From assembly GCA_963674595.2 (NCBI GenBank), contig CAXXFV010000023.1, positions 1-64,000 of the forward strand: a stretch of DNA of 64,000 bases, in the 5' to 3' direction. Below, in pieces: positions 1-64,000 of the stretch. Positions within the stretch are counted from its first letter, which is position 1. Every line of letters starts with the position of its first letter. The position numbers and the translations under genes are program-made. Under the pieces are notes generated by a model, which saw only the letters and a program-made list of their open reading frames with translations, made no database searches and was not told the origin of the DNA. This stretch comes from a bacterium. GTDB lineage: Bacteria; Zhuqueibacterota; Zhuqueibacteria; Residuimicrobiales; Krinioviventaceae.

Positions 1-1233
1 GATAATCAGTCCAAAAACCACAACCAGCAGCGATGCCCAATGTGAAATTTTTACAGTTTCCTTGTCTGTTGCCGTGGATTTAAAATAGGGCTGCCAAATA
101 TCCCTGACTATAAATGACGCCCCGCTGTTGACAATGGAACTGAATGTGGACATGAAGGCGGCCAAAAGTCCCGCAATAACCAGTCCGCGTATACCGTTTG
201 GCAAATATGTTAACAGAACAATCGGCATCACTTTTTCCGAGTCGGTAACTCCGGTAATGCCGGTTAAAGCAAGCAGGGCAATACCCATGGTCATGGCCCA
301 GCGAACGATCAGGAAAAAGCTCCAGGCTGCGCCAACTTTGGATGCGTCTCTGGCATCTCTTGTGGCCAGGAACCTTTGGAAATCATACATTTGTGCAGGT
401 CCGCCCGCGTTTAACAACAGACCTTTGAATACCCATACCATGACCAAGGCTCCGAAAAATTCAAATTCAGCGTGTGCCGTATTTGAAAATTCATGAATAT
501 GCCACGGCACCTTTAAGGAGGTCCAGTTTTGCGGCAGGGAAGATAACAGCTCCGGCGAGAGTTCTGACCAGGCGATATAGGCAATAAAAATGCTTCCCAA
601 TGTGAGGATCAGTGTTTGAATGACGTCGGTAAATACCACACTATAAAGTCCGCCGACAACAACATATAATGTTGTGATACTTATGATGAGAATAGCCAGA
701 ATATCCGGCTGATGGTTTTGAATAAAATTTGATAAAATTGAAAGGGGAATTATTTTTACCAGGGGATCAAGAGAGATATATACCGACGCGAATTTACCGA
801 TACCCTGATAAGCATAACCGATAAAACTGGCCAGGGTGAGGACCGCCATAATGGCATAAGCTGTACGTGCCAGTCGGCCTCCGGTATCGTCTCCAAAACG
901 TGTTTTCATCCATTCTGCCGCCGTCATCACATTGGAACGGCGCACCCATTTCCCCATATAGGCCATAAAAAAGGCAGCCATATAAACACCCCACATCCAG
1001 TGGTGCCACATGGATTTCATACCCAGAACAAAAAGAATGGAAACAATCCACATGGTACCGGTAATGTCAAATGTGGAAACCGAACCGGACATGGCCAACG
1101 GCAGCCAATGCAGGTTTTTTCCGCCCAGAAAATAGTTGTTGAGACTTATTGATGCACGTTTTTGGAACCAAAAACCGAGGCCGATAACCAGAATAAAATA
1201 GACGAAAATAATCGAATAATCAACAGGGACCAT
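1..1233 (-). CDS. Sodium:solute symporter (SSS) family protein, truncated by the window edge
   Basis: Not in the ORF track because it runs off the edge. Read manually from ATG at 1233: MVPVDYSIIFVYFILVIGLGFWFQKRASISLNNYFLGGKNLHWLPLAMSGSVSTFDITGTMW, a typical SSS N-terminus (YFLGG..L.W), followed by hydrophobic segments. Confidence 0.88.
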   Translation of the reverse strand, partial: MVPVDYSIIFVYFILVIGLGFWFQKRASISLNNYFLGGKNLHWLPLAMSGSVSTFDITGTMWIVSILFVLGMKSMWHHWMWGVYMAAFFMAYMGKWVRRSNVMTAAEWMKTRFGDDTGGRLARTAYAIMAVLTLASFIGYAYQGIGKFASVYISLDPLVKIIPLSILSNFIQNHQPDILAILIISITTLYVVVGGLYSVVFTDVIQTLILTLGSIFIAYIAWSELSPELLSSLPQNWTSLKVPWHIHEFSNTAHAEFEFFGALVMVWVFKGLLLNAGGPAQMYDFQRFLATRDARDASKVGAAWSFFLIVRWAMTMGIALLALTGITGVTDSEKVMPIVLLTYLPNGIRGLVIAGLLAAFMSTFSSIVNSGASFIVRDIWQPYFKSTATDKETVKISHWASLLVVVFGLII

Positions 1234-1549
1234 ATTTTTTGCTCCCTCATTTTAACAGGATAGTTTGTTGTTATTTTTTCCAATCTTTGCAAGTCTATCC
1301 ACTTGTCGTCGTAATATTGTTGATGATAGACAAATGTTTAAGAAAATGCAACAGAATTTTCCTGTTTTTTGTTGAATCTTTTTGAAAATTAGCGCATCCA
1401 ATTAGTCTCGGAATAGTGTAACAAAAATCGTGAAAAAGGAAATGGTTTTTACTGAATATGAAACAAGAGTTGTTACCATAATAGTTTAATATCTGGTTTC
1501 TTTCCTTTTTATTTAACAATTTTTAATTTTTGTATCGTAAAGGAAATTT

Positions 1550-2971
1550 ATGTCCATACGAAAAATTTTGCCATTATTGTTATCGATAATTGTTCTGACC
1601 ATATCGGTTTTGTTTGTTTTCCTTTGGCCTGAAAAAAAGATCGATGATCCCTGGGCAAAAGTCGCAAAAAAAACAGAACATACAAATCATTCTGAATTGT
1701 TAAAGGGCCCATTTAAAGACGGACCTTCCGTGACCAAGGCTTGTTTACAATGTCATGAGGAATCCGCTCATCAGGTCATGAAAACAGTGCACTGGACATG
1801 GGAGGGAGAGCCGGTAACCTTGCCAAATCGTCAAAATCCGGTACGCCTGGGAAAGAAAAATGCTATTAATAATTTTTGTATCGGCATTCGCTCCAATTGG
1901 CCGCCGTGCACAGCCTGTCATGCCGGTTACGGTTGGGAAGATGAAAAGTTTGATTTTACTCAAGAATATAATGTTGATTGTCTGGTTTGCCATGAGCACT
2001 CCGGGACTTATGTAAAGTCCCTGGGCGGTCTGCCGGCAAAAGATGTCGATTTGGAAAAGGTTGCCCAAAGCGTTGGTCTGCCGACACGGGAAAATTGCGG
2101 CAGTTGCCATTTCAGGGGCGGCGGCGGAAATGCCGTTAAACACGGCGATTTGGACGGCAGTTTATATCACCCAACGGACCGTATTGATGTTCATATGGGA
2201 AAACATGGATTTGTTTGCACCGATTGCCATACGACTATCGACCATCAGATTAAGGGGCGGGCTATTTCCGTTAGTTATGAGGACAAAAACCAGGTTTATT
2301 GCACCAATTGTCATGATGGTCAGCTTCACAAAGACCAGCGTATCAATGCGCATGTCGCTACTGTTGCCTGTCAAACATGTCACATCCCGGAAGGTGCTGT
2401 TAAAGAAGCTACAAAAATGCATTGGGATTGGTCTACGGCCGGTCAGGACTTGCCGCAGGACCCGCACAAATATCTAAAAATTAAGGGCAGTTTCGTATAT
2501 GAAAGCAATTTCCAACCCAGCTATTTTTGGTATGATGGAAAAGCAGACCATTATTTGTTTGGCGACAAGATGGACCCAAAAGAAACGACATTGTTAAATG
2601 ATCCTCAAGGTGATATTCGTGACCCAAAAGCCAAAATATGGCCTTTTAAAGTTCACACCGGTAAGCAAATTTACGATAAAAAATATGAATATTTTTTACA
2701 GCCCAAGACATTTGGGAAGGACGGTTTTTGGACGGAATTTGATTGGGACAAAGCAGCGAAATTAGGCAGCGAAACAACCGGTCAAAAATACAGTGGTGAA
2801 TTCGGTTTTGCTCCCACGGTTATGTTCTGGCCGCTGACTCATATGGTTGCGCCAAAAGAAAAAGCCCTGCAATGTGTTGACTGTCACGGTGATTCAAAAG
2901 CAACACGCATGGATTGGAAGGCATTAGGATACGATGGTGACCCAATGTATACAGGTGGACGAAAATTATGA
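1550..2971 (+). CDS. otr: Octaheme c-type cytochrome, tetrathionate reductase (Otr) family
   Basis: Eight CxxCH motifs (CLQCH, CTACH, CLVCH, CGSCH, CTDCH, CTNCH, CQTCH, CVDCH). Also HWTW, GKKNAINNFC, CHAGYGW, KHGD and the C-terminal DWKALGYxGDP typical of Otr. N-terminal membrane anchor. Confidence 0.9.
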   Translation: MSIRKILPLLLSIIVLTISVLFVFLWPEKKIDDPWAKVAKKTEHTNHSELLKGPFKDGPSVTKACLQCHEESAHQVMKTVHWTWEGEPVTLPNRQNPVRLGKKNAINNFCIGIRSNWPPCTACHAGYGWEDEKFDFTQEYNVDCLVCHEHSGTYVKSLGGLPAKDVDLEKVAQSVGLPTRENCGSCHFRGGGGNAVKHGDLDGSLYHPTDRIDVHMGKHGFVCTDCHTTIDHQIKGRAISVSYEDKNQVYCTNCHDGQLHKDQRINAHVATVACQTCHIPEGAVKEATKMHWDWSTAGQDLPQDPHKYLKIKGSFVYESNFQPSYFWYDGKADHYLFGDKMDPKETTLLNDPQGDIRDPKAKIWPFKVHTGKQIYDKKYEYFLQPKTFGKDGFWTEFDWDKAAKLGSETTGQKYSGEFGFAPTVMFWPLTHMVAPKEKALQCVDCHGDSKATRMDWKALGYDGDPMYTGGRKL

Positions 2972-5631
2972 TTTGGAAAAGAATTTTATATACGAACATA
3001 TTAATTTTATTAATATCGACAATTTTGACGGCCCAGTCCTCAATGCACCCTGTTTTTCCGCTTAAGGACAAAAATAATATAAATGTCTTAAAATCCGGCG
3101 GACCGGTATCAACCTATAAAACCTGTGGCCAATGTCATGATTCACAGTTTATTGCCACCCACAGTTTTCATAGTCAGGCCGGGTTGGAGGATATTACAAA
3201 AACAGATTCCGGGAAATATGACCGGTCCTGGGATTATGGTTCAGGTCCATTCGGGCAATGGAACCCGTTTTATTACCGTTATTTAACATTAGACGATAAA
3301 ACAGCACCAGACATGGGTGTACCGGATTGGGTACAGGTTTACGGCGTCCGTCATGCCGGTGGCGGACCGGCAGAGTTTGAACAGCTTTTATCTATCGAAC
3401 CTGCGGCAAAAACCCTTGACCCGAATACCGGGGCCTGGAAAGAATGGGACTGGAAAAAATCCGGTAATGAGGAAATGAACTGTTTTTTGTGTCACACAGG
3501 CAATCCCAATAATACGGATCGGATCCACGAAATTCAGCAGGGGAATTTTCAATGGGCGGCAACAGCGACACTTTCCAACACCGGTGTTGTTGAAAAGACC
3601 AAAGGAGAATGGCGTTATCAGAAAAATGCTTTTGATGCGTACGGTAATGTTAAAAAGGAATTGTTACCCATTAAAGATCCGAGTAACGAAAACTGCGGGC
3701 AGTGTCATGGCCTTGTACATTCTGATAACAAGCAGCCCCTGGTTTTTGATGATTTTTCCTTTTCGTCCTGGAGTACTTTGACGACAGGACAAGTTTTTTC
3801 CGCTCAAAGAATTTCCGATTCAGGACTGAATCTGCATAATAAAAAATCACTGGATCGATCATGGGACGTTCATACTGAACGGCTGCTGGATTGTGTCGAT
3901 TGCCACTATTCAGTAAACAATCCGATTTATTATCAGGAAGCGGCAGATACCAGACCGGACCATTTGCAGTTTGATGCCCGTCGTCAGGATTTTTCCGACT
4001 ATGTATATCGTCCCAGCCATCAATTTGCATCCGGACGATTTGATCATAACGAAAATTATGGCATGGATGTGTCCTCAATGCGCAGTTGTGAATCCTGTCA
4101 TGATATGTTGTCTACTCATAATTGGCTTCCATACAAGGAAAAGCATGTCCAAAGTATGACCTGTGAGGCCTGCCATGTTCCTCAGGTAAATGCGCCTTCG
4201 CAAAAGGTTTTGGATTGGACATTGATTTCACCCAATAGCGAACCTCGTGTTGAGTTTCGCGGTATTGATGAACCGGTTGTGAAAAGTAACACCTTTATTA
4301 AAGGTTATGAACCGGTCCTATTGCCGAGAAAAGAAAGCGACGGACGTTTCAAGCTTGCACCTTATAATCTTGTAACAACCTGGTACTGGACAACCGGAGA
4401 CCCGGAACGACCTGTACGCTTCTTTGATTTGAAAAAAGCCTTTTTAGAAAATAATAGTTATCATACAGATATTGTGAAAGCCTTTGATGCTGATCATGAC
4501 GGCAATCTGTCCGAAACAGAAAAAAGACTGGACACTCCATTAAAAGTCAAGACAGCGATACAAAGGCTGCAAGCTGTAGGTGTTGAAAATCCGGTCATAC
4601 GTGGCGACGTCCAGCCCTATGCCATTCATCATAATGTCGCTGAAGGTGAATTTGCCACACGTGACTGTGAAACCTGTCATAGTCAGACTTCGAGAATATC
4701 CCAGTCTTATGAACTGGCCGGATTTGTTCCCCTGACGGGAGAAAAATCAAATTTTATTTCCAGCTTACCGGTCAAATTCTCGGGTAAAATTAAAATAGAT
4801 GATTCACGGAAAATGATTTACAAACCTGTCGTCCGTTCAGACGGATTTTATGTACTCGGGCATGATAAAGTAATTGCTGTACAATGGATCGGTGCGTTGA
4901 CGGTCATTTTTGTTTTAATCGGTATTTTGATTCATGGTGGTTTGCGAATAAAATATACCCGAAGATTGAAACAGAAAAACTTTTATTATAAAAATATTTA
5001 TTTATATCCTATTTATGAGAGATTTTGGCACTGGCTGCAGGCCTTTACCATTATTGGTTTAATTTTTACGGGTCTGGTTATTCATGCTCCCGATGTTTTC
5101 AGCTTTTTGAATTTTGCTCCGGCGGTTATTATACACAATATGCTGGGTTTTATTTTGTTGATTAATGCGTTTTTTGCTGTTTTTTATTATGTCACCAACG
5201 GAAAGATATTCGGCTTTCTACCGGAACCGCAGGGATTTTTTAATCAGGCAATTCAGCAGGCAGAGTATTATTTACGAGGAATTTTTAAAGGAAAACATCA
5301 CCCCTTTGAAAAAAATATAAACAGGCGCCTGAATCCATTACAAAAAATCACCTATTTACTTATTTTGAACGTTTTACTGCCTTTGCAGATCATTTCAGGC
5401 ATTTTAATTTGGGGAGCACAACGATGGCCCCATGTTGCTGAAAATTTAGGCGGTCTGGGACTGCTGGTGCCGTTTCATTCTTTAATTGCCTGGTTTTTTG
5501 CAGCATTTTTGATTATGCATATTTACCTGGCTACAACCGGACATAAACCATTGACCCATATCCAGGCAATGGTAACCGGTTGGGAAGAGGTCGTTGTGAA
5601 AAATGGAAAGGAAACCAAAGATGAAAAGTAA
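2968..5631 (+). CDS. Heptaheme Otr-paralog cytochrome c fused to C-terminal di-heme cytochrome b (PhsC/FdnI/HyaC-like)
   Basis: Signal peptide and seven CxxCH motifs. C-terminal membrane domain has ERFWHW, IHNMLG, NPLQK and FHS...MHIY (four b-heme His). ATGA overlap with the otr stop codon. Confidence 0.87.
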   Translation: MIWKRILYTNILILLISTILTAQSSMHPVFPLKDKNNINVLKSGGPVSTYKTCGQCHDSQFIATHSFHSQAGLEDITKTDSGKYDRSWDYGSGPFGQWNPFYYRYLTLDDKTAPDMGVPDWVQVYGVRHAGGGPAEFEQLLSIEPAAKTLDPNTGAWKEWDWKKSGNEEMNCFLCHTGNPNNTDRIHEIQQGNFQWAATATLSNTGVVEKTKGEWRYQKNAFDAYGNVKKELLPIKDPSNENCGQCHGLVHSDNKQPLVFDDFSFSSWSTLTTGQVFSAQRISDSGLNLHNKKSLDRSWDVHTERLLDCVDCHYSVNNPIYYQEAADTRPDHLQFDARRQDFSDYVYRPSHQFASGRFDHNENYGMDVSSMRSCESCHDMLSTHNWLPYKEKHVQSMTCEACHVPQVNAPSQKVLDWTLISPNSEPRVEFRGIDEPVVKSNTFIKGYEPVLLPRKESDGRFKLAPYNLVTTWYWTTGDPERPVRFFDLKKAFLENNSYHTDIVKAFDADHDGNLSETEKRLDTPLKVKTAIQRLQAVGVENPVIRGDVQPYAIHHNVAEGEFATRDCETCHSQTSRISQSYELAGFVPLTGEKSNFISSLPVKFSGKIKIDDSRKMIYKPVVRSDGFYVLGHDKVIAVQWIGALTVIFVLIGILIHGGLRIKYTRRLKQKNFYYKNIYLYPIYERFWHWLQAFTIIGLIFTGLVIHAPDVFSFLNFAPAVIIHNMLGFILLINAFFAVFYYVTNGKIFGFLPEPQGFFNQAIQQAEYYLRGIFKGKHHPFEKNINRRLNPLQKITYLLILNVLLPLQIISGILIWGAQRWPHVAENLGGLGLLVPFHSLIAWFFAAFLIMHIYLATTGHKPLTHIQAMVTGWEEVVVKNGKETKDEK

Positions 5632-6133
5632 ACCCTATTTAAATCCATACGTGGCCGGCGTTTTATTGGGGATTGTGCTTTTTCTGGCTTTTTTTATAAC
5701 CGGTAACGGATTGGGCGCTTCAGGTGGCTTGAACCGTATCATTGTGGCCGTTGAAGATTTTTTCGTCCCCAAACATGTTGACCAGACACCCTATCTTTTA
5801 AAAATGGCCGGTGGCGATAAAAATCCATTGGACCATTGGATTGTTTTTTTAACAATCGGCACCGTTATAGGCGGATTTTTTTCCGGTTTGGTTCATAAAA
5901 GAGTTCGATTTGAAACCGGTAAAGGACCGAATATATCAGTTAAAACACGCTGGCTTTTGGCATTTATCGGCGGCACTTTGATGGGATATGGCGCCCGGTT
6001 TGCCCGGGGCTGTACTTCCGGTCAGGCGCTGTCCGGCGGCGCTGTGCTGTCAGTCGGAAGCTGGGCGTTTATGTTTGCGGTTTTTGCCGGTGGTTATGCT
6101 CTGGCCTATTTTTTTAGAAAAGCATGGAATTAA
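5621..6133 (+). CDS. YeeE/YedE (sulfur transporter) family half-protein
   Basis: PYLNPYxAG, GLGASG and GARFARGCTSG motifs; hydrophobic. The ATG at 5621 follows AAGGA and overlaps the upstream gene end. Confidence 0.88.
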   Translation: MKSKPYLNPYVAGVLLGIVLFLAFFITGNGLGASGGLNRIIVAVEDFFVPKHVDQTPYLLKMAGGDKNPLDHWIVFLTIGTVIGGFFSGLVHKRVRFETGKGPNISVKTRWLLAFIGGTLMGYGARFARGCTSGQALSGGAVLSVGSWAFMFAVFAGGYALAYFFRKAWN

Positions 6134-6148
6134 CATAAAGGATAGACA

Positions 6149-7372
6149 ATGAATTTTTTTCCAATAATTGATCAGTTTGGACATTTGGCAAGTTATATAA
6201 TTTATTTGTTTATCGGGATCGGATTTGGTGCTGCGCTTGAAATGGCAGGATTTGCCAATTCTCCCAAACTGGCTGCACAATTTTATCTGAAAGATATGAC
6301 AGTCCTGAAAGTCATGTTTACGGCCATAATAACCGCAATGGTTTTGGTATATCTGGCAACTAGTTTTCTTGTTTTGGATATCGACCAGGTCTGGATTAAT
6401 CCAACCTATTTGTGGCCGGGGATTGTCGGCGGCCTGATAATGGGTTTTGGTTTTATTATCGGAGGCTTTTGTCCGGGTACATCACTGGTTGCCTTGGCGA
6501 CACTAAAGCTGGACGGCATTTTCTTTGCCTTGGGTGCATTTTTTGGTATTTTTCTGTTCGGTGAAACAGTCGGCTTTTTTGAGGGATTTTGGAATTCCAG
6601 TTTTATGGGGCGTTTTACCTTGTATGAATGGTTTGGTGTTGATGCCGGTGTTGTTGTTTTTGCCGTCAGTATTATGGCATTGTTCATGTTCTGGGGTGGT
6701 GAAAAACTGGAACATATTTTTGGAGATATAAAAAAATCCGGTAAAAAATTTAACTATTTGGGTGCAATTACGCTTTTGGTTTTGGCCGGTTTGGTTATGG
6801 TTGTCGGCCAGCCTTCGTTACAGCAAAAATGGAGCAAAATTGCTATTCAAAAGCAAAATTTGCTGATAAACAGGGATGTCTATATACATCCGGGTGAATT
6901 GTTGACGTTGATGAATAATGATGATATAAATTTAATCATGTATGATGTGCGTCCGGAAAAAGACTATAATATGTTCCATCTTTTGGATGCTAAAATGATT
7001 CCGGACTTGACAACTCCAGGGCTTTCCCGGCAATTAAAAAATTTGCCGGTAAACAGCCTCATCGTTGTTATGGGAAATGACGAACAAACTGCCACGGAGG
7101 TTTGGAAACGAATGGCGGCCATGCGCGTTCCCAATACTTATATTTTGGATGGCGGTATTAACAATTGGCTCAATATTTTCGGACATGAAGGACATGAAGA
7201 TTGTCCTGCTACTGAAAGCGGCAACAATGAAAACTTTGTTCACGTTTTTCCTTCCGCACTTGGTGACCGGAATAAATCTTCTGCCCCGATGCTTGAACAT
7301 TTTAAAGAGATTCATTTTCAACCAAAAGTAAAAATTCAAAAACAATCCAAAAAGCAGGGAGGGTGCAGTTAA
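6149..7372 (+). CDS. YeeE/YedE half-transporter fused to rhodanese-like domain with C-terminal GGCS
   Basis: N-terminal GFG..LE.AGF and GGFCPGT motifs. Rhodanese hallmarks DVRPEKDYNMFHL and YILDGGINNW. Protein ends KVKIQKQSKKQGGCS*. Confidence 0.85.
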   Translation: MNFFPIIDQFGHLASYIIYLFIGIGFGAALEMAGFANSPKLAAQFYLKDMTVLKVMFTAIITAMVLVYLATSFLVLDIDQVWINPTYLWPGIVGGLIMGFGFIIGGFCPGTSLVALATLKLDGIFFALGAFFGIFLFGETVGFFEGFWNSSFMGRFTLYEWFGVDAGVVVFAVSIMALFMFWGGEKLEHIFGDIKKSGKKFNYLGAITLLVLAGLVMVVGQPSLQQKWSKIAIQKQNLLINRDVYIHPGELLTLMNNDDINLIMYDVRPEKDYNMFHLLDAKMIPDLTTPGLSRQLKNLPVNSLIVVMGNDEQTATEVWKRMAAMRVPNTYILDGGINNWLNIFGHEGHEDCPATESGNNENFVHVFPSALGDRNKSSAPMLEHFKEIHFQPKVKIQKQSKKQGGCS

Positions 7373-7493
7373 ACAGAGCTTTATTTAAAATACATTTTAC
7401 ATTATTGTTTTTCACTTGCCATTTTGATAATATGTTTTAAATTATCAGAACACAATATTTATTCTGTATTTAAATCATTACGAGAGGTGAGGA

Positions 7494-9281
7494 ATGACAA
7501 AAAGTTTTACATTTATATTTAAATTGATGGTACTTTTTTTTATATGTCCCTCTTTATTACATTCATCAGAACAATCCGATAGTTCTGCCAAGTCTTCAAT
7601 AAGTATAAAACTCGTTAAAGATAATTTTATTACAATTTCCAACAAGGAACACAAAAACAACAGGATCGGTTACCGGTTTTTTGAACATGAACCTGTTGTT
7701 TTTGGCAATGTTCCACTTTCTGCTTCCGAAGCAAATATTGATCTTGATTATATCCGGAATGTAGAAAATAGTTTTAAAAATCGCACCGATGTTTTTGTTT
7801 ATAAACACCAAATTGACAAAGATGAACATTGGGTGGAACAAACCTGGACTTATTATATGGTGCCGGTTTCGGATGGTATTGAAATTTATCTTGTCGTAGA
7901 AACCGGTAAGGAAGGACTTGCCGAATACTATGGTATTCAGCAATGTTTTCGTTTAAGCGGAAAAACAAATGAACAATGGCGTCGGGAAATAGCGGAAACA
8001 CCGGCGTTTAGTGAATATGATTTATGGAAAAAATCGCAAAAAAGTTTAACATGGGTCCTTCGTAATAATGAATGGCAGTCCCTGCCGGCTGGAAAAGATG
8101 CTGTCGGTGCGCGAACACCCCTGGGTTTGGCAATCGATGATTTGACTTATAATGTGGAAATGCCAAAAAATATTGGACCTTATGATGCGCTGATGCTGGC
8201 CCCGGTTGATAACGGTTTGATTGTTCGTACGGATATTGATGAGAATTATGTGTGTGGTATTTACTGGAACAGTACGTCGCATGTTACAAATCATCATCCT
8301 GCTGATTGTTTACACAGTGTTGTAAATATCGGAAACGTACCGCCCTTTTCAAAACGAATGGTTCAGGGGAAGATTTATTGGCTAAAGGGGAATAAACAGG
8401 ATCTGTTGACCCGCTATCAAAAGGATTTTCAAGATTCCAAAAAAGGTACGTTGCGTGTTGCCGCCTGCCAGTTTTCTGTTGCCGCCGGTATTACGGATAA
8501 CGCTGAATGGATAAAAAAGCAAATGAAACATGCACGATTACAAAATGTGCAGTTAATCCAGTTTCCGGAAGGGGCCCTGTCAGGATATGCCGGTTCTGAT
8601 CTGTCTACGTTTGAAGGTTATGACTGGTCTTTGTTAAAAGAAAAATCCCGGGAAATAGCCGCGTTGGCTAAAGATTTAAAAATGTGGGTTTTACTTGGCA
8701 GTACCCACCACTTGTCAGATGGAAACAAACCTCACAATTCTCTTTATGTTATTACACCCGAAGGCAAAGTCCTTGACCGGTATGACAAAAGATTTTGTAC
8801 GGAAAGTGATTTAAAATATTATTCACCCGGAGATCATTTTGTTGTGTTTGATGTAAATGGTGTAAAATGCGGACTGTTGATATGTTATGATATCCGTTTC
8901 CCGGAACTATATCGTCAGTACAGTGTTTTAGGCGTTAATGCAATTTTTCATTCATTTTATAATGCCCGGCACAAAGAAGATTGTATTCATCCGAAAATTA
9001 TGCCCATCACAGGTCAGGCCCGTGCCGCAGAAAATGGTGTTTATGTGTCTTTTACAAACTCCAGCGCCCCATATAGCTGGCCGTGTCATTTTATTACACC
9101 GGACGGTATGATCCAGAAAAAGCTGATAAGAAATATACCGGGTATATTAATTTTTGATATTGATTTGTCAAAAAAATATTATGACATCAGCGCTCCGTTT
9201 CGGCTGGATGCCATTAAAGGCAAGTTAAACAGCGGCGATACAGTGCAGGATCCCCGGTCAGACAAGCGAAACGAATTTTAA
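7494..9281 (+). CDS. Carbon-nitrogen hydrolase (nitrilase superfamily) with an uncharacterised ~310 aa N-terminal domain
   Basis: C-terminal half has VAACQ, FPEG, YDK and ICYDIRFPE (Glu-Lys-Cys triad). N-terminus looks like a signal peptide. Confidence 0.82.
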   Translation: MTKSFTFIFKLMVLFFICPSLLHSSEQSDSSAKSSISIKLVKDNFITISNKEHKNNRIGYRFFEHEPVVFGNVPLSASEANIDLDYIRNVENSFKNRTDVFVYKHQIDKDEHWVEQTWTYYMVPVSDGIEIYLVVETGKEGLAEYYGIQQCFRLSGKTNEQWRREIAETPAFSEYDLWKKSQKSLTWVLRNNEWQSLPAGKDAVGARTPLGLAIDDLTYNVEMPKNIGPYDALMLAPVDNGLIVRTDIDENYVCGIYWNSTSHVTNHHPADCLHSVVNIGNVPPFSKRMVQGKIYWLKGNKQDLLTRYQKDFQDSKKGTLRVAACQFSVAAGITDNAEWIKKQMKHARLQNVQLIQFPEGALSGYAGSDLSTFEGYDWSLLKEKSREIAALAKDLKMWVLLGSTHHLSDGNKPHNSLYVITPEGKVLDRYDKRFCTESDLKYYSPGDHFVVFDVNGVKCGLLICYDIRFPELYRQYSVLGVNAIFHSFYNARHKEDCIHPKIMPITGQARAAENGVYVSFTNSSAPYSWPCHFITPDGMIQKKLIRNIPGILIFDIDLSKKYYDISAPFRLDAIKGKLNSGDTVQDPRSDKRNEF

Positions 9282-9283
9282 AC

Positions 9284-9320
9284 AAAAAAAGCCCGTATCT
9301 TTTAATACGGGCTTTTTTTT
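9284..9320. terminator. Bidirectional intrinsic terminator
   Basis: A7-GCCCGTAT / CTTTTA loop / ATACGGGC-T8 between convergent genes. Confidence 0.9.
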
Positions 9321-9330
9321 AATATAATTG

Positions 9331-9996
9331 TTATTCCGAAACACCCTGGTCTTTCATCTTTTCCAGTTTTTTCAGGTCAATTTTTTCAACCGCTTTTTTA
9401 ATAACATCCATTTCAACATTTGAGCCTGAAATTTCAACAATAAAACGGTCACCGACAATTACGCTTATCTCTCCCCATTGCTGGTCGGTTTCATATTTTT
9501 CATACGCTTTAAAACCGTCAATTTTTGTGGTTCTTTCATAACCGGTATCAGTTTCTTTGTCAATGTCAGCCATTGTCCAGCCGGCTTTTGCCAATCCGGC
9601 AAAGCCTTTCATTGTGCCCATGTCTGTAATTTCGACATTAACAGAAGCACCTTCATCATTGTCATATTGTGCCTCTGCCGTAGAAACTTTAATACCCATG
9701 ACGGAATTTTTTTCACCCGTTGCTTCAGTACGTTTCAGGCCCGGCAGGTCATCAGGTAAAAGTCCTTTGAGGTCCCGGAAATTTACCGGTTCAACGCTTT
9801 TCCCGTCATTTGCTGCTTCAGACATCTTTTTTAAAGCATCGGCCATATTTTGCATGCCTTCTTCCATGTTTTCCGACATGACTTCGCCTGCTTTTTCCAT
9901 CTCTTTAGCTGCTTTTTCAAGCTCGGTTTGCTTTTTCCCACAACCGACAGCCAAAAAGATTGTAAATGCCATAAATGAGATTAAAAATTTTTTCAT
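9331..9996 (-). CDS. Hypothetical lipoprotein
   Basis: Lipobox LAVGC after a short signal; GGAGG RBS; Met/Glu/Lys-rich helical segment. Confidence 0.75.
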   Translation of the reverse strand: MKKFLISFMAFTIFLAVGCGKKQTELEKAAKEMEKAGEVMSENMEEGMQNMADALKKMSEAANDGKSVEPVNFRDLKGLLPDDLPGLKRTEATGEKNSVMGIKVSTAEAQYDNDEGASVNVEITDMGTMKGFAGLAKAGWTMADIDKETDTGYERTTKIDGFKAYEKYETDQQWGEISVIVGDRFIVEISGSNVEMDVIKKAVEKIDLKKLEKMKDQGVSE

Positions 9997-10061
9997 ATTA
10001 CCTCCATTTTTTTATGACGAATAGTAAAAAAAACAAAGGTGAATAACAAGCCATTTTTTGT

Positions 10062-11477
10062 TTATTTTGTTTCCCAGTTTGTGTGAAAAGAACCATTAAT
10101 ATCCAGGCGTTTATAGGTATGCGCGCCAAAAAAATCACGCTGGGCCTGAATAAGGTTTGCCGGCAGCATTTTTCGGCGCATGGCCTCAAAGTAGGAGAGA
10201 GAGGCTGTAATCGCCGGTAATGGAATACCAGCTTTACTGCCTGCGGCACATACATCCCGCCAGTCCGATACTCTGGGAGTTATTTCCTGCACAAAATTTT
10301 GGTCCACCAGCAGATTTGGCAGTTGCGGATTTTGTGCAAAAGCTGATTTTATTTTATCTAAAAACGCCGCCCGGATAATACAACCGCCTCTCCAAATAGA
10401 TGCAATGTCGTCAAGTTTTAGCCCATAACCATATTCCAAAGAAGCCCGGCTTAATAAAGCAAATCCCTGTGCATAGGAGCATATTTTTGAGGTATAAACG
10501 GCTGCCCGTATTTTATTAATCCACTCTTTTTTATCGCCTGGAATAGCCAGAATATCATTATTGTATGCTTGTTGGGCACAGGTCCGCTCCTCGGTTAAAG
10601 AGGACAAGGCACGAGCATGTAATGCCGCGATAATGGTTGGGATAGGTTCGGCAAGGTCCAGGGCTGCCTGCCCTGTCCATGTTCCTGTTCCTTTCATGCC
10701 TGCCTGGTCCTGTATTTTGTCCAATAAAATGTCTGTCCGGTTCCGGTCATCCGGGAAATTGGCTATTTGGGCTGTAATTTCAATTAAAAATGATTTCAGT
10801 TCGCTCTGGTTCCATTCGTTAAAAGTATCGGCAACTTCATCCGGTGTCAGCCCTAGTCCGAATCGTAATAAATCATACGCTTCTGCAATAAGCTGCATGT
10901 CACCGTATTCAATACCGTTATGGACCATTTTTACAAAATGCCCGGCGCTTTTTTTACCGATATAACAAACACAGGGCTCCTGGTCGTTTACCCTGGCGGC
11001 AATTTTTGTCAAAACAGGTTCAAGGTAGTGATAGGTTCCTTCGTCACCTCCGGGCATCATACTGGGTCCCCATAAAGCTCCCTGCTCTCCGCCGCTTATT
11101 CCCATGCCGATATATTCGATCCCTGTCCCTTGTAATTCTTGCAAACGGCGATCGGTGTCTTTAAAATGTGAATTGCCTCCATCAATCAATACATCTCCGG
11201 GCTGCAAATGCGGTAACAGCGTTTTAATGACGGAATCCACAGCCGCACCGGCCGTAACCATCATAACAATTTGCCGCGGGCGTTCAAGAGCGGATATGAA
11301 TTCATATACTGTTCTGGCTCCCTGAATGTTTTTGTTCTTTCCCTCATTTTTTATTAATTTATCCGTCAGATCATATGTATAGTTATATGCGACAACAGGA
11401 ATGCCCTGTCGTTCCATATTAAGGGCCAGGCTTTTTCCCATAACACCCAGTCCAAAAACACCAAAAGTATTTTGCAT
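10062..11477 (-). CDS. gndA: NADP-dependent 6-phosphogluconate dehydrogenase
   Basis: GLGVMG, IDGGNS, GHFVKMVHNGIEYGDMQ, KGTGxW, WRGGCIIR, LIQAQRDFFGAHTY. Confidence 0.97.
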   Translation of the reverse strand: MQNTFGVFGLGVMGKSLALNMERQGIPVVAYNYTYDLTDKLIKNEGKNKNIQGARTVYEFISALERPRQIVMMVTAGAAVDSVIKTLLPHLQPGDVLIDGGNSHFKDTDRRLQELQGTGIEYIGMGISGGEQGALWGPSMMPGGDEGTYHYLEPVLTKIAARVNDQEPCVCYIGKKSAGHFVKMVHNGIEYGDMQLIAEAYDLLRFGLGLTPDEVADTFNEWNQSELKSFLIEITAQIANFPDDRNRTDILLDKIQDQAGMKGTGTWTGQAALDLAEPIPTIIAALHARALSSLTEERTCAQQAYNNDILAIPGDKKEWINKIRAAVYTSKICSYAQGFALLSRASLEYGYGLKLDDIASIWRGGCIIRAAFLDKIKSAFAQNPQLPNLLVDQNFVQEITPRVSDWRDVCAAGSKAGIPLPAITASLSYFEAMRRKMLPANLIQAQRDFFGAHTYKRLDINGSFHTNWETK

Positions 11478-11795
11478 TGTTACTCCTTTTTTATATAAAA
11501 TAATTATTTGAATCGGTTCAAGTTGTTGATATTTATTATGATTTCAAAATAACGTGTTGATCAGAAAATTTTAACGGATCGATTTAATATTTTATAGAGT
11601 TTGTTTTGGTAATTCAGGAAAGTATAAGGTTTTGGGGATTTTCAGGGTCGCAAGGTGTATTTTTGCTTTATTGGCTTTTAATTTTTTTTGATTTTTTGAA
11701 TCTACCTGGTTGTTTTTGCATCTATTAAGAAGGAAAAGTTAATAATTTTTTAGTTTATAATAAAGGTTTATTTCAAGTCTAACTATCGAGGTTAT

Positions 11796-12635
11796 ATGAA
11801 ATCCGTGCATTTTAAATTCAGAGGATTCGTTTCACTTTTGTCCACGTTTACATTTTTAATTTCTCTGGTGTCCGGTATTGTTTTGTATTTTGTTCCCCAG
11901 GGCAAAGTTGCAAATTGGATTCACTGGACGTTTTGGGGACTGGACAAGGACACATGGGGCGCTTTGCATATCAATTCGTCGTTGATATTTTTTATCATCA
12001 TTTTTTTCCATATTTTTTATAATTGGAAAATTCTTTTAAATTATTTTAAAAATAAAGTAAAAGGTGTTTTTAAACTAAGATTGGAACTTTTGTCTGTAAC
12101 AATTTTTTCATTGTTTATTGTACTTGCGTCTTTGTATGATTTGCAGCCTTTTGCTAAAGTTATGTCCTGGAACGAAGACATTAAAGATTATTGGGCCGGC
12201 AATGCCGATTCTCAACCACCTGTTCCGCATGCGGAACAGATGAGTGTAACGGAATTTTGTCAACAGATCAACATTCCTGTTGAGCGTTTTGTAAATCGGA
12301 TGAAAGGTGAGAATTGGGTCGTTCAGGATACAAGCCAAACTATAAAGGAAATTGCCGAATTAAATGATATTGCTCCGGCTGAGATATTCAAGGCTGTTAA
12401 TCTGGCGACCGGATCACCGAGCAGCTCGGGCAGCGGCTGGGGCCGAAAAACTGTTGAACAGGTATGCAGCGAATATAATATTCCTGTAAACGATGCTCTG
12501 GATCGTTTAAAAACTCAAAATATGACGGCAGAGTCAAAAGATGTCATTCGCGATATTTCCGGTAAATATAACCAGCGTCCTGTTGATGTTGTGAATACAA
12601 TTACCGGTCAAACCGTCGATTCGAATCATGAATAA
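11796..12635 (+). CDS. DUF4405-domain membrane protein with repeated C-terminal helical module
   Basis: SGIVLYFVPQG, FWGLDKDTWGALH and FHIFYNWK are DUF4405-like. The C-terminus has two similar ~55 aa units. Confidence 0.75.
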   Translation: MKSVHFKFRGFVSLLSTFTFLISLVSGIVLYFVPQGKVANWIHWTFWGLDKDTWGALHINSSLIFFIIIFFHIFYNWKILLNYFKNKVKGVFKLRLELLSVTIFSLFIVLASLYDLQPFAKVMSWNEDIKDYWAGNADSQPPVPHAEQMSVTEFCQQINIPVERFVNRMKGENWVVQDTSQTIKEIAELNDIAPAEIFKAVNLATGSPSSSGSGWGRKTVEQVCSEYNIPVNDALDRLKTQNMTAESKDVIRDISGKYNQRPVDVVNTITGQTVDSNHE

Positions 12636-12669
12636 TTTATTTTAAAAATATTTGTAAAAAGCCTTGTTT

Positions 12670-12705
12670 TTCTGGTTTGTGAAATATATTTTTCACAAAC
12701 CAGAA
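12670..12705. repeat. Perfect 15-bp inverted repeat (terminator or operator)
   Basis: TTCTGGTTTGTGAAA-TATATT-TTTCACAAACCAGAA between the DUF4405 gene and the small Cys-rich gene. Confidence 0.8.
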
Positions 12706-12731
12706 TTATTTATACGAAACGAGGTTTTTTT

Positions 12732-12935
12732 ATGGAATGCAAAAAAGAACGTAATTTAGTGAATTGTAATTGCAGTTATAATCCCTGTTCACGCAAGGGA
12801 GTCTGTTGTGAATGCGTGCAGTACCATCTGAAATGTCGCGAGCTTCCGGCCTGTTTTTTCCCAAATGATGTTGAGCGAACCTATGACCGCTCTTTTGAAA
12901 CATTTGCGCGTTTGGTAACAAAAAATGTTATTTAA
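12732..12935 (+). CDS. Small Cys-rich protein (DUF6485-like)
   Basis: CNCSYxPCxRKGxCCECxxYH...ELPACFF...TYDRS; GAGG RBS. Confidence 0.78.
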
Positions 12936-12964
12936 TATCTGTTAAAATATAACGGGGGGCCTTT

Positions 12965-14188
12965 TTAAACCGTTAATTTATTCAGACAGTAAAGAAATAC
13001 GCCTGAAGACCAGCCCATCATAGGCGGCATTTTGTATTCATCATTGACCTGGATTGAACCTTCAACAACATTATATTTTTCCCATAACGATCCGGTTTGT
13101 TCCCAGTTCTTTTGAACAACATGGAGATATTTTTCAGCGATCCGGTTTGCCTGCTCGTTGTAATCATAGTTCTCAAGTCCTTTGATGACGACAAATTGCA
13201 GCGGCGGCCAGCCATTGGGATGGTCCCATTGATATATTCTTTCTCTATTACCGGCTTTACAAGTTGTCATTCCATAATCGTATTCAAATAATGACATATT
13301 TTCAACAATGGCCTTTGCCTGTTTCTCATCTGCGAGTCCGGCAAATAACGGGAAAAAGGTGGCAAGTGAAGGTGTTGTTGTGTGTTTATTTTGACCATAA
13401 TGATAATCTAAAAACAGTCCCTCTTTTGCGTTCCAGCAATATTGATCCATCAGTGTTTTTCTCAATTCTGCTTTTTCCAGCCATTTTTGGCTATCCAGTC
13501 CTAAAATTGCATTGAATTCACCTAAATTTTTTTCCAATGAATATAACAGGCTGTTGAGATCAACCGGTATATAATCAAGACACTGATGGTCAAACCGGGG
13601 CGTAAAGTCCCAGCCTGTTTCGGCTTCAGCCAGTAAATGACCGGCTTTATGGATTTTTTCTGCATCTGATTTGAGACCAAAGTGAAGACGCGGTTCCAGT
13701 TCGTTATTGTAAAAATCTAATAAATAGTTCTGATCTGCAGAGTGGCCGTTTCTGTTCAGACCGAGCGGCGTTATTCTGTTATGCATCCAGAAATTGTACT
13801 CTTTTTCCAGAGTAGATATGGCCTGCCGCAGCCACTGTTTATCCTCGTAAATTTGATAGACATCTTTGACCATTAATGATAAAAAAGGCAGTTGAGAGCG
13901 GTTGAGCATAAATTGGGCATTGCTGTTTGGGACAAAGCCGAGTTTTTCTACTATATACAGCAGGTTGTCCGTGTTGTTTTTCGCCAATTCATATTCTTTT
14001 AATAAAATGAGTCCGATGTTGGTAAAATAGGTGTCCCAGTAAAAAAGAAACTGCAAGTCATCTTTGATACAGGGAACGGCATAAGGATAGGGCAGGCCGA
14101 TGACCTCGTCCGTGTCATTTGGGATTTTTCGGGTACATTTGGGCCATTCTTTTTGGATATACTTGAAAATATTTTTCAAAGAGTCCAT
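12965..14188 (-). CDS. Alpha,alpha-trehalase (GH37), probably cytoplasmic
   Basis: FYWDTYF, RSQLP, AETGWDF, PVDLNS, QWDHPNGWPPLQ, WEKYNV. Start moved to MDSLK at 14188 (AGGT RBS) because the longer ORF start lies inside a terminator hairpin. Confidence 0.9.
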   Translation of the reverse strand: MDSLKNIFKYIQKEWPKCTRKIPNDTDEVIGLPYPYAVPCIKDDLQFLFYWDTYFTNIGLILLKEYELAKNNTDNLLYIVEKLGFVPNSNAQFMLNRSQLPFLSLMVKDVYQIYEDKQWLRQAISTLEKEYNFWMHNRITPLGLNRNGHSADQNYLLDFYNNELEPRLHFGLKSDAEKIHKAGHLLAEAETGWDFTPRFDHQCLDYIPVDLNSLLYSLEKNLGEFNAILGLDSQKWLEKAELRKTLMDQYCWNAKEGLFLDYHYGQNKHTTTPSLATFFPLFAGLADEKQAKAIVENMSLFEYDYGMTTCKAGNRERIYQWDHPNGWPPLQFVVIKGLENYDYNEQANRIAEKYLHVVQKNWEQTGSLWEKYNVVEGSIQVNDEYKMPPMMGWSSGVFLYCLNKLTV

Positions 14189-14208
14189 AATTACCTTTAA
14201 TTTATATG

Positions 14209-14238
14209 AAAACGGCGGCATCTTTTGACGCCGCCGTG
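14209..14238 (-). terminator. Intrinsic terminator of the S9 peptidase gene
   Basis: Minus strand reads ACGGCGGCGTC-AAAA-GATGCCGCCGT followed by TTT. Confidence 0.8.
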
Positions 14239-14252
14239 GGATTGTTTAATAT

Positions 14253-17090
14253 TTATTTTACGAGTTCAAAACCCCAGTCTTTGCCTTTTTGAGTTGCCGG
14301 TACTCCGGACTCCATCCAAACCGGCGCCGGTTCATCTTTAAGGTAATGATCAAAAAATTGCTGCATTCTGATTGACAAATCTTTACGATTTTGTCGTTTA
14401 ACCAGGTTGTGCTCTTCGCCATTATAGTTTAACAGCCATGCAGGTTTTCCCAAACGACGCATGGCAACAAACATTTCAATACCCTGATACCAGGGTACGG
14501 CACCGTCATTATCATTATGCATTATGAGTAATGGGGTTGTTACATCCGGTACGCGGAAAACAGGTGAATTTTCAATATAGTGCCAGGGTCTATCCCAGAT
14601 AGTATCGCCGATTCGGCTTTGTGTATGTTCATATTGAAACATACGGCTCATACCGGATCCCCAGCGAATGCCGCCGTAGGCGCTGAACATGTCTGAAACC
14701 GGGGCGCCGGCCATTCCGGCGGCAAACAGATTTGTGCGTGTAACCAGATAGGCAACCTGATAGCCGCCCCAGCTTTGACCCTGAATACCGATTTTGTTTT
14801 GATCTACAAAACCTTTTTCAATCAAGCTCAACACTCCCGGAACAATGCAGTCATAGGCGCTTTTGCCGGGATAACCGATTTGATAAACAATATCCGGTAT
14901 GAAAAACAGGTATCCGCGACTGGCATAAAATGAAGGTCGTACGGTTGAGGGACTGGGGCGTGGTCCCATATACCAGTTTTTAATAAAAGAAGTTTTTTCG
15001 TAAAAATAGACAATCATTGGATATTTTTTATTCGGATCAAAATTTTCCGGTTTATATAATAGTCCTTTTAATGAATCACCATTTGCCGAAACCCAATTGA
15101 CAAGCTCAACAGTACCCCAGAGATAATCTTTTTGTTGTTGATTGGCGGCACTGATTTTTTTCATATTATTAAAATGCGTGTCGCTTGTCCATAAATCCGG
15201 GAATTCCTGGAACGTACTTTTTGTGAATAAAAAGGTGTCGCTGTTTTCGGCTTTTTTAGGATTGGTAAAATGATAGTCCATCTGGACCAGTTGTTCTTTT
15301 TTAGCATTTTCAGTACATGTTGTATAGACAAAACCTTCGGTATAATCGTCCTGATTAAGGGTTTTAAACAGCATGTCCTGGTTTGGTGTTAGAAATCTTT
15401 CTTCTTTATCTATTCGAACATATCGATAGGTGGTATTTGTTTTACGGCCTATACCATCTGTCCAGTTGACAGGTGCTTTTATACCTTCGGGGTCCAACTG
15501 CCAGGCGTCGAAACGGTCATAAACATAAAATTCTTTGTCGTCTTTAGACCAGGCCATTGCACCATGACTGCGGGCATAATCCGGGTGATCATCAAGTTCA
15601 TTATTAAAAGAGACTTTAATATCTTTGGTAAGATTATTTAAAAATCCTTTTTTTGTGGACCAGGTTAACCAGTCTCCTTCAATTTCATCAAACATGTAAA
15701 TATATTTTGCTGCCGGAGAAATATTAACCGGGCCGCGATGTTTCTTTTTAACAAGTGTTTTGGAGCCGTCTTTTAAATTAACAAGATAAACGTCATCATA
15801 TAAAGCGCCTTCCCAGGACAGGAATTGTTGGTATGGTAAAGAGGACGTTCCCAAAGCAAGGTCTGCATTACGTTCCGAGGTCAGGCGAATATTCGGCATG
15901 TTTTCATCTGCCAGTTGAATAAAGTTTTTGTTTTTCAGGTGAATAACAGCCATATAAGATCGTTGAAGTTCTTTTTTTAATTGTTTGAGCTGTTGTGGTT
16001 GAAGCAAAGGATCTTTCCAGTTCCATATATCAACTTTGGCTACTTCAAAATCTACAATGGTCGTATCTTCCGGAGCAGGAATTGGGGCCGTTCCGAAAAA
16101 TAGTTTTTTGCCGTCTTTGGAAAAAGTGATTTTACCATTTTCGCTGATCAGCCAGTGTTCCGGCAAACCTTTTGTCAAGGTATCGGCAATAACCGTTGCG
16201 GGCTTGTTTTTACCATCCCAATAGTATAAAGAGAAAAATCGCTGTTTATCTTTTGATGTATCGATATCTGCTACAAATGCAGCCTGTTGACTGTTATCGT
16301 CCCAAACAATCTGCTTAAATGAACCCTTTTTTGCAGATACCAGGGCAAGTTTTGTTGTATCGGCTGTGTTGAAAACAAATACACCGGCTTTTTCTGTGCT
16401 GTCATTACCGGCGCATGCATAAATGAGTTTTTTCCCGTCTTTGGAAAAAAGATAATCTGTTACTAAATCAATTTTATACTCGTGTCCGTCATTTAATCGA
16501 CGAATAACAAGGGTCGTTCCTTTGTCATTTTTTGAATCATCTTTACCATTTTCAGCATCAAGCCGGTCTTTTTTTTCTGCTTTTTCTTCTTCTTTTGTTT
16601 TTGTTGTGTCTTTAACAGGTTTTTCTTTTTCAAGTTGATAAGCTATCCAGCCATAACCTTTTTCCGGCGTTTTAAAGGACTTAACCAGGCCAATTTTAAC
16701 CAGTTCTTTATCGTATAAAGAATAAATACCCAGAGAATCTTTGGGCATATCGTCTTTTTTCTTTTTGTCTATTTTTGCCTGTCTGGTGTCTTTAAAAAAC
16801 GGTTTGATTTTAAAGACAGCATATTTCGAGTCTTGTGTCAGTTTCGGTTCCGTACCACGTGGAAAAATAGTATCCGAATCGTTTTCCAGATTGCGGATAT
16901 ACAGATTAGCATCACCCTCCTGGGGTTCCTGTGAATAGATGACCCATTTTCCATCATTTGATATGGATTCCTGTTTGATGGATTCCCACATATCGTAAAC
17001 AGTGTGATCCAGTGGTTTTTTGTCAGCTGCTGACAGGGTCATAAAACCGGATAACAGAATGGTTAGGATTAGAGTTGTGAAACGATTCAT
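14253..17090 (-). CDS. Secreted S9 family (prolyl oligopeptidase/acylaminoacyl-type) peptidase
   Basis: Signal peptide; GQSWGG nucleophile elbow; HNDNDGAVP; EEHNL; beta-propeller-like N-terminal region. Confidence 0.92.
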   Translation of the reverse strand: MNRFTTLILTILLSGFMTLSAADKKPLDHTVYDMWESIKQESISNDGKWVIYSQEPQEGDANLYIRNLENDSDTIFPRGTEPKLTQDSKYAVFKIKPFFKDTRQAKIDKKKKDDMPKDSLGIYSLYDKELVKIGLVKSFKTPEKGYGWIAYQLEKEKPVKDTTKTKEEEKAEKKDRLDAENGKDDSKNDKGTTLVIRRLNDGHEYKIDLVTDYLFSKDGKKLIYACAGNDSTEKAGVFVFNTADTTKLALVSAKKGSFKQIVWDDNSQQAAFVADIDTSKDKQRFFSLYYWDGKNKPATVIADTLTKGLPEHWLISENGKITFSKDGKKLFFGTAPIPAPEDTTIVDFEVAKVDIWNWKDPLLQPQQLKQLKKELQRSYMAVIHLKNKNFIQLADENMPNIRLTSERNADLALGTSSLPYQQFLSWEGALYDDVYLVNLKDGSKTLVKKKHRGPVNISPAAKYIYMFDEIEGDWLTWSTKKGFLNNLTKDIKVSFNNELDDHPDYARSHGAMAWSKDDKEFYVYDRFDAWQLDPEGIKAPVNWTDGIGRKTNTTYRYVRIDKEERFLTPNQDMLFKTLNQDDYTEGFVYTTCTENAKKEQLVQMDYHFTNPKKAENSDTFLFTKSTFQEFPDLWTSDTHFNNMKKISAANQQQKDYLWGTVELVNWVSANGDSLKGLLYKPENFDPNKKYPMIVYFYEKTSFIKNWYMGPRPSPSTVRPSFYASRGYLFFIPDIVYQIGYPGKSAYDCIVPGVLSLIEKGFVDQNKIGIQGQSWGGYQVAYLVTRTNLFAAGMAGAPVSDMFSAYGGIRWGSGMSRMFQYEHTQSRIGDTIWDRPWHYIENSPVFRVPDVTTPLLIMHNDNDGAVPWYQGIEMFVAMRRLGKPAWLLNYNGEEHNLVKRQNRKDLSIRMQQFFDHYLKDEPAPVWMESGVPATQKGKDWGFELVK

Positions 17091-17317
17091 GTTTGATCCT
17101 TCTATTTAGATTAAGATTAGTATGATAAAGAAAATAAAGAATAATTTAATTTTATTCAAGCATTGATGCTGGAAAATGCTGATAACCCTGTATTGCTACG
17201 AAAAAAAAGTCCAATTGTTACGGCCATACCCCAATTTTTTTTCATTTATTTGCTTTATTCTTGATTTTGTTTTTAATAATGCTTATTTCTCTAGTATCAA
17301 TTGAAAATATAGGAGAT

Positions 17318-19627
17318 ATGATGAGAGTTTGGGCCGTTTTTCTGTTATTTTTATCCTTTTTATTTTGTGATAAATCTGCCACTGTTCATTTTTCCGAGTT
17401 TGTTAAAACCGATTTTTCTCAGCATGATTTGATTTATAAAGAACCGGTAACACGGTGGGATGAAGCCCTGCCCCTGGGCAACGGATTAATGGGCGTTCTA
17501 GTGTGGGGTGATGGAAATCCGCTAAAACTTTCTCTGGATAGGGCGGATTTATGGGATTTAAGACCCGTTAAAGAGTGGGAATCCCCGGATTATTCCTATC
17601 AGGTTATGCGCCAATGGGTTAAAGAGGGCCGCAAAGATGATCTTTATAACCTTTATGAAAAACCCTATTCGAAAAATGCCGGACCAACAAAAATACCTGC
17701 CGCACGTATTCAGATTACAGTCCCTTCTGCTAAAGTCAGTACAAGTCGATTAGCCTTGTCATCAGCGTCTGCAAACGTCAAGTTTGATGATGGGACTGTT
17801 GTGGATGTTTTTCAACACGCTGATGAAGCTTTTGGTTTGATCAGGATTTTACCGGGTCAAAATTTTCCAGAGTTCGAACTTGTTGTCCCTGCATTTTATA
17901 AAAAAACAAGTGAGACCGAAAGTAAAAACGCCCTGGATACCGGTGATTTGGGACTGCTGGGGTATCCGGCCCCAACACTGCTTGATGATGAAAATTTTTA
18001 TGCTTTTGAACAGGAGGGATGGGGAGGATTCCGATATGCTGTTTCGTTGGAATGGAAAAAAGAAAAGGACTATATTATAGCTGCCTGGAGCATTGCTACC
18101 ACCAATGAAAGCGACAATCCCTTAAAATTGGCCCGGCAACGGACGCAAACTGCTCTGGACAAAGGTTTTAAGAAAAATTTTGATGAGCATAAAAAATGGT
18201 GGAAAAGTTTTTGGCAGGAAAGCCGAATTACTGTTCCTGATAAAACTGTTGAGCGACAATGGTATCTGGATACCTATAAGTTTGGATCGGCTGCCCGGCA
18301 CAATACGCCGCCGATTACTTTGCAGGCTGTCTGGACGGCAGATGAAGGAAAAATTCCCCCCTGGAAGGGTGACTATCACCACGATTTAAATACCCAGCTT
18401 TCCTATTGGCCTTGTTACAGCGGAAACCATTTACAGGAAGGGATGGGCTATTTGGACTGGTTATGGGAAACACTGCCGGAAGCTGAAATGTACACCCGCA
18501 ATTTTTTCGACAAACCCGGCATAAATGTTCCTATGACGGCTGATCTTAGAGGACGCCAAATCGGTGGTTGGCACCAGTATACCCACAGTGCAACAATTGC
18601 CGCGTGGCTGGCACAACATTTTTATCTGCATTGGCGCTTTAGTCAGGATAGACAATTTTTGAAAGAAAGGGCTTATCCCTATATGCGGAAATCAGCCGTG
18701 TTTTTAGAATCTATGCTGGAACAAGACAAAAATGGAAAACGATATTTACCCCTAAGTTCTTCCCCGGAAATTTTTGACAATAAATTAAAAGCATGGCTGC
18801 CGCCCACTTCGAATTATGATTTGGCCTTAAGCCGCTGGCTGTTCTCTGCCGTGGCAGAATGCGCTGACGAATTAGAACTGGAAAATGATAAGGTTTATTG
18901 GGAAAATATTTTACAGGAATGTCCTGAATTGGCATTGGCTGATGATGACAACCGTTTGCTGGTTGCACCGGATTTGGAATTGCCCTTTTCTCATCGTCAT
19001 TTTTCACATTTAATGGCCATTCATCCCCTGGGTTTGGTGCGCTGGGAAAACGGACCCAAAGATCAACATATTATTAAAGCTTCATTAGACGAACTGGATC
19101 GTATGGGGACCGATTATTGGACCGGTTATAGTTTTGCCTGGCTGGCCAGTCTTGCCGCCCGAGCCAGGGACGGTGAAAAAGCTGAAAAAGCCCTGAAAAT
19201 ATTTTCCAAAGCTTTTTGCTCAAAAAATAGTTTTCATTTGAACGGCGACCAGACAAAATCCGGATACAGTAAATTCACCTATCGTCCTTTTACGCTGGAA
19301 GGCAACATGGCAGCCGCTGCCGGATTGCAGGAAATGCTTTTACAAAGTTACAGCGGTACTGTGCGTTTGTTTCCGGCTGTTCCTGCTTCGTGGAAGAACG
19401 CCGGCTTTTATCAATTAAGGGCTGAAGGAGCTTTTCTGGTATCAGCTCAGAAAAAAGACGGACATGTTATACGAGTAGCCATACAATCTGAAAAAGGCGG
19501 ATTGCTGAAACTGGAAAAACCTGAACATCCAATCCATTGGCATTTAAACAAAGTGAAAATTGTTTCTCAAACCGACGATGAAATTGTTTTTGATTGCCGA
19601 CCGGGAGGTTTAATAAACGGATATTAA
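17318..19627 (+). CDS. Glycoside hydrolase family 95-like (alpha-L-fucosidase/galactosidase type)
   Basis: WDEALPLGNG, WKGDYHHDLN, SSSPE, SHRHFSHL, FTLEGN, EMLLQS, LRAEGAF. Start placed after AGGAG. Confidence 0.87.
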   Translation: MMRVWAVFLLFLSFLFCDKSATVHFSEFVKTDFSQHDLIYKEPVTRWDEALPLGNGLMGVLVWGDGNPLKLSLDRADLWDLRPVKEWESPDYSYQVMRQWVKEGRKDDLYNLYEKPYSKNAGPTKIPAARIQITVPSAKVSTSRLALSSASANVKFDDGTVVDVFQHADEAFGLIRILPGQNFPEFELVVPAFYKKTSETESKNALDTGDLGLLGYPAPTLLDDENFYAFEQEGWGGFRYAVSLEWKKEKDYIIAAWSIATTNESDNPLKLARQRTQTALDKGFKKNFDEHKKWWKSFWQESRITVPDKTVERQWYLDTYKFGSAARHNTPPITLQAVWTADEGKIPPWKGDYHHDLNTQLSYWPCYSGNHLQEGMGYLDWLWETLPEAEMYTRNFFDKPGINVPMTADLRGRQIGGWHQYTHSATIAAWLAQHFYLHWRFSQDRQFLKERAYPYMRKSAVFLESMLEQDKNGKRYLPLSSSPEIFDNKLKAWLPPTSNYDLALSRWLFSAVAECADELELENDKVYWENILQECPELALADDDNRLLVAPDLELPFSHRHFSHLMAIHPLGLVRWENGPKDQHIIKASLDELDRMGTDYWTGYSFAWLASLAARARDGEKAEKALKIFSKAFCSKNSFHLNGDQTKSGYSKFTYRPFTLEGNMAAAAGLQEMLLQSYSGTVRLFPAVPASWKNAGFYQLRAEGAFLVSAQKKDGHVIRVAIQSEKGGLLKLEKPEHPIHWHLNKVKIVSQTDDEIVFDCRPGGLINGY

Positions 19628-19646
19628 AGTTGATTAGGAGAATTTT

Positions 19647-20987
19647 GTGTTTTTTCGAATGCTGTTTTTATCCTGTTTTCTATTTGTGTTTAATGCCGCA
19701 TCTCAGGTTCAATTATCTGATCCGGTATTACTGACGGATCAGGGAAATGACAAGGGTTCCGGGTATTCCATGCAGACTAAAATTGTTACTTGCGATGCCG
19801 GCGGTATCCGAAAGACTCATTTTGCTTATACATGTATAAATTCGTCCACATTTAAACATTGGGAAGGCATGTCGGTATGGATTGCAGCCTATAATCATTC
19901 GACAAAAGAAATCGAGAGCCATACTTTTATCGGTAATATCTTTGACAATCATGGAACCCCCTGCATGGCGGTTGATAAACAGGGTTATCTTTATATTGTT
20001 TATGGCCCGCATCACCATCCGTTTCATTATCGAAAATCCAGATTACCGAACAACAGTACCGAATGGGAAAATGAAGAAATTTTAAGCTTTATGTACGGTC
20101 GTGTTGATTCGGACACCTCCTACTGGCGTCAGGATAAAATGATTGAGAAAAATGGTGAGATGGAATGGACATATCCTGTCATCAGAGTGGATGAGGATAA
20201 TATCATTCATGTTGCCGGTTCTTTAGGGCCTGCTGTCGGTTATGTTCGAAAAATAAACAATAAATGGGAAAAACCGCGAATAATTTACAACGCTGAAAAA
20301 TCGCTGTGCCGTTATAATGTTATGATGAATATCAGTAAAAAAGGCATTGTTTATATTCTTGCGCCTGATATGGAAATATCCAAAAACGACAATAACTATT
20401 ATCAAATGAATACGGACTATTATCTGTTTAAATCAAATGATAGTGGTGAAAATTTTAATACGATGGGTAAAGTTTTTTCCGGATTTGTTCAGGGATGTGG
20501 AAATTTGAGTGTGGATGAAAATGAAAATATTCATTTTTTAGCCATGTTGCGCAATTATGAAAAACGCAGTCATCAATACCATTTTTATTATGATGGTAAA
20601 AAGTGGCATGAAAATTTGTTAACCGTTCCGGAGCGATATATTTGGGACTCTTCCATGACACTCACGAAAGACGGGACTGTTTTAATATTATCAACTGCCA
20701 ACAAAAGTGATAACCATTGGCGGCACGCTTCCAATGAAATATATCTGTTTACCGGTGTTCAGGATTCAGTGCATGGGTTTAATTTTACACATGAAAAAGT
20801 CATAGCAAAGGCGGCTGAACGAAATCACTGGCTTCCGAGTCTGGAAGAAAACCAGATTTTTTCTAATTTTGATGAAAATCAATTTTTTATCATGTGGACA
20901 GATGAGCCTGATCTAAAGGGTCAATATACAAAATTTAAACATGCTCAACTGGCCACAAAAGTATATTGTAAACTTTTTCTGAAATAA
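19647..20987 (+). CDS. Secreted BNR-repeat (BNR_4-like) beta-propeller protein
   Basis: Signal peptide; DNHGTP..VDxxGYLYIVYGPHH, WTYP, and an Asp-box-like KSNDSGENF. Confidence 0.7.
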   Translation: MFFRMLFLSCFLFVFNAASQVQLSDPVLLTDQGNDKGSGYSMQTKIVTCDAGGIRKTHFAYTCINSSTFKHWEGMSVWIAAYNHSTKEIESHTFIGNIFDNHGTPCMAVDKQGYLYIVYGPHHHPFHYRKSRLPNNSTEWENEEILSFMYGRVDSDTSYWRQDKMIEKNGEMEWTYPVIRVDEDNIIHVAGSLGPAVGYVRKINNKWEKPRIIYNAEKSLCRYNVMMNISKKGIVYILAPDMEISKNDNNYYQMNTDYYLFKSNDSGENFNTMGKVFSGFVQGCGNLSVDENENIHFLAMLRNYEKRSHQYHFYYDGKKWHENLLTVPERYIWDSSMTLTKDGTVLILSTANKSDNHWRHASNEIYLFTGVQDSVHGFNFTHEKVIAKAAERNHWLPSLEENQIFSNFDENQFFIMWTDEPDLKGQYTKFKHAQLATKVYCKLFLK

Positions 20988-21048
20988 AAATATAGTTCAC
21001 GGCGGTTACTTTTGTTGTAGAAAAAATGTTTAAAGTTAAATCGTATGT

Positions 21049-22829
<1,781 letters not shown>

Positions 22830-22848
22830 TTAACCTCCTTGTGAATTT

Positions 22849-23985
22849 TTAACCTTTTTGTAAATCGTTAATTTTATCTGTTTTTTCCCATGGGAACCCG
22901 GCTTCTGCTCTGCCAAAGTGTCCATAGGAGGCTGTTGCCTGATAAATGGGTCTTCTCAAGTCAAGCATTTCAATAATACCGGCCGGGGTCAGGTCAAAGT
23001 TTTTACGGACCAGTTTGACAATTTCTTCATCCGATGTTTTTCCTGTTCCAAAACACTCTACAAATATGGAAACCGGTTCGGCAACACCAATGGCATAGGC
23101 AAGTTCTATCTCGCATTTTTCAGCCAGACCGGATGCAACAATATTTTTTGCAATATAACGTGCGGCATAAGCGGCGGATCGGTCCACTTTCGTTGGATCT
23201 TTTCCGGAGAATGCACCGCCACCGTGACGTGCATAACCACCATAAGTATCGACGATAATTTTACGTCCTGTTAATCCTGCATCTCCCTGAGGACCGCCTG
23301 TTACAAAGCGGCCGGTAGGATTGATGTGATAGGTTGGACCGTTTGCAATAATCAGTTCCTGAGGAATAACCGGTAGAATGATCTGCTCTATCATGTCTTT
23401 TTGGATTTGTTCATTTGTTACATCGGGTTCGTGCTGAGTTGAAATAACAACAGTTTCAACCATAACCGGCTTACCGTCAACATATTTTACACTAACTTGT
23501 GATTTCCCATCCGGACGCAGGTAAGGAATAGTACCATCTTTACGTAGTGCGGCAAGTCTTTGGGTCATTTTGTGGGCCAGCATAATCGGCATCGGCATAA
23601 GTTCCGGTGTTTCGTTACAGGCAAAACCAAACATCATTCCCTGATCACCGGCGCCTGCCCGGTCTACGCCCATAGCAATGTCCGGAGATTGTTGATCAAT
23701 GGTTGTTAATACAGCACAAGTGGAATAATCAAATCCATATCTGGCATCGGTATAGCCGATATTTTTAATTGTTTCCCGTGCGATTGTGGGAATGTCAACA
23801 TAGGTTTCTGTTGTAATTTCACCACCAATGAGCGTCAAGCCTGTTGTAACAAATGTTTCACAAGCAACCCGGCCATTAGGGTCATCTTTGAAAACAGCAT
23901 CGAGCACTGCATCAGAAATCTGGTCGGCAACTTTATCAGGATGTCCTTCCGTTACTGATTCTGATGTGAAAAGCATTTCAGCCAT
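22849..23985 (-). CDS. metK: S-adenosylmethionine synthetase
   Basis: [52 protein letters not shown]. Confidence 0.98.
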
Positions 23986-24049
23986 ATTGTTCGTTCTCCT
24001 TTTTCTGTCAGCACAATTTTGTGTTTATTGTGTTGTGTATCTATATTAA

Positions 24050-25105
24050 TTATTCTATTTCTGCAAGTTTGCCTTTTAAAAAGTCAATGTTACTGACCGG
24101 TGTCGGATCAATATTATTTAAAAGCGCCAAATAATAACTGACAAAGTCACCATAAATTAAAAGGGACATGGTACGGCACAATCTTGATGTGCCGGTTGAT
24201 TCAAATTCGGTAATTGGTATATCGAATCTGCTGAGGATTTGTTTCGTTATATCAACTCTGGCTTTGACTCTGTCAGAGTTTAATTTATCGTTCAGAAAAA
24301 TAACATGGACTTTATCCAGTATGCCTGTCGGTGTTTCCCATCCGACAATTTCATTATGGTTCATTTCCGGTAAAAGGTTACCGAAAGCTAAAATTTTAGA
24401 GTTTTCTGAAAACTGATTTCGCCATCTTGTCGGAAGCGCCTGACTGGGTTCCATGCCACTGTAAATGATGGGTGCTTTTCCTACAATATTTTGAGCACAT
24501 ATAACTGTCGGGTTTTCAGGATTATTATAATCGGCTATATTTTTAATGATATCTTTTAAAACGGTAGTTGTCTCTTCAAAATTTTTCTTTTGGTCTTTAA
24601 TTATCGACAGTTTTTGCATGGCTACAACAGTGGCTGTAAACAGGTATGGCAGGGCCGTACGGGGAGGGCGTCCTGCAGGGACTTTAATAAGCGAGTATCC
24701 TTCTTCTTTGGCTATTTTTTCCAGCGTACCGTTCGAGGAAATACAAATCGTATGGGGTGCTTTATCTTTTACGGATTTAATCGCTGATATGGTTTCTTCT
24801 GTGTTTCCTGAATAGCTGCATACAAATAAAAGCGTATTTTTATTAACAAATTTTGGCAGGTTATATTCCTTGTTAACATAAATTGGAATGTCAATGTCCT
24901 GTGCAAATAAAGTTGCAAGCAGATCACCACCGATACCGGATCCACCCATTCCAGTTACAACAATATTATTAATTTCATGAGCAGGCTTGGCAATTTCCGC
25001 CTGCATAGCAATATCCCATGCTTCATTTAGTTGATCCGGAAAAGAGACCAACAAATCATACATGTTTGAAATATCCAGTTCTTTTAATTTAGTCAATTGA
25101 CTCAT
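24050..25105 (-). CDS. Bifunctional phosphoglucose/phosphomannose isomerase (SIS family)
   Basis: GMGGSG, SYSGNTEET, PPR, RWxNQFSENSK, PEMNHNEIVGW, DPTPV. Confidence 0.92.
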   Translation of the reverse strand: MSQLTKLKELDISNMYDLLVSFPDQLNEAWDIAMQAEIAKPAHEINNIVVTGMGGSGIGGDLLATLFAQDIDIPIYVNKEYNLPKFVNKNTLLFVCSYSGNTEETISAIKSVKDKAPHTICISSNGTLEKIAKEEGYSLIKVPAGRPPRTALPYLFTATVVAMQKLSIIKDQKKNFEETTTVLKDIIKNIADYNNPENPTVICAQNIVGKAPIIYSGMEPSQALPTRWRNQFSENSKILAFGNLLPEMNHNEIVGWETPTGILDKVHVIFLNDKLNSDRVKARVDITKQILSRFDIPITEFESTGTSRLCRTMSLLIYGDFVSYYLALLNNIDPTPVSNIDFLKGKLAEIE

Positions 25106-25128
25106 GATTTGTTCCTTGTTTTTTATAT

Positions 25129-26916
25129 TTATAATTGAAAGAGCAGATCTTTAAATTTTTTCTTGAGAATACTTTTTAAATAGTGATCTATTTCTAAAGA
25201 AGTACTGTAACTGAGGGCTCTTTCTGCCAAATTTTCACATTCTGTATAGTCAACACGACGAATAATTTCTTTAATTAATAAAAGCGAAACAGGCGATACA
25301 CTGAGTTCGTCGATTCCCAGTCCAATGAGGATCATTGTAGCATAGGGATCGCTTGCCATTTCTCCGCACATTCCTACCCAAACCCCCTTTTCGTGTCCCT
25401 TTTGGATAATATCTTTAATGATTCTTAATATAGCCGGGTTGAATTGTTGGTACAGATAGGCTATATGCTCGTTGCCGCGGTCAACAGCAAGTGAGTATTG
25501 AATCAGGTCATTTGTTCCAATGCTCAAAAAATCACATTCTTCGGCAATTAAATCTGCAATAACGGCGGCAGAAGGGACTTCTATCATTGCACCAACCGGT
25601 ATCATATCTGCAAATGATTTGCCTTCACGTTTTAATTCTGCTTTCACTTCTTCGATTACGTTGTGACAATATCTCATTTCAGAGACACAAGCAATCATTG
25701 GGAATAAAATCCGAATTTCTCCAAAAACACTTGCGCGAAAAATAGCTCTTAATTGTGTTTTAAACAGGATTTTGAATTCATCACGATATAAACGGATACC
25801 ACGAAGTCCCAGAAACGGGTTTTCCTCTTTGGGTAGTTTAAAAGAAGTCGGCAGTTTGTCACCACCAAGATCAAAAGTTCTTATAATTATAGGTTGTCCG
25901 TTTAGTTTTTTAACAATTTCAGAATATTCCTCAAATTGTTCTTCCTCTGAAGGAGGTGTTTCCCGGGCGATGTATAGATATTCGGTACGATACAAACCAA
26001 CACCATAAGCGCCCATTTTACGAACGCTTTTTGCTTCCTGTGCAAATTCTATATTTGCAGAAAGTTCAATGCTCTTTGCATCTTTGGTTAATGCCGGTAA
26101 ATTCGTTACATGCGTTAGTTTTTCTTCAAATTTTATGTAATCAGTTGATATCTGTTCGTACTTTTTTATTGTTTTATCAGTCGGATGGATAATCAGTAAT
26201 CCTTCAATTCCATCGACGATAACCGTATCTCCGGATTCAACTTGTTGACAAGCCTGATGCAGGCCCACAACAGAGGGCACTTTTAACGAACGTGCCATAA
26301 TGGCCGCATGTGATGTGCGTCCGCCAAAATCAGTCGCAAATCCAAGAACTTTATTGTGATCGAGGTTGATCGTATCCGATGGTGTAAGTTCTTTGGAAAT
26401 AATAATGCAAGGTTCCTTGAACATAGAACTTATTGATTTGGAACTACCTTGCAGAATGTTAATAACCCGTTTTTTGACGTCCCGAATATCTGCTGCTCGT
26501 TCGTTTAAATAATCATTGTCAATTTTTGCCAGAGATTTTTCAAATTGTTCCATTACCTGAAAAAAGGAATATTCAGCATTCCATTTTTCTTTGTGAATGA
26601 TTTTTTTTGTTTCACCGACAATAAGCTCATCTTCCAGCATGAGTTTATGAGTTTCAAAGATAATTGCCTGGTTTTCACCCACAGACGAGAGTGCTTTTTC
26701 ATATAAATTATTCAGCTCATGCTTTGCTTTATTTAATGCGTTATTAAAGCGGTCGATTTCCTGTTGAACATTATTTTCAGAAATGGATTTTTCTTCAACA
26801 CGAACATTATCACCACTTAGCACAAAAATTTTGGAAATGGCAAATCCCGGGGATGCAGGAATCCCTTGCAGAATAGTTTGAGTTTTTTGTTTTTTTGGAG
26901 TTGTTTCGGATAGCAT
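25129..26916 (-). CDS. ptsI: Phosphoenolpyruvate-protein phosphotransferase (PTS enzyme I)
   Basis: GGRTSHAAIMARS, GLYRTE, RTFDLGGDK, EENPFLGLRG, MIEVPSA, SIGTNDL, GMCGEMA. Confidence 0.97.
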   Translation of the reverse strand: MLSETTPKKQKTQTILQGIPASPGFAISKIFVLSGDNVRVEEKSISENNVQQEIDRFNNALNKAKHELNNLYEKALSSVGENQAIIFETHKLMLEDELIVGETKKIIHKEKWNAEYSFFQVMEQFEKSLAKIDNDYLNERAADIRDVKKRVINILQGSSKSISSMFKEPCIIISKELTPSDTINLDHNKVLGFATDFGGRTSHAAIMARSLKVPSVVGLHQACQQVESGDTVIVDGIEGLLIIHPTDKTIKKYEQISTDYIKFEEKLTHVTNLPALTKDAKSIELSANIEFAQEAKSVRKMGAYGVGLYRTEYLYIARETPPSEEEQFEEYSEIVKKLNGQPIIIRTFDLGGDKLPTSFKLPKEENPFLGLRGIRLYRDEFKILFKTQLRAIFRASVFGEIRILFPMIACVSEMRYCHNVIEEVKAELKREGKSFADMIPVGAMIEVPSAAVIADLIAEECDFLSIGTNDLIQYSLAVDRGNEHIAYLYQQFNPAILRIIKDIIQKGHEKGVWVGMCGEMASDPYATMILIGLGIDELSVSPVSLLLIKEIIRRVDYTECENLAERALSYSTSLEIDHYLKSILKKKFKDLLFQL

Positions 26917-26919
26917 TTT

Positions 26920-27189
26920 TTAATCTTCATTAAATTTCTGTCGATCAACAAGTTCTTCTATCGCTTCCATTGCAGCAAATTCGTCATCACCTTCTATGCG
27001 TACCTGAATTTCACTGCCAAAAGCAGCTTCCAGCATTAAAACCCCCATAATACTTTTCGCATTAACTTCATTGCCGTTTTTTGAAATATAAATAAATGAC
27101 TTAAATTTTGATGCTGTTTTTACCAGCAAACCGGCAGGTCTGGCATGAATGCCTAATTGATTTTTTATTTTAAAATTTTTTGTTATCAT
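26920..27189 (-). CDS. ptsH: Phosphocarrier protein HPr
   Basis: GIHARPA (His15) and NAKSIM (Ser46). Confidence 0.96.
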   Translation of the reverse strand: MITKNFKIKNQLGIHARPAGLLVKTASKFKSFIYISKNGNEVNAKSIMGVLMLEAAFGSEIQVRIEGDDEFAAMEAIEELVDRQKFNED

Positions 27190-27201
27190 TTGATCATCGC
27201 T

Positions 27202-27960
27202 CTAGGTTAAAATGAATAGCAATATTCTTGTCGTAAAAAGTATAAAGATTAATAACGACAGTACTTTATTGACAGGAACTTTTTTCTTCAGCATAAAATA
27301 TCCGACAACAAGTGATGTGAGAAAGGTCATAGCTGAAAAAAGGTTCTGATCCAGGCTTTTTTTAAAAAAGATCGCTACAATGATGCCTGTAGTGATTAAA
27401 CCACCAATAGACATGATAGAGAACCATTTTTGGTAACGCTTTAATGCCAGGTATTCTATTATATTGAAACCTTTTTCAAAACCTAATAGAGTTCCTTTTA
27501 TTCGGACACACAAGTGTGGTATGTTATATACCAGCAAAAACACAGGGATGGCGAATAAACCAATGGTCAGCCCGAGAAAAACTCCGATGGCTGCGGAAAA
27601 GGGTTTTAGGCCATTCCAGAATAATTTATCGCCAACTACCCCCAGTGGTCCTATAAGGCGTTCTTTAAATACTTCAATTGATGCCGTATCGTTCCATTTT
27701 TTTTCTTTAGCATCATTTTCCAGTTTTGCAACTGCACCGAGACATAGGTTGGCAAAATAGGGGTGTGAGTTGAAATAAACAAGATGCCTGTGTAAGAGCG
27801 CCTGTTTTTCCTGTTCATTTTCGCAAAGTTTATCTACAATGGGGAGAATTCCGTAACAAAATCCCAGGCCTATTAATGCTTTAAAACTCCAGGAACCTTG
27901 AATGAAAATACTGTTCAGGATAATTTTATAGAGTTGGAGTTTTGTTATTTTTGTGTCCAT
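27202..27960 (-). CDS. PTS mannose/fructose/sorbose family IID component
   Basis: QGSW...GFCY, YFNSHP, GPLGVVGDKLFW, YNIPH. Confidence 0.85.
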   Translation of the reverse strand: MDTKITKLQLYKIILNSIFIQGSWSFKALIGLGFCYGILPIVDKLCENEQEKQALLHRHLVYFNSHPYFANLCLGAVAKLENDAKEKKWNDTASIEVFKERLIGPLGVVGDKLFWNGLKPFSAAIGVFLGLTIGLFAIPVFLLVYNIPHLCVRIKGTLLGFEKGFNIIEYLALKRYQKWFSIMSIGGLITTGIIVAIFFKKSLDQNLFSAMTFLTSLVVGYFMLKKKVPVNKVLSLLIFILFTTRILLFILT

Positions 27961-27967
27961 GTTTTGT

Positions 27968-28654
27968 TTATAAGAAAAATATTAAAAAGCCGATTATTAA
28001 ACTGGGTAAAATTAACCATCGGTGCTTGTTTTGTTGATAAAAGATTGTTAATAATACGGCACATCCTATTCCTGTAAAAATACTTGTAATAGGCTCAAAA
28101 ATTTTATCATACTCTGCCGGTAAAAAGACAAGTAAATTGGGAATAAGATAGTAAACACAAACAAATGTTGTGATTCCTGTTAGAAAAAATCCAATCAGAA
28201 AAGAAAATAAAACACCGGTCATGTGAGCGCGTATAATGCTCGTTTGTGTTAACTTTTTTTGATACAGTAATTTTTCAAAAATATTTCCGTTTAAATGCCG
28301 CATGATAATAACAAGCCGTCCGCCGAAAAAACTGATTAAAATGGCTATTATCAAACTCAGGGCGACAACCGGAATAGCTCTTTGCGTTTGTTCTGTGGCA
28401 ATTAATGCGATTGCGGCTGCGGTCGTTGCTCCCACATTTCCTTCAGAAATGTGGGCTGCACCAATCGGCAGCTCATTTAACCAAACAAGTTCCATTAAAA
28501 TACCCATACTGAAAGCAAGAGGTATATTGCCCAGAACCAGGCCTAACAGCGTGCAGGATACCAGTGGATGTGAAATAAGGCACTGTGCTGCTGCTGTCGT
28601 ATCGAGGGATACAATACCTCCCCAGATACTGATTATTAATAAATCAAGCCACAT
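27968..28654 (-). CDS. PTS mannose/fructose/sorbose family IIC component
   Basis: SHPLV, G.LMELVWL..LPIGAA; multi-TM; adjacent to IID. Confidence 0.83.
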   Translation of the reverse strand: MWLDLLIISIWGGIVSLDTTAAAQCLISHPLVSCTLLGLVLGNIPLAFSMGILMELVWLNELPIGAAHISEGNVGATTAAAIALIATEQTQRAIPVVALSLIIAILISFFGGRLVIIMRHLNGNIFEKLLYQKKLTQTSIIRAHMTGVLFSFLIGFFLTGITTFVCVYYLIPNLLVFLPAEYDKIFEPITSIFTGIGCAVLLTIFYQQNKHRWLILPSLIIGFLIFFL

Positions 28655-28807
28655 TAAATCTCCCGCATTAAAGATTTATATTTTAAGTAATTATTTCCTA
28701 ATAATCAATAAAAAATATAAATGTAAAGTCAGCATCTATTGGATCATGCGGGTTTGCGCTGTTGACCAGGTTTAATGGTTTTTAAGAATAAGCCCCAGGG
28801 TGATATT

Positions 28808-29554
28808 TTAACCGGCATTAATTAATGAAACGCCGGAGCTTGTACCTATTCTATTTGCACCGGCCTGAATTAAAGACAATGCCGTTTGAACGTCTTTTAT
28901 GCCTCCGGATGCCTTTATGCCCATATTTGGACCAACGATTTGGCGTAAAAGTTTTATATCCTCAATGGTTGCCCCGGCGCTGGAAAAACCTGTTGATGTT
29001 TTTATATAGTGAGCGCCGGCCTGTTTTGCTATAGTACAGACAATGATTTTTTGTTCATCAGATAACAGGCAGGTTTCAATAATGACTTTAACTATTGCAG
29101 TACCGGCAGCTTCCACAATGCGGTGTACATCATTATAAACACCTGTCAGATCACCGGATAAAAGTTTGCCAATATTTACGACCATGTCTATTTCCGATGC
29201 ACCGTCAGAAATCGCCCGTTTTGTCTCTTCCACCTTAATACATGTGGTGTTTGCCCCAAGAGGGAAACCAACTACGGAACAAATTTTTGCCTTTGCGCCT
29301 AGTGTTTCGGAACACAATTTCACCCAACATGGATTTACGCAAACGGAAGCGAATTTATATTTTTCTGCTTCCCTGCACAGGTTTATAATATCCTGGCGGT
29401 TTGCATCCGGCTTTAAAAGTGTGTGGTCAATAAACGGAGCCAGGTCTTTTGCGCCAGATGGATTCTTTTTGTTGAATGTATTGCTGGTTTGCGACTGGTT
29501 TTGCAGTTCAAATATTACTTTTTCTACAATTTTTTTTATGTCTGATTCTTGCAT
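28808..29554 (-). CDS. deoC: Deoxyribose-phosphate aldolase
   Basis: IDHTLLKP, VVGFPLG, EIDMV, KVIIET, KTSTGF, KASGG, RIGTS. Confidence 0.97.
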   Translation of the reverse strand: MQESDIKKIVEKVIFELQNQSQTSNTFNKKNPSGAKDLAPFIDHTLLKPDANRQDIINLCREAEKYKFASVCVNPCWVKLCSETLGAKAKICSVVGFPLGANTTCIKVEETKRAISDGASEIDMVVNIGKLLSGDLTGVYNDVHRIVEAAGTAIVKVIIETCLLSDEQKIIVCTIAKQAGAHYIKTSTGFSSAGATIEDIKLLRQIVGPNMGIKASGGIKDVQTALSLIQAGANRIGTSSGVSLINAG

Positions 29555-29571
29555 GTATTTATAATTATCTT

Positions 29572-30942
29572 TCAGGAATTGGATAGTTGAATAATTTCAT
29601 TTTTAAAAGCATCAATTAATGATTGTGTCTCCTGTTGCGTCGGCGATTCGGCAATAACGCGAATAATGGGTTCGGTATTGGAAGCACGAATATGTACCCA
29701 TGATTTTTCATAAAGAATTTTTACACCGTCGATTGTATCAATATTGTCCTGCTTGTGGGCATCGTGCAATTTCTGGACAATTAATTTTGCATTTACATCA
29801 AAGGGCAGTGCAATTTTGTCTTTGATCATTGTATATTTGGGTAAACCATCCTGAATTTGCGAGATTGTTTTTCCCGATTCCGTCATATACTGCAATACAA
29901 GGGCAATCCCGACAATAGCATCTCTTCCAAGATGCAATTCAGGGTATATAACACCGCCGTTACCTTCACCGGCCATAACAGCTTTGATTTCACGTGCTTT
30001 TGTTGCTACATGAATTTCTCCGACAGGTGTTCGGTAAACCTGGCTGTTATGTTTTTTAGCAATATCGTCAATAATTCGTGATGTTGAGGCGTTAACAACC
30101 ACATTTCCGGGAGTTTTAGACACAATGTATTCTGTTGTCAATGCCAGGGTCAGTTCCTCGCTCATGGGTTCGCCTTTTTCGTTCACTAGCGCTAACCTGT
30201 CAACGTCAGGATCAACAGCGATACCAAGGTCGGCTTTATGTGTTTTAACGGCCTGGCAAAGTTCACTCAGGTGGGCCGGGGTTGGTTCCGGATTCCTGGG
30301 AAAAAGTCCGTTAGGTTCCTGGTTTAAAAATATGGTTTTACAGCCCATGGCTTTTAACAGGGATGGTAATATCGTTCCACCGGCGCCGTTACAGCAGTCC
30401 GCAACAACTGTGAATTGTTTTTGCATTATAGTTGGCACATCAATGAGAGGTAAAGCAAGTGTTGCATTGATATGTCGTTCTATGGATAATATACAAGTTG
30501 TGCTTTTGCCGATTTTGTCCCATGATACAAAGTTATAGTCATCATTTTTTACACGTTCCAGGATTTTTTCACCCTGTTCCGCGTTTAAAAACAAGCCATC
30601 CGGGGCTAAAAGTTTTAGGGCGTTCCACTCTTTGGGATTGTGGCTGGCAGTTATAATAATGCCGCCTGAATTCGCGGGACGTTCTGTTGATAATTCCGTT
30701 GTCGGTGTCGGAACTATGCCGATGTCAACGGCATCACAACCGACTGATAATAACCCGGCTATAACAGCGTTTTTAACCATTTCTCCGGTTACGCGTGAAT
30801 CACGACCCACGACAATTTTCCCGGGTCCGAATTCACTGCCATAGGCTTGTGCAAATTTTAGAGCAACTTCCGGCGTTAAACCATCGCCAACTATTCCGCG
30901 AACGCCGGATACAGATATCATTAAATTTTTTAATTGTGTCAA
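29572..30942 (-). CDS. glmM: Phosphoglucosamine mutase / phosphohexomutase
   Basis: SVSGVRG, TASHNP, DPDVDRL, GEGNGG, RASNTEP. Probable TTG start at 30942 after AAGGGA. Confidence 0.85.
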   Translation of the reverse strand: MTQLKNLMISVSGVRGIVGDGLTPEVALKFAQAYGSEFGPGKIVVGRDSRVTGEMVKNAVIAGLLSVGCDAVDIGIVPTPTTELSTERPANSGGIIITASHNPKEWNALKLLAPDGLFLNAEQGEKILERVKNDDYNFVSWDKIGKSTTCILSIERHINATLALPLIDVPTIMQKQFTVVADCCNGAGGTILPSLLKAMGCKTIFLNQEPNGLFPRNPEPTPAHLSELCQAVKTHKADLGIAVDPDVDRLALVNEKGEPMSEELTLALTTEYIVSKTPGNVVVNASTSRIIDDIAKKHNSQVYRTPVGEIHVATKAREIKAVMAGEGNGGVIYPELHLGRDAIVGIALVLQYMTESGKTISQIQDGLPKYTMIKDKIALPFDVNAKLIVQKLHDAHKQDNIDTIDGVKILYEKSWVHIRASNTEPIIRVIAESPTQQETQSLIDAFKNEIIQLSNS

Positions 30943-31005
30943 TATTTTTCCCTTTGTTTTAAATTTCGTAAAAATAGAAATTATACGGCAAAATAGCAAG
31001 AAATT

Positions 31006-32556
31006 CTATTTATCCTCGGGCTTTAATAATATTATTTTTATTATCGGATTACCATTTTGGGTTGGGTATGGACCGTCAATAATTATCGGATAATTACCAA
31101 AGCTTTGCAACTGCGGCATGGTTTTGAAAAAAGAATTCTTTTCGTCGATTTTTATTTTATTCGTGTTGTTTGTCAATGTTCGCACAAGCGGAACAAGAAC
31201 ATAGCTTGTATCTTGAATCGTGTTATATGTTGAATCAAAATTTGTCTGTAAAAAATCAACTATATGTGTTTGATAGTTTTGCAGATTCGATATGTCCATA
31301 CTCAGACAGGAAGGAATGATGATGGTATCTCTTGGAGAAACATTTTTTATTATCCAGTTTGCTGCTTTGTTTCTGGAATCTTGAGTAAAATCAAAAATTT
31401 TTACAAGATTTTTGTATGGCAGCAAGCAAATAATGATTGTTATAAAGAGTATCTGAAAAATTAGTTTATATTTTTTGTGGTTAAAAGCGGATAGCATTTT
31501 CCATAACTCTACTATTCCGATTGAGATGAAAATTGAATAGATCGGGAAAAAGGAAAGAATGTTACGCACAAAATGCACGCGCTGCATGCTCATAAATAAA
31601 AAAAACGTGACAGGAAAAGAGAGCAGCAAAAGTATCTTTTTAGGCAATTTTTTGATGCTTTGAAATATTCCAAAAATGCCGATAAGAAACAGCGGCAGGC
31701 CAAAGTCGTTTATAATTGTTTTTAAATAATAAAGAAATTGCACAATTCCCGGCGTGCTTTCGAACCCCGGATGACCCTGTTTGTAATGAGCGAATTCGAA
31801 TTTAATATCCAGCAGAAATTTATGAAAATCCAAAACACTAAAGGGAACGACCGCAATAAATGCCAGAACAAAGAGGCCGGCAAAAATTAAGAGTTTTTGA
31901 ATTTTGTCTTTACTTTGTATAAGAATGTACAGAAAAAAGGGAATCGATATAAAAGCAAGATTGTATTTGCAGCCGACTGCCAGTCCGCAAAAAACGGCCG
32001 GGATGATGATGTTGTGTATTAGTGAATCTTTATGAAAAAAATAAGCGAACCAAAATAAAGCAAGGGTGATAAAAAATGTTCCATACATGTCGACATTTAT
32101 ATATGCCCATGAAAAGTATAAAAATTGTCCGGACAGGATCAAAACCAGAGGGGTTAATATGAGCAAAAATTTGTTTTTAAAAAGAAAAAAAGCAATAAAT
32201 CCGCTCATGATTACAATAAGGCTGGACAGTATGGCCAGCAAAAATTTCCCCGGCAATAAGACGTTTCGCGGATGGTAATAGGGAAATCCCAGTGAAACGT
32301 TTTGGTTTTGGCTGTTTGTTGTTGCGAGTCCGATTTTTAATGCAAGGGTGTTGATATAAATCGGTAGCGATGGATAGTTAAAGAACTGCGGATTTAAACT
32401 GCCGGTTTGCAGAATACGCATGGCGTTATTGTTTATTGCAGATTCATCAACATGCAGCGGGTAGGGATTTGTGTTTAAAATATGAGTGATTCGAATTGAC
32501 AGAGCAATCAGGAAAAGAATAATGATTATGCAGAGAGTGCTTTTATGTGAACTCAT
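31006..32556 (-). CDS. GT-C fold membrane glycosyltransferase (PMT_2/ArnT/GT39-like)
   Basis: HVDE acidic loop, FFNYPSL, GLAVGCKY, many TM helices; noticeably AT-rich. Confidence 0.8.
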   Translation of the reverse strand: MSSHKSTLCIIIILFLIALSIRITHILNTNPYPLHVDESAINNNAMRILQTGSLNPQFFNYPSLPIYINTLALKIGLATTNSQNQNVSLGFPYYHPRNVLLPGKFLLAILSSLIVIMSGFIAFFLFKNKFLLILTPLVLILSGQFLYFSWAYINVDMYGTFFITLALFWFAYFFHKDSLIHNIIIPAVFCGLAVGCKYNLAFISIPFFLYILIQSKDKIQKLLIFAGLFVLAFIAVVPFSVLDFHKFLLDIKFEFAHYKQGHPGFESTPGIVQFLYYLKTIINDFGLPLFLIGIFGIFQSIKKLPKKILLLLSFPVTFFLFMSMQRVHFVRNILSFFPIYSIFISIGIVELWKMLSAFNHKKYKLIFQILFITIIICLLPYKNLVKIFDFTQDSRNKAANWIIKNVSPRDTIIIPSCLSMDISNLQNYQTHIVDFLQTNFDSTYNTIQDTSYVLVPLVRTLTNNTNKIKIDEKNSFFKTMPQLQSFGNYPIIIDGPYPTQNGNPIIKIILLKPEDK

Positions 32557-32702
32557 ATTTTATTAGACTAATATTAGGTTATTATATGATTTATAGAAAT
32601 ATAGGTGTAATTTTTACAAAAAGATAGCAATAATAAAAGTGGTATCAAAATAAATTTTCTGTTTTACAGGAATTTAAAAATATCAAAATGAAAATAAAAG
32701 CA

Positions 32703-32731
32703 TTGACAAATTTAAATTGAATTGCTATTTT
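32703..32731 (+). promoter_or_regulatory. Sigma70-type promoter of the regulator/glycan locus
   Basis: TTGACA (32703-32708), 17 bp spacer, TATTTT preceded by an extended TGn. Confidence 0.65.
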
Positions 32732-32737
32732 GTCACA

Positions 32738-32758
32738 ACTAGGTATACCAGGTATGCT
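32738..32758. promoter_or_regulatory. Putative GntR-family operator
   Basis: ACTAGGTATACCAGGTATGC, with palindromic core GGTATACC just downstream of the -10 element. Resembles GntR/FadR-type GGT-N-ACC sites. Confidence 0.55.
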
Positions 32759-32777
32759 TTTAAGATTGGATCAATAA

Positions 32778-33863
32778 ATGCCCCGTTCATTTCCTTTATA
32801 TGAAAAAGTCGCCGAGTCAATTCGAGAAAAAATTTTAAGCGGTAAGCTGCCCGTTAATACAAGGCTCTCTTCTCAAAAGGAGCTTGCCGAAACTTATAAC
32901 GTGAGTCTTATAACAGTTAAAAGGGCATTGTTGGAGCTTGTTAACGAAGGACTGCTTATCGGTCAACCTGGAAAAGGGGTTTTTGTAAAAAGCATTCAAC
33001 AACCAAAACAACATAACGTTGAAACGAAACCATGTATCGGCGTTGTTATTACCGAATTATTAAGTCCGTTTTATTCAAAAGTATTAAGTGGTGTTGAAAA
33101 AGAAGCATCGCAAAATGATTACATTGTGCTTTTTTCAAATCCAAATCGTAAAGATGACGACGAAGTACAGCAAATAAACCGATTTCTTGAAGCAGGCGTA
33201 AAAGGTGTTGTTGTCGCTTCAAGAAAATGTAATCAGCAAGTTCCGCCGTTTTTAGATGAGTTGCGTAAAAATGAAATACCACTGGTTTTTGTTTCCTATA
33301 TTTCTGATTTATCCATGAATTATATCGGCAGCGACCATCAAAAGGGCGCCTATTTAGCGACTGATTTTTTAATTAAACGAAAATATCAGCATATTGCTTA
33401 TGTTACACCGGAACTTCATAACCCACTCAGTGAACTACGCTTTCGCGGCTATCGTGAAGCGCTGTTTGATGATGGCAGAGAGCAAAAAGACCTGAGTGTT
33501 TTTTCTTTAAAAACTGACTTGTCTTATAATCGTTTCGAGGCCGGTTATGAATTGGGCCTTCAAATAGTAATGTCTGATAACCGTCCTGACGCAATCTTTG
33601 CCTTTTCTGATTTGGTTGCTTTGGGATTAAAAAGGGCATTTTTGGAACAAAATATTCGCGTTCCGGATGATTTAGCGATTGTGGGTTTTGATGATATTCC
33701 CATGGCGCAACATTCGGTTATTCCGTTAACGACTGTCAGGCAGCCGTTGGAAAAAATAGGCAGTTTGGCGTTCGATACATTACTGCGTAAAATAAATGGT
33801 GATAATTCAAGTACACGAATTGCATTAATGCCGGAATTGATCATACGTTCATCAACCCGGTAA
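32778..33863 (+). CDS. GntR-wHTH / LacI-sensor hybrid transcriptional regulator (AraR type)
   Basis: N-terminal ELAETYNVSLITVKRAL...GKGVFV; C-terminal PDAIFAFSD..A.G, VPDDLAIVGFDD, LTTVRQP. Confidence 0.92.
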   Translation: MPRSFPLYEKVAESIREKILSGKLPVNTRLSSQKELAETYNVSLITVKRALLELVNEGLLIGQPGKGVFVKSIQQPKQHNVETKPCIGVVITELLSPFYSKVLSGVEKEASQNDYIVLFSNPNRKDDDEVQQINRFLEAGVKGVVVASRKCNQQVPPFLDELRKNEIPLVFVSYISDLSMNYIGSDHQKGAYLATDFLIKRKYQHIAYVTPELHNPLSELRFRGYREALFDDGREQKDLSVFSLKTDLSYNRFEAGYELGLQIVMSDNRPDAIFAFSDLVALGLKRAFLEQNIRVPDDLAIVGFDDIPMAQHSVIPLTTVRQPLEKIGSLAFDTLLRKINGDNSSTRIALMPELIIRSSTR

Positions 33864-33890
33864 ATTTATTTAATATTTTGAGAGTTTTTT

Positions 33891-35486
33891 TTGGGCTTTG
33901 GCGTCTGGGATTTTATTGTAATTATTGTTTTTTTTGTGGTCGTTTTGACCATAGGTTCTTTGGCATTTAAAAAAGTCCGTACAATTGATGATTTTTATCT
34001 TGGCGGCCGTCGGTTTGGAAAGCTGTTATCTATTGCCCAGAGCTTTGGTACCGGGACCAATGCGGCACAGCTTATTCTGGTAGCAGGCGCATCCTATCAA
34101 TTAGGTATTGCCGGAATCTGGTATCAGTGGTACTGGTTGTTTTTAACACCGTTTTTTTGGCTTTTAGCGCCGGTTTACCGCCGAATGGGTTATGTTACCC
34201 TGGCTGATTTTTTTCAGGAACGATATGGCGACCGTGTTGGACGCAGTTATGCACTGGTTGGATTGTTATATATTATCATAAATTCCGGCCTGATGTTAAA
34301 AAGTATCGGTATTACCATTGAAGCAATTACCGATGGTAAAGTACCTTTTGCGACTTCGATTATAACCGTATCCACTATGATTGTGATTTATGGACTGACC
34401 GGCGGATTATTCGCCGCTGCGTTAACCGACCTTATTCAAGGTGTGATTACAATTATTTTTTCCTTTATTATTGTGCCTTTTGCGCTCGCTCGGATCGGCG
34501 GATTTTCTGCTTTGCATCAACAGTTGCCGGCAAATATGTTTGATATGTTTGCTATTAGTGAAGTTACACCGTTTTTTTTAATAGCAACAACAATAAATGG
34601 CTTTGTGGCTATGGCTGTTTACCCTCATCACATGGCCATGATGGGATCAGCCAAAGATGAGTTAACGGCACGTATCGGTTGGGTTGGTGGAACGTTTATA
34701 AAGCGGTTTATAACCATTGGATGGGTTTTTACCGGAATTTTTTGTGCTGTTCTGTTTCCCGGACTTGGTGTGGCAGAGCGCGATATGGCCTTTGGATTAA
34801 TTATTAAAGAGTTTATTCCTGCCGGACTTTTAGGATTTATGATAGCGGCTTTGCTGGCGTCTATTATGTCAAGCTGTGACGCTTATATGCTATCCGGTGC
34901 TGCCCTGGTAACACAGAATTTAAGCCCGCTTTTTCGTAGTGAAAAGTTAAAATCCTTATTAGGAGCGCGTATTTTTTCAATCATTGTTTTGGGCTGTTCG
35001 GTGTTGTTTGCTTTTTTTATTCCGTCTCTTACGGATGGTCTCAAGATTTTATGGCGTGTCATGGCGCTATTCGGAATCGCTTTTTGGGCAGGCATTTTAT
35101 GGCCAAAGGCAAATGCCACAGGCGCTGTGGCAAGTATTTTTTCCGCTTTTTTTGTAATAATGGTAACAGGGGATATAAATGGTTTTGGTTTGCACTGGTC
35201 GATAGAAAAGCAAATATCCGCCTATTTGCCAATTGGTTTAATAGCGATGATTATCGGAAGTCATTTTACAAATCGTGCTTCCCAAAACAAATTAAAGGAT
35301 AAAGTACCCAAAAGTTTAATTGTTGACAGTGTATCAGGAAGAACTGGTTTGCTGTTATTGGATATATTTAACACAAAATTAGAAAAGTTATGGTCTTTAT
35401 ATAAAATTGATATCGGGGGTGTTTTAGTTTCTTTACTGATCATTATATTATTATCAGGTTTATTGTACTTGTTAACAATATTATAA
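33891..35486 (+). CDS. Sodium:solute symporter family protein
   Basis: DFYLGGR, TLADFFQERYG, GGL.A..TDLIQ, LLASIMSS; TTG start. Confidence 0.88.
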   Translation: MGFGVWDFIVIIVFFVVVLTIGSLAFKKVRTIDDFYLGGRRFGKLLSIAQSFGTGTNAAQLILVAGASYQLGIAGIWYQWYWLFLTPFFWLLAPVYRRMGYVTLADFFQERYGDRVGRSYALVGLLYIIINSGLMLKSIGITIEAITDGKVPFATSIITVSTMIVIYGLTGGLFAAALTDLIQGVITIIFSFIIVPFALARIGGFSALHQQLPANMFDMFAISEVTPFFLIATTINGFVAMAVYPHHMAMMGSAKDELTARIGWVGGTFIKRFITIGWVFTGIFCAVLFPGLGVAERDMAFGLIIKEFIPAGLLGFMIAALLASIMSSCDAYMLSGAALVTQNLSPLFRSEKLKSLLGARIFSIIVLGCSVLFAFFIPSLTDGLKILWRVMALFGIAFWAGILWPKANATGAVASIFSAFFVIMVTGDINGFGLHWSIEKQISAYLPIGLIAMIIGSHFTNRASQNKLKDKVPKSLIVDSVSGRTGLLLLDIFNTKLEKLWSLYKIDIGGVLVSLLIIILLSGLLYLLTIL

Positions 35487-35499
35487 AACAGGAAGACTT

Positions 35500-38334
35500 A
35501 TGAAAAAATGTTTATTCATAATTTTACTCGTTTCCAGTCTCAATTCATACGCCGGCATTACCGGAAAAATTGTTGGTAAAGTGGTAGAAGCCGAAACCGG
35601 TACGGCTTTACCCGGTGCAAATGTGCAGCTAAGCGGAACAATGAAAGGCGCAGCAACAAATCTGGATGGTGAGTTCCGAATAGTGAACCTTCAGCCCGGC
35701 AAATATACCCTTGTTACAACATATATTGGATATAAACAAAACAGTATGGAAATTACCATCAGCCCGAAACAAACTCTATCCATTAAGGTTGAAATGGTTT
35801 TTGAAACACTCAAAGGTGAAGAGGTTGTTGTAACAGCGCAGCTTGAGGGCCAGGCACGTGCCATAAATCAGCAAATAGCCTCCAACACTATTGTGAATGT
35901 TGTTTCTCCGGACAAAATTCAGGAACTGCCGGACCAGAATGCTGCCGAATCTCTTGGACGACTTCCCGGTATATCCGTTCAACGTGATGCCGGTGAAGGA
36001 CAAAAAGTTGTGGTTCGTGGTTTGTCCCCCAAGTTTAATTCTATTACTGTTAATGGCGAACGTATCCCGTCAACGGATGAGGAGGACCGTTCTGTTGATT
36101 TGAGTATGATTTCTCCTGATATTTTGGCCGGAATTGAAGTATATAAAGCATTAACACCGGATAAAGACGGTGATGCCGTCGGTGGTACGATTAATTTTAC
36201 AATTCGCAAGGCCCCGGAAAATTTTCATGGTGATGTACGTCTTCAAACAGGATATAATGACCATGAAGAAAAATTTGGACTTTATAAAGGCAGTTTTAGT
36301 GTCAGTAATCGGTTTCTTAATAATAAAATAGGTGTTTTGTTTACCGGAAACACTCAACGGGCAGACAGAAGTTCAGACCTTTTGGATGCCAGTTATACTT
36401 TTTCAAAAGATAAAGGTGACGAACGGGGCACTGTAGAGGTTGCCGATTTAAACCTTGTAGACCGTCTTGAAACCCGTGACAGATATGGCGCCAGCATAGC
36501 CGTAGATTATGATCTGGAAAATGGCCAGATTTTATTCAGCAGTTTTTGGGGCCTCACAGAAAGAGATGAAATTCGCCGTCGCAAACGATATAGGGTTGGT
36601 GAAGCCAGAGTACAATATGATATGCGGGACCGGGAAATAAATACTTCCCTATACACTAATTCTTTAAGCGGTACTCATATTTATAAAAGCCTGGAAATTG
36701 AATGGCGTGGTTCCTATTCGAAAACCAAGCAGAATATGCCATTCTCTCACTATGCTTATTTTCAGGAAAAAGCGCCGTTTTACAATAATATTATAACGGA
36801 CAAGGGACCGACATATATACCTGAAGGTGCCAAAAATAATCTCGATGAAACCTATTTTAAACGTGGTTTCTTGGATGAGCTGTATGTAAAAGATAAAGAT
36901 TGGACGGCTCAACTTAATGTTAAATATCCGTTCACTTTTGGACCAAAGATTTCAGGTTACATAAAAGCAGGCGGAAAAATACGCGATAAAGAAAGAATCC
37001 GGGACATTACACAATATATGACCGATCATTTGGAGTTTGTGGATGTTGTTGATATATATAATGCTGATCCCGCCGGTTTTTACAGAGATCTTGTAATTAC
37101 GGATGATGATCGTATTGGAATTAAAAGTTTTATTAATCCTGGTTTTAGTACCGGTGATTTTTTAAACGGTCAATATGAATTCGGACCGGGATTAGATGTT
37201 GATCAACTCAATGAATTCAAAGACTATTATCGCAGCAAGTATTATTTAAATACTGTTATTGATCTTGAAGATTACACGGCCAGTGAACAAATTAAAGCCG
37301 GTTATTTTATGTCGGAGATCAGCTTTTTTGAAAAAATTATGATTTTGGGCGGTCTTCGTTATGAAAAGACAAATAATGATTATGTCAGTATCTGGGGAAC
37401 GCCTGTTTCCACGAGCGGTACAACGACCATTGCATCCGCCTCTGACACGACCGGTAAAAGGAGCTACGAAGAAGTACTGCCTATGATACATTTACGAATT
37501 AAACCCTTGCAGTGGTTTGATATTCGTTTGGCAATGACAAAATCTCTTTCAAGACCGAACTATATTAATCTGGTCCCCTGGAGGGCTGTTTATCAGGGTG
37601 AAAATGAGATGGAACAGGGTAATCCAAACCTTATGCATACAAAATCCTGGAACTATGATGCGTTTTTATCTTTTTACAATCGGCTGGGTTTGTTTACCAT
37701 CGGCGGATTTTATAAAAAATTGACGGATATTGATTATCTGTATGTTCACAGAGTTCTTGATAAAACAGATCCATATTATGGTTATAATTTAACAGAGCCG
37801 GTGAATTCGCAATCCGATACAGAGGTTAAGGGATATGAACTTGAAGTGCAGACGAATTTGAAATTCTTACCCAGCCCGTTGGATGGTATTGTCCTTTATT
37901 CCAATTATTCACATATAAAATCAGAAACATTTTTCCCCTATTTTGAAATTGGTCCCAGAAGTACGGAACCACCTTATCAACCGACAATTATAGATACAGT
38001 TCGTGCCGGAAGGATGCCCGGTCAGGCGGATGATATTCTTAATTTTTCTATTGGTTATGAAAAGGGAGGGTTTTCCGGCCGTATATCCTTTACTTACCAG
38101 GGTGATATTATACAGACTATAGGGGAGAGAAGTGAGCTTGATGGTTTTATAGATTCTTTTTCACGATGGGACCTTGCTCTTCAGCAGAAAGTTTATAAAC
38201 AGACGAGTATTTTTCTGAATATTAATAACCTGACTGATGAAAAAGAAGCTGCATATTTGGGAATAGAGAGTTTTACCACACGTGCCGAATATTTTGGCAT
38301 GACAGCTGATTTAGGAATTCGTTACAAGTTTTAA
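35500..38334 (+). CDS. TonB-dependent receptor with N-terminal carboxypeptidase-like domain
   Basis: LPDQNAAESLGRLPG, VRGL, IEVYKALTPD.DGDA.GG plug motifs; C-terminal GIRYKF. Confidence 0.93.
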   Translation: MKKCLFIILLVSSLNSYAGITGKIVGKVVEAETGTALPGANVQLSGTMKGAATNLDGEFRIVNLQPGKYTLVTTYIGYKQNSMEITISPKQTLSIKVEMVFETLKGEEVVVTAQLEGQARAINQQIASNTIVNVVSPDKIQELPDQNAAESLGRLPGISVQRDAGEGQKVVVRGLSPKFNSITVNGERIPSTDEEDRSVDLSMISPDILAGIEVYKALTPDKDGDAVGGTINFTIRKAPENFHGDVRLQTGYNDHEEKFGLYKGSFSVSNRFLNNKIGVLFTGNTQRADRSSDLLDASYTFSKDKGDERGTVEVADLNLVDRLETRDRYGASIAVDYDLENGQILFSSFWGLTERDEIRRRKRYRVGEARVQYDMRDREINTSLYTNSLSGTHIYKSLEIEWRGSYSKTKQNMPFSHYAYFQEKAPFYNNIITDKGPTYIPEGAKNNLDETYFKRGFLDELYVKDKDWTAQLNVKYPFTFGPKISGYIKAGGKIRDKERIRDITQYMTDHLEFVDVVDIYNADPAGFYRDLVITDDDRIGIKSFINPGFSTGDFLNGQYEFGPGLDVDQLNEFKDYYRSKYYLNTVIDLEDYTASEQIKAGYFMSEISFFEKIMILGGLRYEKTNNDYVSIWGTPVSTSGTTTIASASDTTGKRSYEEVLPMIHLRIKPLQWFDIRLAMTKSLSRPNYINLVPWRAVYQGENEMEQGNPNLMHTKSWNYDAFLSFYNRLGLFTIGGFYKKLTDIDYLYVHRVLDKTDPYYGYNLTEPVNSQSDTEVKGYELEVQTNLKFLPSPLDGIVLYSNYSHIKSETFFPYFEIGPRSTEPPYQPTIIDTVRAGRMPGQADDILNFSIGYEKGGFSGRISFTYQGDIIQTIGERSELDGFIDSFSRWDLALQQKVYKQTSIFLNINNLTDEKEAAYLGIESFTTRAEYFGMTADLGIRYKF

Positions 38335-38430
38335 AGATTAAATTAAAATTTGTTGAAAGAAAGGAGGAAGCAGGATTTTTTTTAAAAAATAATAGTAACA
38401 AATCGTTGAATTTAAGAGGAGGTTCCACAA

Positions 38431-41106
38431 ATGTTACATGTTAAACGGTTATTACCTTTATCGATAATCGGTTTTCTTTTAGTTGCAAGTAATTTTGTTC
38501 TTGCACAAAGAATTGTTAACGTCGATCCGGGTTTTGAGACATTAAACAAAGCGATAGACGAAGATACGACCGCCACAGGAGAACGGGTAGATTTGAACAC
38601 CGTGTATGTACTTGAAAGAGGTGGATTGTATTTGTTAAACGGTACGATAGAAAATCGTTTTCCTTTAAAAATCCATGCAGCCGAGGGAGAGGGAGCACGC
38701 CCGATCCTTCAGCCGGCAGTGGTATCCGGAGGAGTATCGGACTTGCCGTTTACCCCACGTGATGATCTGGAGATCAAAGGCTTGTATGTAACGGGAGAAG
38801 ATGAATTGGGTGGATTGAATTCCCGAATTATACGTGTCCGTGGAGATTCGGCACGAATAGCAATAGATGATTGTCATCTGGATAAATCGAGTCAGGCAGG
38901 ATTTCGAATTGATACGGATTGGACGCGGTTGATCTTGACGAATACGATCATCAGTAACATAGGCGAAACTGTAAGTCCGAACAATGGACGAGGAATTGAT
39001 GATCGCGGGAATGACATCGATTCGTTGGTTGTGGAAAATTGTACCTGGTACAATTTGACAAGCCGGGCGGTTCGCGATGATGGCGGCGTTATCAACTATG
39101 CCAGGTTTAATCATAACACGTTTGTTAACCTTGGACAACGTGTTGTGACATTTGGGCCGACAAACACGGCGATATTCACGAATAACATGGTCGTGAATGG
39201 CGGATACTATGGCAACAAGATGCTGGTAGAGGAAGAACTGGCGAATGTAGTGATTGATCCGGGTGATGCGGTAGAGCAGGTTCGTGACATCCGCAATAAC
39301 AACTTTTATTTTGATCCGGCCCTGGCAGGTGCTTTTCCTGATACGGTAGCTGCAATGCCGAATTTTGGAGCGACGGCCCAGGCAGCTATTAATGCGGCTG
39401 GTGCAGGCAGTACGATTTTGGCGGAAGCAATTACATTTACCAATGGTCCTGCCACACCAACAGAAGTTATGACATCCTGGTATACGAATCCGGGCGCCGA
39501 GATACAACCGGATTTGGATACATCCGGTGAACCTTTTGATTTTTCCTATCCAACATCATCAGCTTCTTATACAGGCGCTACATCAAACCAACCTATCGGT
39601 TCTCTTGTATGGTTTGATATGGAAATAATTCCAACTCCGCCTTTTGTTCCTGAACCTCGTTATGTCCAGGTCGATCCGGGTTTTGAGACATTAAACAAAG
39701 CGATAGACGAAGATACGACCGCCACAGGAGAACGGGTAGATTTGAACACCGTGTATGTACTTGAAAGAGGTGGATTGTATTTGTTAAACGGTACGATAGA
39801 AAATCGTTTTCCTTTAAAAATCCATGCAGCCGAGGGAGAGGGAGCACGCCCGATCCTTCAGCCGGCAGTGGTATCCGGAGGAGTATCGGACTTGCCGTTT
39901 ACCCCACGTGATGATCTGGAGATCAAAGGCTTGTATGTAACGGGAGAAGATGAATTGGGTGGATTGAATTCCCGAATTATACGTGTCCGTGGAGATTCGG
40001 CACGAATAGCAATAGATGATTGTCATCTGGATAAATCGAGTCAGGCAGGATTTCGAATTGATACGGATTGGACGCGGTTGATCTTGACGAATACGATCAT
40101 CAGTAACATAGGCGAAACTGTAAGTCCGAACAATGGACGAGGAATTGATGATCGCGGGAATGACATCGATTCGTTGGTTGTGGAAAATTGTACCTGGTAC
40201 AATTTGACAAGCCGGGCGGTTCGCGATGATGGCGGCGTTATCAACTATGCCAGGTTTAATCATAACACGTTTGTTAACCTTGGACAACGTGTTGTGACAT
40301 TTGGGCCGACAAACACGGCGATATTCACGAATAACATGGTCGTGAATGGCGGATACTATGGCAACAAGATGCTGGTAGAGGAAGAACTGGCGAATGTAGT
40401 GATTGATCCGGGTGATGCGGCAGAGCAGGTTCGTGACATCCGCAATAACAACTTTTATTTTGATCCGGCCCTGGCAGGTGCTTTTCCTGATACGGTAGCT
40501 GCAATGCCGAATTTTGGAGCGACGGCCCAGGCAGCTATTAATGCGGCTGGTGCAGGCAGTACGATTTTGGCGGAAGCAATTACATTTACCAATGGTCCTG
40601 CCACACCAACAGAAGTTATGACATCCTGGTATACGAATCCGGGCGCCGAGATACAGCCGGATTTGGATACATCCGGTGAACCTTTTGATTTTTCCTATGC
40701 CACAACAACAGCTTCCTATACAGGTTCTACAGCCGGTCAACCTCTTGGATCACTGGTCTGGTTTGATATGGACATTATAACCTCAGTAGAAAACCAGAAT
40801 CCTTTTGATTCCGTAACAGATTTGCCTTCAACTTATAATCTCGTTGGCAACTATCCAAACCCATTTAATCCTACAACGGAAATTGTTTATAATGTTGCTC
40901 AACCCGGTAATGTCCGATTAACGGTTTATAATTACCTGGGACAAAAAGTGGCAACACTTGTTGATAAACATCAGGCGAGCGGTTCCTACCAGGTTACATG
41001 GAACGGTCTTGATGACAGCGGACGCCAAATGTCTTCAGGACTCTATTTTTATCGCTTTGAAGCAAATAATTTCCAACAAACCAAAAAAATGATTTTAATG
41101 AAATAA
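38431..41106 (+). CDS. Secreted protein with two tandem beta-helix-like domains and a C-terminal secretion (T9SS-like/FlgD-Ig) domain
   Basis: Signal peptide; Asn-rich beta-helix-type strands (VENCTWYN, NHNTFVN, TNNMVVN); C-terminal NYPNPFNPTT...WNG.D..G...SSGLYFY...KKMILMK. Confidence 0.85.
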   Translation: MLHVKRLLPLSIIGFLLVASNFVLAQRIVNVDPGFETLNKAIDEDTTATGERVDLNTVYVLERGGLYLLNGTIENRFPLKIHAAEGEGARPILQPAVVSGGVSDLPFTPRDDLEIKGLYVTGEDELGGLNSRIIRVRGDSARIAIDDCHLDKSSQAGFRIDTDWTRLILTNTIISNIGETVSPNNGRGIDDRGNDIDSLVVENCTWYNLTSRAVRDDGGVINYARFNHNTFVNLGQRVVTFGPTNTAIFTNNMVVNGGYYGNKMLVEEELANVVIDPGDAVEQVRDIRNNNFYFDPALAGAFPDTVAAMPNFGATAQAAINAAGAGSTILAEAITFTNGPATPTEVMTSWYTNPGAEIQPDLDTSGEPFDFSYPTSSASYTGATSNQPIGSLVWFDMEIIPTPPFVPEPRYVQVDPGFETLNKAIDEDTTATGERVDLNTVYVLERGGLYLLNGTIENRFPLKIHAAEGEGARPILQPAVVSGGVSDLPFTPRDDLEIKGLYVTGEDELGGLNSRIIRVRGDSARIAIDDCHLDKSSQAGFRIDTDWTRLILTNTIISNIGETVSPNNGRGIDDRGNDIDSLVVENCTWYNLTSRAVRDDGGVINYARFNHNTFVNLGQRVVTFGPTNTAIFTNNMVVNGGYYGNKMLVEEELANVVIDPGDAAEQVRDIRNNNFYFDPALAGAFPDTVAAMPNFGATAQAAINAAGAGSTILAEAITFTNGPATPTEVMTSWYTNPGAEIQPDLDTSGEPFDFSYATTTASYTGSTAGQPLGSLVWFDMDIITSVENQNPFDSVTDLPSTYNLVGNYPNPFNPTTEIVYNVAQPGNVRLTVYNYLGQKVATLVDKHQASGSYQVTWNGLDDSGRQMSSGLYFYRFEANNFQQTKKMILMK
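38521..40698 (+). repeat. Intragenic direct repeat: 38521-39549 and 39670-40698 (1029 bp each, period 1149 bp)
   Basis: The copies read identical except two positions seen by eye (39272 T/40421 C; 39507 A/40656 G). Confidence 0.95.
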
Positions 41107-41119
41107 CATGTTTGTTTAT

Positions 41120-41158
41120 ACCATGCCGGATGTTTTTACATTCGGCATGGTTCCTTTT
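41120..41158 (+). terminator. Hairpin / probable intrinsic terminator
   Basis: ACCATGCCGGATGT-loop-ACATTCGGCATGGT followed by TCCTTTT. Confidence 0.75.
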
Positions 41159-41285
41159 AATGTTTAGGTACCGGGTATTGAAAAACCCGTTTTAGAAAGA
41201 CCAGGAAATGTTGTCAAATGTTTGCACGGGGACGTCATTATATATGCCTTGTTATAAACGGCATAAACAGATCGGAGTTTGAAAA

Positions 41286-43823
41286 TTGAAACATAAGAAA
41301 AGTTACTGTTTTAGTAAGGAAGGTTGGCTGTTTTTATTCCTGGTTGGCTTGCTTTTTATTAATGTTTGTTTCAGTTTTTCAAAACAGCTTGATAACAACA
41401 TAATGTATCGTTTTGATGCCGGAATGGATTCCTGTACATCTCGTACGGATATTACTATTTCCCCGGATGATTTATATCATCCCGCAAAAGGGTATGGTTG
41501 GACAAATCCTCCTTTAACCACATTCCACCGTTCACAATTAAAAAGGTCCCGTAATTCATTCACCATTGATGGAGTAACGGCAAAGAATGTTGCCTTTCGT
41601 GCTGACGTACAGCCCGGAATATGGCATTTTTTACTGTGGATGGAATCCGGGATTGAAGATTCCTGCACGGCCCTTTTGGTTGTCAATGAAAAGTCTGTTC
41701 CGCTTGGCTGGCATAGTTTTTCAAAATCAGCCGAACCACCTACCCGGTTAAAAAAAACATATCGTTTTTTTCAGCAGGCATTTGATGTAACAGAGCAATC
41801 ATTTTCGTTCCAAATGACAGGTGTGCAGGATTCGTTAAGAATATTGGGCTTTGCGCTTATTCCCGATAAAAAACCGCAAACGGAAATTGAAAACCGGCTT
41901 TTTGAGAAAATTAGCCAGGCCGGACGTTATAAGTCTGATTTGTCCTTATCCTCGCTTTTGACAGAGTTTGAAAAGTTAAAAACAAAAAATCCTCTGGACC
42001 CTTTTTACGGCTATTGGTATGAACAGATTTTTCATCTTTTATCCGCTGAAAAATTGATCAATATGAAGGGCTGGGAATGGGCCATGGAACAAACCGGGCT
42101 CGGCATTTTCCCGCGTTATTATCAATGTGTTATGTTGTTGGACGGGATTTTAAACAATAATGTTGATAATTCCCCGCTGTTTGAAAGGGCGCTTTGGTAC
42201 CGTGGTAAAATATTATACTGGCTGGTTCAGGAAGGAAGTGGCGCCGGTTCCCGTATACAATATATTAAAGATCTTTCCTGTTTGAAAAATAAATATCCGA
42301 ATGATCCTGTACTGAAAATGTATCTTGGTGAACAGGTCCCCACTCCTGCATTGTGCGATACCTTAAAGCCTGGTCCGGATGTTCCGGACTGGGCTTATTG
42401 GCAGTACCGGGTTTTGTGTAAAATGCAAAATATTGCACATTGGTGGGTAAACGAAGCTCAGGCGGACAATGGTGAACTTGGCGGCAAATTGGGTGATGAT
42501 GTTGAGATTCTCAGATGGTGGTCAACTTTATTGGTAATGGGGGATAAAACCGTCATCAAAGGCTGGAAAAAATTAGCCGATTGTGTGTGGACTCATCCTA
42601 AAACATATAACGGATATTCGGCCCGGCCGCTGGATGTTGAACATGCGGCCGAATACATTGCTGATTCAGCGCCCCAGTTGCCTCTTGTGTTGGATGACAG
42701 CATTTATACAAATCGTTTGAAATTTTCCGCAGATTATTTTGATACGTTATGGACCGGGTTCAATAATAACAAAAACCGGTTTTTCCGTTCAGCATGGTTC
42801 AGTTCTACAAAAGTTTTGTCGGAACCTCCGCGAAACCGAGATGTGGATTATAACGCCCGTGCCGTTAAAGCGGTCCGTTACTGGGCATGGCTGAAAAACG
42901 ATCCCCGGATCATTCAATCGTTATATGAATGGTCAAGCTCCTGGGCAACGGTATCCATGCAAACTGACAAAGGAAAACCAAAAGGTCTTGTGCCTGTTTC
43001 TGTTCGCTTTCCTGATGAAATGGTTAATGGAGAGGTCCCGGATTGGTACAGTACAAATATGTACTGGGGGTACTTTAACTGGAAACACCATGCCGGGGCC
43101 ATGGTTTTGGATCAGTTATTATTTTCCTATATGATGAGTAAAGACGATTTTTTGTTACAACCACTGAATACAACTCTTGTACTTTTACAGAAATATTTAG
43201 CAAAACCGCCGATAAATCCGGAATATGGTTCGGAGCAATGGGCTGTTGACGTACTTTATTCAAACGGCTTTTTTTGGAACGTTGCTTCTGAGTGGAGGCT
43301 TGTAACCGATGATCCTCGGTTTGATGAATTGTTTCTCAAATATGGTCCGCCTTTTATCCGATATTATCTGACAGGACAAGAAGAGCTTCTTGTCAATCAT
43401 CTGAGGGAAATGGATGAAAAATTATCATATAATTTTCAAATGGTTACCTCTGAAGCAATGCATACGGACAGGGTCTATGTGCGCGGATATGAAGATGTAA
43501 AAGCCATGCTCACCGGTGATTTGGTCCACGAAAGCATGTCCCCCTATTATATCCTTACCTGGGAAAATACCCGATCCGGTTTTACGGCCTTTGTGAAAGA
43601 TTTTAAAAAGGATTATCTCAGGATAGAATCCTATAATTTTTTGCCTCAACAGCAAAAACCAACGATCCGATTATGGAATTTGGAACCCGGACGTTATGAA
43701 ATGGTGGTCCGTGTAAATGGCAATGAAAAACACCAGTTTTTCCAACATAAAGTAAAAGGAACGCGTGTATCGTTGGATTTATTGCCTCAGCTATTAACAG
43801 AAATAGTTATACAAAAACAGTAA
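41286..43823 (+). CDS. Large secreted hypothetical protein (N-terminal beta-sandwich, C-terminal helical/toroid-like domain)
   Basis: 845 aa ORF with signal-like N-terminus; YHPAKGYGW; QADNGELGGKLGDDVE motif; Trp-rich. Function not recognised. Confidence 0.65.
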   Translation: MKHKKSYCFSKEGWLFLFLVGLLFINVCFSFSKQLDNNIMYRFDAGMDSCTSRTDITISPDDLYHPAKGYGWTNPPLTTFHRSQLKRSRNSFTIDGVTAKNVAFRADVQPGIWHFLLWMESGIEDSCTALLVVNEKSVPLGWHSFSKSAEPPTRLKKTYRFFQQAFDVTEQSFSFQMTGVQDSLRILGFALIPDKKPQTEIENRLFEKISQAGRYKSDLSLSSLLTEFEKLKTKNPLDPFYGYWYEQIFHLLSAEKLINMKGWEWAMEQTGLGIFPRYYQCVMLLDGILNNNVDNSPLFERALWYRGKILYWLVQEGSGAGSRIQYIKDLSCLKNKYPNDPVLKMYLGEQVPTPALCDTLKPGPDVPDWAYWQYRVLCKMQNIAHWWVNEAQADNGELGGKLGDDVEILRWWSTLLVMGDKTVIKGWKKLADCVWTHPKTYNGYSARPLDVEHAAEYIADSAPQLPLVLDDSIYTNRLKFSADYFDTLWTGFNNNKNRFFRSAWFSSTKVLSEPPRNRDVDYNARAVKAVRYWAWLKNDPRIIQSLYEWSSSWATVSMQTDKGKPKGLVPVSVRFPDEMVNGEVPDWYSTNMYWGYFNWKHHAGAMVLDQLLFSYMMSKDDFLLQPLNTTLVLLQKYLAKPPINPEYGSEQWAVDVLYSNGFFWNVASEWRLVTDDPRFDELFLKYGPPFIRYYLTGQEELLVNHLREMDEKLSYNFQMVTSEAMHTDRVYVRGYEDVKAMLTGDLVHESMSPYYILTWENTRSGFTAFVKDFKKDYLRIESYNFLPQQQKPTIRLWNLEPGRYEMVVRVNGNEKHQFFQHKVKGTRVSLDLLPQLLTEIVIQKQ

Positions 43824-43842
43824 CATAAAAACAGGTTTAATT

Positions 43843-45600
43843 GTGCAGCTTTCTCTACCAGACTGGATTATAATTTTATCCTATGTATTGTTCACACTCG
43901 TTGTGGTTTTCTTTTATGTGAGGCGGGCCGGACGTGGGACTGACGAATTTTTTGCGGCCGGGCGTTCGCTGCCCTGGTGGCTGTTGGGTACTTCCATGGT
44001 TGCCACCACCTTTAGTACAGATACACCCAATTTAATTACAAATGTTATTCGTGAAAAGGGTGTTGCCGGCAATTGGATTTGGTGGTCCTTTTTGTTGACC
44101 GGTATGATGACGGTGTTTTTTTATGCCCGGTTATGGCGCCGCTCCCAGGTATTAACTGATTTGGAATTTTACGAAATCCGTTATTCCGGCACATCGGCGG
44201 CAATTGTTCGGGGTTTTCGGGCCCTTTATCTGGGATTGTTTTTTAACTGCGTTATTATGGCAACCGTTACCCTGGCTGCGGCAAAAATAGCCAATGTTTT
44301 GTTTGGTTGGTCACGGCTCGAAACGGTCATTTATGGCTCTATTGCCGCTGTTGTGTTTACCGCGCTATCCGGATTATGGGGTGTGGTTGTAACGGACCTT
44401 ATCCAGTTTATTATGGCAATGACCGGCGCCGTTGCAGCAGCTTATTTTGCTTTACAGCACGAGGCTGTCGGAGGCCTGGACGGGCTTGTATCTAAACTTG
44501 ATCCGCAGACATTACAGCTTTTACCGGATTTTGGTAACTGGGAGCTTGTTGTTACGGTCCTTATTATTCCCTTGACGATTCAATGGTGGTCGGTGTGGTA
44601 CCCCGGTGCGGAACCCGGCGGCGGCAGTTATATTGCGCAGAGAATGCTGGCGGCCAAAGATGAAAAACATGCCTTTAAAGCGACGTTGTGGTTCAATATT
44701 GCCCACAATTGTTTGCGTCCCTGGCCGTGGATTATTGTGGCCCTGGCCTCCATGCTGGTGTTCCCGGAACTATCGGATATACAAAAAATGTTTCCACACG
44801 CTGCGGCTGACCTTATCGGCCATGATATGGCCTATCCGGCCATGCTTGTGTTTCTGCCGACCGGATTTAAAGGGATAATGGTTGCTTCTTTATGTGCCGC
44901 CTATTTGTCCACTATGGATACCAGTTTAAACTGGGGAGCATCCTATCTTGTTCATGATTTTTACAGACGATTTATGCAAAAACAAAGGACGGAACGGCAC
45001 TATGTCAAAGTGTCCCGGTTTGTCACCTGCGGCCTCATGATCATCACTGCCGGTATTACATTTTTGCTTGTATCGGCCCGCGAAAGTTTTCAACTGTTGT
45101 TATCCATAGGCGCCGGAACAGGTTTGATCTATCTGTTGAGATGGTTCTGGTGGCGGATTAATGCCTGGTCAGAGATCGCTGCCATGACAGGTTCTTTTAT
45201 TTGTTCTATTGTTTTGTTTTTTATAAATAAATCAGGCCATGCCATCCCTTCTCATATTTCGCTGATCATAACCGTTTTTTTTACAACATTAATCTGGTAT
45301 TTAGTGACGCTGCTGACAAAACCGGATTCCCAGGAAACATTGGAACGTTTTTACAAACTGGTCCGTCCTTTTGGATCCGGCTGGAAAATGATCCGTGAAA
45401 AAAGTAATTTACCACCGTCTCCGGATAGCCTGCCTCATTGTTTTTTAGGCTGGATTTTGGGTTGTGTTTTCGTCTATTCCGCATTGTTCGGGACCGGACA
45501 TATTGTCTATGGTCAATATTGGCAGGCAGGCGTTTTTGCTGTTGTTACGCTTTCAAGTGGTATCGGTTTGGGCTGGTTGTTACCGAAAATTTTAAAATGA
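43843..45600 (+). CDS. Sodium:solute symporter family protein
   Basis: EFFAAGRSLPWW, SMVATTFSTDTP, TDLIQF, GGGSYIAQRMLAAKDE. Confidence 0.92.
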   Translation: MQLSLPDWIIILSYVLFTLVVVFFYVRRAGRGTDEFFAAGRSLPWWLLGTSMVATTFSTDTPNLITNVIREKGVAGNWIWWSFLLTGMMTVFFYARLWRRSQVLTDLEFYEIRYSGTSAAIVRGFRALYLGLFFNCVIMATVTLAAAKIANVLFGWSRLETVIYGSIAAVVFTALSGLWGVVVTDLIQFIMAMTGAVAAAYFALQHEAVGGLDGLVSKLDPQTLQLLPDFGNWELVVTVLIIPLTIQWWSVWYPGAEPGGGSYIAQRMLAAKDEKHAFKATLWFNIAHNCLRPWPWIIVALASMLVFPELSDIQKMFPHAAADLIGHDMAYPAMLVFLPTGFKGIMVASLCAAYLSTMDTSLNWGASYLVHDFYRRFMQKQRTERHYVKVSRFVTCGLMIITAGITFLLVSARESFQLLLSIGAGTGLIYLLRWFWWRINAWSEIAAMTGSFICSIVLFFINKSGHAIPSHISLIITVFFTTLIWYLVTLLTKPDSQETLERFYKLVRPFGSGWKMIREKSNLPPSPDSLPHCFLGWILGCVFVYSALFGTGHIVYGQYWQAGVFAVVTLSSGIGLGWLLPKILK

Positions 45601-45615
45601 TATGTGGATTTTTAA

Positions 45616-46686
45616 ATGACATCAAAAGAACGAGTATTAGCCGCTGTTAATCACAGGGAATCGGACCGGGTCCCCATTACCTTTGACGCTGAAATGGAAG
45701 TGTATATAAATTTATTCAAATCCCTGGGTATTAATACCCGTGAAGAATTATTTGATTTTCTTAATGTTGACACCTGGATGATTTTGCCTGAAAATTTTAT
45801 CTATCCAAAGGACCAGGAAAATTTGATGACAAAAACATCGATATGGGGGTTTCGGACAAAAAATACCTTTTATAGCGGCGGCAGTTATGATGAATTGTCA
45901 TGGTCTCCCCTGGCAGGGGAAAATGATATTGATGATATAAAAAAATTTCCGTGGCCGTCTGATGATGCGTTAGGTTTTTCCGGATTTCCTGCTGAAATTG
46001 ATCTTTATAAACAACGGGCCATTATCGGCGTGTTTACCTGGGGCGCTTATTTTATTGCCACCCATGTGCGCGGCATTGAAAATTTAATGCTCGATTTTGC
46101 CCTGAATAAAAAATATGCCCACTATTTAATCGATACCATTGCGGACCGTTCCTTGTTTTTTTTGGAAAAAATGTTGAACGAATATGGTGATGGGATTGAT
46201 ATCGTTTACATGGCGGACGATTATTGTTCGCAAATCGGACCCTTTTTTAGTCCGGACAATTTTACAGAATTTGTCGTACCCTATCTTTCCAAGTTAGTGG
46301 AAACGGTACACAAACATGATAAAAAATTTCTGCTGCACGTGTGCGGCGCGGTCCGGCCTTTACTGCCGATGATTATTGATGCCGGTGTGGATATGCTGGA
46401 GCCGATTCAAACACGGGCACAGGGCATGGGGCCCGAAGGACTGAAACAGGACTTTGGCAAAGATATCTGTTTTTATGGGGGAATGGATTTGCAGCATATC
46501 CTTTGTCATGGTACAGAACAGCAGGTCGCTGAAGAAGCGCGATTCCTGATTGATGTGCTGGGTAAAGACGGCGGTTATATATTTGGTCCCGGTCATACAT
46601 ATATTCAGGTGGATGCGCCGTTGGAAAATATTTTGACAATGTATAAAACAGCTTATTCCTATCGCCCCCATTCGGTGAACAAGTAA
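45616..46686 (+). CDS. Uroporphyrinogen decarboxylase superfamily protein (MtaA/CmuA-like)
   Basis: MTSKERV.AA..H.E.DRVP, RGIENLM.D, ADD, HVCG, FYGG.D.Q, GGYIFGPGH. Confidence 0.85.
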   Translation: MTSKERVLAAVNHRESDRVPITFDAEMEVYINLFKSLGINTREELFDFLNVDTWMILPENFIYPKDQENLMTKTSIWGFRTKNTFYSGGSYDELSWSPLAGENDIDDIKKFPWPSDDALGFSGFPAEIDLYKQRAIIGVFTWGAYFIATHVRGIENLMLDFALNKKYAHYLIDTIADRSLFFLEKMLNEYGDGIDIVYMADDYCSQIGPFFSPDNFTEFVVPYLSKLVETVHKHDKKFLLHVCGAVRPLLPMIIDAGVDMLEPIQTRAQGMGPEGLKQDFGKDICFYGGMDLQHILCHGTEQQVAEEARFLIDVLGKDGGYIFGPGHTYIQVDAPLENILTMYKTAYSYRPHSVNK

Positions 46687-46697
46687 AAGGAGATTCT

Positions 46698-47945
46698 ATG
46701 GAAAACATGTCTGTTAAAACAAAACTGGCCCTGTTTTTTGCATCTATTGCACCCGGCATTTTTATGATTGGTTATAATATCGGGACCGGCAGCATTACAA
46801 CAATGGCTTCGGCCGGAGCAAAATATGGAATGACCCTGATATGGCCGTTGCTGCTGTCCTGTATTTTTACCTTTATTCTGATTTTTACTTTTGGACGATA
46901 CACAGCGGTTACCGGTGATACGGCGCTATACAGTTTTAAAAAATATTTTGGCAAGCCCTGGGCAATTTTTGTACTTATTTCTTTACTATTCAGCGAATGG
47001 GTGTCCTGTATGGGTGTGATGGGCATTGTTGTGCAGGTGGTTCAGGAATGGTCCCGACCACTGACAAGTTCCGGAAACGGATTTAACACGATTATTCTGG
47101 CTATGATTTTTGGTGCCATATTATATTTGATGTTTTTAAAAGGGCAGCATCAGTTTTTTGAAAAAATTCTGGGCGTTTTTGTTGCTATTATGGGCTTATC
47201 GTTCATCTTTACCATGTTTATGGTTATCCCGGACCCTGTGCAGGTATTAAAGGGCCTGGTACCCAGAATGCCAAAAGAATCCAATGCCGCTTTGTTAATG
47301 GCCGGTATGGTGGGAACAACAATGGGCGGGATTTTGTATGTCGTCCGGTCTATTTTAGTGCAGGAGAAGGGATGGACCGTTAAAGACCTGAAAACGGAAA
47401 AAAGAGACGCCTTTATTTCTTCATCAATCATGTTCCTTCTAAGTGTGGCTATTATGGCCTGTGCCGCCGGAACGTTATATCCACGGGGACTGGTTGTGGA
47501 AAACGCTATTGATATGGTCAAACTTTTGGAACCTCTTGCCGGACGGTTTGCCATTTCCATATTTGTGGCCGGCATTGTCAGCGCCGGATTGTCATCTCTG
47601 TTTCCCATTATCTTACTCGCGCCCTGGTTGTTTGCCGATTATAATAATAAACCCAGAAATTTGCGTTCCCTCAGTTCAAAACTACTGGTTTTGTTTGGTG
47701 TGCTGTTGGGACTGGTTGTGCCGATTTTTGGCGGCCGACCGGTCCTGGTGATGATTGTTGCCATGGCCCTGGCCGCAGTGGCCACACCGGTTGTGGTGTT
47801 GTTGATGACAATTTTAATCAATCGAAAAAAATTAATGGGTGAGCATACCGCCTCTGCAGGTTTGAATATATGGTTATGGCTTATTTTTATCTTTACGGTC
47901 TTTACGGCTGTTATCGGTATAATCGGTATTGCCGGACTCGTTTAA
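46698..47945 (+). CDS. Nramp/MntH-like (YcsG-type) membrane transporter
   Basis: PGIF..GYNIGTGSITT.A.AGA.YG..L.W, GMVGTT; ~11 TM segments. Confidence 0.78.
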   Translation: MENMSVKTKLALFFASIAPGIFMIGYNIGTGSITTMASAGAKYGMTLIWPLLLSCIFTFILIFTFGRYTAVTGDTALYSFKKYFGKPWAIFVLISLLFSEWVSCMGVMGIVVQVVQEWSRPLTSSGNGFNTIILAMIFGAILYLMFLKGQHQFFEKILGVFVAIMGLSFIFTMFMVIPDPVQVLKGLVPRMPKESNAALLMAGMVGTTMGGILYVVRSILVQEKGWTVKDLKTEKRDAFISSSIMFLLSVAIMACAAGTLYPRGLVVENAIDMVKLLEPLAGRFAISIFVAGIVSAGLSSLFPIILLAPWLFADYNNKPRNLRSLSSKLLVLFGVLLGLVVPIFGGRPVLVMIVAMALAAVATPVVVLLMTILINRKKLMGEHTASAGLNIWLWLIFIFTVFTAVIGIIGIAGLV

Positions 47946-47959
47946 AAATGGAGGAATGA

Positions 47960-48871
47960 ATGTATAACGAACAAATAACATGTGCATATTTATATATTAT
48001 TACAAAATACGGTTATCCACCGCCGGCAGAAAATACGATTGATTATTTAAAACAGATGAAAGAATTGGGATTTAAAAGTATTGAACTGGAAGGTATCCGC
48101 GAAAAACATCTTTTGGATATGTACAGCAGGCGCTTTGACATACATCAAAATTTGGAAAAGTTGAATTTGACGGTACCTTATTTTTGTGTTGTTTTGCCGG
48201 GACTTGCTTCGGCGGATAAAAAAGAACGTAATAAAAATATAACATTGTTTGAAATAGGCTGTAAAATCGCCCAATTGATTGGAGCCAAAGGAGTTCTCGA
48301 TAATGCACCGCTTCCGCCGTATCAGTTTCCGGATGATATTCCTGTTGTGCGCCATTATGACGAGGATGTTCTTTTAAATGCCCATTTGCCGCAAAATTTT
48401 AACTGGAAAAATTATTGGCCGGAATTAATTGAGACCTTTCGTAACGCCTGCGATATTGCCGCAAGCTATAATCTGACCTTTCAAATGCATCCCTGTCTGG
48501 GATCGCTGTCCTCAACATGCGATGCATTTTTATATTTTTATGACGCTGTCGGTCGTGACAATCTGCGTTTTAATTTTGATACGGCCAATCAATATATGCT
48601 AAAAGACAATCTCATTCTGTCCCTTTACCGCCTGGCTGATCACATCGATTATATTCATTTATCCGATAACCGTGGTTTAAAAGTAGAGCACTTGACACCC
48701 GGACAGGGCACTATCAATTGGGACCTGTTTTTTGAAACATTGGATAAAATCTCTTTCAAGGGGCATATCGGTTTGGATATTGGCGGCGCAGAATCCGGGA
48801 TTGATGATATTGAAAATGCCTATAAAACAGCCGCAGAATGGTTGTCCGATTCCTGGCAAAAGAAGGTATAA
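47960..48871 (+). CDS. Sugar phosphate isomerase/epimerase (AP endonuclease 2 TIM barrel)
   Basis: FNFDTAN, YIHLSDN, HL.PGQGTINW. Confidence 0.85.
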   Translation: MYNEQITCAYLYIITKYGYPPPAENTIDYLKQMKELGFKSIELEGIREKHLLDMYSRRFDIHQNLEKLNLTVPYFCVVLPGLASADKKERNKNITLFEIGCKIAQLIGAKGVLDNAPLPPYQFPDDIPVVRHYDEDVLLNAHLPQNFNWKNYWPELIETFRNACDIAASYNLTFQMHPCLGSLSSTCDAFLYFYDAVGRDNLRFNFDTANQYMLKDNLILSLYRLADHIDYIHLSDNRGLKVEHLTPGQGTINWDLFFETLDKISFKGHIGLDIGGAESGIDDIENAYKTAAEWLSDSWQKKV

Positions 48872-51475
48872 ATGATGAAAAAAAATATTTTTTGTGTGTT
48901 CTGTTTTATATTTCTCGTTTCAACGTTTTCATTTGCTGAAGATTTGCACCTTGTGCCCTGGCCGCAAGAGGTAACCCGGCTGGACAGTGTTTATAGGTTC
49001 TCATCGGAAAATAGCCGGATTGTCATTGAACCGGAGAATGATTCGGATATGCAATTTGCAGCAAAGCAACTGCAACAGGAAATTAAAAATGATGCTGAAA
49101 TTGATATAAAAATTACCGATCAGGACAATCCGTCGGCTCAGATATTACTGACTTTAATGCCGAATAAAAAAACGATTAAAGAATTAAAAGAGAATGGACT
49201 GGTACTTGATGAGAAATTAGGTGATGAAGGGTATGTGCTTTTTGTACAACCGAAAAAAATTATCATTGCAGCAAAAACTTCAAGCGGTGTGTTTTATGGC
49301 GTACAAACACTTAAACAGCTTGTTCGGGTCCATATTGATAAAAACAGCATCCCCTGTGTAGCTGTCAGGGATTGGCCGACATTACAGCTTCGCGGCGTTT
49401 CCGACGATATCAGTCGCGGGCCCATTCCGACTATGGAATTTTTCAAAGAGTGCATTCGCCGCTATGCCGAGTTAAAAATCAATATGCTGAACTATTACAC
49501 GGAAAATGTGGTCAGGACGAAAAAACACGGTTGTTTTGCTCCTTCCGGGGCATTGACTTTGGAGCAAATCCGCGAGCTTTCCGGTTACGCAAAAAAATAT
49601 CATATCGATCTTGTGGGCTGTTTCCAGTCTTTTGGTCATTTTGAAAAAATTCTGGAATATCCTCAGTATGAACATCTGGGTGAGATGGGATCGTTATTAT
49701 CACCGGCTTATAAAGAGTCTTATCAACTGCTGGCCGATATTTACAGCGAGCTGGTGCCGGTTTATCCGTCGCCATATTTTACCGTTCTGTGTGATGAATT
49801 GTGGGCGTTGGGTAAAGGCGCCAGTGAAAAAATGGTAGCGGAAAAAGGACGCGCCCGGATCTTTGCCGACCATGTCAACTGGTTACATGATGAACTGGGA
49901 AAATATAATAAAAAGATCCTGGTTACCGCAGATGAACCGTTGCAGCACCCGGACATGTTCGATTTGATGAAAAAGGACATTATTCTTTTGCCCTGGGATT
50001 ATAGTGGTAAAGAATCCTTTAGCGACATGCTGCAACCCATAGCAGACCACGGATTTAATTTTCTGGTAACAACCGGTGTTAACGGCTGGCGGAAAACATT
50101 CCCTGTTTTAAATGAGAGTCTGGTAAATATTAAAAATTTTGTTCGTGACGGTGTTCGTTATAATGCTTTGGGTATGTTAAACACGACCTGGGACGAATGG
50201 GGCTCCGGATTTTTTACCAACAACTGGTATGGTATTGCCTACGGGGCGGATCAGGGTTGGCATTCGGAAAATTCTTATTCAGACGATTTCGGAAACAGAT
50301 TTTCTGCTGCAATTTATGGTGATAAATCAGCAACTGTTTACAAGGTAATAAAAACCTTAACTGATGTGGCGAGCATTCCGCCGCTGCGGAACTATGAATC
50401 AACCGTATTTTTCAGTCGTCTTTTCCCGGATGTTGGATTGTCTGCCCAGTTGTCAATTCTTTACTGGAATGATTTGAAAGCAGCAGGTGAAAAAGCATTA
50501 CAACTGTTACAAAAGAGCCCAACAGCGTTGTACAGCAAAGACATGTTATATTTACGCTACGCGGCTGATCAGTTGATTTTTATGGCGGATTACCGAATGG
50601 CCGTGCTTCAGACTGCTGAATATTATCGCCAGGCTTGTTTGAACCAGAATGATAAAGACGCGTGTAGAAATTATTTATTAAAATCCATTGAATTGTTGTC
50701 ATCCATTCGTCAGCGTTGGCAAGGGCTTGAAGAACAGCACAAAAATTTATGGCTTTTGGAAAACAGGAGCTATTGGCTGGAAAATATTGTCGAGCAATTT
50801 CAGTTGCTGGAAAATGATTTGGATGATGTTATCGGACGTTTGACAAACGCCTATTCTGATTTTGAAAAGGGTATCTTTTTGCCGTCACCGGCGCGAGTGC
50901 GGTTGGCTGTTAAAGAGTTAAGGGGAAATTTTTTCCAGACCTGGCTTTTATGCGGCAGTTTTCCCAATCCAAAAGACAATCCCGATGCGCCTTCTCATTC
51001 ACCGGCATGTGTCGGATTTCGAACGGATTATTTAACGGCCATTGGCGGTGAAACGAATGCCAAACCGACCGAAGGGCTTTATGTACAAAGACCGGAAAAG
51101 TCCCAAATTTCATGGAAAATGCATACCACCAACCTTGGTGCTAAAATCGATCTGAAAAATTTGTTTGATTTTGCGGAACGGTCTGTAGCCTATGCCTATT
51201 GCGAAATTATGGCACCGGAAAATATGACCGTCAAGGCGGCTCTGGGCAGCAATGACGGGGTTAAAGTCTTTCTGAACGGCCGTTTGCTCCATGAAAAACA
51301 TGAACTGCGCTTTGTTAAAATCGATGAAGACGTGGTAGATTTTTCATTGCAAAAGGGCACAAACAGAGTGTTGCTGAAAATTGATCAGGGACGCGGCAAG
51401 TGGGGTTTTGTCTTTCGTTTAAAAGACGTTCCGATTGAAAATCGTGGGAATCTTTATACCATTAAAGAGGAGTAA
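48872..51475 (+). CDS. GH20-like beta-N-acetylhexosaminidase with C-terminal jelly-roll domain
   Basis: DEGY.L, YGVQTL.QL, DWP....RG...DISRG, GH, catalytic CDE pair, WDY, TTW; C-terminal GSNDG.KVFLNG...GTNRVLLK. Confidence 0.83.
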   Translation: MMKKNIFCVFCFIFLVSTFSFAEDLHLVPWPQEVTRLDSVYRFSSENSRIVIEPENDSDMQFAAKQLQQEIKNDAEIDIKITDQDNPSAQILLTLMPNKKTIKELKENGLVLDEKLGDEGYVLFVQPKKIIIAAKTSSGVFYGVQTLKQLVRVHIDKNSIPCVAVRDWPTLQLRGVSDDISRGPIPTMEFFKECIRRYAELKINMLNYYTENVVRTKKHGCFAPSGALTLEQIRELSGYAKKYHIDLVGCFQSFGHFEKILEYPQYEHLGEMGSLLSPAYKESYQLLADIYSELVPVYPSPYFTVLCDELWALGKGASEKMVAEKGRARIFADHVNWLHDELGKYNKKILVTADEPLQHPDMFDLMKKDIILLPWDYSGKESFSDMLQPIADHGFNFLVTTGVNGWRKTFPVLNESLVNIKNFVRDGVRYNALGMLNTTWDEWGSGFFTNNWYGIAYGADQGWHSENSYSDDFGNRFSAAIYGDKSATVYKVIKTLTDVASIPPLRNYESTVFFSRLFPDVGLSAQLSILYWNDLKAAGEKALQLLQKSPTALYSKDMLYLRYAADQLIFMADYRMAVLQTAEYYRQACLNQNDKDACRNYLLKSIELLSSIRQRWQGLEEQHKNLWLLENRSYWLENIVEQFQLLENDLDDVIGRLTNAYSDFEKGIFLPSPARVRLAVKELRGNFFQTWLLCGSFPNPKDNPDAPSHSPACVGFRTDYLTAIGGETNAKPTEGLYVQRPEKSQISWKMHTTNLGAKIDLKNLFDFAERSVAYAYCEIMAPENMTVKAALGSNDGVKVFLNGRLLHEKHELRFVKIDEDVVDFSLQKGTNRVLLKIDQGRGKWGFVFRLKDVPIENRGNLYTIKEE

Positions 51476-51479
51476 ATAA

Positions 51480-52730
51480 ATGATGAATTCGGTTAAAACG
51501 GTGATCACAATTTTAATTAGAGTTTTTATGCTTTTAGCAGTCTCTGTCTTTGCCCAGGATTGGGCGGAATTAAAACCGGCTGTTCTTGAGGCTATTCAGG
51601 ATGGTGCGGATTATGCCTCGGATGTACTTTTGGATGAAAACGGCAAGAGCCGTTGCGACTATCATCTGGTGCAGGGAAAGTGGTACGATTATGAACCGCC
51701 GTGGCATACCGGACAGCTTGTTTATGCTTTGGTTGATGCTTATGACATTACAAAAAATGAAAAATATTTGCAGGCTGCCGTCAGGGCCGGAAACTGGTGG
51801 AAAAGCCTTGAAATTACAGACCATCCGAAATTAAAGGGAATGCTGCGTGCTGTCCATGGAGATACTAATCCTCATATCGTTTTTGCCACGGTCAGCGACG
51901 GGTCGGCAGGGCTGTTTTTATTAAGCAAAACAACCGGAAACAACGAGTATGCCGATGTGGCAACATCCGCAGGTGACTGGATGATGAAAAACATGTGGGT
52001 GCCTGAACAAAAAGTGTTTTATGATTGTGTGAACCCGGAGACGGGAGAGGTGTTAAAGGAAAAAAGTCCCTTTTGGCCGGATAAGGAACAGCAAGAATTG
52101 TTTGATGTGTCCCGTCCGAATAATGAAGGTTCTATCTTTAAAGACATGTTTGAGCATACCGGCAAAAAGGAATACATGGACATGTTTATCACCCTTTGCG
52201 AAAGTCTGTTAGAGTACCAGGACGAATATGGATTATGGATGGATTTTATGCCGAATGACAAAGAAAGTGGGTATTTTCATCCGCGTTTTAATCTCTGGTA
52301 TGCGGAATCTTTACTTGAAGGGTATGAACTGACAGGTGATAAACGATATTTAATGGCCGCCAAAAAGACCGGTGATTTTTATGTCAATTTTCAAAAACAG
52401 GACGGCACGTTTTATTATAAAAACTATGTGGATGGTCACAGTTCGACCAAATCCATTTGCGGCTCTGCTGTTTCCTTTGCCGGAATCATCTGGCTGAGGT
52501 TATTGGAATATGGTGTCGGGGACCACTATAAAGACAATATTGAAAAATCCGTAAACTGGCTTGTTACAAACCGGTATGCTAAAGACCATCCGGACCCGAA
52601 TCTGGCCGGCGGTTTTTTTGAAACACGGGTGCGTTTTATTAAAGGCAATGTCTGGATTGTAAATCGGGATATTGCCACAGCTTTTGGTGTACGTTTTTTA
52701 AGTGATTTTTACAGGTTTTTGGAAAAATAA
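51480..52730 (+). CDS. Secreted (alpha/alpha)-barrel glycoside hydrolase/epimerase-like protein
   Basis: Signal peptide; repeated AY.ITKNEKYL / YELTGDKRYL helical-hairpin motifs typical of six-hairpin glycosidases. Confidence 0.65.
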   Translation: MMNSVKTVITILIRVFMLLAVSVFAQDWAELKPAVLEAIQDGADYASDVLLDENGKSRCDYHLVQGKWYDYEPPWHTGQLVYALVDAYDITKNEKYLQAAVRAGNWWKSLEITDHPKLKGMLRAVHGDTNPHIVFATVSDGSAGLFLLSKTTGNNEYADVATSAGDWMMKNMWVPEQKVFYDCVNPETGEVLKEKSPFWPDKEQQELFDVSRPNNEGSIFKDMFEHTGKKEYMDMFITLCESLLEYQDEYGLWMDFMPNDKESGYFHPRFNLWYAESLLEGYELTGDKRYLMAAKKTGDFYVNFQKQDGTFYYKNYVDGHSSTKSICGSAVSFAGIIWLRLLEYGVGDHYKDNIEKSVNWLVTNRYAKDHPDPNLAGGFFETRVRFIKGNVWIVNRDIATAFGVRFLSDFYRFLEK

Positions 52731-52776
52731 AAATATCACCTGGGGGATTTTATTTTTACTGTAAAATTTAATATCG

Positions 52777-53859
52777 TTATCTTTTCCATACTATATTTAT
52801 AGAAAAAGTTGAATAATTTTCCCATTTGTCATAATCAACAATATAACTGGGTTGTTTCATATTTAAATAGTTAATAACAATGTTTAGTGGATATTTCATA
52901 TCTACAAAATGTTCAATTGGGAGATTGATACCGGCCCCATATGTTATATCCGTTACTCTGTCTTTATTACTATAACCTCCCGGCATATTTAGCGAATAAA
53001 CTCCCATTCGAATAAATAACAAATCTAAAAATGAAAATTCACCGCCTGCCTTGAAAACAGTTTTATAAGAATAATTCAGCACATCTTCATACTCTATATT
53101 GAGCAGAAATCCATATTTATACCGGTTTTCCAAAACAGTATTTGGACCAAATGAGAATTGATATGCGGTACCGGCTCGTAAAATTACCGGAAACACAACT
53201 CCATTTTTAATTTTGGTGCCAAACATGTCGTAATAATCCATCGTCACATTCGTGATATTTTGGATTGAAAGCCCAAAATGCATTTTTCGGTTTTCATGTT
53301 TTGTCTTTTTTATTTGAATAGTTTTTTTTATTCCCAGGTCAACCGGATAGGCTGTAGATGTTTCATAGTTTAATTTATCCTGATATATATTAAAATTAAC
53401 GCCGACTGCTAATAAGGAACCGAATGATTTGGCGTAATTAAACGTATAAAGAGATACTCCAGGGGTGTATTTTTCAGGTTCTTGATTGATTCCAGAGGTT
53501 GTTTTGCTGGTTTCTTGACCTAACGAATAGTGATACCAACTTAATCCAATCACGCCATATTCTTTAGACCCATAGTTGACGCCTAAAAAATGATAAAAAG
53601 CCTTTTCAGCAAGATATACGGGACTTGAATGCGAGTAACCCAGATCAAAACCTTCAAGTTGATGATTTCCGGCTGGATTTGCGAGGATGGTAAACACACC
53701 GTCATTATTCGCCACCAAAGTTCTTCCCATGGATTCTGATTTTGTACTGTTTGAACGTTCTAAATAGAGCCCGGAACTATACTTTTCATATTCTTTATAA
53801 AACGCAAACAATTTGGTTTGAATAAAAAGTAGTAGAATTAACAGAAACAGCTTTTTCAT
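52777..53859 (-). CDS. PorV/PorQ-family outer-membrane beta-barrel protein
   Basis: Signal peptide; SMG...VA......ANPAG; P.ILRAG.AY; GGEF; alternating beta-strand pattern. Confidence 0.7.
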   Translation of the reverse strand: MKKLFLLILLLFIQTKLFAFYKEYEKYSSGLYLERSNSTKSESMGRTLVANNDGVFTILANPAGNHQLEGFDLGYSHSSPVYLAEKAFYHFLGVNYGSKEYGVIGLSWYHYSLGQETSKTTSGINQEPEKYTPGVSLYTFNYAKSFGSLLAVGVNFNIYQDKLNYETSTAYPVDLGIKKTIQIKKTKHENRKMHFGLSIQNITNVTMDYYDMFGTKIKNGVVFPVILRAGTAYQFSFGPNTVLENRYKYGFLLNIEYEDVLNYSYKTVFKAGGEFSFLDLLFIRMGVYSLNMPGGYSNKDRVTDITYGAGINLPIEHFVDMKYPLNIVINYLNMKQPSYIVDYDKWENYSTFSINIVWKR

Positions 53860-53976
53860 TTTTTTCTCCGTAAATTGTTTCTTATGGCAATTAGTTTTTC
53901 TGTCTTTTTAGTTTTCCCCTGTACCGGATGTTATGAGATTTATCAATTAATAAAATGATGCACCCCCAATTTATTT

Positions 53977-54567
53977 TTATCCCTGATAAAAATGGTCCCT
54001 TTGCCAGGATTTTGGATTGTTTAAAATATAGGATGTTATTTTATTGTAATCTGTTTGATTATAAATAATGTGATCATAAAAAGATTTTTGCCATTCAAAC
54101 CTGTCTGTGCTGATTTTATTGATACGGCGGGAAGATAATGATTTAAAACCCCGAATCATTTCACATAATCCGTGTATTTTTTCTGATTTTGGATGTCGGC
54201 AATCCTCTTCTTTTAATGTCGTGTATTCGGATTTTTTTGACAAATCACCTGGATGCTGGTCTTCATGATTGTTATGGTTATTCTTTTCATTATTTATTTG
54301 GATCAGCATGTGCACATGATTCGGCATGATAACATAAGAGTGTACCACACAATTTGGATATTGAAAAGGTAACTTTATCAGGCATTCCCGGACTATTTGT
54401 CCAAAGGCTGAATAGTACATAGTTCCGTCAAATATCCAGCCAAAAACAGTTTTTGAATGTTTTACACATGTTGTTACAAAATAACATCCGTTATGGCAAT
54501 AATCATGTTCTTTCAGGCGAACAGCTCTGTGATTTTCAAATAATGATTTGGAAATATTTGCCGACAT
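53977..54567 (-). mobile_element. Y1 HUH transposase, REP-associated tyrosine transposase (RAYT)-like
   Basis: RL..HDY...G.YFVT.C, VIMPNHVH (HUH), IRGFKS, WQKSFYDHII, YILNNP (catalytic Tyr). Confidence 0.85.
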
Positions 54568-54765
54568 AAGTACTCTTGGGTTTTATATACAACTCTATTT
54601 ATGGACCCCTGATAAAATTTTGACGGGATTTCAACAAGATGTTGAGAATACGTCCGGTTTTACCCGCCCCAGATACAACAGCCCACAACTGTATTTATTA
54701 ATTATAAAACATCTGTTTAAATTTAGCAAGTGTTAATTTGAAATTTTTTCTAAAAAAATTATTTC

Positions 54766-54789
54766 GGGACAGGACCCATTCCTGCCCCA
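54766..54789 (-). terminator. Probable terminator of the DUF1080 operon
   Basis: Minus strand GGGGCAGGA-ATGGG-TCCTGTCCC, followed by an AT/T-rich tract just after the stop. Confidence 0.6.
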
Positions 54790-54798
54790 TAAAATTTT

Positions 54799-56070
54799 TT
54801 ATAATTCTTTGATAAAAATATTGGTAAACTCGACAGGATCACCGTGATGCTGCAAAGCAATGGGACCTGTTTCCGGCATGTCCGGAAGCTCTGCGTTGTT
54901 TATAACCCGTTTTCCGTTTAGCAATACGGTAACAAAACTGCCTTTAACCGTAATTTCAAACCGGTTCCATTCACCGATGGGATTGTCGGCATTGACGATT
55001 GGTGTTGCTGCTTTTCTGATTTGTGCCGGCATTTTATCATCTGTACGGTATCCCCAAATTTCTCCCGATCCGATGGGCCAGTTCCAGATATTGATTTGAC
55101 TTTTGGATGTTCCCCGCAAATAAATTCCGCTGTCTCCGGCATCCGGAACAGTGACTTTAATCTGTTTTCCTCTTTTATTTACAGCATAGGATCCGTCCGG
55201 CAGGATAACCTGCACAGCATCCGGCTTGGGCTCTGAAGGCTGCCGCCAGTCAACAATCAATACAAAATCTTTATAATTTTTTGCAGTCCACAAATGACGG
55301 TCTTCGCCCTCGGCCTCGCTTTTTCCGTCGTAAGAAATAATCCCGTCTTTAACCTGCCAATGACCTTCATTCCCCTTGACATGTTTCCAGCTATCCAGAT
55401 TAACATGATTAAAAAGACTGACAAATCCTTGTGCCGGAAGAGCGGTTGTTTGTTCATTCGTGCTGGAGGGCGGTAATTCTCTGATATTGATATTTTTATA
55501 ATGAACAGAAGAACCGTTTGTTGTTAAACAAATATATCCTTTACGTGGATTACAATTAAAAACACGCTGAACATTACCGTTTATCGTCGCGGTCAACATA
55601 CCGTCCAGAGATTTTATCCGGCAGGTATTCCATTGTTTATTCGGCTTGGAGCTTTTTCCTTTATCTTTTTCAGCGCTGTCTTTAATCATGAATGCATTGT
55701 AAAGAGGACGAATGCCGTTACCTTGTTCGGCGTCAAGATTTATTTCAATGGATCGCATAAACGCCCTGCCTGTGGCCGGCAGGGCATCGGCATGAACCAG
55801 TAAAGCATTTTCCCCTTTCAGGTCCTGCCGCTGCCATTCCAGTTCCAGGATATAGTTTTCATACTGTTTATCAGTCCTCAGCACACCCTGTGGTTGACCA
55901 CTGCATTTAAGGATTTCATTTTCAATGGCCCACGTATCCGGACTGTTGTAAGCATTGGTCCATCCCTCCAGGTTTTGGCCGTTAAAGAGAGAGATTAAGG
56001 GTTCTTTTGCCTGCATACACACAGACGTAAATAAAGCCAGTATAATAACAACATATTTATAAGCTTTCAT
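54799..56070 (-). CDS. Secreted tandem DUF1080 (3-keto-disaccharide hydrolase family) protein
   Basis: Two repeats beginning SLFNG.NL.GW / SLFN..NL..W; DSGIYLRG, GEWNRFEI, GPIALQHHG. Confidence 0.88.
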   Translation of the reverse strand: MKAYKYVVIILALFTSVCMQAKEPLISLFNGQNLEGWTNAYNSPDTWAIENEILKCSGQPQGVLRTDKQYENYILELEWQRQDLKGENALLVHADALPATGRAFMRSIEINLDAEQGNGIRPLYNAFMIKDSAEKDKGKSSKPNKQWNTCRIKSLDGMLTATINGNVQRVFNCNPRKGYICLTTNGSSVHYKNINIRELPPSSTNEQTTALPAQGFVSLFNHVNLDSWKHVKGNEGHWQVKDGIISYDGKSEAEGEDRHLWTAKNYKDFVLIVDWRQPSEPKPDAVQVILPDGSYAVNKRGKQIKVTVPDAGDSGIYLRGTSKSQINIWNWPIGSGEIWGYRTDDKMPAQIRKAATPIVNADNPIGEWNRFEITVKGSFVTVLLNGKRVINNAELPDMPETGPIALQHHGDPVEFTNIFIKEL

Positions 56071-56111
56071 TTTTTTCCCCTTAACGTTTAGACCTGTTCT
56101 GCCGATGAAAA

Positions 56112-56888
56112 TTATTTTAATTCATCAAGCCAGTTTTTTAATGTTGCGGCATCCTGTAAAAATTGTTCCGGTGAATTGTTTTTAACAAATTCCAGCATGG
56201 CATCGCGGTCATTGGATAGTGTATTGGCAAGTTTTAAATAGTCCAGCCAGACGTTTTCTCCTGCCGACAAAGGAAATTGTTCCCTGTTCTCACCGTTAAA
56301 TGTCCAGTGAAAGACATGGAGATTACACAATTTCGGTAACAGCTTTTCCAGTCCTTCAAGGCAATATGATTTATCTTTACCGTTTGTCGGCTGCCAATAG
56401 GACAGGATATTGGAATGGTCAACATCTTTAATAAGCTGCTGGGCTGATTCATTGGTGTCTGTTAATGTATCGGAATGATATTCGTAGGCAATTTTAATAC
56501 CTTCTTTTTGGGCTATGTCGGCAATGCGTATGGAATCGTCGGCCACTTTTGTTCGATAATCCGCATCAGCAAGAGCAGAACCTTTTTGTCCGGCCCAAAC
56601 CCGAATGACAGGGGCCTCAAGAGCCAGGGCAGAAGCCAGTACGGCATTAAAAGACAGTCCCTGGTTTTCGCTCTCGGCAACACGATAATAAGAACCATAA
56701 GCGGCAACTCTTAATCCGGCGTTGCGGGTCATTGCTGCAACATCTTGGGCTGTTTTTTCTTCACCATGGGGAACATGAACATCTCCGCCCCACTCAATAC
56801 AATCCAGTTGTGCCTGTTCTACAAGTTGAATTATTTCATCGGTTTTTAATTGGCGAAAGGTAACGGAAACAAGTCCGGGTTTAATCAT
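56112..56888 (-). CDS. Sugar phosphate isomerase/epimerase (AP endonuclease 2 TIM barrel)
   Basis: GLVSVTFR, IEWGGDVHVP, YGSYY, IRVWAG, EYH..TLTD, YWQP, HVF, LEF. Confidence 0.87.
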   Translation of the reverse strand: MIKPGLVSVTFRQLKTDEIIQLVEQAQLDCIEWGGDVHVPHGEEKTAQDVAAMTRNAGLRVAAYGSYYRVAESENQGLSFNAVLASALALEAPVIRVWAGQKGSALADADYRTKVADDSIRIADIAQKEGIKIAYEYHSDTLTDTNESAQQLIKDVDHSNILSYWQPTNGKDKSYCLEGLEKLLPKLCNLHVFHWTFNGENREQFPLSAGENVWLDYLKLANTLSNDRDAMLEFVKNNSPEQFLQDAATLKNWLDELK

Positions 56889-56980
56889 TATAAGGTCCTT
56901 TATATTTTTAGGATTTAAGGATATTTTTTATTTAATAATATTTTATATGAAAAGAATAATTAAAATTTATAACAACAAAC

Positions 56981-58168
56981 TCAGATCGAATCATAAACCG
57001 CTTGTCTGTTTTCATCCGGCAGTTTTACTTCGTTAAAAAAGGTCATGCCTTTAAAACGGGGATTGGTTTTGTAATATTCTTTGCCCCATTTTATAATGGA
57101 CTTTATATATTTTGGTCCTTTGGGCGGTAGTTTGTAATTATGGGGAGCATCTCTGCGAATGGTTGTGTGCAGGTAAATGTCCATTGGCGCCAGAAAATCG
57201 ATAACTTTTTGTATTTCTTCAATTTCCTGTTCTTTATGACGGCCTTCACAATAGGGCATAAGAAAATCACAACCGATTTCTTTGAGTGTTTTCGGATCAT
57301 GCCCGCGATCAAGTTGGAATTTTGCAATATCACCATCTGATGGTGAAAATCCGGTATAAAATCCGAATTGGAAGTTTGGATTGATGGATTTGGCCAGATT
57401 TTTTAAATCGATCAGGGTATCACGAATCCGGATAGCCTTCCATTGTCGAATTTCCGTGGTAGATAATTCGTCCATCTCTTTTCCGGTGTCCTGTTTTATA
57501 CGTTGAAGCGAATCTGTACAATAACAGGTGTCTCCTGAATAGGATGGATGTTCCAATACAATACCATCAAGGTCTTTATATCGGGTCAATACATCTGTAA
57601 TTTTATCGCGCATATATTGGTGTGCCTGACTGCTGTCACAACAAAGGTGTAGTGTTTCTGTGGCTTTGCGTTCATATTCGCCGGCTTCCGGTGGAGTTTG
57701 ATGGATACTGCTGCCGTCTTTTTTGGTTAAAAATTTGACTCCCGGATATCCTTCCTTAACGCCGATCATACCCAGATATTTTATTTCTATAAAAATTTTG
57801 ATGTTTAAAGAGTGTGCTTTTTTAATTATTTTTGAAAAGAATTCCGTTTCTTCAAATGCATTGACCGCTTTTTTATCCACTTGGAGTTTTAGTTTTTCAT
57901 TTTTCACCGGCCATGCCAACCCATGGTTCAGAGGCGAATAATATCCGTGGCTTGCCATCATAACTATTAAATGCCCCATCCCGTGGGCATGCATTTCATC
58001 CAGCAGATTGCTGAAATAATCATATCCCAGTTTTCTATCATTGGTTTCGTATGTTAAACAGGTGGTCCATCCGAAATTCATTTTTTTGTGATTTGTTTTA
58101 TGGCAGGCAACATTCCAAAAAGCAAATGGTAATGTACCCAATATTTTGATAAACTCCTGACGTTTCAT
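56981..58168 (-). CDS. Exported TIM-barrel glycoside-hydrolase-like hypothetical protein
   Basis: Tat-like MKRQEFIK plus lipobox-like NVAC; IKKAH..NIK, YKDLDGIVLE, CYC motifs reminiscent of GHL10/GH42-type barrels. Confidence 0.55.
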   Translation of the reverse strand: MKRQEFIKILGTLPFAFWNVACHKTNHKKMNFGWTTCLTYETNDRKLGYDYFSNLLDEMHAHGMGHLIVMMASHGYYSPLNHGLAWPVKNEKLKLQVDKKAVNAFEETEFFSKIIKKAHSLNIKIFIEIKYLGMIGVKEGYPGVKFLTKKDGSSIHQTPPEAGEYERKATETLHLCCDSSQAHQYMRDKITDVLTRYKDLDGIVLEHPSYSGDTCYCTDSLQRIKQDTGKEMDELSTTEIRQWKAIRIRDTLIDLKNLAKSINPNFQFGFYTGFSPSDGDIAKFQLDRGHDPKTLKEIGCDFLMPYCEGRHKEQEIEEIQKVIDFLAPMDIYLHTTIRRDAPHNYKLPPKGPKYIKSIIKWGKEYYKTNPRFKGMTFFNEVKLPDENRQAVYDSI

Positions 58169-58416
58169 AGCCGTTTTCCTTTTCCTTTTATGTTGGGACC
58201 AGAATAGCAGAATGTTTGGATATTATCCGTTTTTAAAAGATAATAATTTTTTATCTATAATTCCAATACTGAAGATTAAATATTTATGAAAACCGGTTAG
58301 AGTTTGAGATTTTTTGTCTTTTCCGTTCAGGTTTATGAACCAATTATCAGACAATTGAAAAGGGATTTTTAAAATATCTTGTCAGATGAAATTCAGTTTA
58401 TTTTGTTAAAAAGGAC

Positions 58417-58445
58417 TTGCAACCATATTGTATAATTTGTATTAT
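58417..58445 (+). promoter_or_regulatory. Sigma70-type promoter candidate
   Basis: TTGCAA, 17 bp spacer, TATTAT upstream of the GH127-like gene. Confidence 0.45.
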
Positions 58446-58538
58446 TTTGTTTGATATGGTTTAAAAAATATTTTATCAATATTCCTGATAATTCCTGTTT
58501 AAACGTGAATGTTATACCTTGTTTATGGAGTAACCAAA

Positions 58539-60667
58539 ATGAACCTGCTGTGCCGCAGCCTGATTTTTTTATTACTGGTAATGATGTCCTGTGAAAATCA
58601 AAAAGTTTCTATAGTTAAAAATCCGGATGCTAATATTAATAACAGCAATTATGTGTCCAACAGAGCTCCTTTACAACCTGCGCCGCTTATCAAGCTGCCG
58701 CTGGGTTCTGTCAGGGCAAATGGCTGGTTACAGCATCAGCTTGAATTGACAGTAAACGGTGCGGCTGGTCATTTGGATGAGCTCAGTTATTTTTTACAGG
58801 ATAGCAACGGATGGCTGAATCCGGATGGTATCGGCTGGGAAGAGCAGCCCTACTGGCTGCGCGGATTTTTACCCCTGGCCTTTTTAACGCAGGACAGCAG
58901 CGCGTTGAATAAAGTCGATAAATGGATAAATGCCGTACTTTCCGGTCAGGATGACGATGGATTTTTTGGACCGCAAAATTTGCGGTCTGTTCCGGGCAAA
59001 CAGGGGCAACAGCTTTGTGATTTGTGGCCGCACATGGTGATGATTGATGTGTTGAGACAGTATTTTGAAGTTACAGGAGATGAGCGTATCATCCTGTTTT
59101 TAACCCGTTTTTATGAGTTTTGTCTAAAGATTCCGGATGAAGAATTTATCAATATTGAATCTTTGGTTGATCCTTCCCGCTTTCCCGAGTCGTGGAAAGC
59201 CTGGAATCAGAATGTCGTCTGGAAAAATAAAATGCAGCATATACGGGCCGGCGACATGGTGCCGCATTTTATCTGGTTGTACAATTATACCGGAGAGACC
59301 TGGCTTCTGGATTTGGCTGAACGTTTTTATAAGAAAATAAAACCATCAGAGGACCAATGGCTTGAAGGACATAATGTTCATTTTGCACAACGTTATAATT
59401 ATTTTGGGTGCATTCCTTGCTTTCCGGCAATCCGGATGATATTAAAAAGTCAGAGTACTGGTATACCATGCACATGGAAACCTGGGGACAGCAGCCGAGG
59501 GGTATTTTTGCCGCAGATGAACGAGTTCGCGATGGGAAAACAGACCCCCGTCAGGCATTCGAAACGTGCGGTATGATTGAATTTACCAAAAGTTTTTATC
59601 TGTTGGGACAAATTTCCGGTGACCCCATGTATGCCGACCGTTGTGAAGATATTATGCTGAACCATTTTCCCGTTGCGCATTCACCGGATTATCGGGCACT
59701 GCATTATTTAACCGCATCCAATATGCCGCAGCTCGATGCCGGAAATAAACACGATTTTTACAATCAAAAACCGCAGCTTTGTTACTCTCCCCATATGTAT
59801 CGCTGCTGCCAGCATAATGACGCTATGGGCTGGTCATGGTATGTTCAGCATTTATGGCAGGCAACATCTGATAATGGGTTGGCGGCCTGGCTTTATGCTC
59901 CCTGTACGGTAAAAGCCAGGGTTGGCGATAATAAACCGGTAACGATAGAATCTGTTACCGGTTATCCGTTTAAAACAAATGTTGAACTGAAAATAACAGA
60001 GGCAAACGCCGCCCGGTTCCCCTTGTACTTGCGGGTTCCTGCCTGGTGTCAACAGTTTAAAGTACTTTTGAACAATGAACCAATTGACGTTGAAACTGAA
60101 CCTCAAAATTATGTTTGTATCAATCGTACCTGGAATTCCGGGGACATTGTGCAAATTTCCATGGACAATGAAATAACTCTTACAACTTGGCCGAACAATG
60201 CCAGTGTTACCGTCAATCGCGGACCCTTGAGTTATTCTGTCAAGATTGATGAAAAGTGGAAAAACTTTAATCGATTTAAAATGAGTGATGAATGGAAAAA
60301 GAGTGCCGGTTTTTCCACACCCGTCTCTGTTAAAATTGATATTAAAAAGTGGCCGGAATGGGAAGTTTTTCCTGCAAGTCCCTGGAATTATGGCTTGCTG
60401 ATAGATCAACAACATCCTAAAGAGTCGTTTACTGTTTTCGAAAGCGATACCCTGGCTGAAAATCCGTGGACTGTGGAAACTGCACCGGTCCGTTTGACTG
60501 TAAACGCCAGGCGAATACCATCCTGGTCTTTGGACAAGAGCCAAACCGTTGAGCCATTACCGAAAAGTCCGGTTGTTTCAACAGAGCCAACCGAACAGAT
60601 AACATTGATTCCGTTAGGCTGCGCACGATTACGGATTGGCTGTATGCCGGTTATTTTAGGAGAATGA
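58539..60667 (+). pseudogene. GH127/GH146 beta-L-arabinofuranosidase-like lipoprotein split by a 1-nt frameshift near 59403-59409
   Basis: ORF1 has GWL..QL, WEEQPYWLRG and H.VH. ORF2 has FETCG.IE, YADRCE, CCQHN, YPF, LRVP.W, RGPL and LIP.GCARLR. The two halves are collinear parts of one family protein. Confidence 0.8.
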
Positions 60668-60706
60668 TTGCTGTTTTATAGATAATAAAAATTTAAGGAT
60701 ATTATT

Positions 60707-62164
60707 ATGTCGGAAAACAGGTATACACGACGTTCTTTTGCCAAACATTCCGCAATGGCTGCCGCAGCTATGGCATTTATAAACTGCAATCCGTTTTGTA
60801 AAAAGTCTAAAGGGAAAAGACCCAATATTTTGTTCGCCATAGCCGATGACTGGGGATGGCCGCATGCGCGGTTTTACGGCGACAAGGTCGTAAAAACGCC
60901 TGCATTTGAAAGCATTGCCCGTAATGGCATCCTTTTTAATAATGCTTTTGTAACAGCGCCTTCCTGCACACCTTCGAGAAATTCAATTCTGACCGGTCAG
61001 TATCACTGGCGTTTGGAGACCGGGGCAAATTTACACAGCCGTTTTCCGGACGGACCGCAGACTTTTCCAAATATTTTAGAGGACAATGGTTATTTTGTGG
61101 GTTCGTGCAGTAAATCTTTTGGCCCGGGAGCGGACCGTGAAAGACCGGTAGCCGGAATAAAATATGATAATTTTGAAATTTTTTTGCAGACTGCGCCAAA
61201 AGACAAACCGTTCTGTTTTTGGCTGGGCTCCAAAGACCCGCATCGCACCTACGAATGGCAGTCAGGCGTTAAAAGCGGTATGGACCCTGACGACGTACAG
61301 GTCCCGCCATGTTTACCGGACACAAAAGAGGTACGCACGGATATTTGTGATTATTACTGGGAAGTACAGCGATTTGATAAAACTGTTGGCGACGCTCTCG
61401 AACTTTTAGAGGAGTCCGGTGAACTGGACAATACTCTTATCATTATGACCGGTGATAACGGCTGGCCCTTCCCGAGGGGAAAATCTAATCTTTATGATCT
61501 TGGAGTACATGTTCCGCTGGCCGTTCAGTGGGGTGACGAAATTAAAAAAGGCCGCGTGATAGATGATTTTGTCAGTCTCGCCGATTTTGCACCCACATTT
61601 TTTGAGGCTGCCGGTTTAGATGTTCCGGAGGATGTGACGGCTAAAAGTTTAATCAGCTTGTTTGAATCCAACGAATCCGGATGGATCGATCCTGAACGTG
61701 ACCATGTCCTCACCGGCAAGGAACGTCATACCCTGGCCCAGGCAGATAGTATGAGCGGCACACCCATGCGCGCAATTCGGACAAAGGATTTTCTTTATAT
61801 ACACAATTTTAAACCGGACCGCTGGCCGGCAGGTGCGCCGAAAAATCTATATGGCAGAGCTTTTCGTGACATCGATGACAGTCCGACAAAATCGGTCATT
61901 CTCGAAAATAAAGACCGTCCGGAAATGAAAAAATATTTTAAACTCTGCTGTGGTAAAAGACCGGCTGATGAATTGTATGACTTGCAAAAAGACCCGGACC
62001 AGTTGACAAATGTGGCGGATGATCCCACCTATAAACAGGATTTAAAAGAGTTAAAAAAGCGACTTTTTGATGAACTGAAACAGACAAAAGACCCTCGTGT
62101 TTTGGGAAAAGGGGATGTTTTTGACAATTATCCCTATCTCGGAAAAAAACCGGTTATAAAATAA
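60707..62164 (+). CDS. Tat-exported sulfatase (S1, N-sulfoglucosamine sulfohydrolase-like)
   Basis: RRSF Tat motif; PNILF.IADD; CTPSR (formylglycine motif); DPHR; GDNG.PFPRGK; ELYDL..DP. Confidence 0.92.
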   Translation: MSENRYTRRSFAKHSAMAAAAMAFINCNPFCKKSKGKRPNILFAIADDWGWPHARFYGDKVVKTPAFESIARNGILFNNAFVTAPSCTPSRNSILTGQYHWRLETGANLHSRFPDGPQTFPNILEDNGYFVGSCSKSFGPGADRERPVAGIKYDNFEIFLQTAPKDKPFCFWLGSKDPHRTYEWQSGVKSGMDPDDVQVPPCLPDTKEVRTDICDYYWEVQRFDKTVGDALELLEESGELDNTLIIMTGDNGWPFPRGKSNLYDLGVHVPLAVQWGDEIKKGRVIDDFVSLADFAPTFFEAAGLDVPEDVTAKSLISLFESNESGWIDPERDHVLTGKERHTLAQADSMSGTPMRAIRTKDFLYIHNFKPDRWPAGAPKNLYGRAFRDIDDSPTKSVILENKDRPEMKKYFKLCCGKRPADELYDLQKDPDQLTNVADDPTYKQDLKELKKRLFDELKQTKDPRVLGKGDVFDNYPYLGKKPVIK

Positions 62165-62184
62165 ACATAATTCGTGGAGGCTTT

Positions 62185-63546
62185 ATGAAATCGATTAATA
62201 ATAGCAATATTTCACGCCGAACGTTCCTTGCCGCTTCAACCCTTGCTGCATTTTCCTTTCATTATGTACCAGGTCGATTGTTTGGCTCTGAGGCCCCCGG
62301 TAACAAATTGAATATAGCAGGAATCGGTGTCGGCGGCATGGGCGGCAGTAATTTAAGCCGATGCGAATCAGAAAATATTATTGCCCTGTGCGATGTTGAC
62401 AGCGATTATGCGGCCAAAACCATTGAAAAATATCCAAAGGCAAAGGTGTATACGGATTATCGGGTCATGCTGGAAAAAGAAAAAGACATTGATGCTGTCG
62501 TTATTGCCACACCGGACCATACCCATGCTGTTATAACCCTGGCAGCTTTGGAAGCCGGCAAGCATGTTTACTGTCAAAAACCGTTGACGCATACGGTATA
62601 CGAAGCCAGAACAATTAAGCAAGCGGCCCGAAAATATAATGTTCAAACCCAGATGGGGAACCAGGGCCATTCTTCCGAGCATATACGATTATTGAAAGAG
62701 TGGCTTGATGACGGTGTGATAGGTGATGTCAGAGAAATTTACGCCTGGACGGACCGGCCTGTCGGTGGTGATATCTGGTCGACCTTTGCCGTTAAAGCCG
62801 CACCGAAAGATACACCACCAGTCCCGGCATCTTTAAATTGGGATTTATGGCTGGGACCGGCTGCTTACAGGTCTTATCATCCGGATTACCACCCCATGGC
62901 CTGGCGTGCCTGGCTGGATTTCGGCACCGGCGCATTGGGTGATATGGGATGCCATATTCTTGATCCGGCTTTTTGGGCGCTTGATTTGGGCGCACCGACA
63001 CAGATCGAAGCCACGTCCACACATTGGCAGGAGGACGTCAGTTCGGAAACGTTTCCCAGGGCTTCTATTGTGCGCTATCAATTTCCACAACGGGGAAACA
63101 AACCACCGGTAAAATTGACCTGGTATGACGGACGGTTGATGCCGCCTTTACCGGACAGTTTTGAAAGCGGTCGAAAATTACCGGCAAGCGGCGCTATTTT
63201 AGTCGGTGATGACGGCTGCATTTTGCACGGTTCTCATGGCGCACACGGGATGCGGCTTGTACCGGAATCGAAAATGCAAAGCTACAAACGTCCGAAAAAA
63301 ACACTGCCGCGTGTAACGGGTACGCACGAAGAAGACTGGATCCGCGCCTGCAAAGACGGCAAACCGGCCAGTTCCACGTTTGAATATGGCGGTGCGTTAA
63401 CAGAAATGGCGCTTTTGGGTGTTTTAGCAATCCGTATGAAAGACCAGCGTTTGCAATGGGATTCTGAAAATATGAGATTTACAAATAATGAAGAAGCAAA
63501 CAAATTACTGCATATAGACTATCGTGCCGGCTGGAAATTAGGATAA
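62185..63546 (+). CDS. Tat-exported Gfo/Idh/MocA family oxidoreductase
   Basis: SRRTFL; IGVGGMG; IATPDHTH; HVYCQKP; WDLWLGPA; GTGALGDMGCH. Confidence 0.93.
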   Translation: MKSINNSNISRRTFLAASTLAAFSFHYVPGRLFGSEAPGNKLNIAGIGVGGMGGSNLSRCESENIIALCDVDSDYAAKTIEKYPKAKVYTDYRVMLEKEKDIDAVVIATPDHTHAVITLAALEAGKHVYCQKPLTHTVYEARTIKQAARKYNVQTQMGNQGHSSEHIRLLKEWLDDGVIGDVREIYAWTDRPVGGDIWSTFAVKAAPKDTPPVPASLNWDLWLGPAAYRSYHPDYHPMAWRAWLDFGTGALGDMGCHILDPAFWALDLGAPTQIEATSTHWQEDVSSETFPRASIVRYQFPQRGNKPPVKLTWYDGRLMPPLPDSFESGRKLPASGAILVGDDGCILHGSHGAHGMRLVPESKMQSYKRPKKTLPRVTGTHEEDWIRACKDGKPASSTFEYGGALTEMALLGVLAIRMKDQRLQWDSENMRFTNNEEANKLLHIDYRAGWKLG

Positions 63547-63576
63547 CCGGATTGAAATAAAAGAGAGAACACTTGA

Positions 63577-64000
63577 ATGGGACATGAAAACAAAAAACAG
63601 CTTTACAGAAATCTTTTGATTTTTACGGTGGTAACCCTTGGTTCCGGATGGATTGCCATGTGGCTGAATGTTAAATCTACCGGACAGCCCTCTCAGGGTA
63701 TGGGTATTTTATTGTGGCTTCTTGCACCGTTGTTGGTTTCTATTATACTCCGTTTGTTTGCCGGCGACGGATGGAAAGATATGGGCATTTGTTTAAATTT
63801 TAAAAATAATATACGATGGTATGTTGTAACAATCATGCTTTATCCTGTGTTGATTGGTTTTATTCTATTGCTGGGCTGGTTGACCGGATGTACTGCTTTA
63901 TCCGGATTTTGCACAAAAGGTTTTGCTCTGTTTTTTCAATTACTTTTGGCAGCGTTGGTTGGTAATTTTTTCAAGAATATTTTTGAAGAGTTTGCCTGGC
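63577..64000 (+). CDS. CPBP (CAAX protease/Abi) intramembrane metalloprotease, truncated by the window edge
   Basis: Manual translation MGHENKKQLYRNLLIF...GDGWKDMG...KNIFEEFAW; EE..W motif at the window end. Confidence 0.8.
   Translation, partial: MGHENKKQLYRNLLIFTVVTLGSGWIAMWLNVKSTGQPSQGMGILLWLLAPLLVSIILRLFAGDGWKDMGICLNFKNNIRWYVVTIMLYPVLIGFILLLGWLTGCTALSGFCTKGFALFFQLLLAALVGNFFKNIFEEFAW

What the first reader, a model, noticed from the sequence alone, without database searches (positions are those of the whole stretch)
1550..7372. Self-contained candidate sulfur-oxyanion respiratory/sulfur-relay module: Otr + Otr-paralog-cytochrome b + split YeeE + rhodanese-GGCS
Seen: four tightly coupled genes (overlaps at 2968-2971 and 5621-5631, then a 15-bp gap). 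They encode an octaheme Otr, a heptaheme-plus-cytochrome b fusion, and two YeeE/YedE halves, one carrying a rhodanese domain. Established: Otr-family enzymes reduce tetrathionate, nitrite and hydroxylamine in vitro and their physiological role is debated; PhsC/FdnI-type cytochromes b exchange electrons with quinones; YeeE/TsuA proteins move thiosulfate-type sulfur species. Inference: this is a molybdenum-independent quinol:sulfur-compound oxidoreductase linked to a sulfur-transport and carrier unit. The context would argue for a sulfur substrate (tetrathionate, thiosulfate or polysulfide) rather than nitrite. No Mo-enzyme (TtrA/PhsA) or Fe-S subunit gene is adjacent.
Basis: partly seen in the sequence, partly recalled or inferred. 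Interest (0 to 1): 0.85.

Follow-up and report, generated by a model that had tools for sequence, protein, structure and literature searches.

The report
Otr cytochrome operon with sulfur-carrier arm
Four tightly packed genes join an eight-haem enzyme of still-unknown natural role (Otr) to its own membrane electron wire and to a two-piece sulfur channel carrying an outward-facing cysteine-tipped arm, which points to a sulfur substrate and makes the enzyme's role testable.

Summary
In detail: four co-directional genes at 1550-7372 encode a true Otr orthologue (8 CxxCH), a heptahaem c domain fused to a PhsC/FdnI-type dihaem cytochrome b, and a split YeeE/YedE channel whose second half carries a rhodanese domain ending in GGCS.

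The unit is conserved. Of the 80 Otr loci most similar to this one in a species-level genome collection, 54 hold the full gene order, 16 hold it up to a contig end, 8 lack it and 2 cannot be judged. Record titles name at least eight phyla.

The heptahaem domain has the Otr fold. The rhodanese domain lacks its catalytic Cys and is predicted to be periplasmic. Only two Cys are conserved in that protein, the pore Cys and the C-terminal GGC. Each of them is replaced by TGA followed by a SECIS-like hairpin in some relatives, which marks both as reactive.

Best reading: a quinol-fed periplasmic Otr acts on sulfur handled by a SoxY-like arm at the mouth of a Cys-relay channel. Substrate and direction are untested.

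My five literature searches found no description of the module. This scan has flagged the same module on other DNA (26 notes), with the same reading.

The parts
1550..2971 (+). Otr-family octahaem cytochrome c (473 aa). It has an N-terminal hydrophobic signal or anchor. CxxCH motifs sit at residues 65, 120, 144, 183, 223, 251, 274 and 442. The GKKN and NNFC segment lies at residues 101-110.
   Evidence: TIGR04315 579.7 bits against a cut-off of 375. PDB 1SP3 E 5.3e-163 over residues 47-467. Motif positions.
2968..4890 (+). Periplasmic heptahaem c domain of gene 2 (about residues 1-640). It is an Otr-fold paralogue with 7 CxxCH motifs, at residues 53, 172, 243, 309, 374, 399 and 567.
   Evidence: AlphaFold model pLDDT 83.1. 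Foldseek top hit 1SP3, E 2.8e-6. VIA-align Z 12.5, rmsd 4.0, 339 residues aligned. hhalign probability 98.1%, aligning haems 4-8. All 7 motifs are invariant in 51 sequences.
4891..5631 (+). PhsC/FdnI-type dihaem cytochrome b domain of gene 2 (about residues 642-887). One extra leading TM helix is followed by a four-helix bundle. This is the presumed quinol site.
   Evidence: PF01292 88.7 bits. Closest NCBIfam model is PhsC NF011582 at 126.8 bits, under its cut-off of 204. FdnI 1kqf_C Z 14.3, rmsd 3.5, 192 aligned. His 656, 688, 706, 723 and 778 are invariant.
5603..6133 (+). YeeE/YedE half 'A' (176 aa). It corresponds to the second half of full-length YeeE (helices H8-H13). Its pore Cys137 (GCTSG) is encoded at 6011-6013.
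   Evidence: PF04143 85.2 bits on profile positions 176-309 of 310. Adjacent to the other genes in all full modules. Cys position.
6149..6808 (+). YeeE/YedE half 'B' of gene 4. It corresponds to the first half of YeeE plus the linker helix, followed by one additional TM helix (residues 202-220). Its pore Cys108 (FCPGTS) is encoded at 6470-6472.
   Evidence: PF04143 on profile positions 12-195. Cys108 is invariant in 33 of 33 Cys-type sequences and is TGA in L060, L080, L082, L119 and L121. Loop 186-201 carries a mean of 5.2 K+R, and TM6 is hydrophobic in all 33 sequences.
6890..7171 (+). Rhodanese-fold domain (residues 248-341) without the canonical active-site Cys. Predicted periplasmic.
   Evidence: PF00581 40.1 bits. 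Model block pLDDT about 90. Foldseek hits are single-domain rhodaneses. The active-site loop reads VVMGNDE in the window, S in most relatives and C in only 2 of 33.
7358..7369 (+). C-terminal GGCS tail. Cys406 is encoded at 7364-7366. Proposed SoxY-like carrier arm.
   Evidence: GGC is invariant in 33 of 33 aligned relatives. GGCG or GGCS precedes the stop in 44 loci, and GG-TGA-G-stop occurs in 6 loci. The divergent variant modules end in GGC or GGCAID.

Best explanation
This is a conserved membrane-periplasm redox module.

Electron path (inferred from the families). Quinol is oxidised at the dihaem cytochrome b domain of gene 2. Electrons then run through its seven periplasmic c-haems, an Otr-fold domain that seems to have lost the catalytic haem, to the catalytic octahaem Otr.

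Sulfur handling (inferred from anatomy and conservation). Otr reduces an oxidised or zero-valent sulfur species such as tetrathionate, another polythionate, polysulfide or persulfide. This species is captured by, or covalently carried on, the C-terminal Gly-Gly-Cys arm of a catalytically dead rhodanese domain. That domain is tethered on the periplasmic face of a split YeeE-type channel. The sulfur product is then handed along a cysteine relay into the cytoplasm: arm Cys406, then Cys137 of half A on the outer side of the pore, then Cys108 of half B on the inner side.

What is shown: the parts, their family membership, the conserved linkage, the Otr fold of the haem wire, and the two selectively conserved Cys with Cys/Sec exchange.

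What is inferred: the periplasmic location of the arm, the direction of electron flow, the substrate, and any contact between the arm and Otr or the pore.

My odds. One functional unit: about 0.9. A sulfur-type (chalcogen) substrate rather than nitrite: about 0.65. The substrate is carried on the arm: about 0.35.
For: Otr identity. TIGR04315 scores 579.7 bits. The match to Shewanella Otr 1SP3 has E 5e-163, and GKKN and NNFC are kept.

Linkage.
- The same order and strand occur in 15 of 15 loci from the window's family and order.
- Of the 80 best Otr loci (from 370 relatives found) in genome contigs, 54 are full, 16 are cut by a contig end but consistent, 8 have no module and 2 are undetermined.
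- The phylum labels of the 54 full loci are Chloroflexota 23, Pseudomonadota 11, Bacteroidota 3, Myxococcota 3, Fidelibacterota 2, Calditrichota 1, Planctomycetota 1, Lentisphaerota 1 and no label 9, which includes KSB1.
- The link also holds from the carrier side. In 167 genomes of the phylum, 23 have a full-length gene-4 type. Of these, 20 lie beside Otr and the haem wire (3 of them split over contig breaks), and the other 3 sit on contigs that end at the gene.
- A divergent second architecture keeps the same partnership: Otr with its own C-terminal TM helix, a separate 4-TM cytochrome b, half A, and half B fused to rhodanese ending in GGC (L114-L116).

Haem wire. Fold and profile matches to Otr and FdnI.

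Arm and relay.
- Only two Cys columns are conserved in gene 4: C108 and C406 in 47 of 50 sequences, the other 3 being Sec loci that my script cut short at the pore-site TGA. Both are invariant in 33 of 33 sequences.
- TGA replaces the tail Cys in 6 loci and the pore Cys in 5 loci, in every combination.
- Hairpins with GGUC or GUU loops and compensatory stem changes follow these TGAs.
- SelB scores over its cut-off in 4 of 5 of those genomes.

Topology.
- YeeE has its N terminus outside and its C terminus inside, with two inverted halves (passages of PMC7449682).
- Gene 4 matches the first half plus the linker helix.
- A K/R-rich loop follows (mean 5.2 K+R), then one more TM helix in all 33 sequences.

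Literature context.
- 'VTIGGC' is described as the hallmark of the SoxY swinging arm, and a soxY variant lies downstream of otr in lucinid symbionts (passages of PMC11237559).
- otr transcripts rose 36-fold with tetrathionate in sediment microcosms (passages of PMC8528874).
Against: - No assay, expression data or interface supports the chemistry.
- The characterised Shewanella Otr is most active in vitro with nitrite and hydroxylamine. Its deletion gave no tetrathionate phenotype in Shewanella sp. ANA-3, whose authors suggest sulfite instead (passages of PMC12949373).
- That Shewanella enzyme belongs to a separate Otr clade without the module. Even so, its active-site segment is nearly identical to the window's, and only 4 positions separate the two clades.
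- 8 of the 80 Otr loci and 6 Otr genes in the window's own phylum stand without the module, so Otr can work without it.
- No cytoplasmic acceptor is encoded in the unit.
- The periplasmic placement rests on homology-based topology and the positive-inside rule, not on an experiment.
- The channel half of the gene-4 model is of low confidence (pLDDT 45-60).
- The 80 loci examined are those most similar to the window's Otr, out of 370 found, so the 54/16/8/2 split is not a census of the family.
Confidence: 0.5

Rival explanations
1. The module works in the oxidative direction. Otr oxidatively couples thiosulfate or sulfide to the GGC arm, as SoxAX does with SoxY. Electrons flow through the haem wire into the quinone pool, and the arm-bound sulfur is imported through the channel for cytoplasmic oxidation or for sensing.
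For: The arm is SoxY-like. YeeE-like SoxT proteins are reported to import sulfur for oxidation and signalling (abstract of PMC11582611). An ArsR-type regulator precedes Otr in 24 of the loci examined; this is the regulator family of SoxR and sHdrR (abstract of PMC12423496).
Against: The window's genome (97.6% complete) has no dsrA match; sHdr and Sox were not searched. The tetrathionate/thiosulfate couple lies at +198 mV (passage of PMC8528874). That is above quinone potentials as I recall them, so quinone reduction by thiosulfate would be uphill. The ArsR proteins have one conserved Cys (HAxxC), and I could not match them to the two-Cys sulfane sensors. The window itself has no ArsR gene upstream.
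Confidence: 0.15
2. Otr here is a nitrite or hydroxylamine reductase, for ammonification or detoxification, fed by its own quinol dehydrogenase. The YeeE pair is a co-located but chemically unrelated sulfur-uptake system.
For: In vitro, Otr enzymes show mainly nitrite and hydroxylamine reductase activity, and Otr resembles NrfA and HAO structurally (passages of PMC12949373). The active-site segment of the window's Otr is nearly the same as in Shewanella.
Against: The channel genes accompany Otr in 54 full plus 16 truncated of 80 loci, and in a second, divergent architecture. From the carrier side, all 23 full-length gene-4 types in the phylum are beside Otr or are cut by contig ends. No nitrogen-cycle gene recurred in the flanks. 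The genome has a separate, ordinary TusA plus split-YeeE set elsewhere, so a second uptake system would be redundant.
Confidence: 0.12
3. The substrate is a selenium or tellurium oxyanion rather than sulfur. Otr reduces selenite or a similar species, and the YedE-like channel with its arm takes up the reduced selenium.
For: Both channel halves give weak matches to YedE selenium-metabolism models: NF033796 at 39 bits and TIGR04112 at 22 bits. Selenocysteine is used in the module in some lineages. The window's genome has SelB.
Against: Those scores are far below the cut-offs of 350 and 200. Use of Sec marks a reactive residue, not a selenium substrate. No selD or yedF-type neighbour recurred in the flanks.
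Confidence: 0.07
4. The adjacency has no functional meaning: the genes are independent and happen to be packed together.
For: None beyond the fact that some Otr genes stand alone.
Against: Start and stop codons overlap in the window. Order and strand are conserved across at least eight phylum labels. The Otr tree groups module-type loci apart from solo loci, with 2 changes needed against a shuffled mean of 9.5.
Confidence: 0.03

Closest known systems
Octahaem tetrathionate reductase Otr of Shewanella oneidensis (PDB 1SP3; TIGR04315)
   Same: Gene 1 is a clear orthologue: E 5e-163, all 8 haem motifs, and the GKKN and NNFC segment.
   Different: Shewanella-type Otr genes form a separate clade (SH-aLRT 100). 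They are preceded by a DUF3373 protein and a monohaem cytochrome c, and have no cytochrome b fusion, YeeE pair or arm. Their proposed electron donor is CymA (passage of PMC12949373), whereas the window has a dedicated haem wire.
CbcL of Geobacter sulfurreducens (multihaem c domain fused to a dihaem cytochrome b quinol oxidase)
   Same: Same design as gene 2: a periplasmic multihaem c domain on a dihaem b membrane domain that connects the quinone pool to periplasmic acceptors (abstract and passages of PMC9129911).
   Different: CbcL has nine c-haems and six TM helices and serves extracellular electron transfer. Gene 2 has seven c-haems in an Otr-like fold and sits next to a catalytic Otr. Homology between the two c-domains was not tested.
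PhsC / FdnI / HyaC family of dihaem cytochromes b (PF01292)
   Same: The C-terminal domain matches PF01292. It superposes on FdnI (Z 14.3) and on HyaC (Z 10.7-11.4). The nearest curated model is PhsC.
   Different: It scores under the PhsC equivalog cut-off (126.8 against 204). It is fused to a haem c domain, and no molybdopterin or Fe-S partner is encoded nearby.
YeeE/TsuA-YeeD thiosulfate uptake system (PDB 6LEO, 8J4C)
   Same: Same channel family with conserved pore cysteines. Sulfur is proposed to pass along a row of Cys to a partner cysteine (passages of PMC7449682 and PMC11073785).
   Different: Here the channel is split into two genes, in swapped order. The TsuA equivalog scores are far under their cut-offs (41 against 400; 23 against 645). 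The partner cysteine sits on a fused domain predicted to be on the outer face, whereas YeeD is a separate TusA-like protein on the cytoplasmic face.
SoxY of the SoxYZ carrier (swinging arm ending in GGC...)
   Same: A Gly-Gly-Cys at the extreme C terminus of a periplasmic domain encoded next to a c-type cytochrome enzyme. 'VTIGGC' is the SoxY hallmark (passage of PMC11237559).
   Different: There is no SoxY domain: Pfam finds only PF04143 and PF00581. The arm hangs on a rhodanese fold tethered to a channel. This is an analogy, not homology.
MccA/SirA octahaem sulfite reductase systems with dedicated quinol dehydrogenase (recalled; mentioned in passages of PMC12949373)
   Same: An octahaem catalytic subunit of the same superfamily, fed by its own membrane quinol-oxidising partner, acting on a sulfur oxyanion.
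   Different: From recall, Mcc and Sir use NrfCD-type Fe-S and membrane subunits and a copper site. Neither is encoded here.

Membership tests
Otr family (TIGR04315, tetrathionate reductase family octahaem cytochrome c) | Whole-protein score over the curated cut-off | tested here: met
   579.7 bits against 375; 579.9 bits in the genome search.
Otr family (TIGR04315, tetrathionate reductase family octahaem cytochrome c) | Eight CxxCH haem-binding motifs | tested here: met
   Motifs at residues 65, 120, 144, 183, 223, 251, 274 and 442. All are invariant in 73 sequences.
Otr family (TIGR04315, tetrathionate reductase family octahaem cytochrome c) | Lysine ligand of the catalytic haem supplied from outside the haem motif (feature recalled from the 1SP3 paper, which I did not read here) | tested here: inconclusive
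   K102 and the GKKNxINNFC segment align with the same segment of 1SP3 and are invariant. Which lysine ligates the haem was not checked against the structure.
Dihaem cytochrome b, PF01292 (FdnI/HyaC/PhsC type) | Pfam score over the gathering cut-off, and a four-helix bundle with conserved His ligands | tested here: met
   88.7 bits against 30.1. FdnI Z 14.3. His 656, 688, 706, 723 and 778 are invariant in 51 sequences.
PhsC, thiosulfate reductase cytochrome b subunit (NF011582 equivalog) | Score over the equivalog cut-off | tested here: not met
   126.8 bits against 204. It is the nearest named model, but gene 2 is not a member.
YeeE/YedE family (PF04143) | Pfam score over the cut-off on both halves, with the conserved pore Cys motifs | tested here: met
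   85.2 and 40.6 bits against 27. GCTSG (C137) and FCPGTS (C108) are present.
TsuA/YeeE thiosulfate transporter (NF052577, NF041049) | Score over the curated cut-offs | tested here: not met
   41.2 against 400 and 22.6 against 645.
Rhodanese sulfurtransferase (PF00581) | Rhodanese fold | tested here: met
   40.1 bits against 22.2. Foldseek probability 1.00 to single-domain rhodaneses, TM about 0.62-0.69 on the target.
Rhodanese sulfurtransferase (PF00581) | Catalytic Cys at the start of the active-site loop (feature recalled) | tested here: not met
   The window has Gly (VVMGNDEQT), most relatives have Ser, and Cys occurs in 2 of 33 (L034, L035).
SoxY carrier (PF13501) | SoxY domain | tested here: not met
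   No PF13501 match at E 0.01.
SoxY carrier (PF13501) | C-terminal Gly-Gly-Cys arm | tested here: met
   GGCS in the window. GGC is invariant in 33 of 33. The motif as SoxY hallmark comes from a passage of PMC11237559.
CbcL-type bc cytochrome | Homology of the periplasmic c domain to CbcL's nine-haem domain | not tested
   Only the architecture was compared, from the text of PMC9129911.

The most novel reading that the evidence does not exclude
Otr is a carrier-dependent enzyme. Its physiological substrate is not a free anion but a sulfur (or selenium) adduct held covalently on the Gly-Gly-Cys/Sec arm. After reduction, the arm passes the sulfur atom to the pore Cys/Sec of the split YeeE channel. 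Respiration would then be coupled directly to a covalent, residue-to-residue transfer of sulfur across the membrane. This would explain why assays with free tetrathionate and deletions in Shewanella, whose Otr lacks the module, have not revealed Otr's role.
Probability: 0.3. Interest if true: 0.9.

Novelty: new variant of a known kind. Interest (0 to 1): 0.78.

Why it matters
The natural function of Otr has been open since its structure was solved in 2004 and was still called unestablished in a 2026 paper (passages of PMC12949373). The model organism's Otr belongs to a clade that lacks this module, which may be why the context went unnoticed.

The module is widespread. More than 5,000 protein clusters at 90% identity resemble gene 4 at E <= 1e-20, and the 120 best listed all carry both domains. 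It occurs in Chloroflexota, Fidelibacterota (Marinimicrobia), KSB1/Calditrichota, Lysobacterales and other groups common in sediments and low-oxygen waters.

If the reading holds, three things follow:
- a molybdenum-independent route for respiring sulfur-cycle intermediates;
- a new use of a SoxY-like carrier arm;
- evidence that YeeE-type channels can work by covalent Cys/Sec chemistry.

The reading yields concrete, cheap experiments: arm and pore Cys mutants, adduct mass spectrometry, and induction tests.

Tried and rejected
- Complex prediction of Otr residues 40-473 with gene 4 residues 225-407, both given as alignments, returned 'no answer' (score 0.14, mark 0.32). This is neither support nor evidence against binding.
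- The look-up of sequencing runs listed no RNA holder: 6 runs of unknown kind in 3 studies hold the DNA. I did not lay reads, so there is no evidence on expression.
- Promoter and terminator scans of 1200-7700 gave no excess over shuffles: 20 against 17.0 and 6 against 7.4. The transcription unit is therefore inferred from the overlaps only.
- Foldseek with the gene-4 model matched only rhodaneses, with no hit at E <= 0.001. The YeeE half was modelled at low confidence without its partner and found no match.
- phmmer of gene 2 against PDB sequences found nothing meaningful. The Otr relationship appeared only by fold and by profile.
- BLASTP of gene 1 against gene 2 is marginal (E 0.004).
- A search for Otr residues that separate module from solo clades gave only 4 positions, none in the active-site segment.
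- The upstream ArsR-type proteins could not be assigned to the two-Cys sulfane-sulfur sensors.
- The downstream CN-hydrolase (7494-9281) is not part of the unit: it had no match in the 15 loci from relatives.
- One NCBIfam call failed on a mis-set reference and was not repeated.
- Supplementary files of the papers were closed. Otr trees and gene tables in the supplements of PMC8528874 and PMC11237559 may show neighbourhoods that I could not see.


Full report
OBSERVATION

- Gene 1 (473 aa) has eight CxxCH motifs and scores 579.7 bits on TIGR04315, cut-off 375. It aligns with Shewanella oneidensis Otr (PDB 1SP3) at E 5.3e-163 over residues 47-467, including the GKKNxINNFC segment. It is the only strong Otr match in the 6.6-Mb genome, which is 97.6% complete.
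- Gene 2 (887 aa) has seven CxxCH motifs followed by a PF01292 cytochrome b domain. The nearest curated model is the thiosulfate reductase subunit PhsC, at 126.8 bits, below its cut-off of 204.
- Genes 3 and 4 match PF04143 (YeeE/YedE) on the second and first halves of the profile respectively.
- Gene 4 continues into a rhodanese domain (residues 248-341) and ends in QGGCS.
- The flanks hold a sodium:solute symporter, a CN-hydrolase, 6-phosphogluconate dehydrogenase, DUF4405, trehalase and GH95 genes. There is no molybdoenzyme or Fe-S subunit.

IS IT A UNIT?

In 41 genomes of the window's family and order, including the window's own, a full-length (or frame-split) relative of gene 2 was found in 18 relatives. 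I fetched 15 of these loci, and all 15 show Otr, haem-wire/cytochrome b, half A and half B-rhodanese in the same order and on the same strand. The CN-hydrolase is not conserved there.

A scan of one genome per species (genome contigs) with an Otr alignment found 370 relatives, of which the tool keeps the best 80. A tblastn with the window's proteins gave this split:
- 54 loci have the whole module.
- 16 have it in the right order until the contig ends.
- 8 have at least 3 kb of downstream sequence and no module: one Anaerolineales locus, four Shewanella and three Desulfuromonadales-type.
- 2 cannot be judged.

NCBI phylum labels of the 54 full loci are Chloroflexota 23, Pseudomonadota 11, Bacteroidota 3, Myxococcota 3, Fidelibacterota 2, Calditrichota 1, Planctomycetota 1, Lentisphaerota 1 and none 9, the last group including records titled candidate division KSB1. 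Records of genomes in the window's own family are titled KSB1, 'bacterium' or 'uncultured Cytophagia'. I therefore take the organism to be a KSB1/Calditrichota-type bacterium and treat the Bacteroidota labels with caution. These 80 loci are those most similar to the window's Otr, so the proportions are not a census.

An IQ-TREE tree of 73 of these Otr proteins (quick search) puts the Shewanella, Desulfuromonadales-type and Nitrospirota sequences in one clade (SH-aLRT 100) apart from the module-bearing ones. The 'module' label needs 2 changes on the tree against a shuffled mean of 9.5. Seven of the 80 loci were left out of this tree by an ORF-length filter. The solo clade has its own context, a DUF3373 protein and a monohaem cytochrome c upstream.

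I also tested the link from the other side. In 167 genomes of the phylum, 31 have Otr at E <= 1e-50, and 23 have a full-length gene-4 type.
- 17 of the 23 lie on the same contig as Otr.
- 3 are the same module split over contig breaks.
- 3 sit on contigs that end at the gene, with contig lengths of 2355, 4363 and 11414 bases.

Three further genomes (L114-L116) carry a divergent second architecture. It consists of an Otr (about 42% identical) with its own C-terminal TM helix that resembles the first helix of gene 2's b domain, a separate 4-TM cytochrome b, half A, and half B-rhodanese ending in GGC or GGCAID. Six other Otr genes in the phylum sit in unrelated contexts.

So Otr can stand alone. 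When the gene-4 type is present, however, it is with Otr in every case that could be judged.

THE HAEM WIRE

An AlphaFold model of gene 2, built from 51 sequences, has mean pLDDT 83.1 and pTM 0.82.
- Its best Foldseek hit in the PDB is Otr itself (1SP3, E 2.8e-6), followed by FdnI (1kqf_C).
- VIA-align gives Z 12.5 (rmsd 4.0, 339 of 436 residues, model range 24-637) for 1SP3, and Z 14.3 (rmsd 3.5, 192 residues) for FdnI.
- Profile-profile comparison of the two families gives 98.1% probability. It aligns Otr haem motifs 4-8 with motifs 3-7 of gene 2.

The N-terminal third has two motifs where Otr has three. By order, spacing and local sequence, the missing one is probably Otr's second motif, the catalytic haem. 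This is an inference, not a measured superposition. The domain looks like a duplicated Otr turned into an electron wire, and the second architecture (Otr itself anchored beside cytochrome b) looks like the simpler form. The design is the same as CbcL of Geobacter, which has nine c-haems on a dihaem b domain (abstract and passages of PMC9129911).

THE CHANNEL AND THE ARM

Full-length YeeE has its N terminus outside and its C terminus inside. Its two four-helix halves are inverted by a linker helix. [quoted passage not shown] YeeD, carrying the 'fourth cysteine', binds the cytoplasmic face (passages of PMC11073785).

- Gene 3 corresponds to the second half. It has a basic N terminus, and its GCTSG motif corresponds to the outer Cys.
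- Gene 4 corresponds to the first half plus the linker helix. Its FCPGTS motif corresponds to the inner Cys.
- In gene 4 a loop follows that carries on average 5.2 Lys+Arg, the only strongly basic loop. After it comes one more hydrophobic helix, present in all 33 aligned relatives, and then the rhodanese domain.

By the YeeE topology and the positive-inside rule, the rhodanese domain and its tail are periplasmic.

The rhodanese fold is confirmed. The position of the catalytic Cys, however, is Gly in the window, Ser in most relatives and Cys in only 2 of 33. In the whole family only two Cys columns are conserved, Cys108 and Cys406. The C terminus reads GGCG or GGCS followed by a stop in 44 loci.

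SELENOCYSTEINE IN RELATIVES

Six loci have TGA at the tail Cys position, followed by one Gly codon and a stop: L060, L065 and L080 from Chloroflexota, L071 and L084 from Fidelibacterota, and L082 labelled Lentisphaerota. Five loci have TGA at the pore Cys position: L060, L080 and L082, plus L119 and L121 from the window's own phylum. All four Cys/Sec combinations occur. No other in-frame TGA was seen in the module genes of the 80 loci.

Hairpins lie downstream of these TGAs. After the pore site the stems close GGUC loops, with a compensatory GGUAGC/GCUACC to GGUGGC/GCCACC change. After the tail site the stems close GUU or GGU loops, again with differing but paired stems. Overall folding energies are not exceptional, so the case rests on position, loop sequence and covariation. 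SelB scores over its cut-off in 4 of 5 of the first set of genomes, and the fifth has fragments. The window's genome also has SelB but uses Cys.

A 2026 review lists a YeeE/YedE selenoprotein with a GUxSG motif and a GenBank-annotated Sec form of TIGR04315. Its five rhodanese selenoprotein forms have other motifs (table passages of PMC13188914). A C-terminal GG-Sec-G form is not among the passages I saw.

Exchange of Cys for Sec at exactly the two conserved Cys marks both as chemically reactive residues. That fits a covalent relay better than hydrogen-bond guidance.

MECHANISM

The most likely working model is as follows. Quinol is oxidised at the b domain. Electrons pass through seven c-haems to Otr. 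Otr reduces a sulfur species that is captured by or carried on the arm. The sulfur product enters the cell along the path arm Cys, Cys137 and Cys108.

Tetrathionate is the obvious candidate. The tetrathionate/thiosulfate couple lies at +198 mV, and otr transcripts rose 36-fold with tetrathionate in sediment microcosms (passages of PMC8528874). Polysulfide, persulfide or sulfite are equally open. Sulfite was suggested for Shewanella sp. ANA-3, where deleting otr left tetrathionate metabolism unchanged (passages of PMC12949373).

The arm recalls SoxY, whose hallmark is VTIGGC. A soxY variant lies next to otr in lucinid symbionts (passages of PMC11237559). From memory, the periplasmic Sud protein of Wolinella is a rhodanese-fold carrier that feeds polysulfide reductase, and PhsC-type cytochromes b can use the proton-motive force to push electrons to low-potential acceptors. 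I did not check either point here.

The genome has no dsrA match. It has a separate TusA plus split-YeeE set on another contig. This argues against a simple uptake role for genes 3 and 4, and mildly against import for Dsr-type oxidation.

An ArsR-type regulator precedes Otr in 24 of the examined loci but not in the window.

RIVALS

The rivals are an oxidative SoxAX-like role, a nitrite/hydroxylamine reductase with an unrelated neighbour, a selenium or tellurium substrate, and chance adjacency. Each is weighed in its own section. None is excluded except the last.

NOVELTY AND PRIOR WORK

Five full-text searches found no paper describing Otr together with a cytochrome b fusion, a YeeE pair or a Cys-tailed rhodanese. 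The searches were:
- 'octaheme tetrathionate reductase' with YeeE;
- Otr, cytochrome b and gene cluster;
- selenoprotein, YedE and rhodanese;
- octaheme, SoxY, tetrathionate reductase and rhodanese;
- octaheme with YedE.

The hits I opened, as passages, treat Otr alone. The library lacks most subscription journals, and supplements were closed, so this is not proof of absence.

Public sources name gene-4 relatives only 'YeeE/YedE family protein', 'rhodanese-like domain-containing protein' or 'hypothetical'. No NCBIfam model reaches its cut-off for genes 2, 3 or 4.

This scan has met the module before. 26 notes in at least 25 other genomes hold the same key words, and follow-up agents reached the same reading. 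I consulted them only after my own analysis. They are not independent evidence.

VERDICT

This is a real, widespread and apparently undescribed arrangement of known parts. It gives a concrete and testable hypothesis for a long-open enzyme function. I class it as a new variant of a known kind, with interest 0.78.

Noticed in passing
L060, L065, L071, L080, L082, L084 (tail site); L060, L080, L082, L119, L121 (pore site): In relatives, the two conserved Cys of the gene-4 family are replaced by in-frame TGA followed by SECIS-like hairpins, in all four Cys/Sec combinations. Gene callers would truncate or split these genes. The window itself uses Cys at both sites.
   Followed up: yes
own genome outside the window, G000:C5:36061-37263: A second, ordinary sulfur-uptake-type set: a TusA-like gene directly followed by two YeeE/YedE half genes, without Otr or rhodanese.
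   Followed up: partly
L044, L047, L054, L058-L060, L064-L066, L071, L074-L076, L078, L080, L082, L084, L085, L094-L096, L099-L101 (mostly just upstream of Otr): An ArsR-family HTH protein of about 110-140 aa with one conserved Cys (HAxxC) accompanies the module in 24 loci from Chloroflexota, Fidelibacterota, Lentisphaerota and Myxococcota. It is absent upstream in the window.
   Followed up: partly
L114, L115, L116 (genomes G152, G103, G121 of the window's phylum): A variant module: Otr with its own C-terminal TM helix, a separate 4-TM cytochrome b, half A, and half B-rhodanese ending in GGC. It may be the simpler or ancestral form of the fused haem wire.
   Followed up: partly
L089, L098, L102, L105, L106, L107, L109: Shewanella- and Desulfuromonadales-type Otr genes are preceded by a DUF3373 protein of about 570-600 aa. 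Five of these loci (L098, L102, L105, L106, L107) also have a monohaem cytochrome c. This is a different conserved context for the characterised clade.
   Followed up: partly
window 7494-9281 (+): A 595-aa protein with a signal-like N terminus, an unassigned N-terminal region of about 300 aa and a C-terminal CN-hydrolase (nitrilase-superfamily) domain. It is not conserved next to the module in relatives.
   Followed up: no
L025-L029, L043, L055, L056 (family f2 of the order): Their gene-2 relatives are about 740-750 aa and lack roughly residues 80-165 of the window's protein. The CxxCH motifs are invariant in the three of them that were aligned (L043, L055, L056).
   Followed up: no
L033, L036, L037, L040 against L035, L041 (records of genomes in or near the window's family): Public titles disagree: 'uncultured Cytophagia' and 'candidate division KSB1' are both used for genomes that the genome collection places in the same family or order as the window. 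Some phylum labels in the tally are therefore probably wrong.
   Followed up: no
window 11796-12635 (+): A DUF4405 membrane protein (279 aa) stands alone between 6-phosphogluconate dehydrogenase and trehalase genes. No link to the module was seen.
   Followed up: no

Follow-up and report, generated by a model that had tools for sequence, protein, structure and literature searches.

A conserved cysteine-tipped arm on a rhodanese-fused half channel encoded beside an octahaem tetrathionate reductase-family cytochrome

Several described systems resemble parts of the locus analysed here. SoxY proteins possess a C-terminal GGCGG motif, and Sud of Wolinella (1QXN) is a periplasmic polysulfide-sulfur transferase supplying a respiratory reductase with sulfur. 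Since 2004, the Otr of Shewanella oneidensis has reportedly been known to act in vitro as a reductase of free tetrathionate, nitrite, and hydroxylamine; a protein-bound substrate for Otr was not found described in the literature searched. SoxY, as part of SoxYZ, is a carrier in periplasmic thiosulfate oxidation (PMC11582611, in part). Regarding YeeE-type channels, YeeE has its N-terminus outside the cell and its helix H7 reverses the topology (PMC7449682, in part), and the single Cys of PmpB has been equated with Cys91 of the YeeE of S. thermophila (PMC11582611, in part).

The window, a stretch of 64,000 nucleotides of contig CAXXFV010000023.1 of a Zhuqueibacterota genome (assembly GCA_963674595.2), contained an open reading frame (ORF 6149..7372; + strand) coding for a protein of 407 amino acids, combining a PmpB-like half channel with two additional membrane helices, a Cys-less rhodanese-like domain, and a tail with a Cys at its tip. 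The membrane domain (6149..6814; residues 1-222) displayed six hydrophobic segments in a hydropathy analysis, the helices being taken from an AF2 model. Pfam assigned residues 43-218 to Sulf_transp (E 2.9e-10; profile positions 12-195) and residues 248-341 (6890..7171) to Rhodanese (PF00581; E 5.1e-10), the modelled rhodanese fold reaching as far as approximately residue 380. Beyond this fold, the tail (7289..7372; residues 381-407 and the stop codon) terminated in the stretch 7325..7372 (+), which runs from AAA GTA AAA to GGA GGG TGC AGT TAA and encodes KVKIQKQSKKQGGCS followed by the stop, the C-terminal end of the protein. The tail consisted of a conserved [KR][VI]x[LIMV] motif starting 13-14 residues ahead of the Cys, a linker of basic or small residues, and a final GGCS, and the spacing between motif and Cys was 13 or 14 in 116 of 120 homologues. 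In the AF2 model, pLDDT amounted to 92 for residues 391-400 and to 63 for residues 401-407. Both the GGC end and the IVVMGNDE loop without Cys, from which the sequence-only reading had started, were retrieved in the translation, and Cys406 (codon TGC; 7364..7366) is, based on sequence and homologue alignments, the candidate carrier.

As a GGC[GSA]0-2 end was found in one of the 6917 ORFs of at least 90 amino acids in the genome (ORF 6149..7372 alone), with approximately one expected by chance, a single ending of this kind is within chance; its conservation among homologues is far beyond chance. GGC followed by one or two residues ended all 120 best homologues (51-60% identical; 115 GGCG, three GGCS, one GGCSS, and one GGCGG), and a GGCG end was present in all 38 complete related loci. 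Similarly, the terminal column of an alignment that was not selected on the tail contained Cys in 106 of the 113 members. Among the 97 listed 50%-identity representatives of full length (370-460 amino acids), 90 carried a Cys within the last three residues, namely 75 ending with GGC and zero to two further residues and 15 others, mostly with REGC; several of the seven representatives that missed it match in their N-terminal part only and may be mis-assembled. At identities as low as about 30%, the terminal Cys is still near-invariant, and the only other conserved Cys of the protein was Cys108 (111/113). The tail Cys put forward as carrier by the sequence-only reading therefore held up as a family feature. 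The selenocysteine (GGU) form that it had envisaged for some homologues did not, as TGA was absent from that codon in 43 loci and TGC or TGT was used in 39 of the 39 GGCG ends directly preceding the stop, and selenocysteine at the terminal position was rejected.

By sequence as well as by fold, the second domain belongs to the rhodanese homology domains, with matches to many rhodaneses in Foldseek and VIA searches (Z up to 10.8; GlpE, model residues 244-379). It is not a catalytically active rhodanese with a loop Cys, since the active-site loop position (IVVMGNDE; 7061..7084; residues 305-312; family consensus SNDE) has Gly309 in the column of the catalytic Cys. This column contained Ser (59), Gly (18), Ala (13), or Asp (11) and in no case Cys in the alignment of 113 family members, so that the lack of the catalytic Cys, claimed beforehand for this one protein, turned out to be family-wide and fits a scaffold role for the domain. 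The acidic SNDE loop gave no hint of sulfur binding by the domain itself. A search of PDB profiles with the family alignment yielded rhodaneses only and no YeeE, among them Sud (1qxn_A; E 1.7e-06), and the same was true for Foldseek. The Cys of GHEGHEDC (Cys352; 7202..7204), which had been suggested to take part too, was unconserved, its column consisting mostly of gaps and containing Cys in two of 113 members, which places it outside any conserved mechanism; it was rejected as a mechanistic Cys.

ORF 6149..7372 was the last gene of a four-gene operon. The first gene, otr (1550..2971; + strand), encoded an octahaem cytochrome c of the tetrathionate reductase family (473 amino acids) with an N-terminal membrane anchor, eight CxxCH motifs, and one extra Cys. 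Its identity followed from a TIGR04315 score of 579.7 bits (cut-off 375), the eight CxxCH motifs, and a match with 1SP3_A (E 5.3e-163); Lys102 (1853-1855) and Cys110 (1877-1879), both invariant in 26 of 26 sequences, aligned with residues 56 and 64 of the 1SP3 chain. The second gene (2968..5631; + strand) encoded a protein of 887 amino acids with a signal peptide, in which a heptahaem cytochrome c domain (seven CxxCH motifs) is joined to a membrane domain of the PhsC-like cytochrome b type (Ni_hydr_CYTB; residues 680-871; E 5.3e-25); it also matched NF011582, the thiosulfate reductase cytochrome b subunit, with an E of 1e-36, below the cut-off of that model, and is presumed to be the electron input at the quinol side. 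The third gene (5603..6133; + strand) encoded a PmpA-like half channel. In the window, the stop of otr and the start of the fusion gene overlapped by 4 nt, followed by an overlap of 29 nt and a gap of 15 nt. The order otr, heptahaem-cytochrome b fusion, PmpA-like gene, and PmpB-like-rhodanese gene, on one strand, was kept in all 32 loci that reached far enough upstream, the other 11 of the 43 loci being cut by contig ends, and the heptahaem-cytochrome b gene was kept upstream in 38 of the 43 loci, the remaining five being cut by contig ends. Going by the titles of their records, the loci originated from Calditrichia, Chloroflexota, Eisenbacteria, and one gammaproteobacterial metagenome-assembled genome. 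The operon contained no gene for SoxZ, SoxXA, or SoxB. A gene for an ArsR regulator was located upstream of otr in 25 loci, with one conserved Cys in 23 of these, and was absent from the window; it has no two-Cys pattern such as persulfide sensors possess, and contributes little to the interpretation. Neither this operon nor the terminal Cys of the fusion was found described in the literature on YeeE-type channels and octahaem tetrathionate reductase, although supplementary gene tables may mention them.

The link with Otr and with a YeeE-type channel, drawn earlier from the single stretch of DNA, is thus backed by a conserved operon, and since the gene for the rhodanese-GGC protein always occurs in an operon with Otr, the tail is a probable holding site for sulfur between Otr and the channel. 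Cys406 is, with reasonable probability, a tethered sulfur-carrier (or redox) Cys located where a split YeeE-type channel faces the periplasm, serving both Otr and the channel. Five Cys residues were located outside the haem motifs of the four proteins (Cys110 of Otr; Cys137 of ORF 5603..6133; Cys108, Cys352, and Cys406 of ORF 6149..7372), all of which were conserved, except for Cys352. That the terminal Cys would be a haem-iron or metal ligand, or a permanent covalent link to a partner, instead of a sulfur carrier is hardly probable at all: the Otr active site does contain a conserved Cys next to an unusual haem, and Cys-ligated haems occur in thiosulfate-handling cytochromes, but every haem site in Otr and in the fusion protein has a CxxCH motif of its own. 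Moreover, Shewanella Otr has been solved without such a partner (1SP3), and the low model confidence of the last seven residues suggests mobility rather than a fixed ligand.

With respect to the channel, ORF 5603..6133 (176 amino acids) matched profile positions 176-309 of Sulf_transp (E 7.7e-24), i.e. the C-terminal half of the profile, and its N-terminus, being rich in Lys and Arg, is predicted to be inside. Its sole Cys (Cys137; 6011-6013), situated in RGCTSGQALSGG, was invariant in 26 of 26 sequences and encoded by TGC or TGT in 41 of 41. In ORF 6149..7372, Cys108 (6470..6472; motif GGFCPGTS), conserved as mentioned above, was also invariant in two further family alignments. At positions that are equated with Cys91 and Cys293 of YeeE, the pore Cys residues of both halves are conserved, the equivalence of Cys108 and Cys91 following the published PmpB mapping (PMC11582611, in part). 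[quoted passage not shown] VIA-align superimposed model residues 15-202 onto YeeE residues 1-193 (H1-H7) of 8j4c_B (Z 9.0; rmsd 3.4; 173 aligned residues) and also on 6lep_A (Z 8.8; model residues 15-202), the YeeE match being obtained with VIA-align only. It is not a full-length YeeE/TsuA, as each of the two ORFs matched one half of the profile, and NCBIfam TsuA models stayed far under their cut-offs (41 versus 400 bits, and 22.6 versus 645).

In four other genomes, all carrying tRNA-Sec, the codon of Cys108 was replaced by TGA, which is likely to encode selenocysteine and indicates that the channel Cys108 is chemically active. A 6-bp hairpin with the loop AGUU was present 14 nt downstream of the TGA in three of the four cases. 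Folding energies behind the TGA were no better than those of the Cys versions (mean -18.6; standard deviation 5.4; n = 40), and no Rfam match to a SECIS element was obtained behind codon 108 in these four genomes. Within the source phylum, many genomes matched the PmpB-like half only (query residues approximately 10-195), indicating that the module of rhodanese domain and tail is dispensable for the channel as such.

Cys406 might act as a redox gate or sensor, forming a reversible disulfide or trisulfide with Cys137 and thereby blocking or opening the pore in response to the redox or sulfane-sulfur state of the periplasm. A short single-Cys arm close to a pore with an invariant outer Cys would suit such a role, and native YeeE crystals contain a disulfide between two channel Cys residues (PMC7449682, in part). 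Yet, gating leaves unexplained both the strict linkage with otr and the recurrence, beside otr, of unrelated proteins without a channel whose tails are tipped with Cys (see below), and a substrate arm is at least as compatible with the constant arm length and with the GG ahead of the Cys, so that a gating role is considered quite unlikely.

Loop charges and structural superposition bear on the location of the arm. The mean number of Lys and Arg residues in ORF 6149..7372 was 2.3 for loop 36-52, 1.0 for loop 108-121, and 5.0 for loop 186-203, against 0.3 for the N-terminus, 0.3 for loop 75-88, and 1.3 for loop 142-166; in the AF2 model, the sixth helix (199-219) runs back out. Taken together, the loop charges, the fit to YeeE, and the YeeE topology let helix 166-192 end inside and helix 199-219 take the rhodanese domain outside. 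As judged from the positive-inside rule and from the superposition on YeeE, the rhodanese domain and the tail are thus most likely in the periplasm, on the same side as Otr, a topology prediction that adds a side where the sequence-only reading had named none. Alternatively, domain and tail may be cytoplasmic, in the manner of YeeD/TsuB, and accept thiosulfate or sulfane sulfur at the channel's inner face. Indeed, YeeD is a single-Cys partner at the cytoplasmic side that is essential for YeeE-mediated uptake (PMC13047784 and PMC11582611, both in part), and a structure of the YeeE-YeeD complex exists (8j4c). This arrangement is nevertheless very improbable, given that there are six hydrophobic segments instead of five, with the most basic loop (mean of 5.0 Lys and Arg) between segments 5 and 6, that the fit to H1-H7 of YeeE, with the N-terminus outside, makes the sixth helix run from inside to outside, and that Otr and the haem domain are exported, as their anchor and signal sequences indicate.

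A periplasmic carrier arm could function as follows. The channel would be a heterodimer of ORF 5603..6133, with Cys137 at the outer side, and the first approximately 190 residues of ORF 6149..7372, with Cys108 lying further down the pore. By two more helices, the chain of the latter protein would return to the outside, where the Cys-less rhodanese-like domain may serve as docking scaffold and the last approximately ten residues as a short flexible arm with a GGC end. Otr would receive electrons from the quinol pool via the heptahaem-cytochrome b fusion and act on arm-bound sulfur, for instance a thiosulfonate or persulfide derived from tetrathionate, thiosulfate, or polysulfide. The arm would then hand the sulfur to the channel Cys for import, or the flow would be in the reverse direction. 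Docking to Otr was assessed by complex prediction. Residues 35-473 of Otr together with residues 223-407 of ORF 6149..7372 obtained a score of 0.48 (runs 0.60, 0.48, and 0.46), and the best of three controls 0.00; the runs agreed in at least 77% of contacts, with a partner pLDDT of at least 79, and no interface was obtained. Of 80 solved complexes, 58 reached the mark for such scores, as did two of 110 mismatched pairs, counts that are approximate, own alignments having been used; those passing the mark at 0.60 or under comprised seven of the 80 solved complexes and both passing mismatches. The prediction hence lends weak support to a complex of Otr with the rhodanese domain and tail.

Neighbours of otr outside this group of loci were inspected in 20 loci sampled from another class, all of which contained a cytochrome b gene. 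In five of these, a membrane-anchored DUF302 protein (PF03625) of about 180 amino acids, with a Gly-rich tail ending with GGC or SGC, was encoded directly upstream of otr, and two further loci harboured a gene for a small secreted protein ending in Cys near otr. In the other 13, a crude motif search within up to 8 kb or to the contig end revealed no Cys-tailed neighbour, and a Cys-tailed carrier beside otr as a universal rule was rejected. In addition, a divergent soxY/soxZ pair adjoins otr in lucinid symbionts (PMC11237559, in part). The DUF302-GGC neighbours and the lucinid soxY/soxZ pair are independent parallels.

These data also bear on the possibility that the arm serves the channel only, in such a way that Cys406 takes or gives sulfur at the outer mouth, from where it passes to Cys137 and then to Cys108, while Otr makes or consumes soluble thiosulfate or tetrathionate nearby, without contacting the arm. 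The arm is fused to a channel half and not to Otr, carrier-bound sulfane sulfur has been proposed to pass to YeeE-like SoxT transporters (PMC11582611, in part), the prediction of a complex with the Otr domain is weak, and the 13 loci mentioned above had no Cys-tailed neighbour in view. However, the fusion gene lies beside otr in all informative loci, the channel as such does not need the module in the many genomes of the phylum that match its PmpB-like half alone, and non-homologous Cys-tailed proteins adjoin otr elsewhere, making a role restricted to the channel unlikely. On the whole, the sequence-only reading was partly supported: the sulfur-shuttling arm between Otr and channel was retained as a probable role, with its conserved Cys, its Cys-less rhodanese, and its link to Otr and the channel, and was relieved of the second Cys and the GGU form.

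The strict linkage of a carrier arm and a channel with otr points to protein-held sulfur as the substrate of Otr in cells. It may tentatively be put forward that Otr-type octahaem cytochromes naturally act on sulfur carried by the terminal-Cys arm of a partner, and that, in the present case, an arm on a split YeeE channel couples quinol-driven periplasmic sulfur chemistry to import by a covalent Cys/Sec relay. YeeE channels may use either a hydrogen-bond relay or a covalent hand-over between Cys residues, and a tethered Cys and TGA at the inner pore Cys favour the latter. If the arm-bound sulfur reading is true, the operon would represent a module for both respiration and sulfur uptake that is undescribed in the literature searched. 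As lineages abundant in sediment and groundwater (Calditrichia, Anaerolineae, and others) possess the operon, it may matter for the annotation of sulfur-cycling genomes.

Compared with the described systems, the Otr protein shares with that of S. oneidensis (1SP3) all eight haem motifs as well as the Lys at chain position 56 and the Cys at 64. The channel resembles YeeE/TsuA with YeeD/TsuB (6LEO, 8J4C) as to the YeeE fold of residues 15-202, the conserved pore Cys, and, in the latter system, a partner with one essential Cys. It differs from YeeE/TsuA in being encoded by two genes, as in PmpAB, and from YeeD in that the part bearing the Cys differs in fold, is fused to a channel half, and should, by prediction, be outside the cell. 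Like Sud, ORF 6149..7372 codes for a rhodanese-fold protein that is predicted to be periplasmic, whereas Sud uses the canonical active-site loop Cys, which is absent here, the only candidate being at the C-terminus. The DUF302-GGC proteins are similar in membrane anchoring, the GGC or SGC end, and the neighbouring otr and cytochrome b genes, although they possess an unrelated domain, have no channel, and were confined to a quarter of the sampled otr loci (5/20). With SoxY, the protein shares a single GGC Cys at the C-terminus, a short mobile arm after a strand rich in Val and Lys, a periplasmic location (as predicted here), and a c-type cytochrome as partner (a probable one here). In contrast with SoxY, only Sulf_transp and Rhodanese were found in it (Pfam, E up to 0.01), without a SoxY match in Pfam or NCBIfam; the scaffold has a rhodanese fold; a membrane channel serves as anchor of the arm; and, instead of GGCGG, it ends with GGCS here, with GGCG in 115 of the 120 homologues and with GGCGG in one, a linker of 8-9 residues separating the strand from the GGC. 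The protein is, judged by its sequence, not a SoxY homologue, and by analogy it may well work like one.

The stretch at 7325..7372 (+) translates as KVKIQKQSKKQGGCS, followed by TAA, and forms the C-terminal end of the 407-aa product of the ORF at 6149..7372 (+; ORF2), a fusion of a PmpB-like half channel, a rhodanese-like domain, and a tail tipped by Cys406. Re-translation reproduced the tail end, the IVVMGNDE loop (residues 305-312), and the GHEGHEDC motif (residues 345-352) as described in the sequence-only reading. None of the NCBIfam models came close to its own cut-off with the fusion. A word-index protein search retrieved 5108 proteins with E ≤1e-5 among 8000 candidates scored, the best 120 of which (51-60% identity, 96-100% query coverage) all ended in GGC followed by one or two more residues (115 GGCG, three GGCS, one GGCSS, and one GGCGG); a [KR][VI]x[LIMV] stretch started 13 or 14 residues ahead of the Cys in 116 of these 120. 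An exhaustive search of 50%-identity representatives yielded 1535 matches with E ≤0.001 (252 at E ≤1e-30), of which 149 were newly listed, 97 of them being 370-460 aa long. A GGC end with zero to two further residues occurred in 75 of these 97 and a Cys within the last three residues without a GGC end in a further 15 (mainly REGC or RRGC); the seven representatives without such a Cys included several that matched the query in the N-terminal part only. Of the 43 loci taken from species-representative genomes, four are cut by contig ends and one is split; in the remaining 38, whose 3' ends are complete, every tail ends in GGCG. In the gammaproteobacterial metagenome-assembled genome (MAG; L041:8007-8486), the fusion gene is broken after approximately residue 164, the ORF stopping at a TGA past which the similarity continues; either a frameshift or an assembly error accounts for the break.

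The tail was not a selection criterion for a 113-sequence alignment, composed of the query, all 370-460-aa representatives, and every eighth close homologue. The terminal Cys column contained Cys in 106 and the Cys108 column in 111 of these sequences, and no further column reached 20% Cys or more. The Cys of the proposed sulfur-carrying arm is thus kept among the homologues. Similarly, the rhodanese-like domain does lack its catalytic Cys, as described, the corresponding column (Gly309 in the window) containing S (59), G (18), A (13), and D (11), and Cys in none of 113. A participation of the GHEGHEDC Cys, also suggested, had to be abandoned, as the Cys352 column contained Cys in only two of 113. 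The conserved terminal Cys could alternatively have a ligand role, which is considered extremely improbable.

The fusion was modelled with AlphaFold2 on A1, an alignment of fusion homologues whose first row (P0001) differs from the window protein by A29T; because A1 was chosen for the terminal Cys, the invariance of C406 in it is no evidence of conservation. In the model (mean pLDDT 91.5, pTM 0.87), six long membrane helices are joined to a rhodanese fold and a largely non-helical tail (pLDDT 92 over residues 391-400, compared with 63 over the final seven). VIA-align placed model residues 15-202 on YeeE residues 1-193 (8j4c_B, Z 9.0, rmsd 3.4, 173 aligned; 6lep_A, Z 8.8 for the membrane part) and matched the rhodanese part to many rhodaneses (Z up to 10.8, alignments reaching approximately residue 380). 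According to the available text of PMC7449682, YeeE has its N-terminus outside and its C-terminus inside, the topology of H1-H6 versus H8-H13 being reversed by H7. Across A1, the mean number of K plus R was 0.3 for the N-terminus, 0.3 for loop 75-88, and 1.3 for loop 142-166 on one side, and 2.3 for loop 36-52, 1.0 for loop 108-121, and 5.0 for loop 186-203 on the other. Loop charge and the YeeE fit agree in predicting that helix 166-192 corresponds to H7, ending inside, and that helix 199-219 runs out. Since the latter helix leads out, the rhodanese-like domain and the tail, which the sequence-only reading had not assigned to a side of the membrane, are predicted to be periplasmic. A cytoplasmic, YeeD-like role of domain and tail would place them on the opposite side and is very unlikely.

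The fusion is the last of four genes. The first (otr; 1550..2971, +) encodes an octahaem cytochrome of the tetrathionate reductase (Otr) family (TIGR04315, 579.7 bits versus a cut-off of 375; match to 1SP3, E 5.3e-163). The product of the second (2968..5631) has a signal peptide and seven CxxCH motifs, together with a cytochrome b domain at its C-terminus whose nearest likeness is the thiosulfate reductase b subunit (E 1e-36, below cut-off). The third (ORF1; 5603..6133, +) encodes a 176-aa protein that corresponds to the C-terminal half of the Sulf_transp profile and starts with a basic N-terminus; its only Cys, Cys137 within RGCTSGQALSGG, is invariant in 26 of 26 sequences. In the window, neighbouring genes of the four share 4 and 29 nt or are separated by 15 nt. 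Their order and strand were identical in all 32 loci reaching far enough upstream, the other 11 being cut by contig ends; the records label the related loci as Calditrichia, Anaerolineae, Ardenticatenaceae, Promineifilaceae, Chloroflexia, Eisenbacteria, and one gammaproteobacterial MAG. The window genome contains a single otr and a single fusion copy. Among 167 genomes of its phylum, 58 had a match at E ≤1e-20 and approximately 23 a full-length fusion; most remaining matches covered the PmpB-like half only (query residues ~10-195), without rhodanese part or tail. A PmpAB heterodimer has been proposed (PMC11582611, in the part available), and Cys293 in the YeeE crystal is located at the periplasmic thiosulfate site (PMC7449682, likewise).

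Several further genes adjoin these loci. In 25 loci, mostly of Chloroflexota (e.g., L018:3030-3380), otr is immediately preceded on its own strand by a gene for an ArsR-family regulator, which has one conserved Cys in 23 of 25 cases; the window has no ArsR-type gene there, its place being taken by a divergently oriented transporter gene on the minus strand (1..1233). Downstream, the window encodes a 595-aa protein (7494-9281, +) with a CN-hydrolase domain only at residues 321-559, its N-terminal ~300 aa having a signal-like start and no domain assignment; this gene was not conserved as a neighbour in the 43 related loci. In the genome of one locus (L003), contig C3 carries a second Otr-family gene (639.5 bits), separated by approximately 6 kb from the otr of the operon.

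Outside the haem motifs, the four proteins contain only five cysteines, namely Otr C110, ORF1 C137, and ORF2 C108, C352, and C406. In the alignment with the 1SP3 chain, Otr K102 falls on position 56 and C110 on position 64; Lys56 is the unusual haem ligand. A complex of Otr 35-473 with ORF2 223-407 was predicted from our own alignments, paired by locus, so that benchmark counts hold only roughly; it scored 0.48 (runs 0.60, 0.48, and 0.46), the best of three controls scoring 0.00. Of 80 solved complexes, 58 attained the mark, as did 2 of 110 mismatched pairs; at 0.60 or under, only seven of the 80 attained it, along with both passing mismatches. The runs agreed in at least 77% of contacts, with a partner pLDDT of at least 79. 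This model, which gave no interface, weakly supports, as a small increment only, a contact of Otr with the predicted periplasmic domain of ORF2. An arm serving the channel only is unlikely.

An in-frame TGA occurs exactly at the Cys108 codon in two phylum matches (one each; GGY*PGTS), whose tails still end in GGCG or GGCS, and in two of 42 genome-collection loci (GGF*PGTS in L018, GGY*PGTS in L029), the other 40 having TGC or TGT. These codons lie at L018:8292-8294, L029:5184-5186, L077 (G424:C42) 3278-3280 (minus strand), and L078 (G423:C129) 3040-3042 (minus strand), in frames of four genomes that are otherwise open and homologous. With a gathering score of 47, tRNA-Sec scored 67 bits in G424, 73.4 bits in G471, 68.4 bits in G472, and 49 bits in G423 (73% complete); SelB was above cut-off in G424 (331 bits) and G472 (297 bits), G471 had a 147-bit piece only, and G423 had none above cut-off. 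In three of the four cases, a 6-bp hairpin with loop AGUU follows the TGA at a distance of 14 nt, stem changes preserving pairing and folding energies being ordinary; an Rfam search of the four cases found no SECIS. Judging from these sequences, the TGA probably encodes selenocysteine in these versions of the PmpB-like half. The GGU variants considered for the terminal Cys did not appear, TGA never being seen at the terminal Cys codon or the ORF1 Cys137 codon in the loci examined. A YeeE/YedE selenoprotein with motif GUxSG is listed in the accessible part of a 2026 review (PMC13188914); this motif resembles the GCTSG site of the other channel half, and the Cys108 position appears different.

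The most economical reading would be a chain of cysteines that runs along the outer face and then into the pore, in the order Otr C110 at the active-site haem, Cys406 on the arm, Cys137 at the outer mouth, and Cys108 (or Sec) deeper in. The PhsC-type cytochrome b domain suggests electron entry from quinol, so that Otr would act reductively. It may, for example, cleave an arm thiosulfonate made from tetrathionate or shorten an arm polysulfide, upon which the channel would receive sulfane sulfur or thiosulfate from the arm; the reverse direction may apply instead. The arm Cys acting as a redox gate instead is decidedly unlikely.

Besides the fusion, other Cys-tailed proteins adjoin otr. A sample of 301 genomes from the class to which the gammaproteobacterial MAG belongs contained 21 with an Otr above cut-off, and up to 8 kb on each side was taken for 20 loci, all with a stand-alone cytochrome b directly downstream of otr. 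Five encode, directly upstream on the same strand, a DUF302 protein of ~180 aa that has a membrane helix at its N-terminus and a Gly-rich tail with GGC or SGC as its last residues (L048:808-1350, L049:738-1286, L053:759-1304, L055:758-1303, and L057:3174-3719, minus strand). Two more encode a small protein whose N-terminus is signal-like and whose C-terminus reads SPAGCS or PATCK (L084:10212-10610, followed by a 415-aa YeeE-like protein at 10660-11907, and L097:1687-2055). In addition, lucinid symbionts are reported to carry a divergent soxY with soxZ adjoining otr (PMC11237559, in the text available). Together, these cases indicate that Otr plus a terminal-Cys protein recurs on unrelated scaffolds. 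This association is not universal, as a crude search of up to 8 kb on each side found no Cys-tailed neighbour in 13 of the 20 loci.

In the published literature, supplements aside, no description was found that covers the fusions' terminal Cys or an otr-pmpAB-rhodanese operon. Compared with known systems, the membrane part of the fusion corresponds to the PmpB-like half of YeeE. The likeness to SoxY put forward in the sequence-only reading stands for the arm, the tail putatively working as the SoxY arm does, but does not extend to homology, as Pfam and NCBIfam matches revealed no relation to SoxY; the scaffold of the fusion arm is instead a rhodanese fold without the catalytic Cys.
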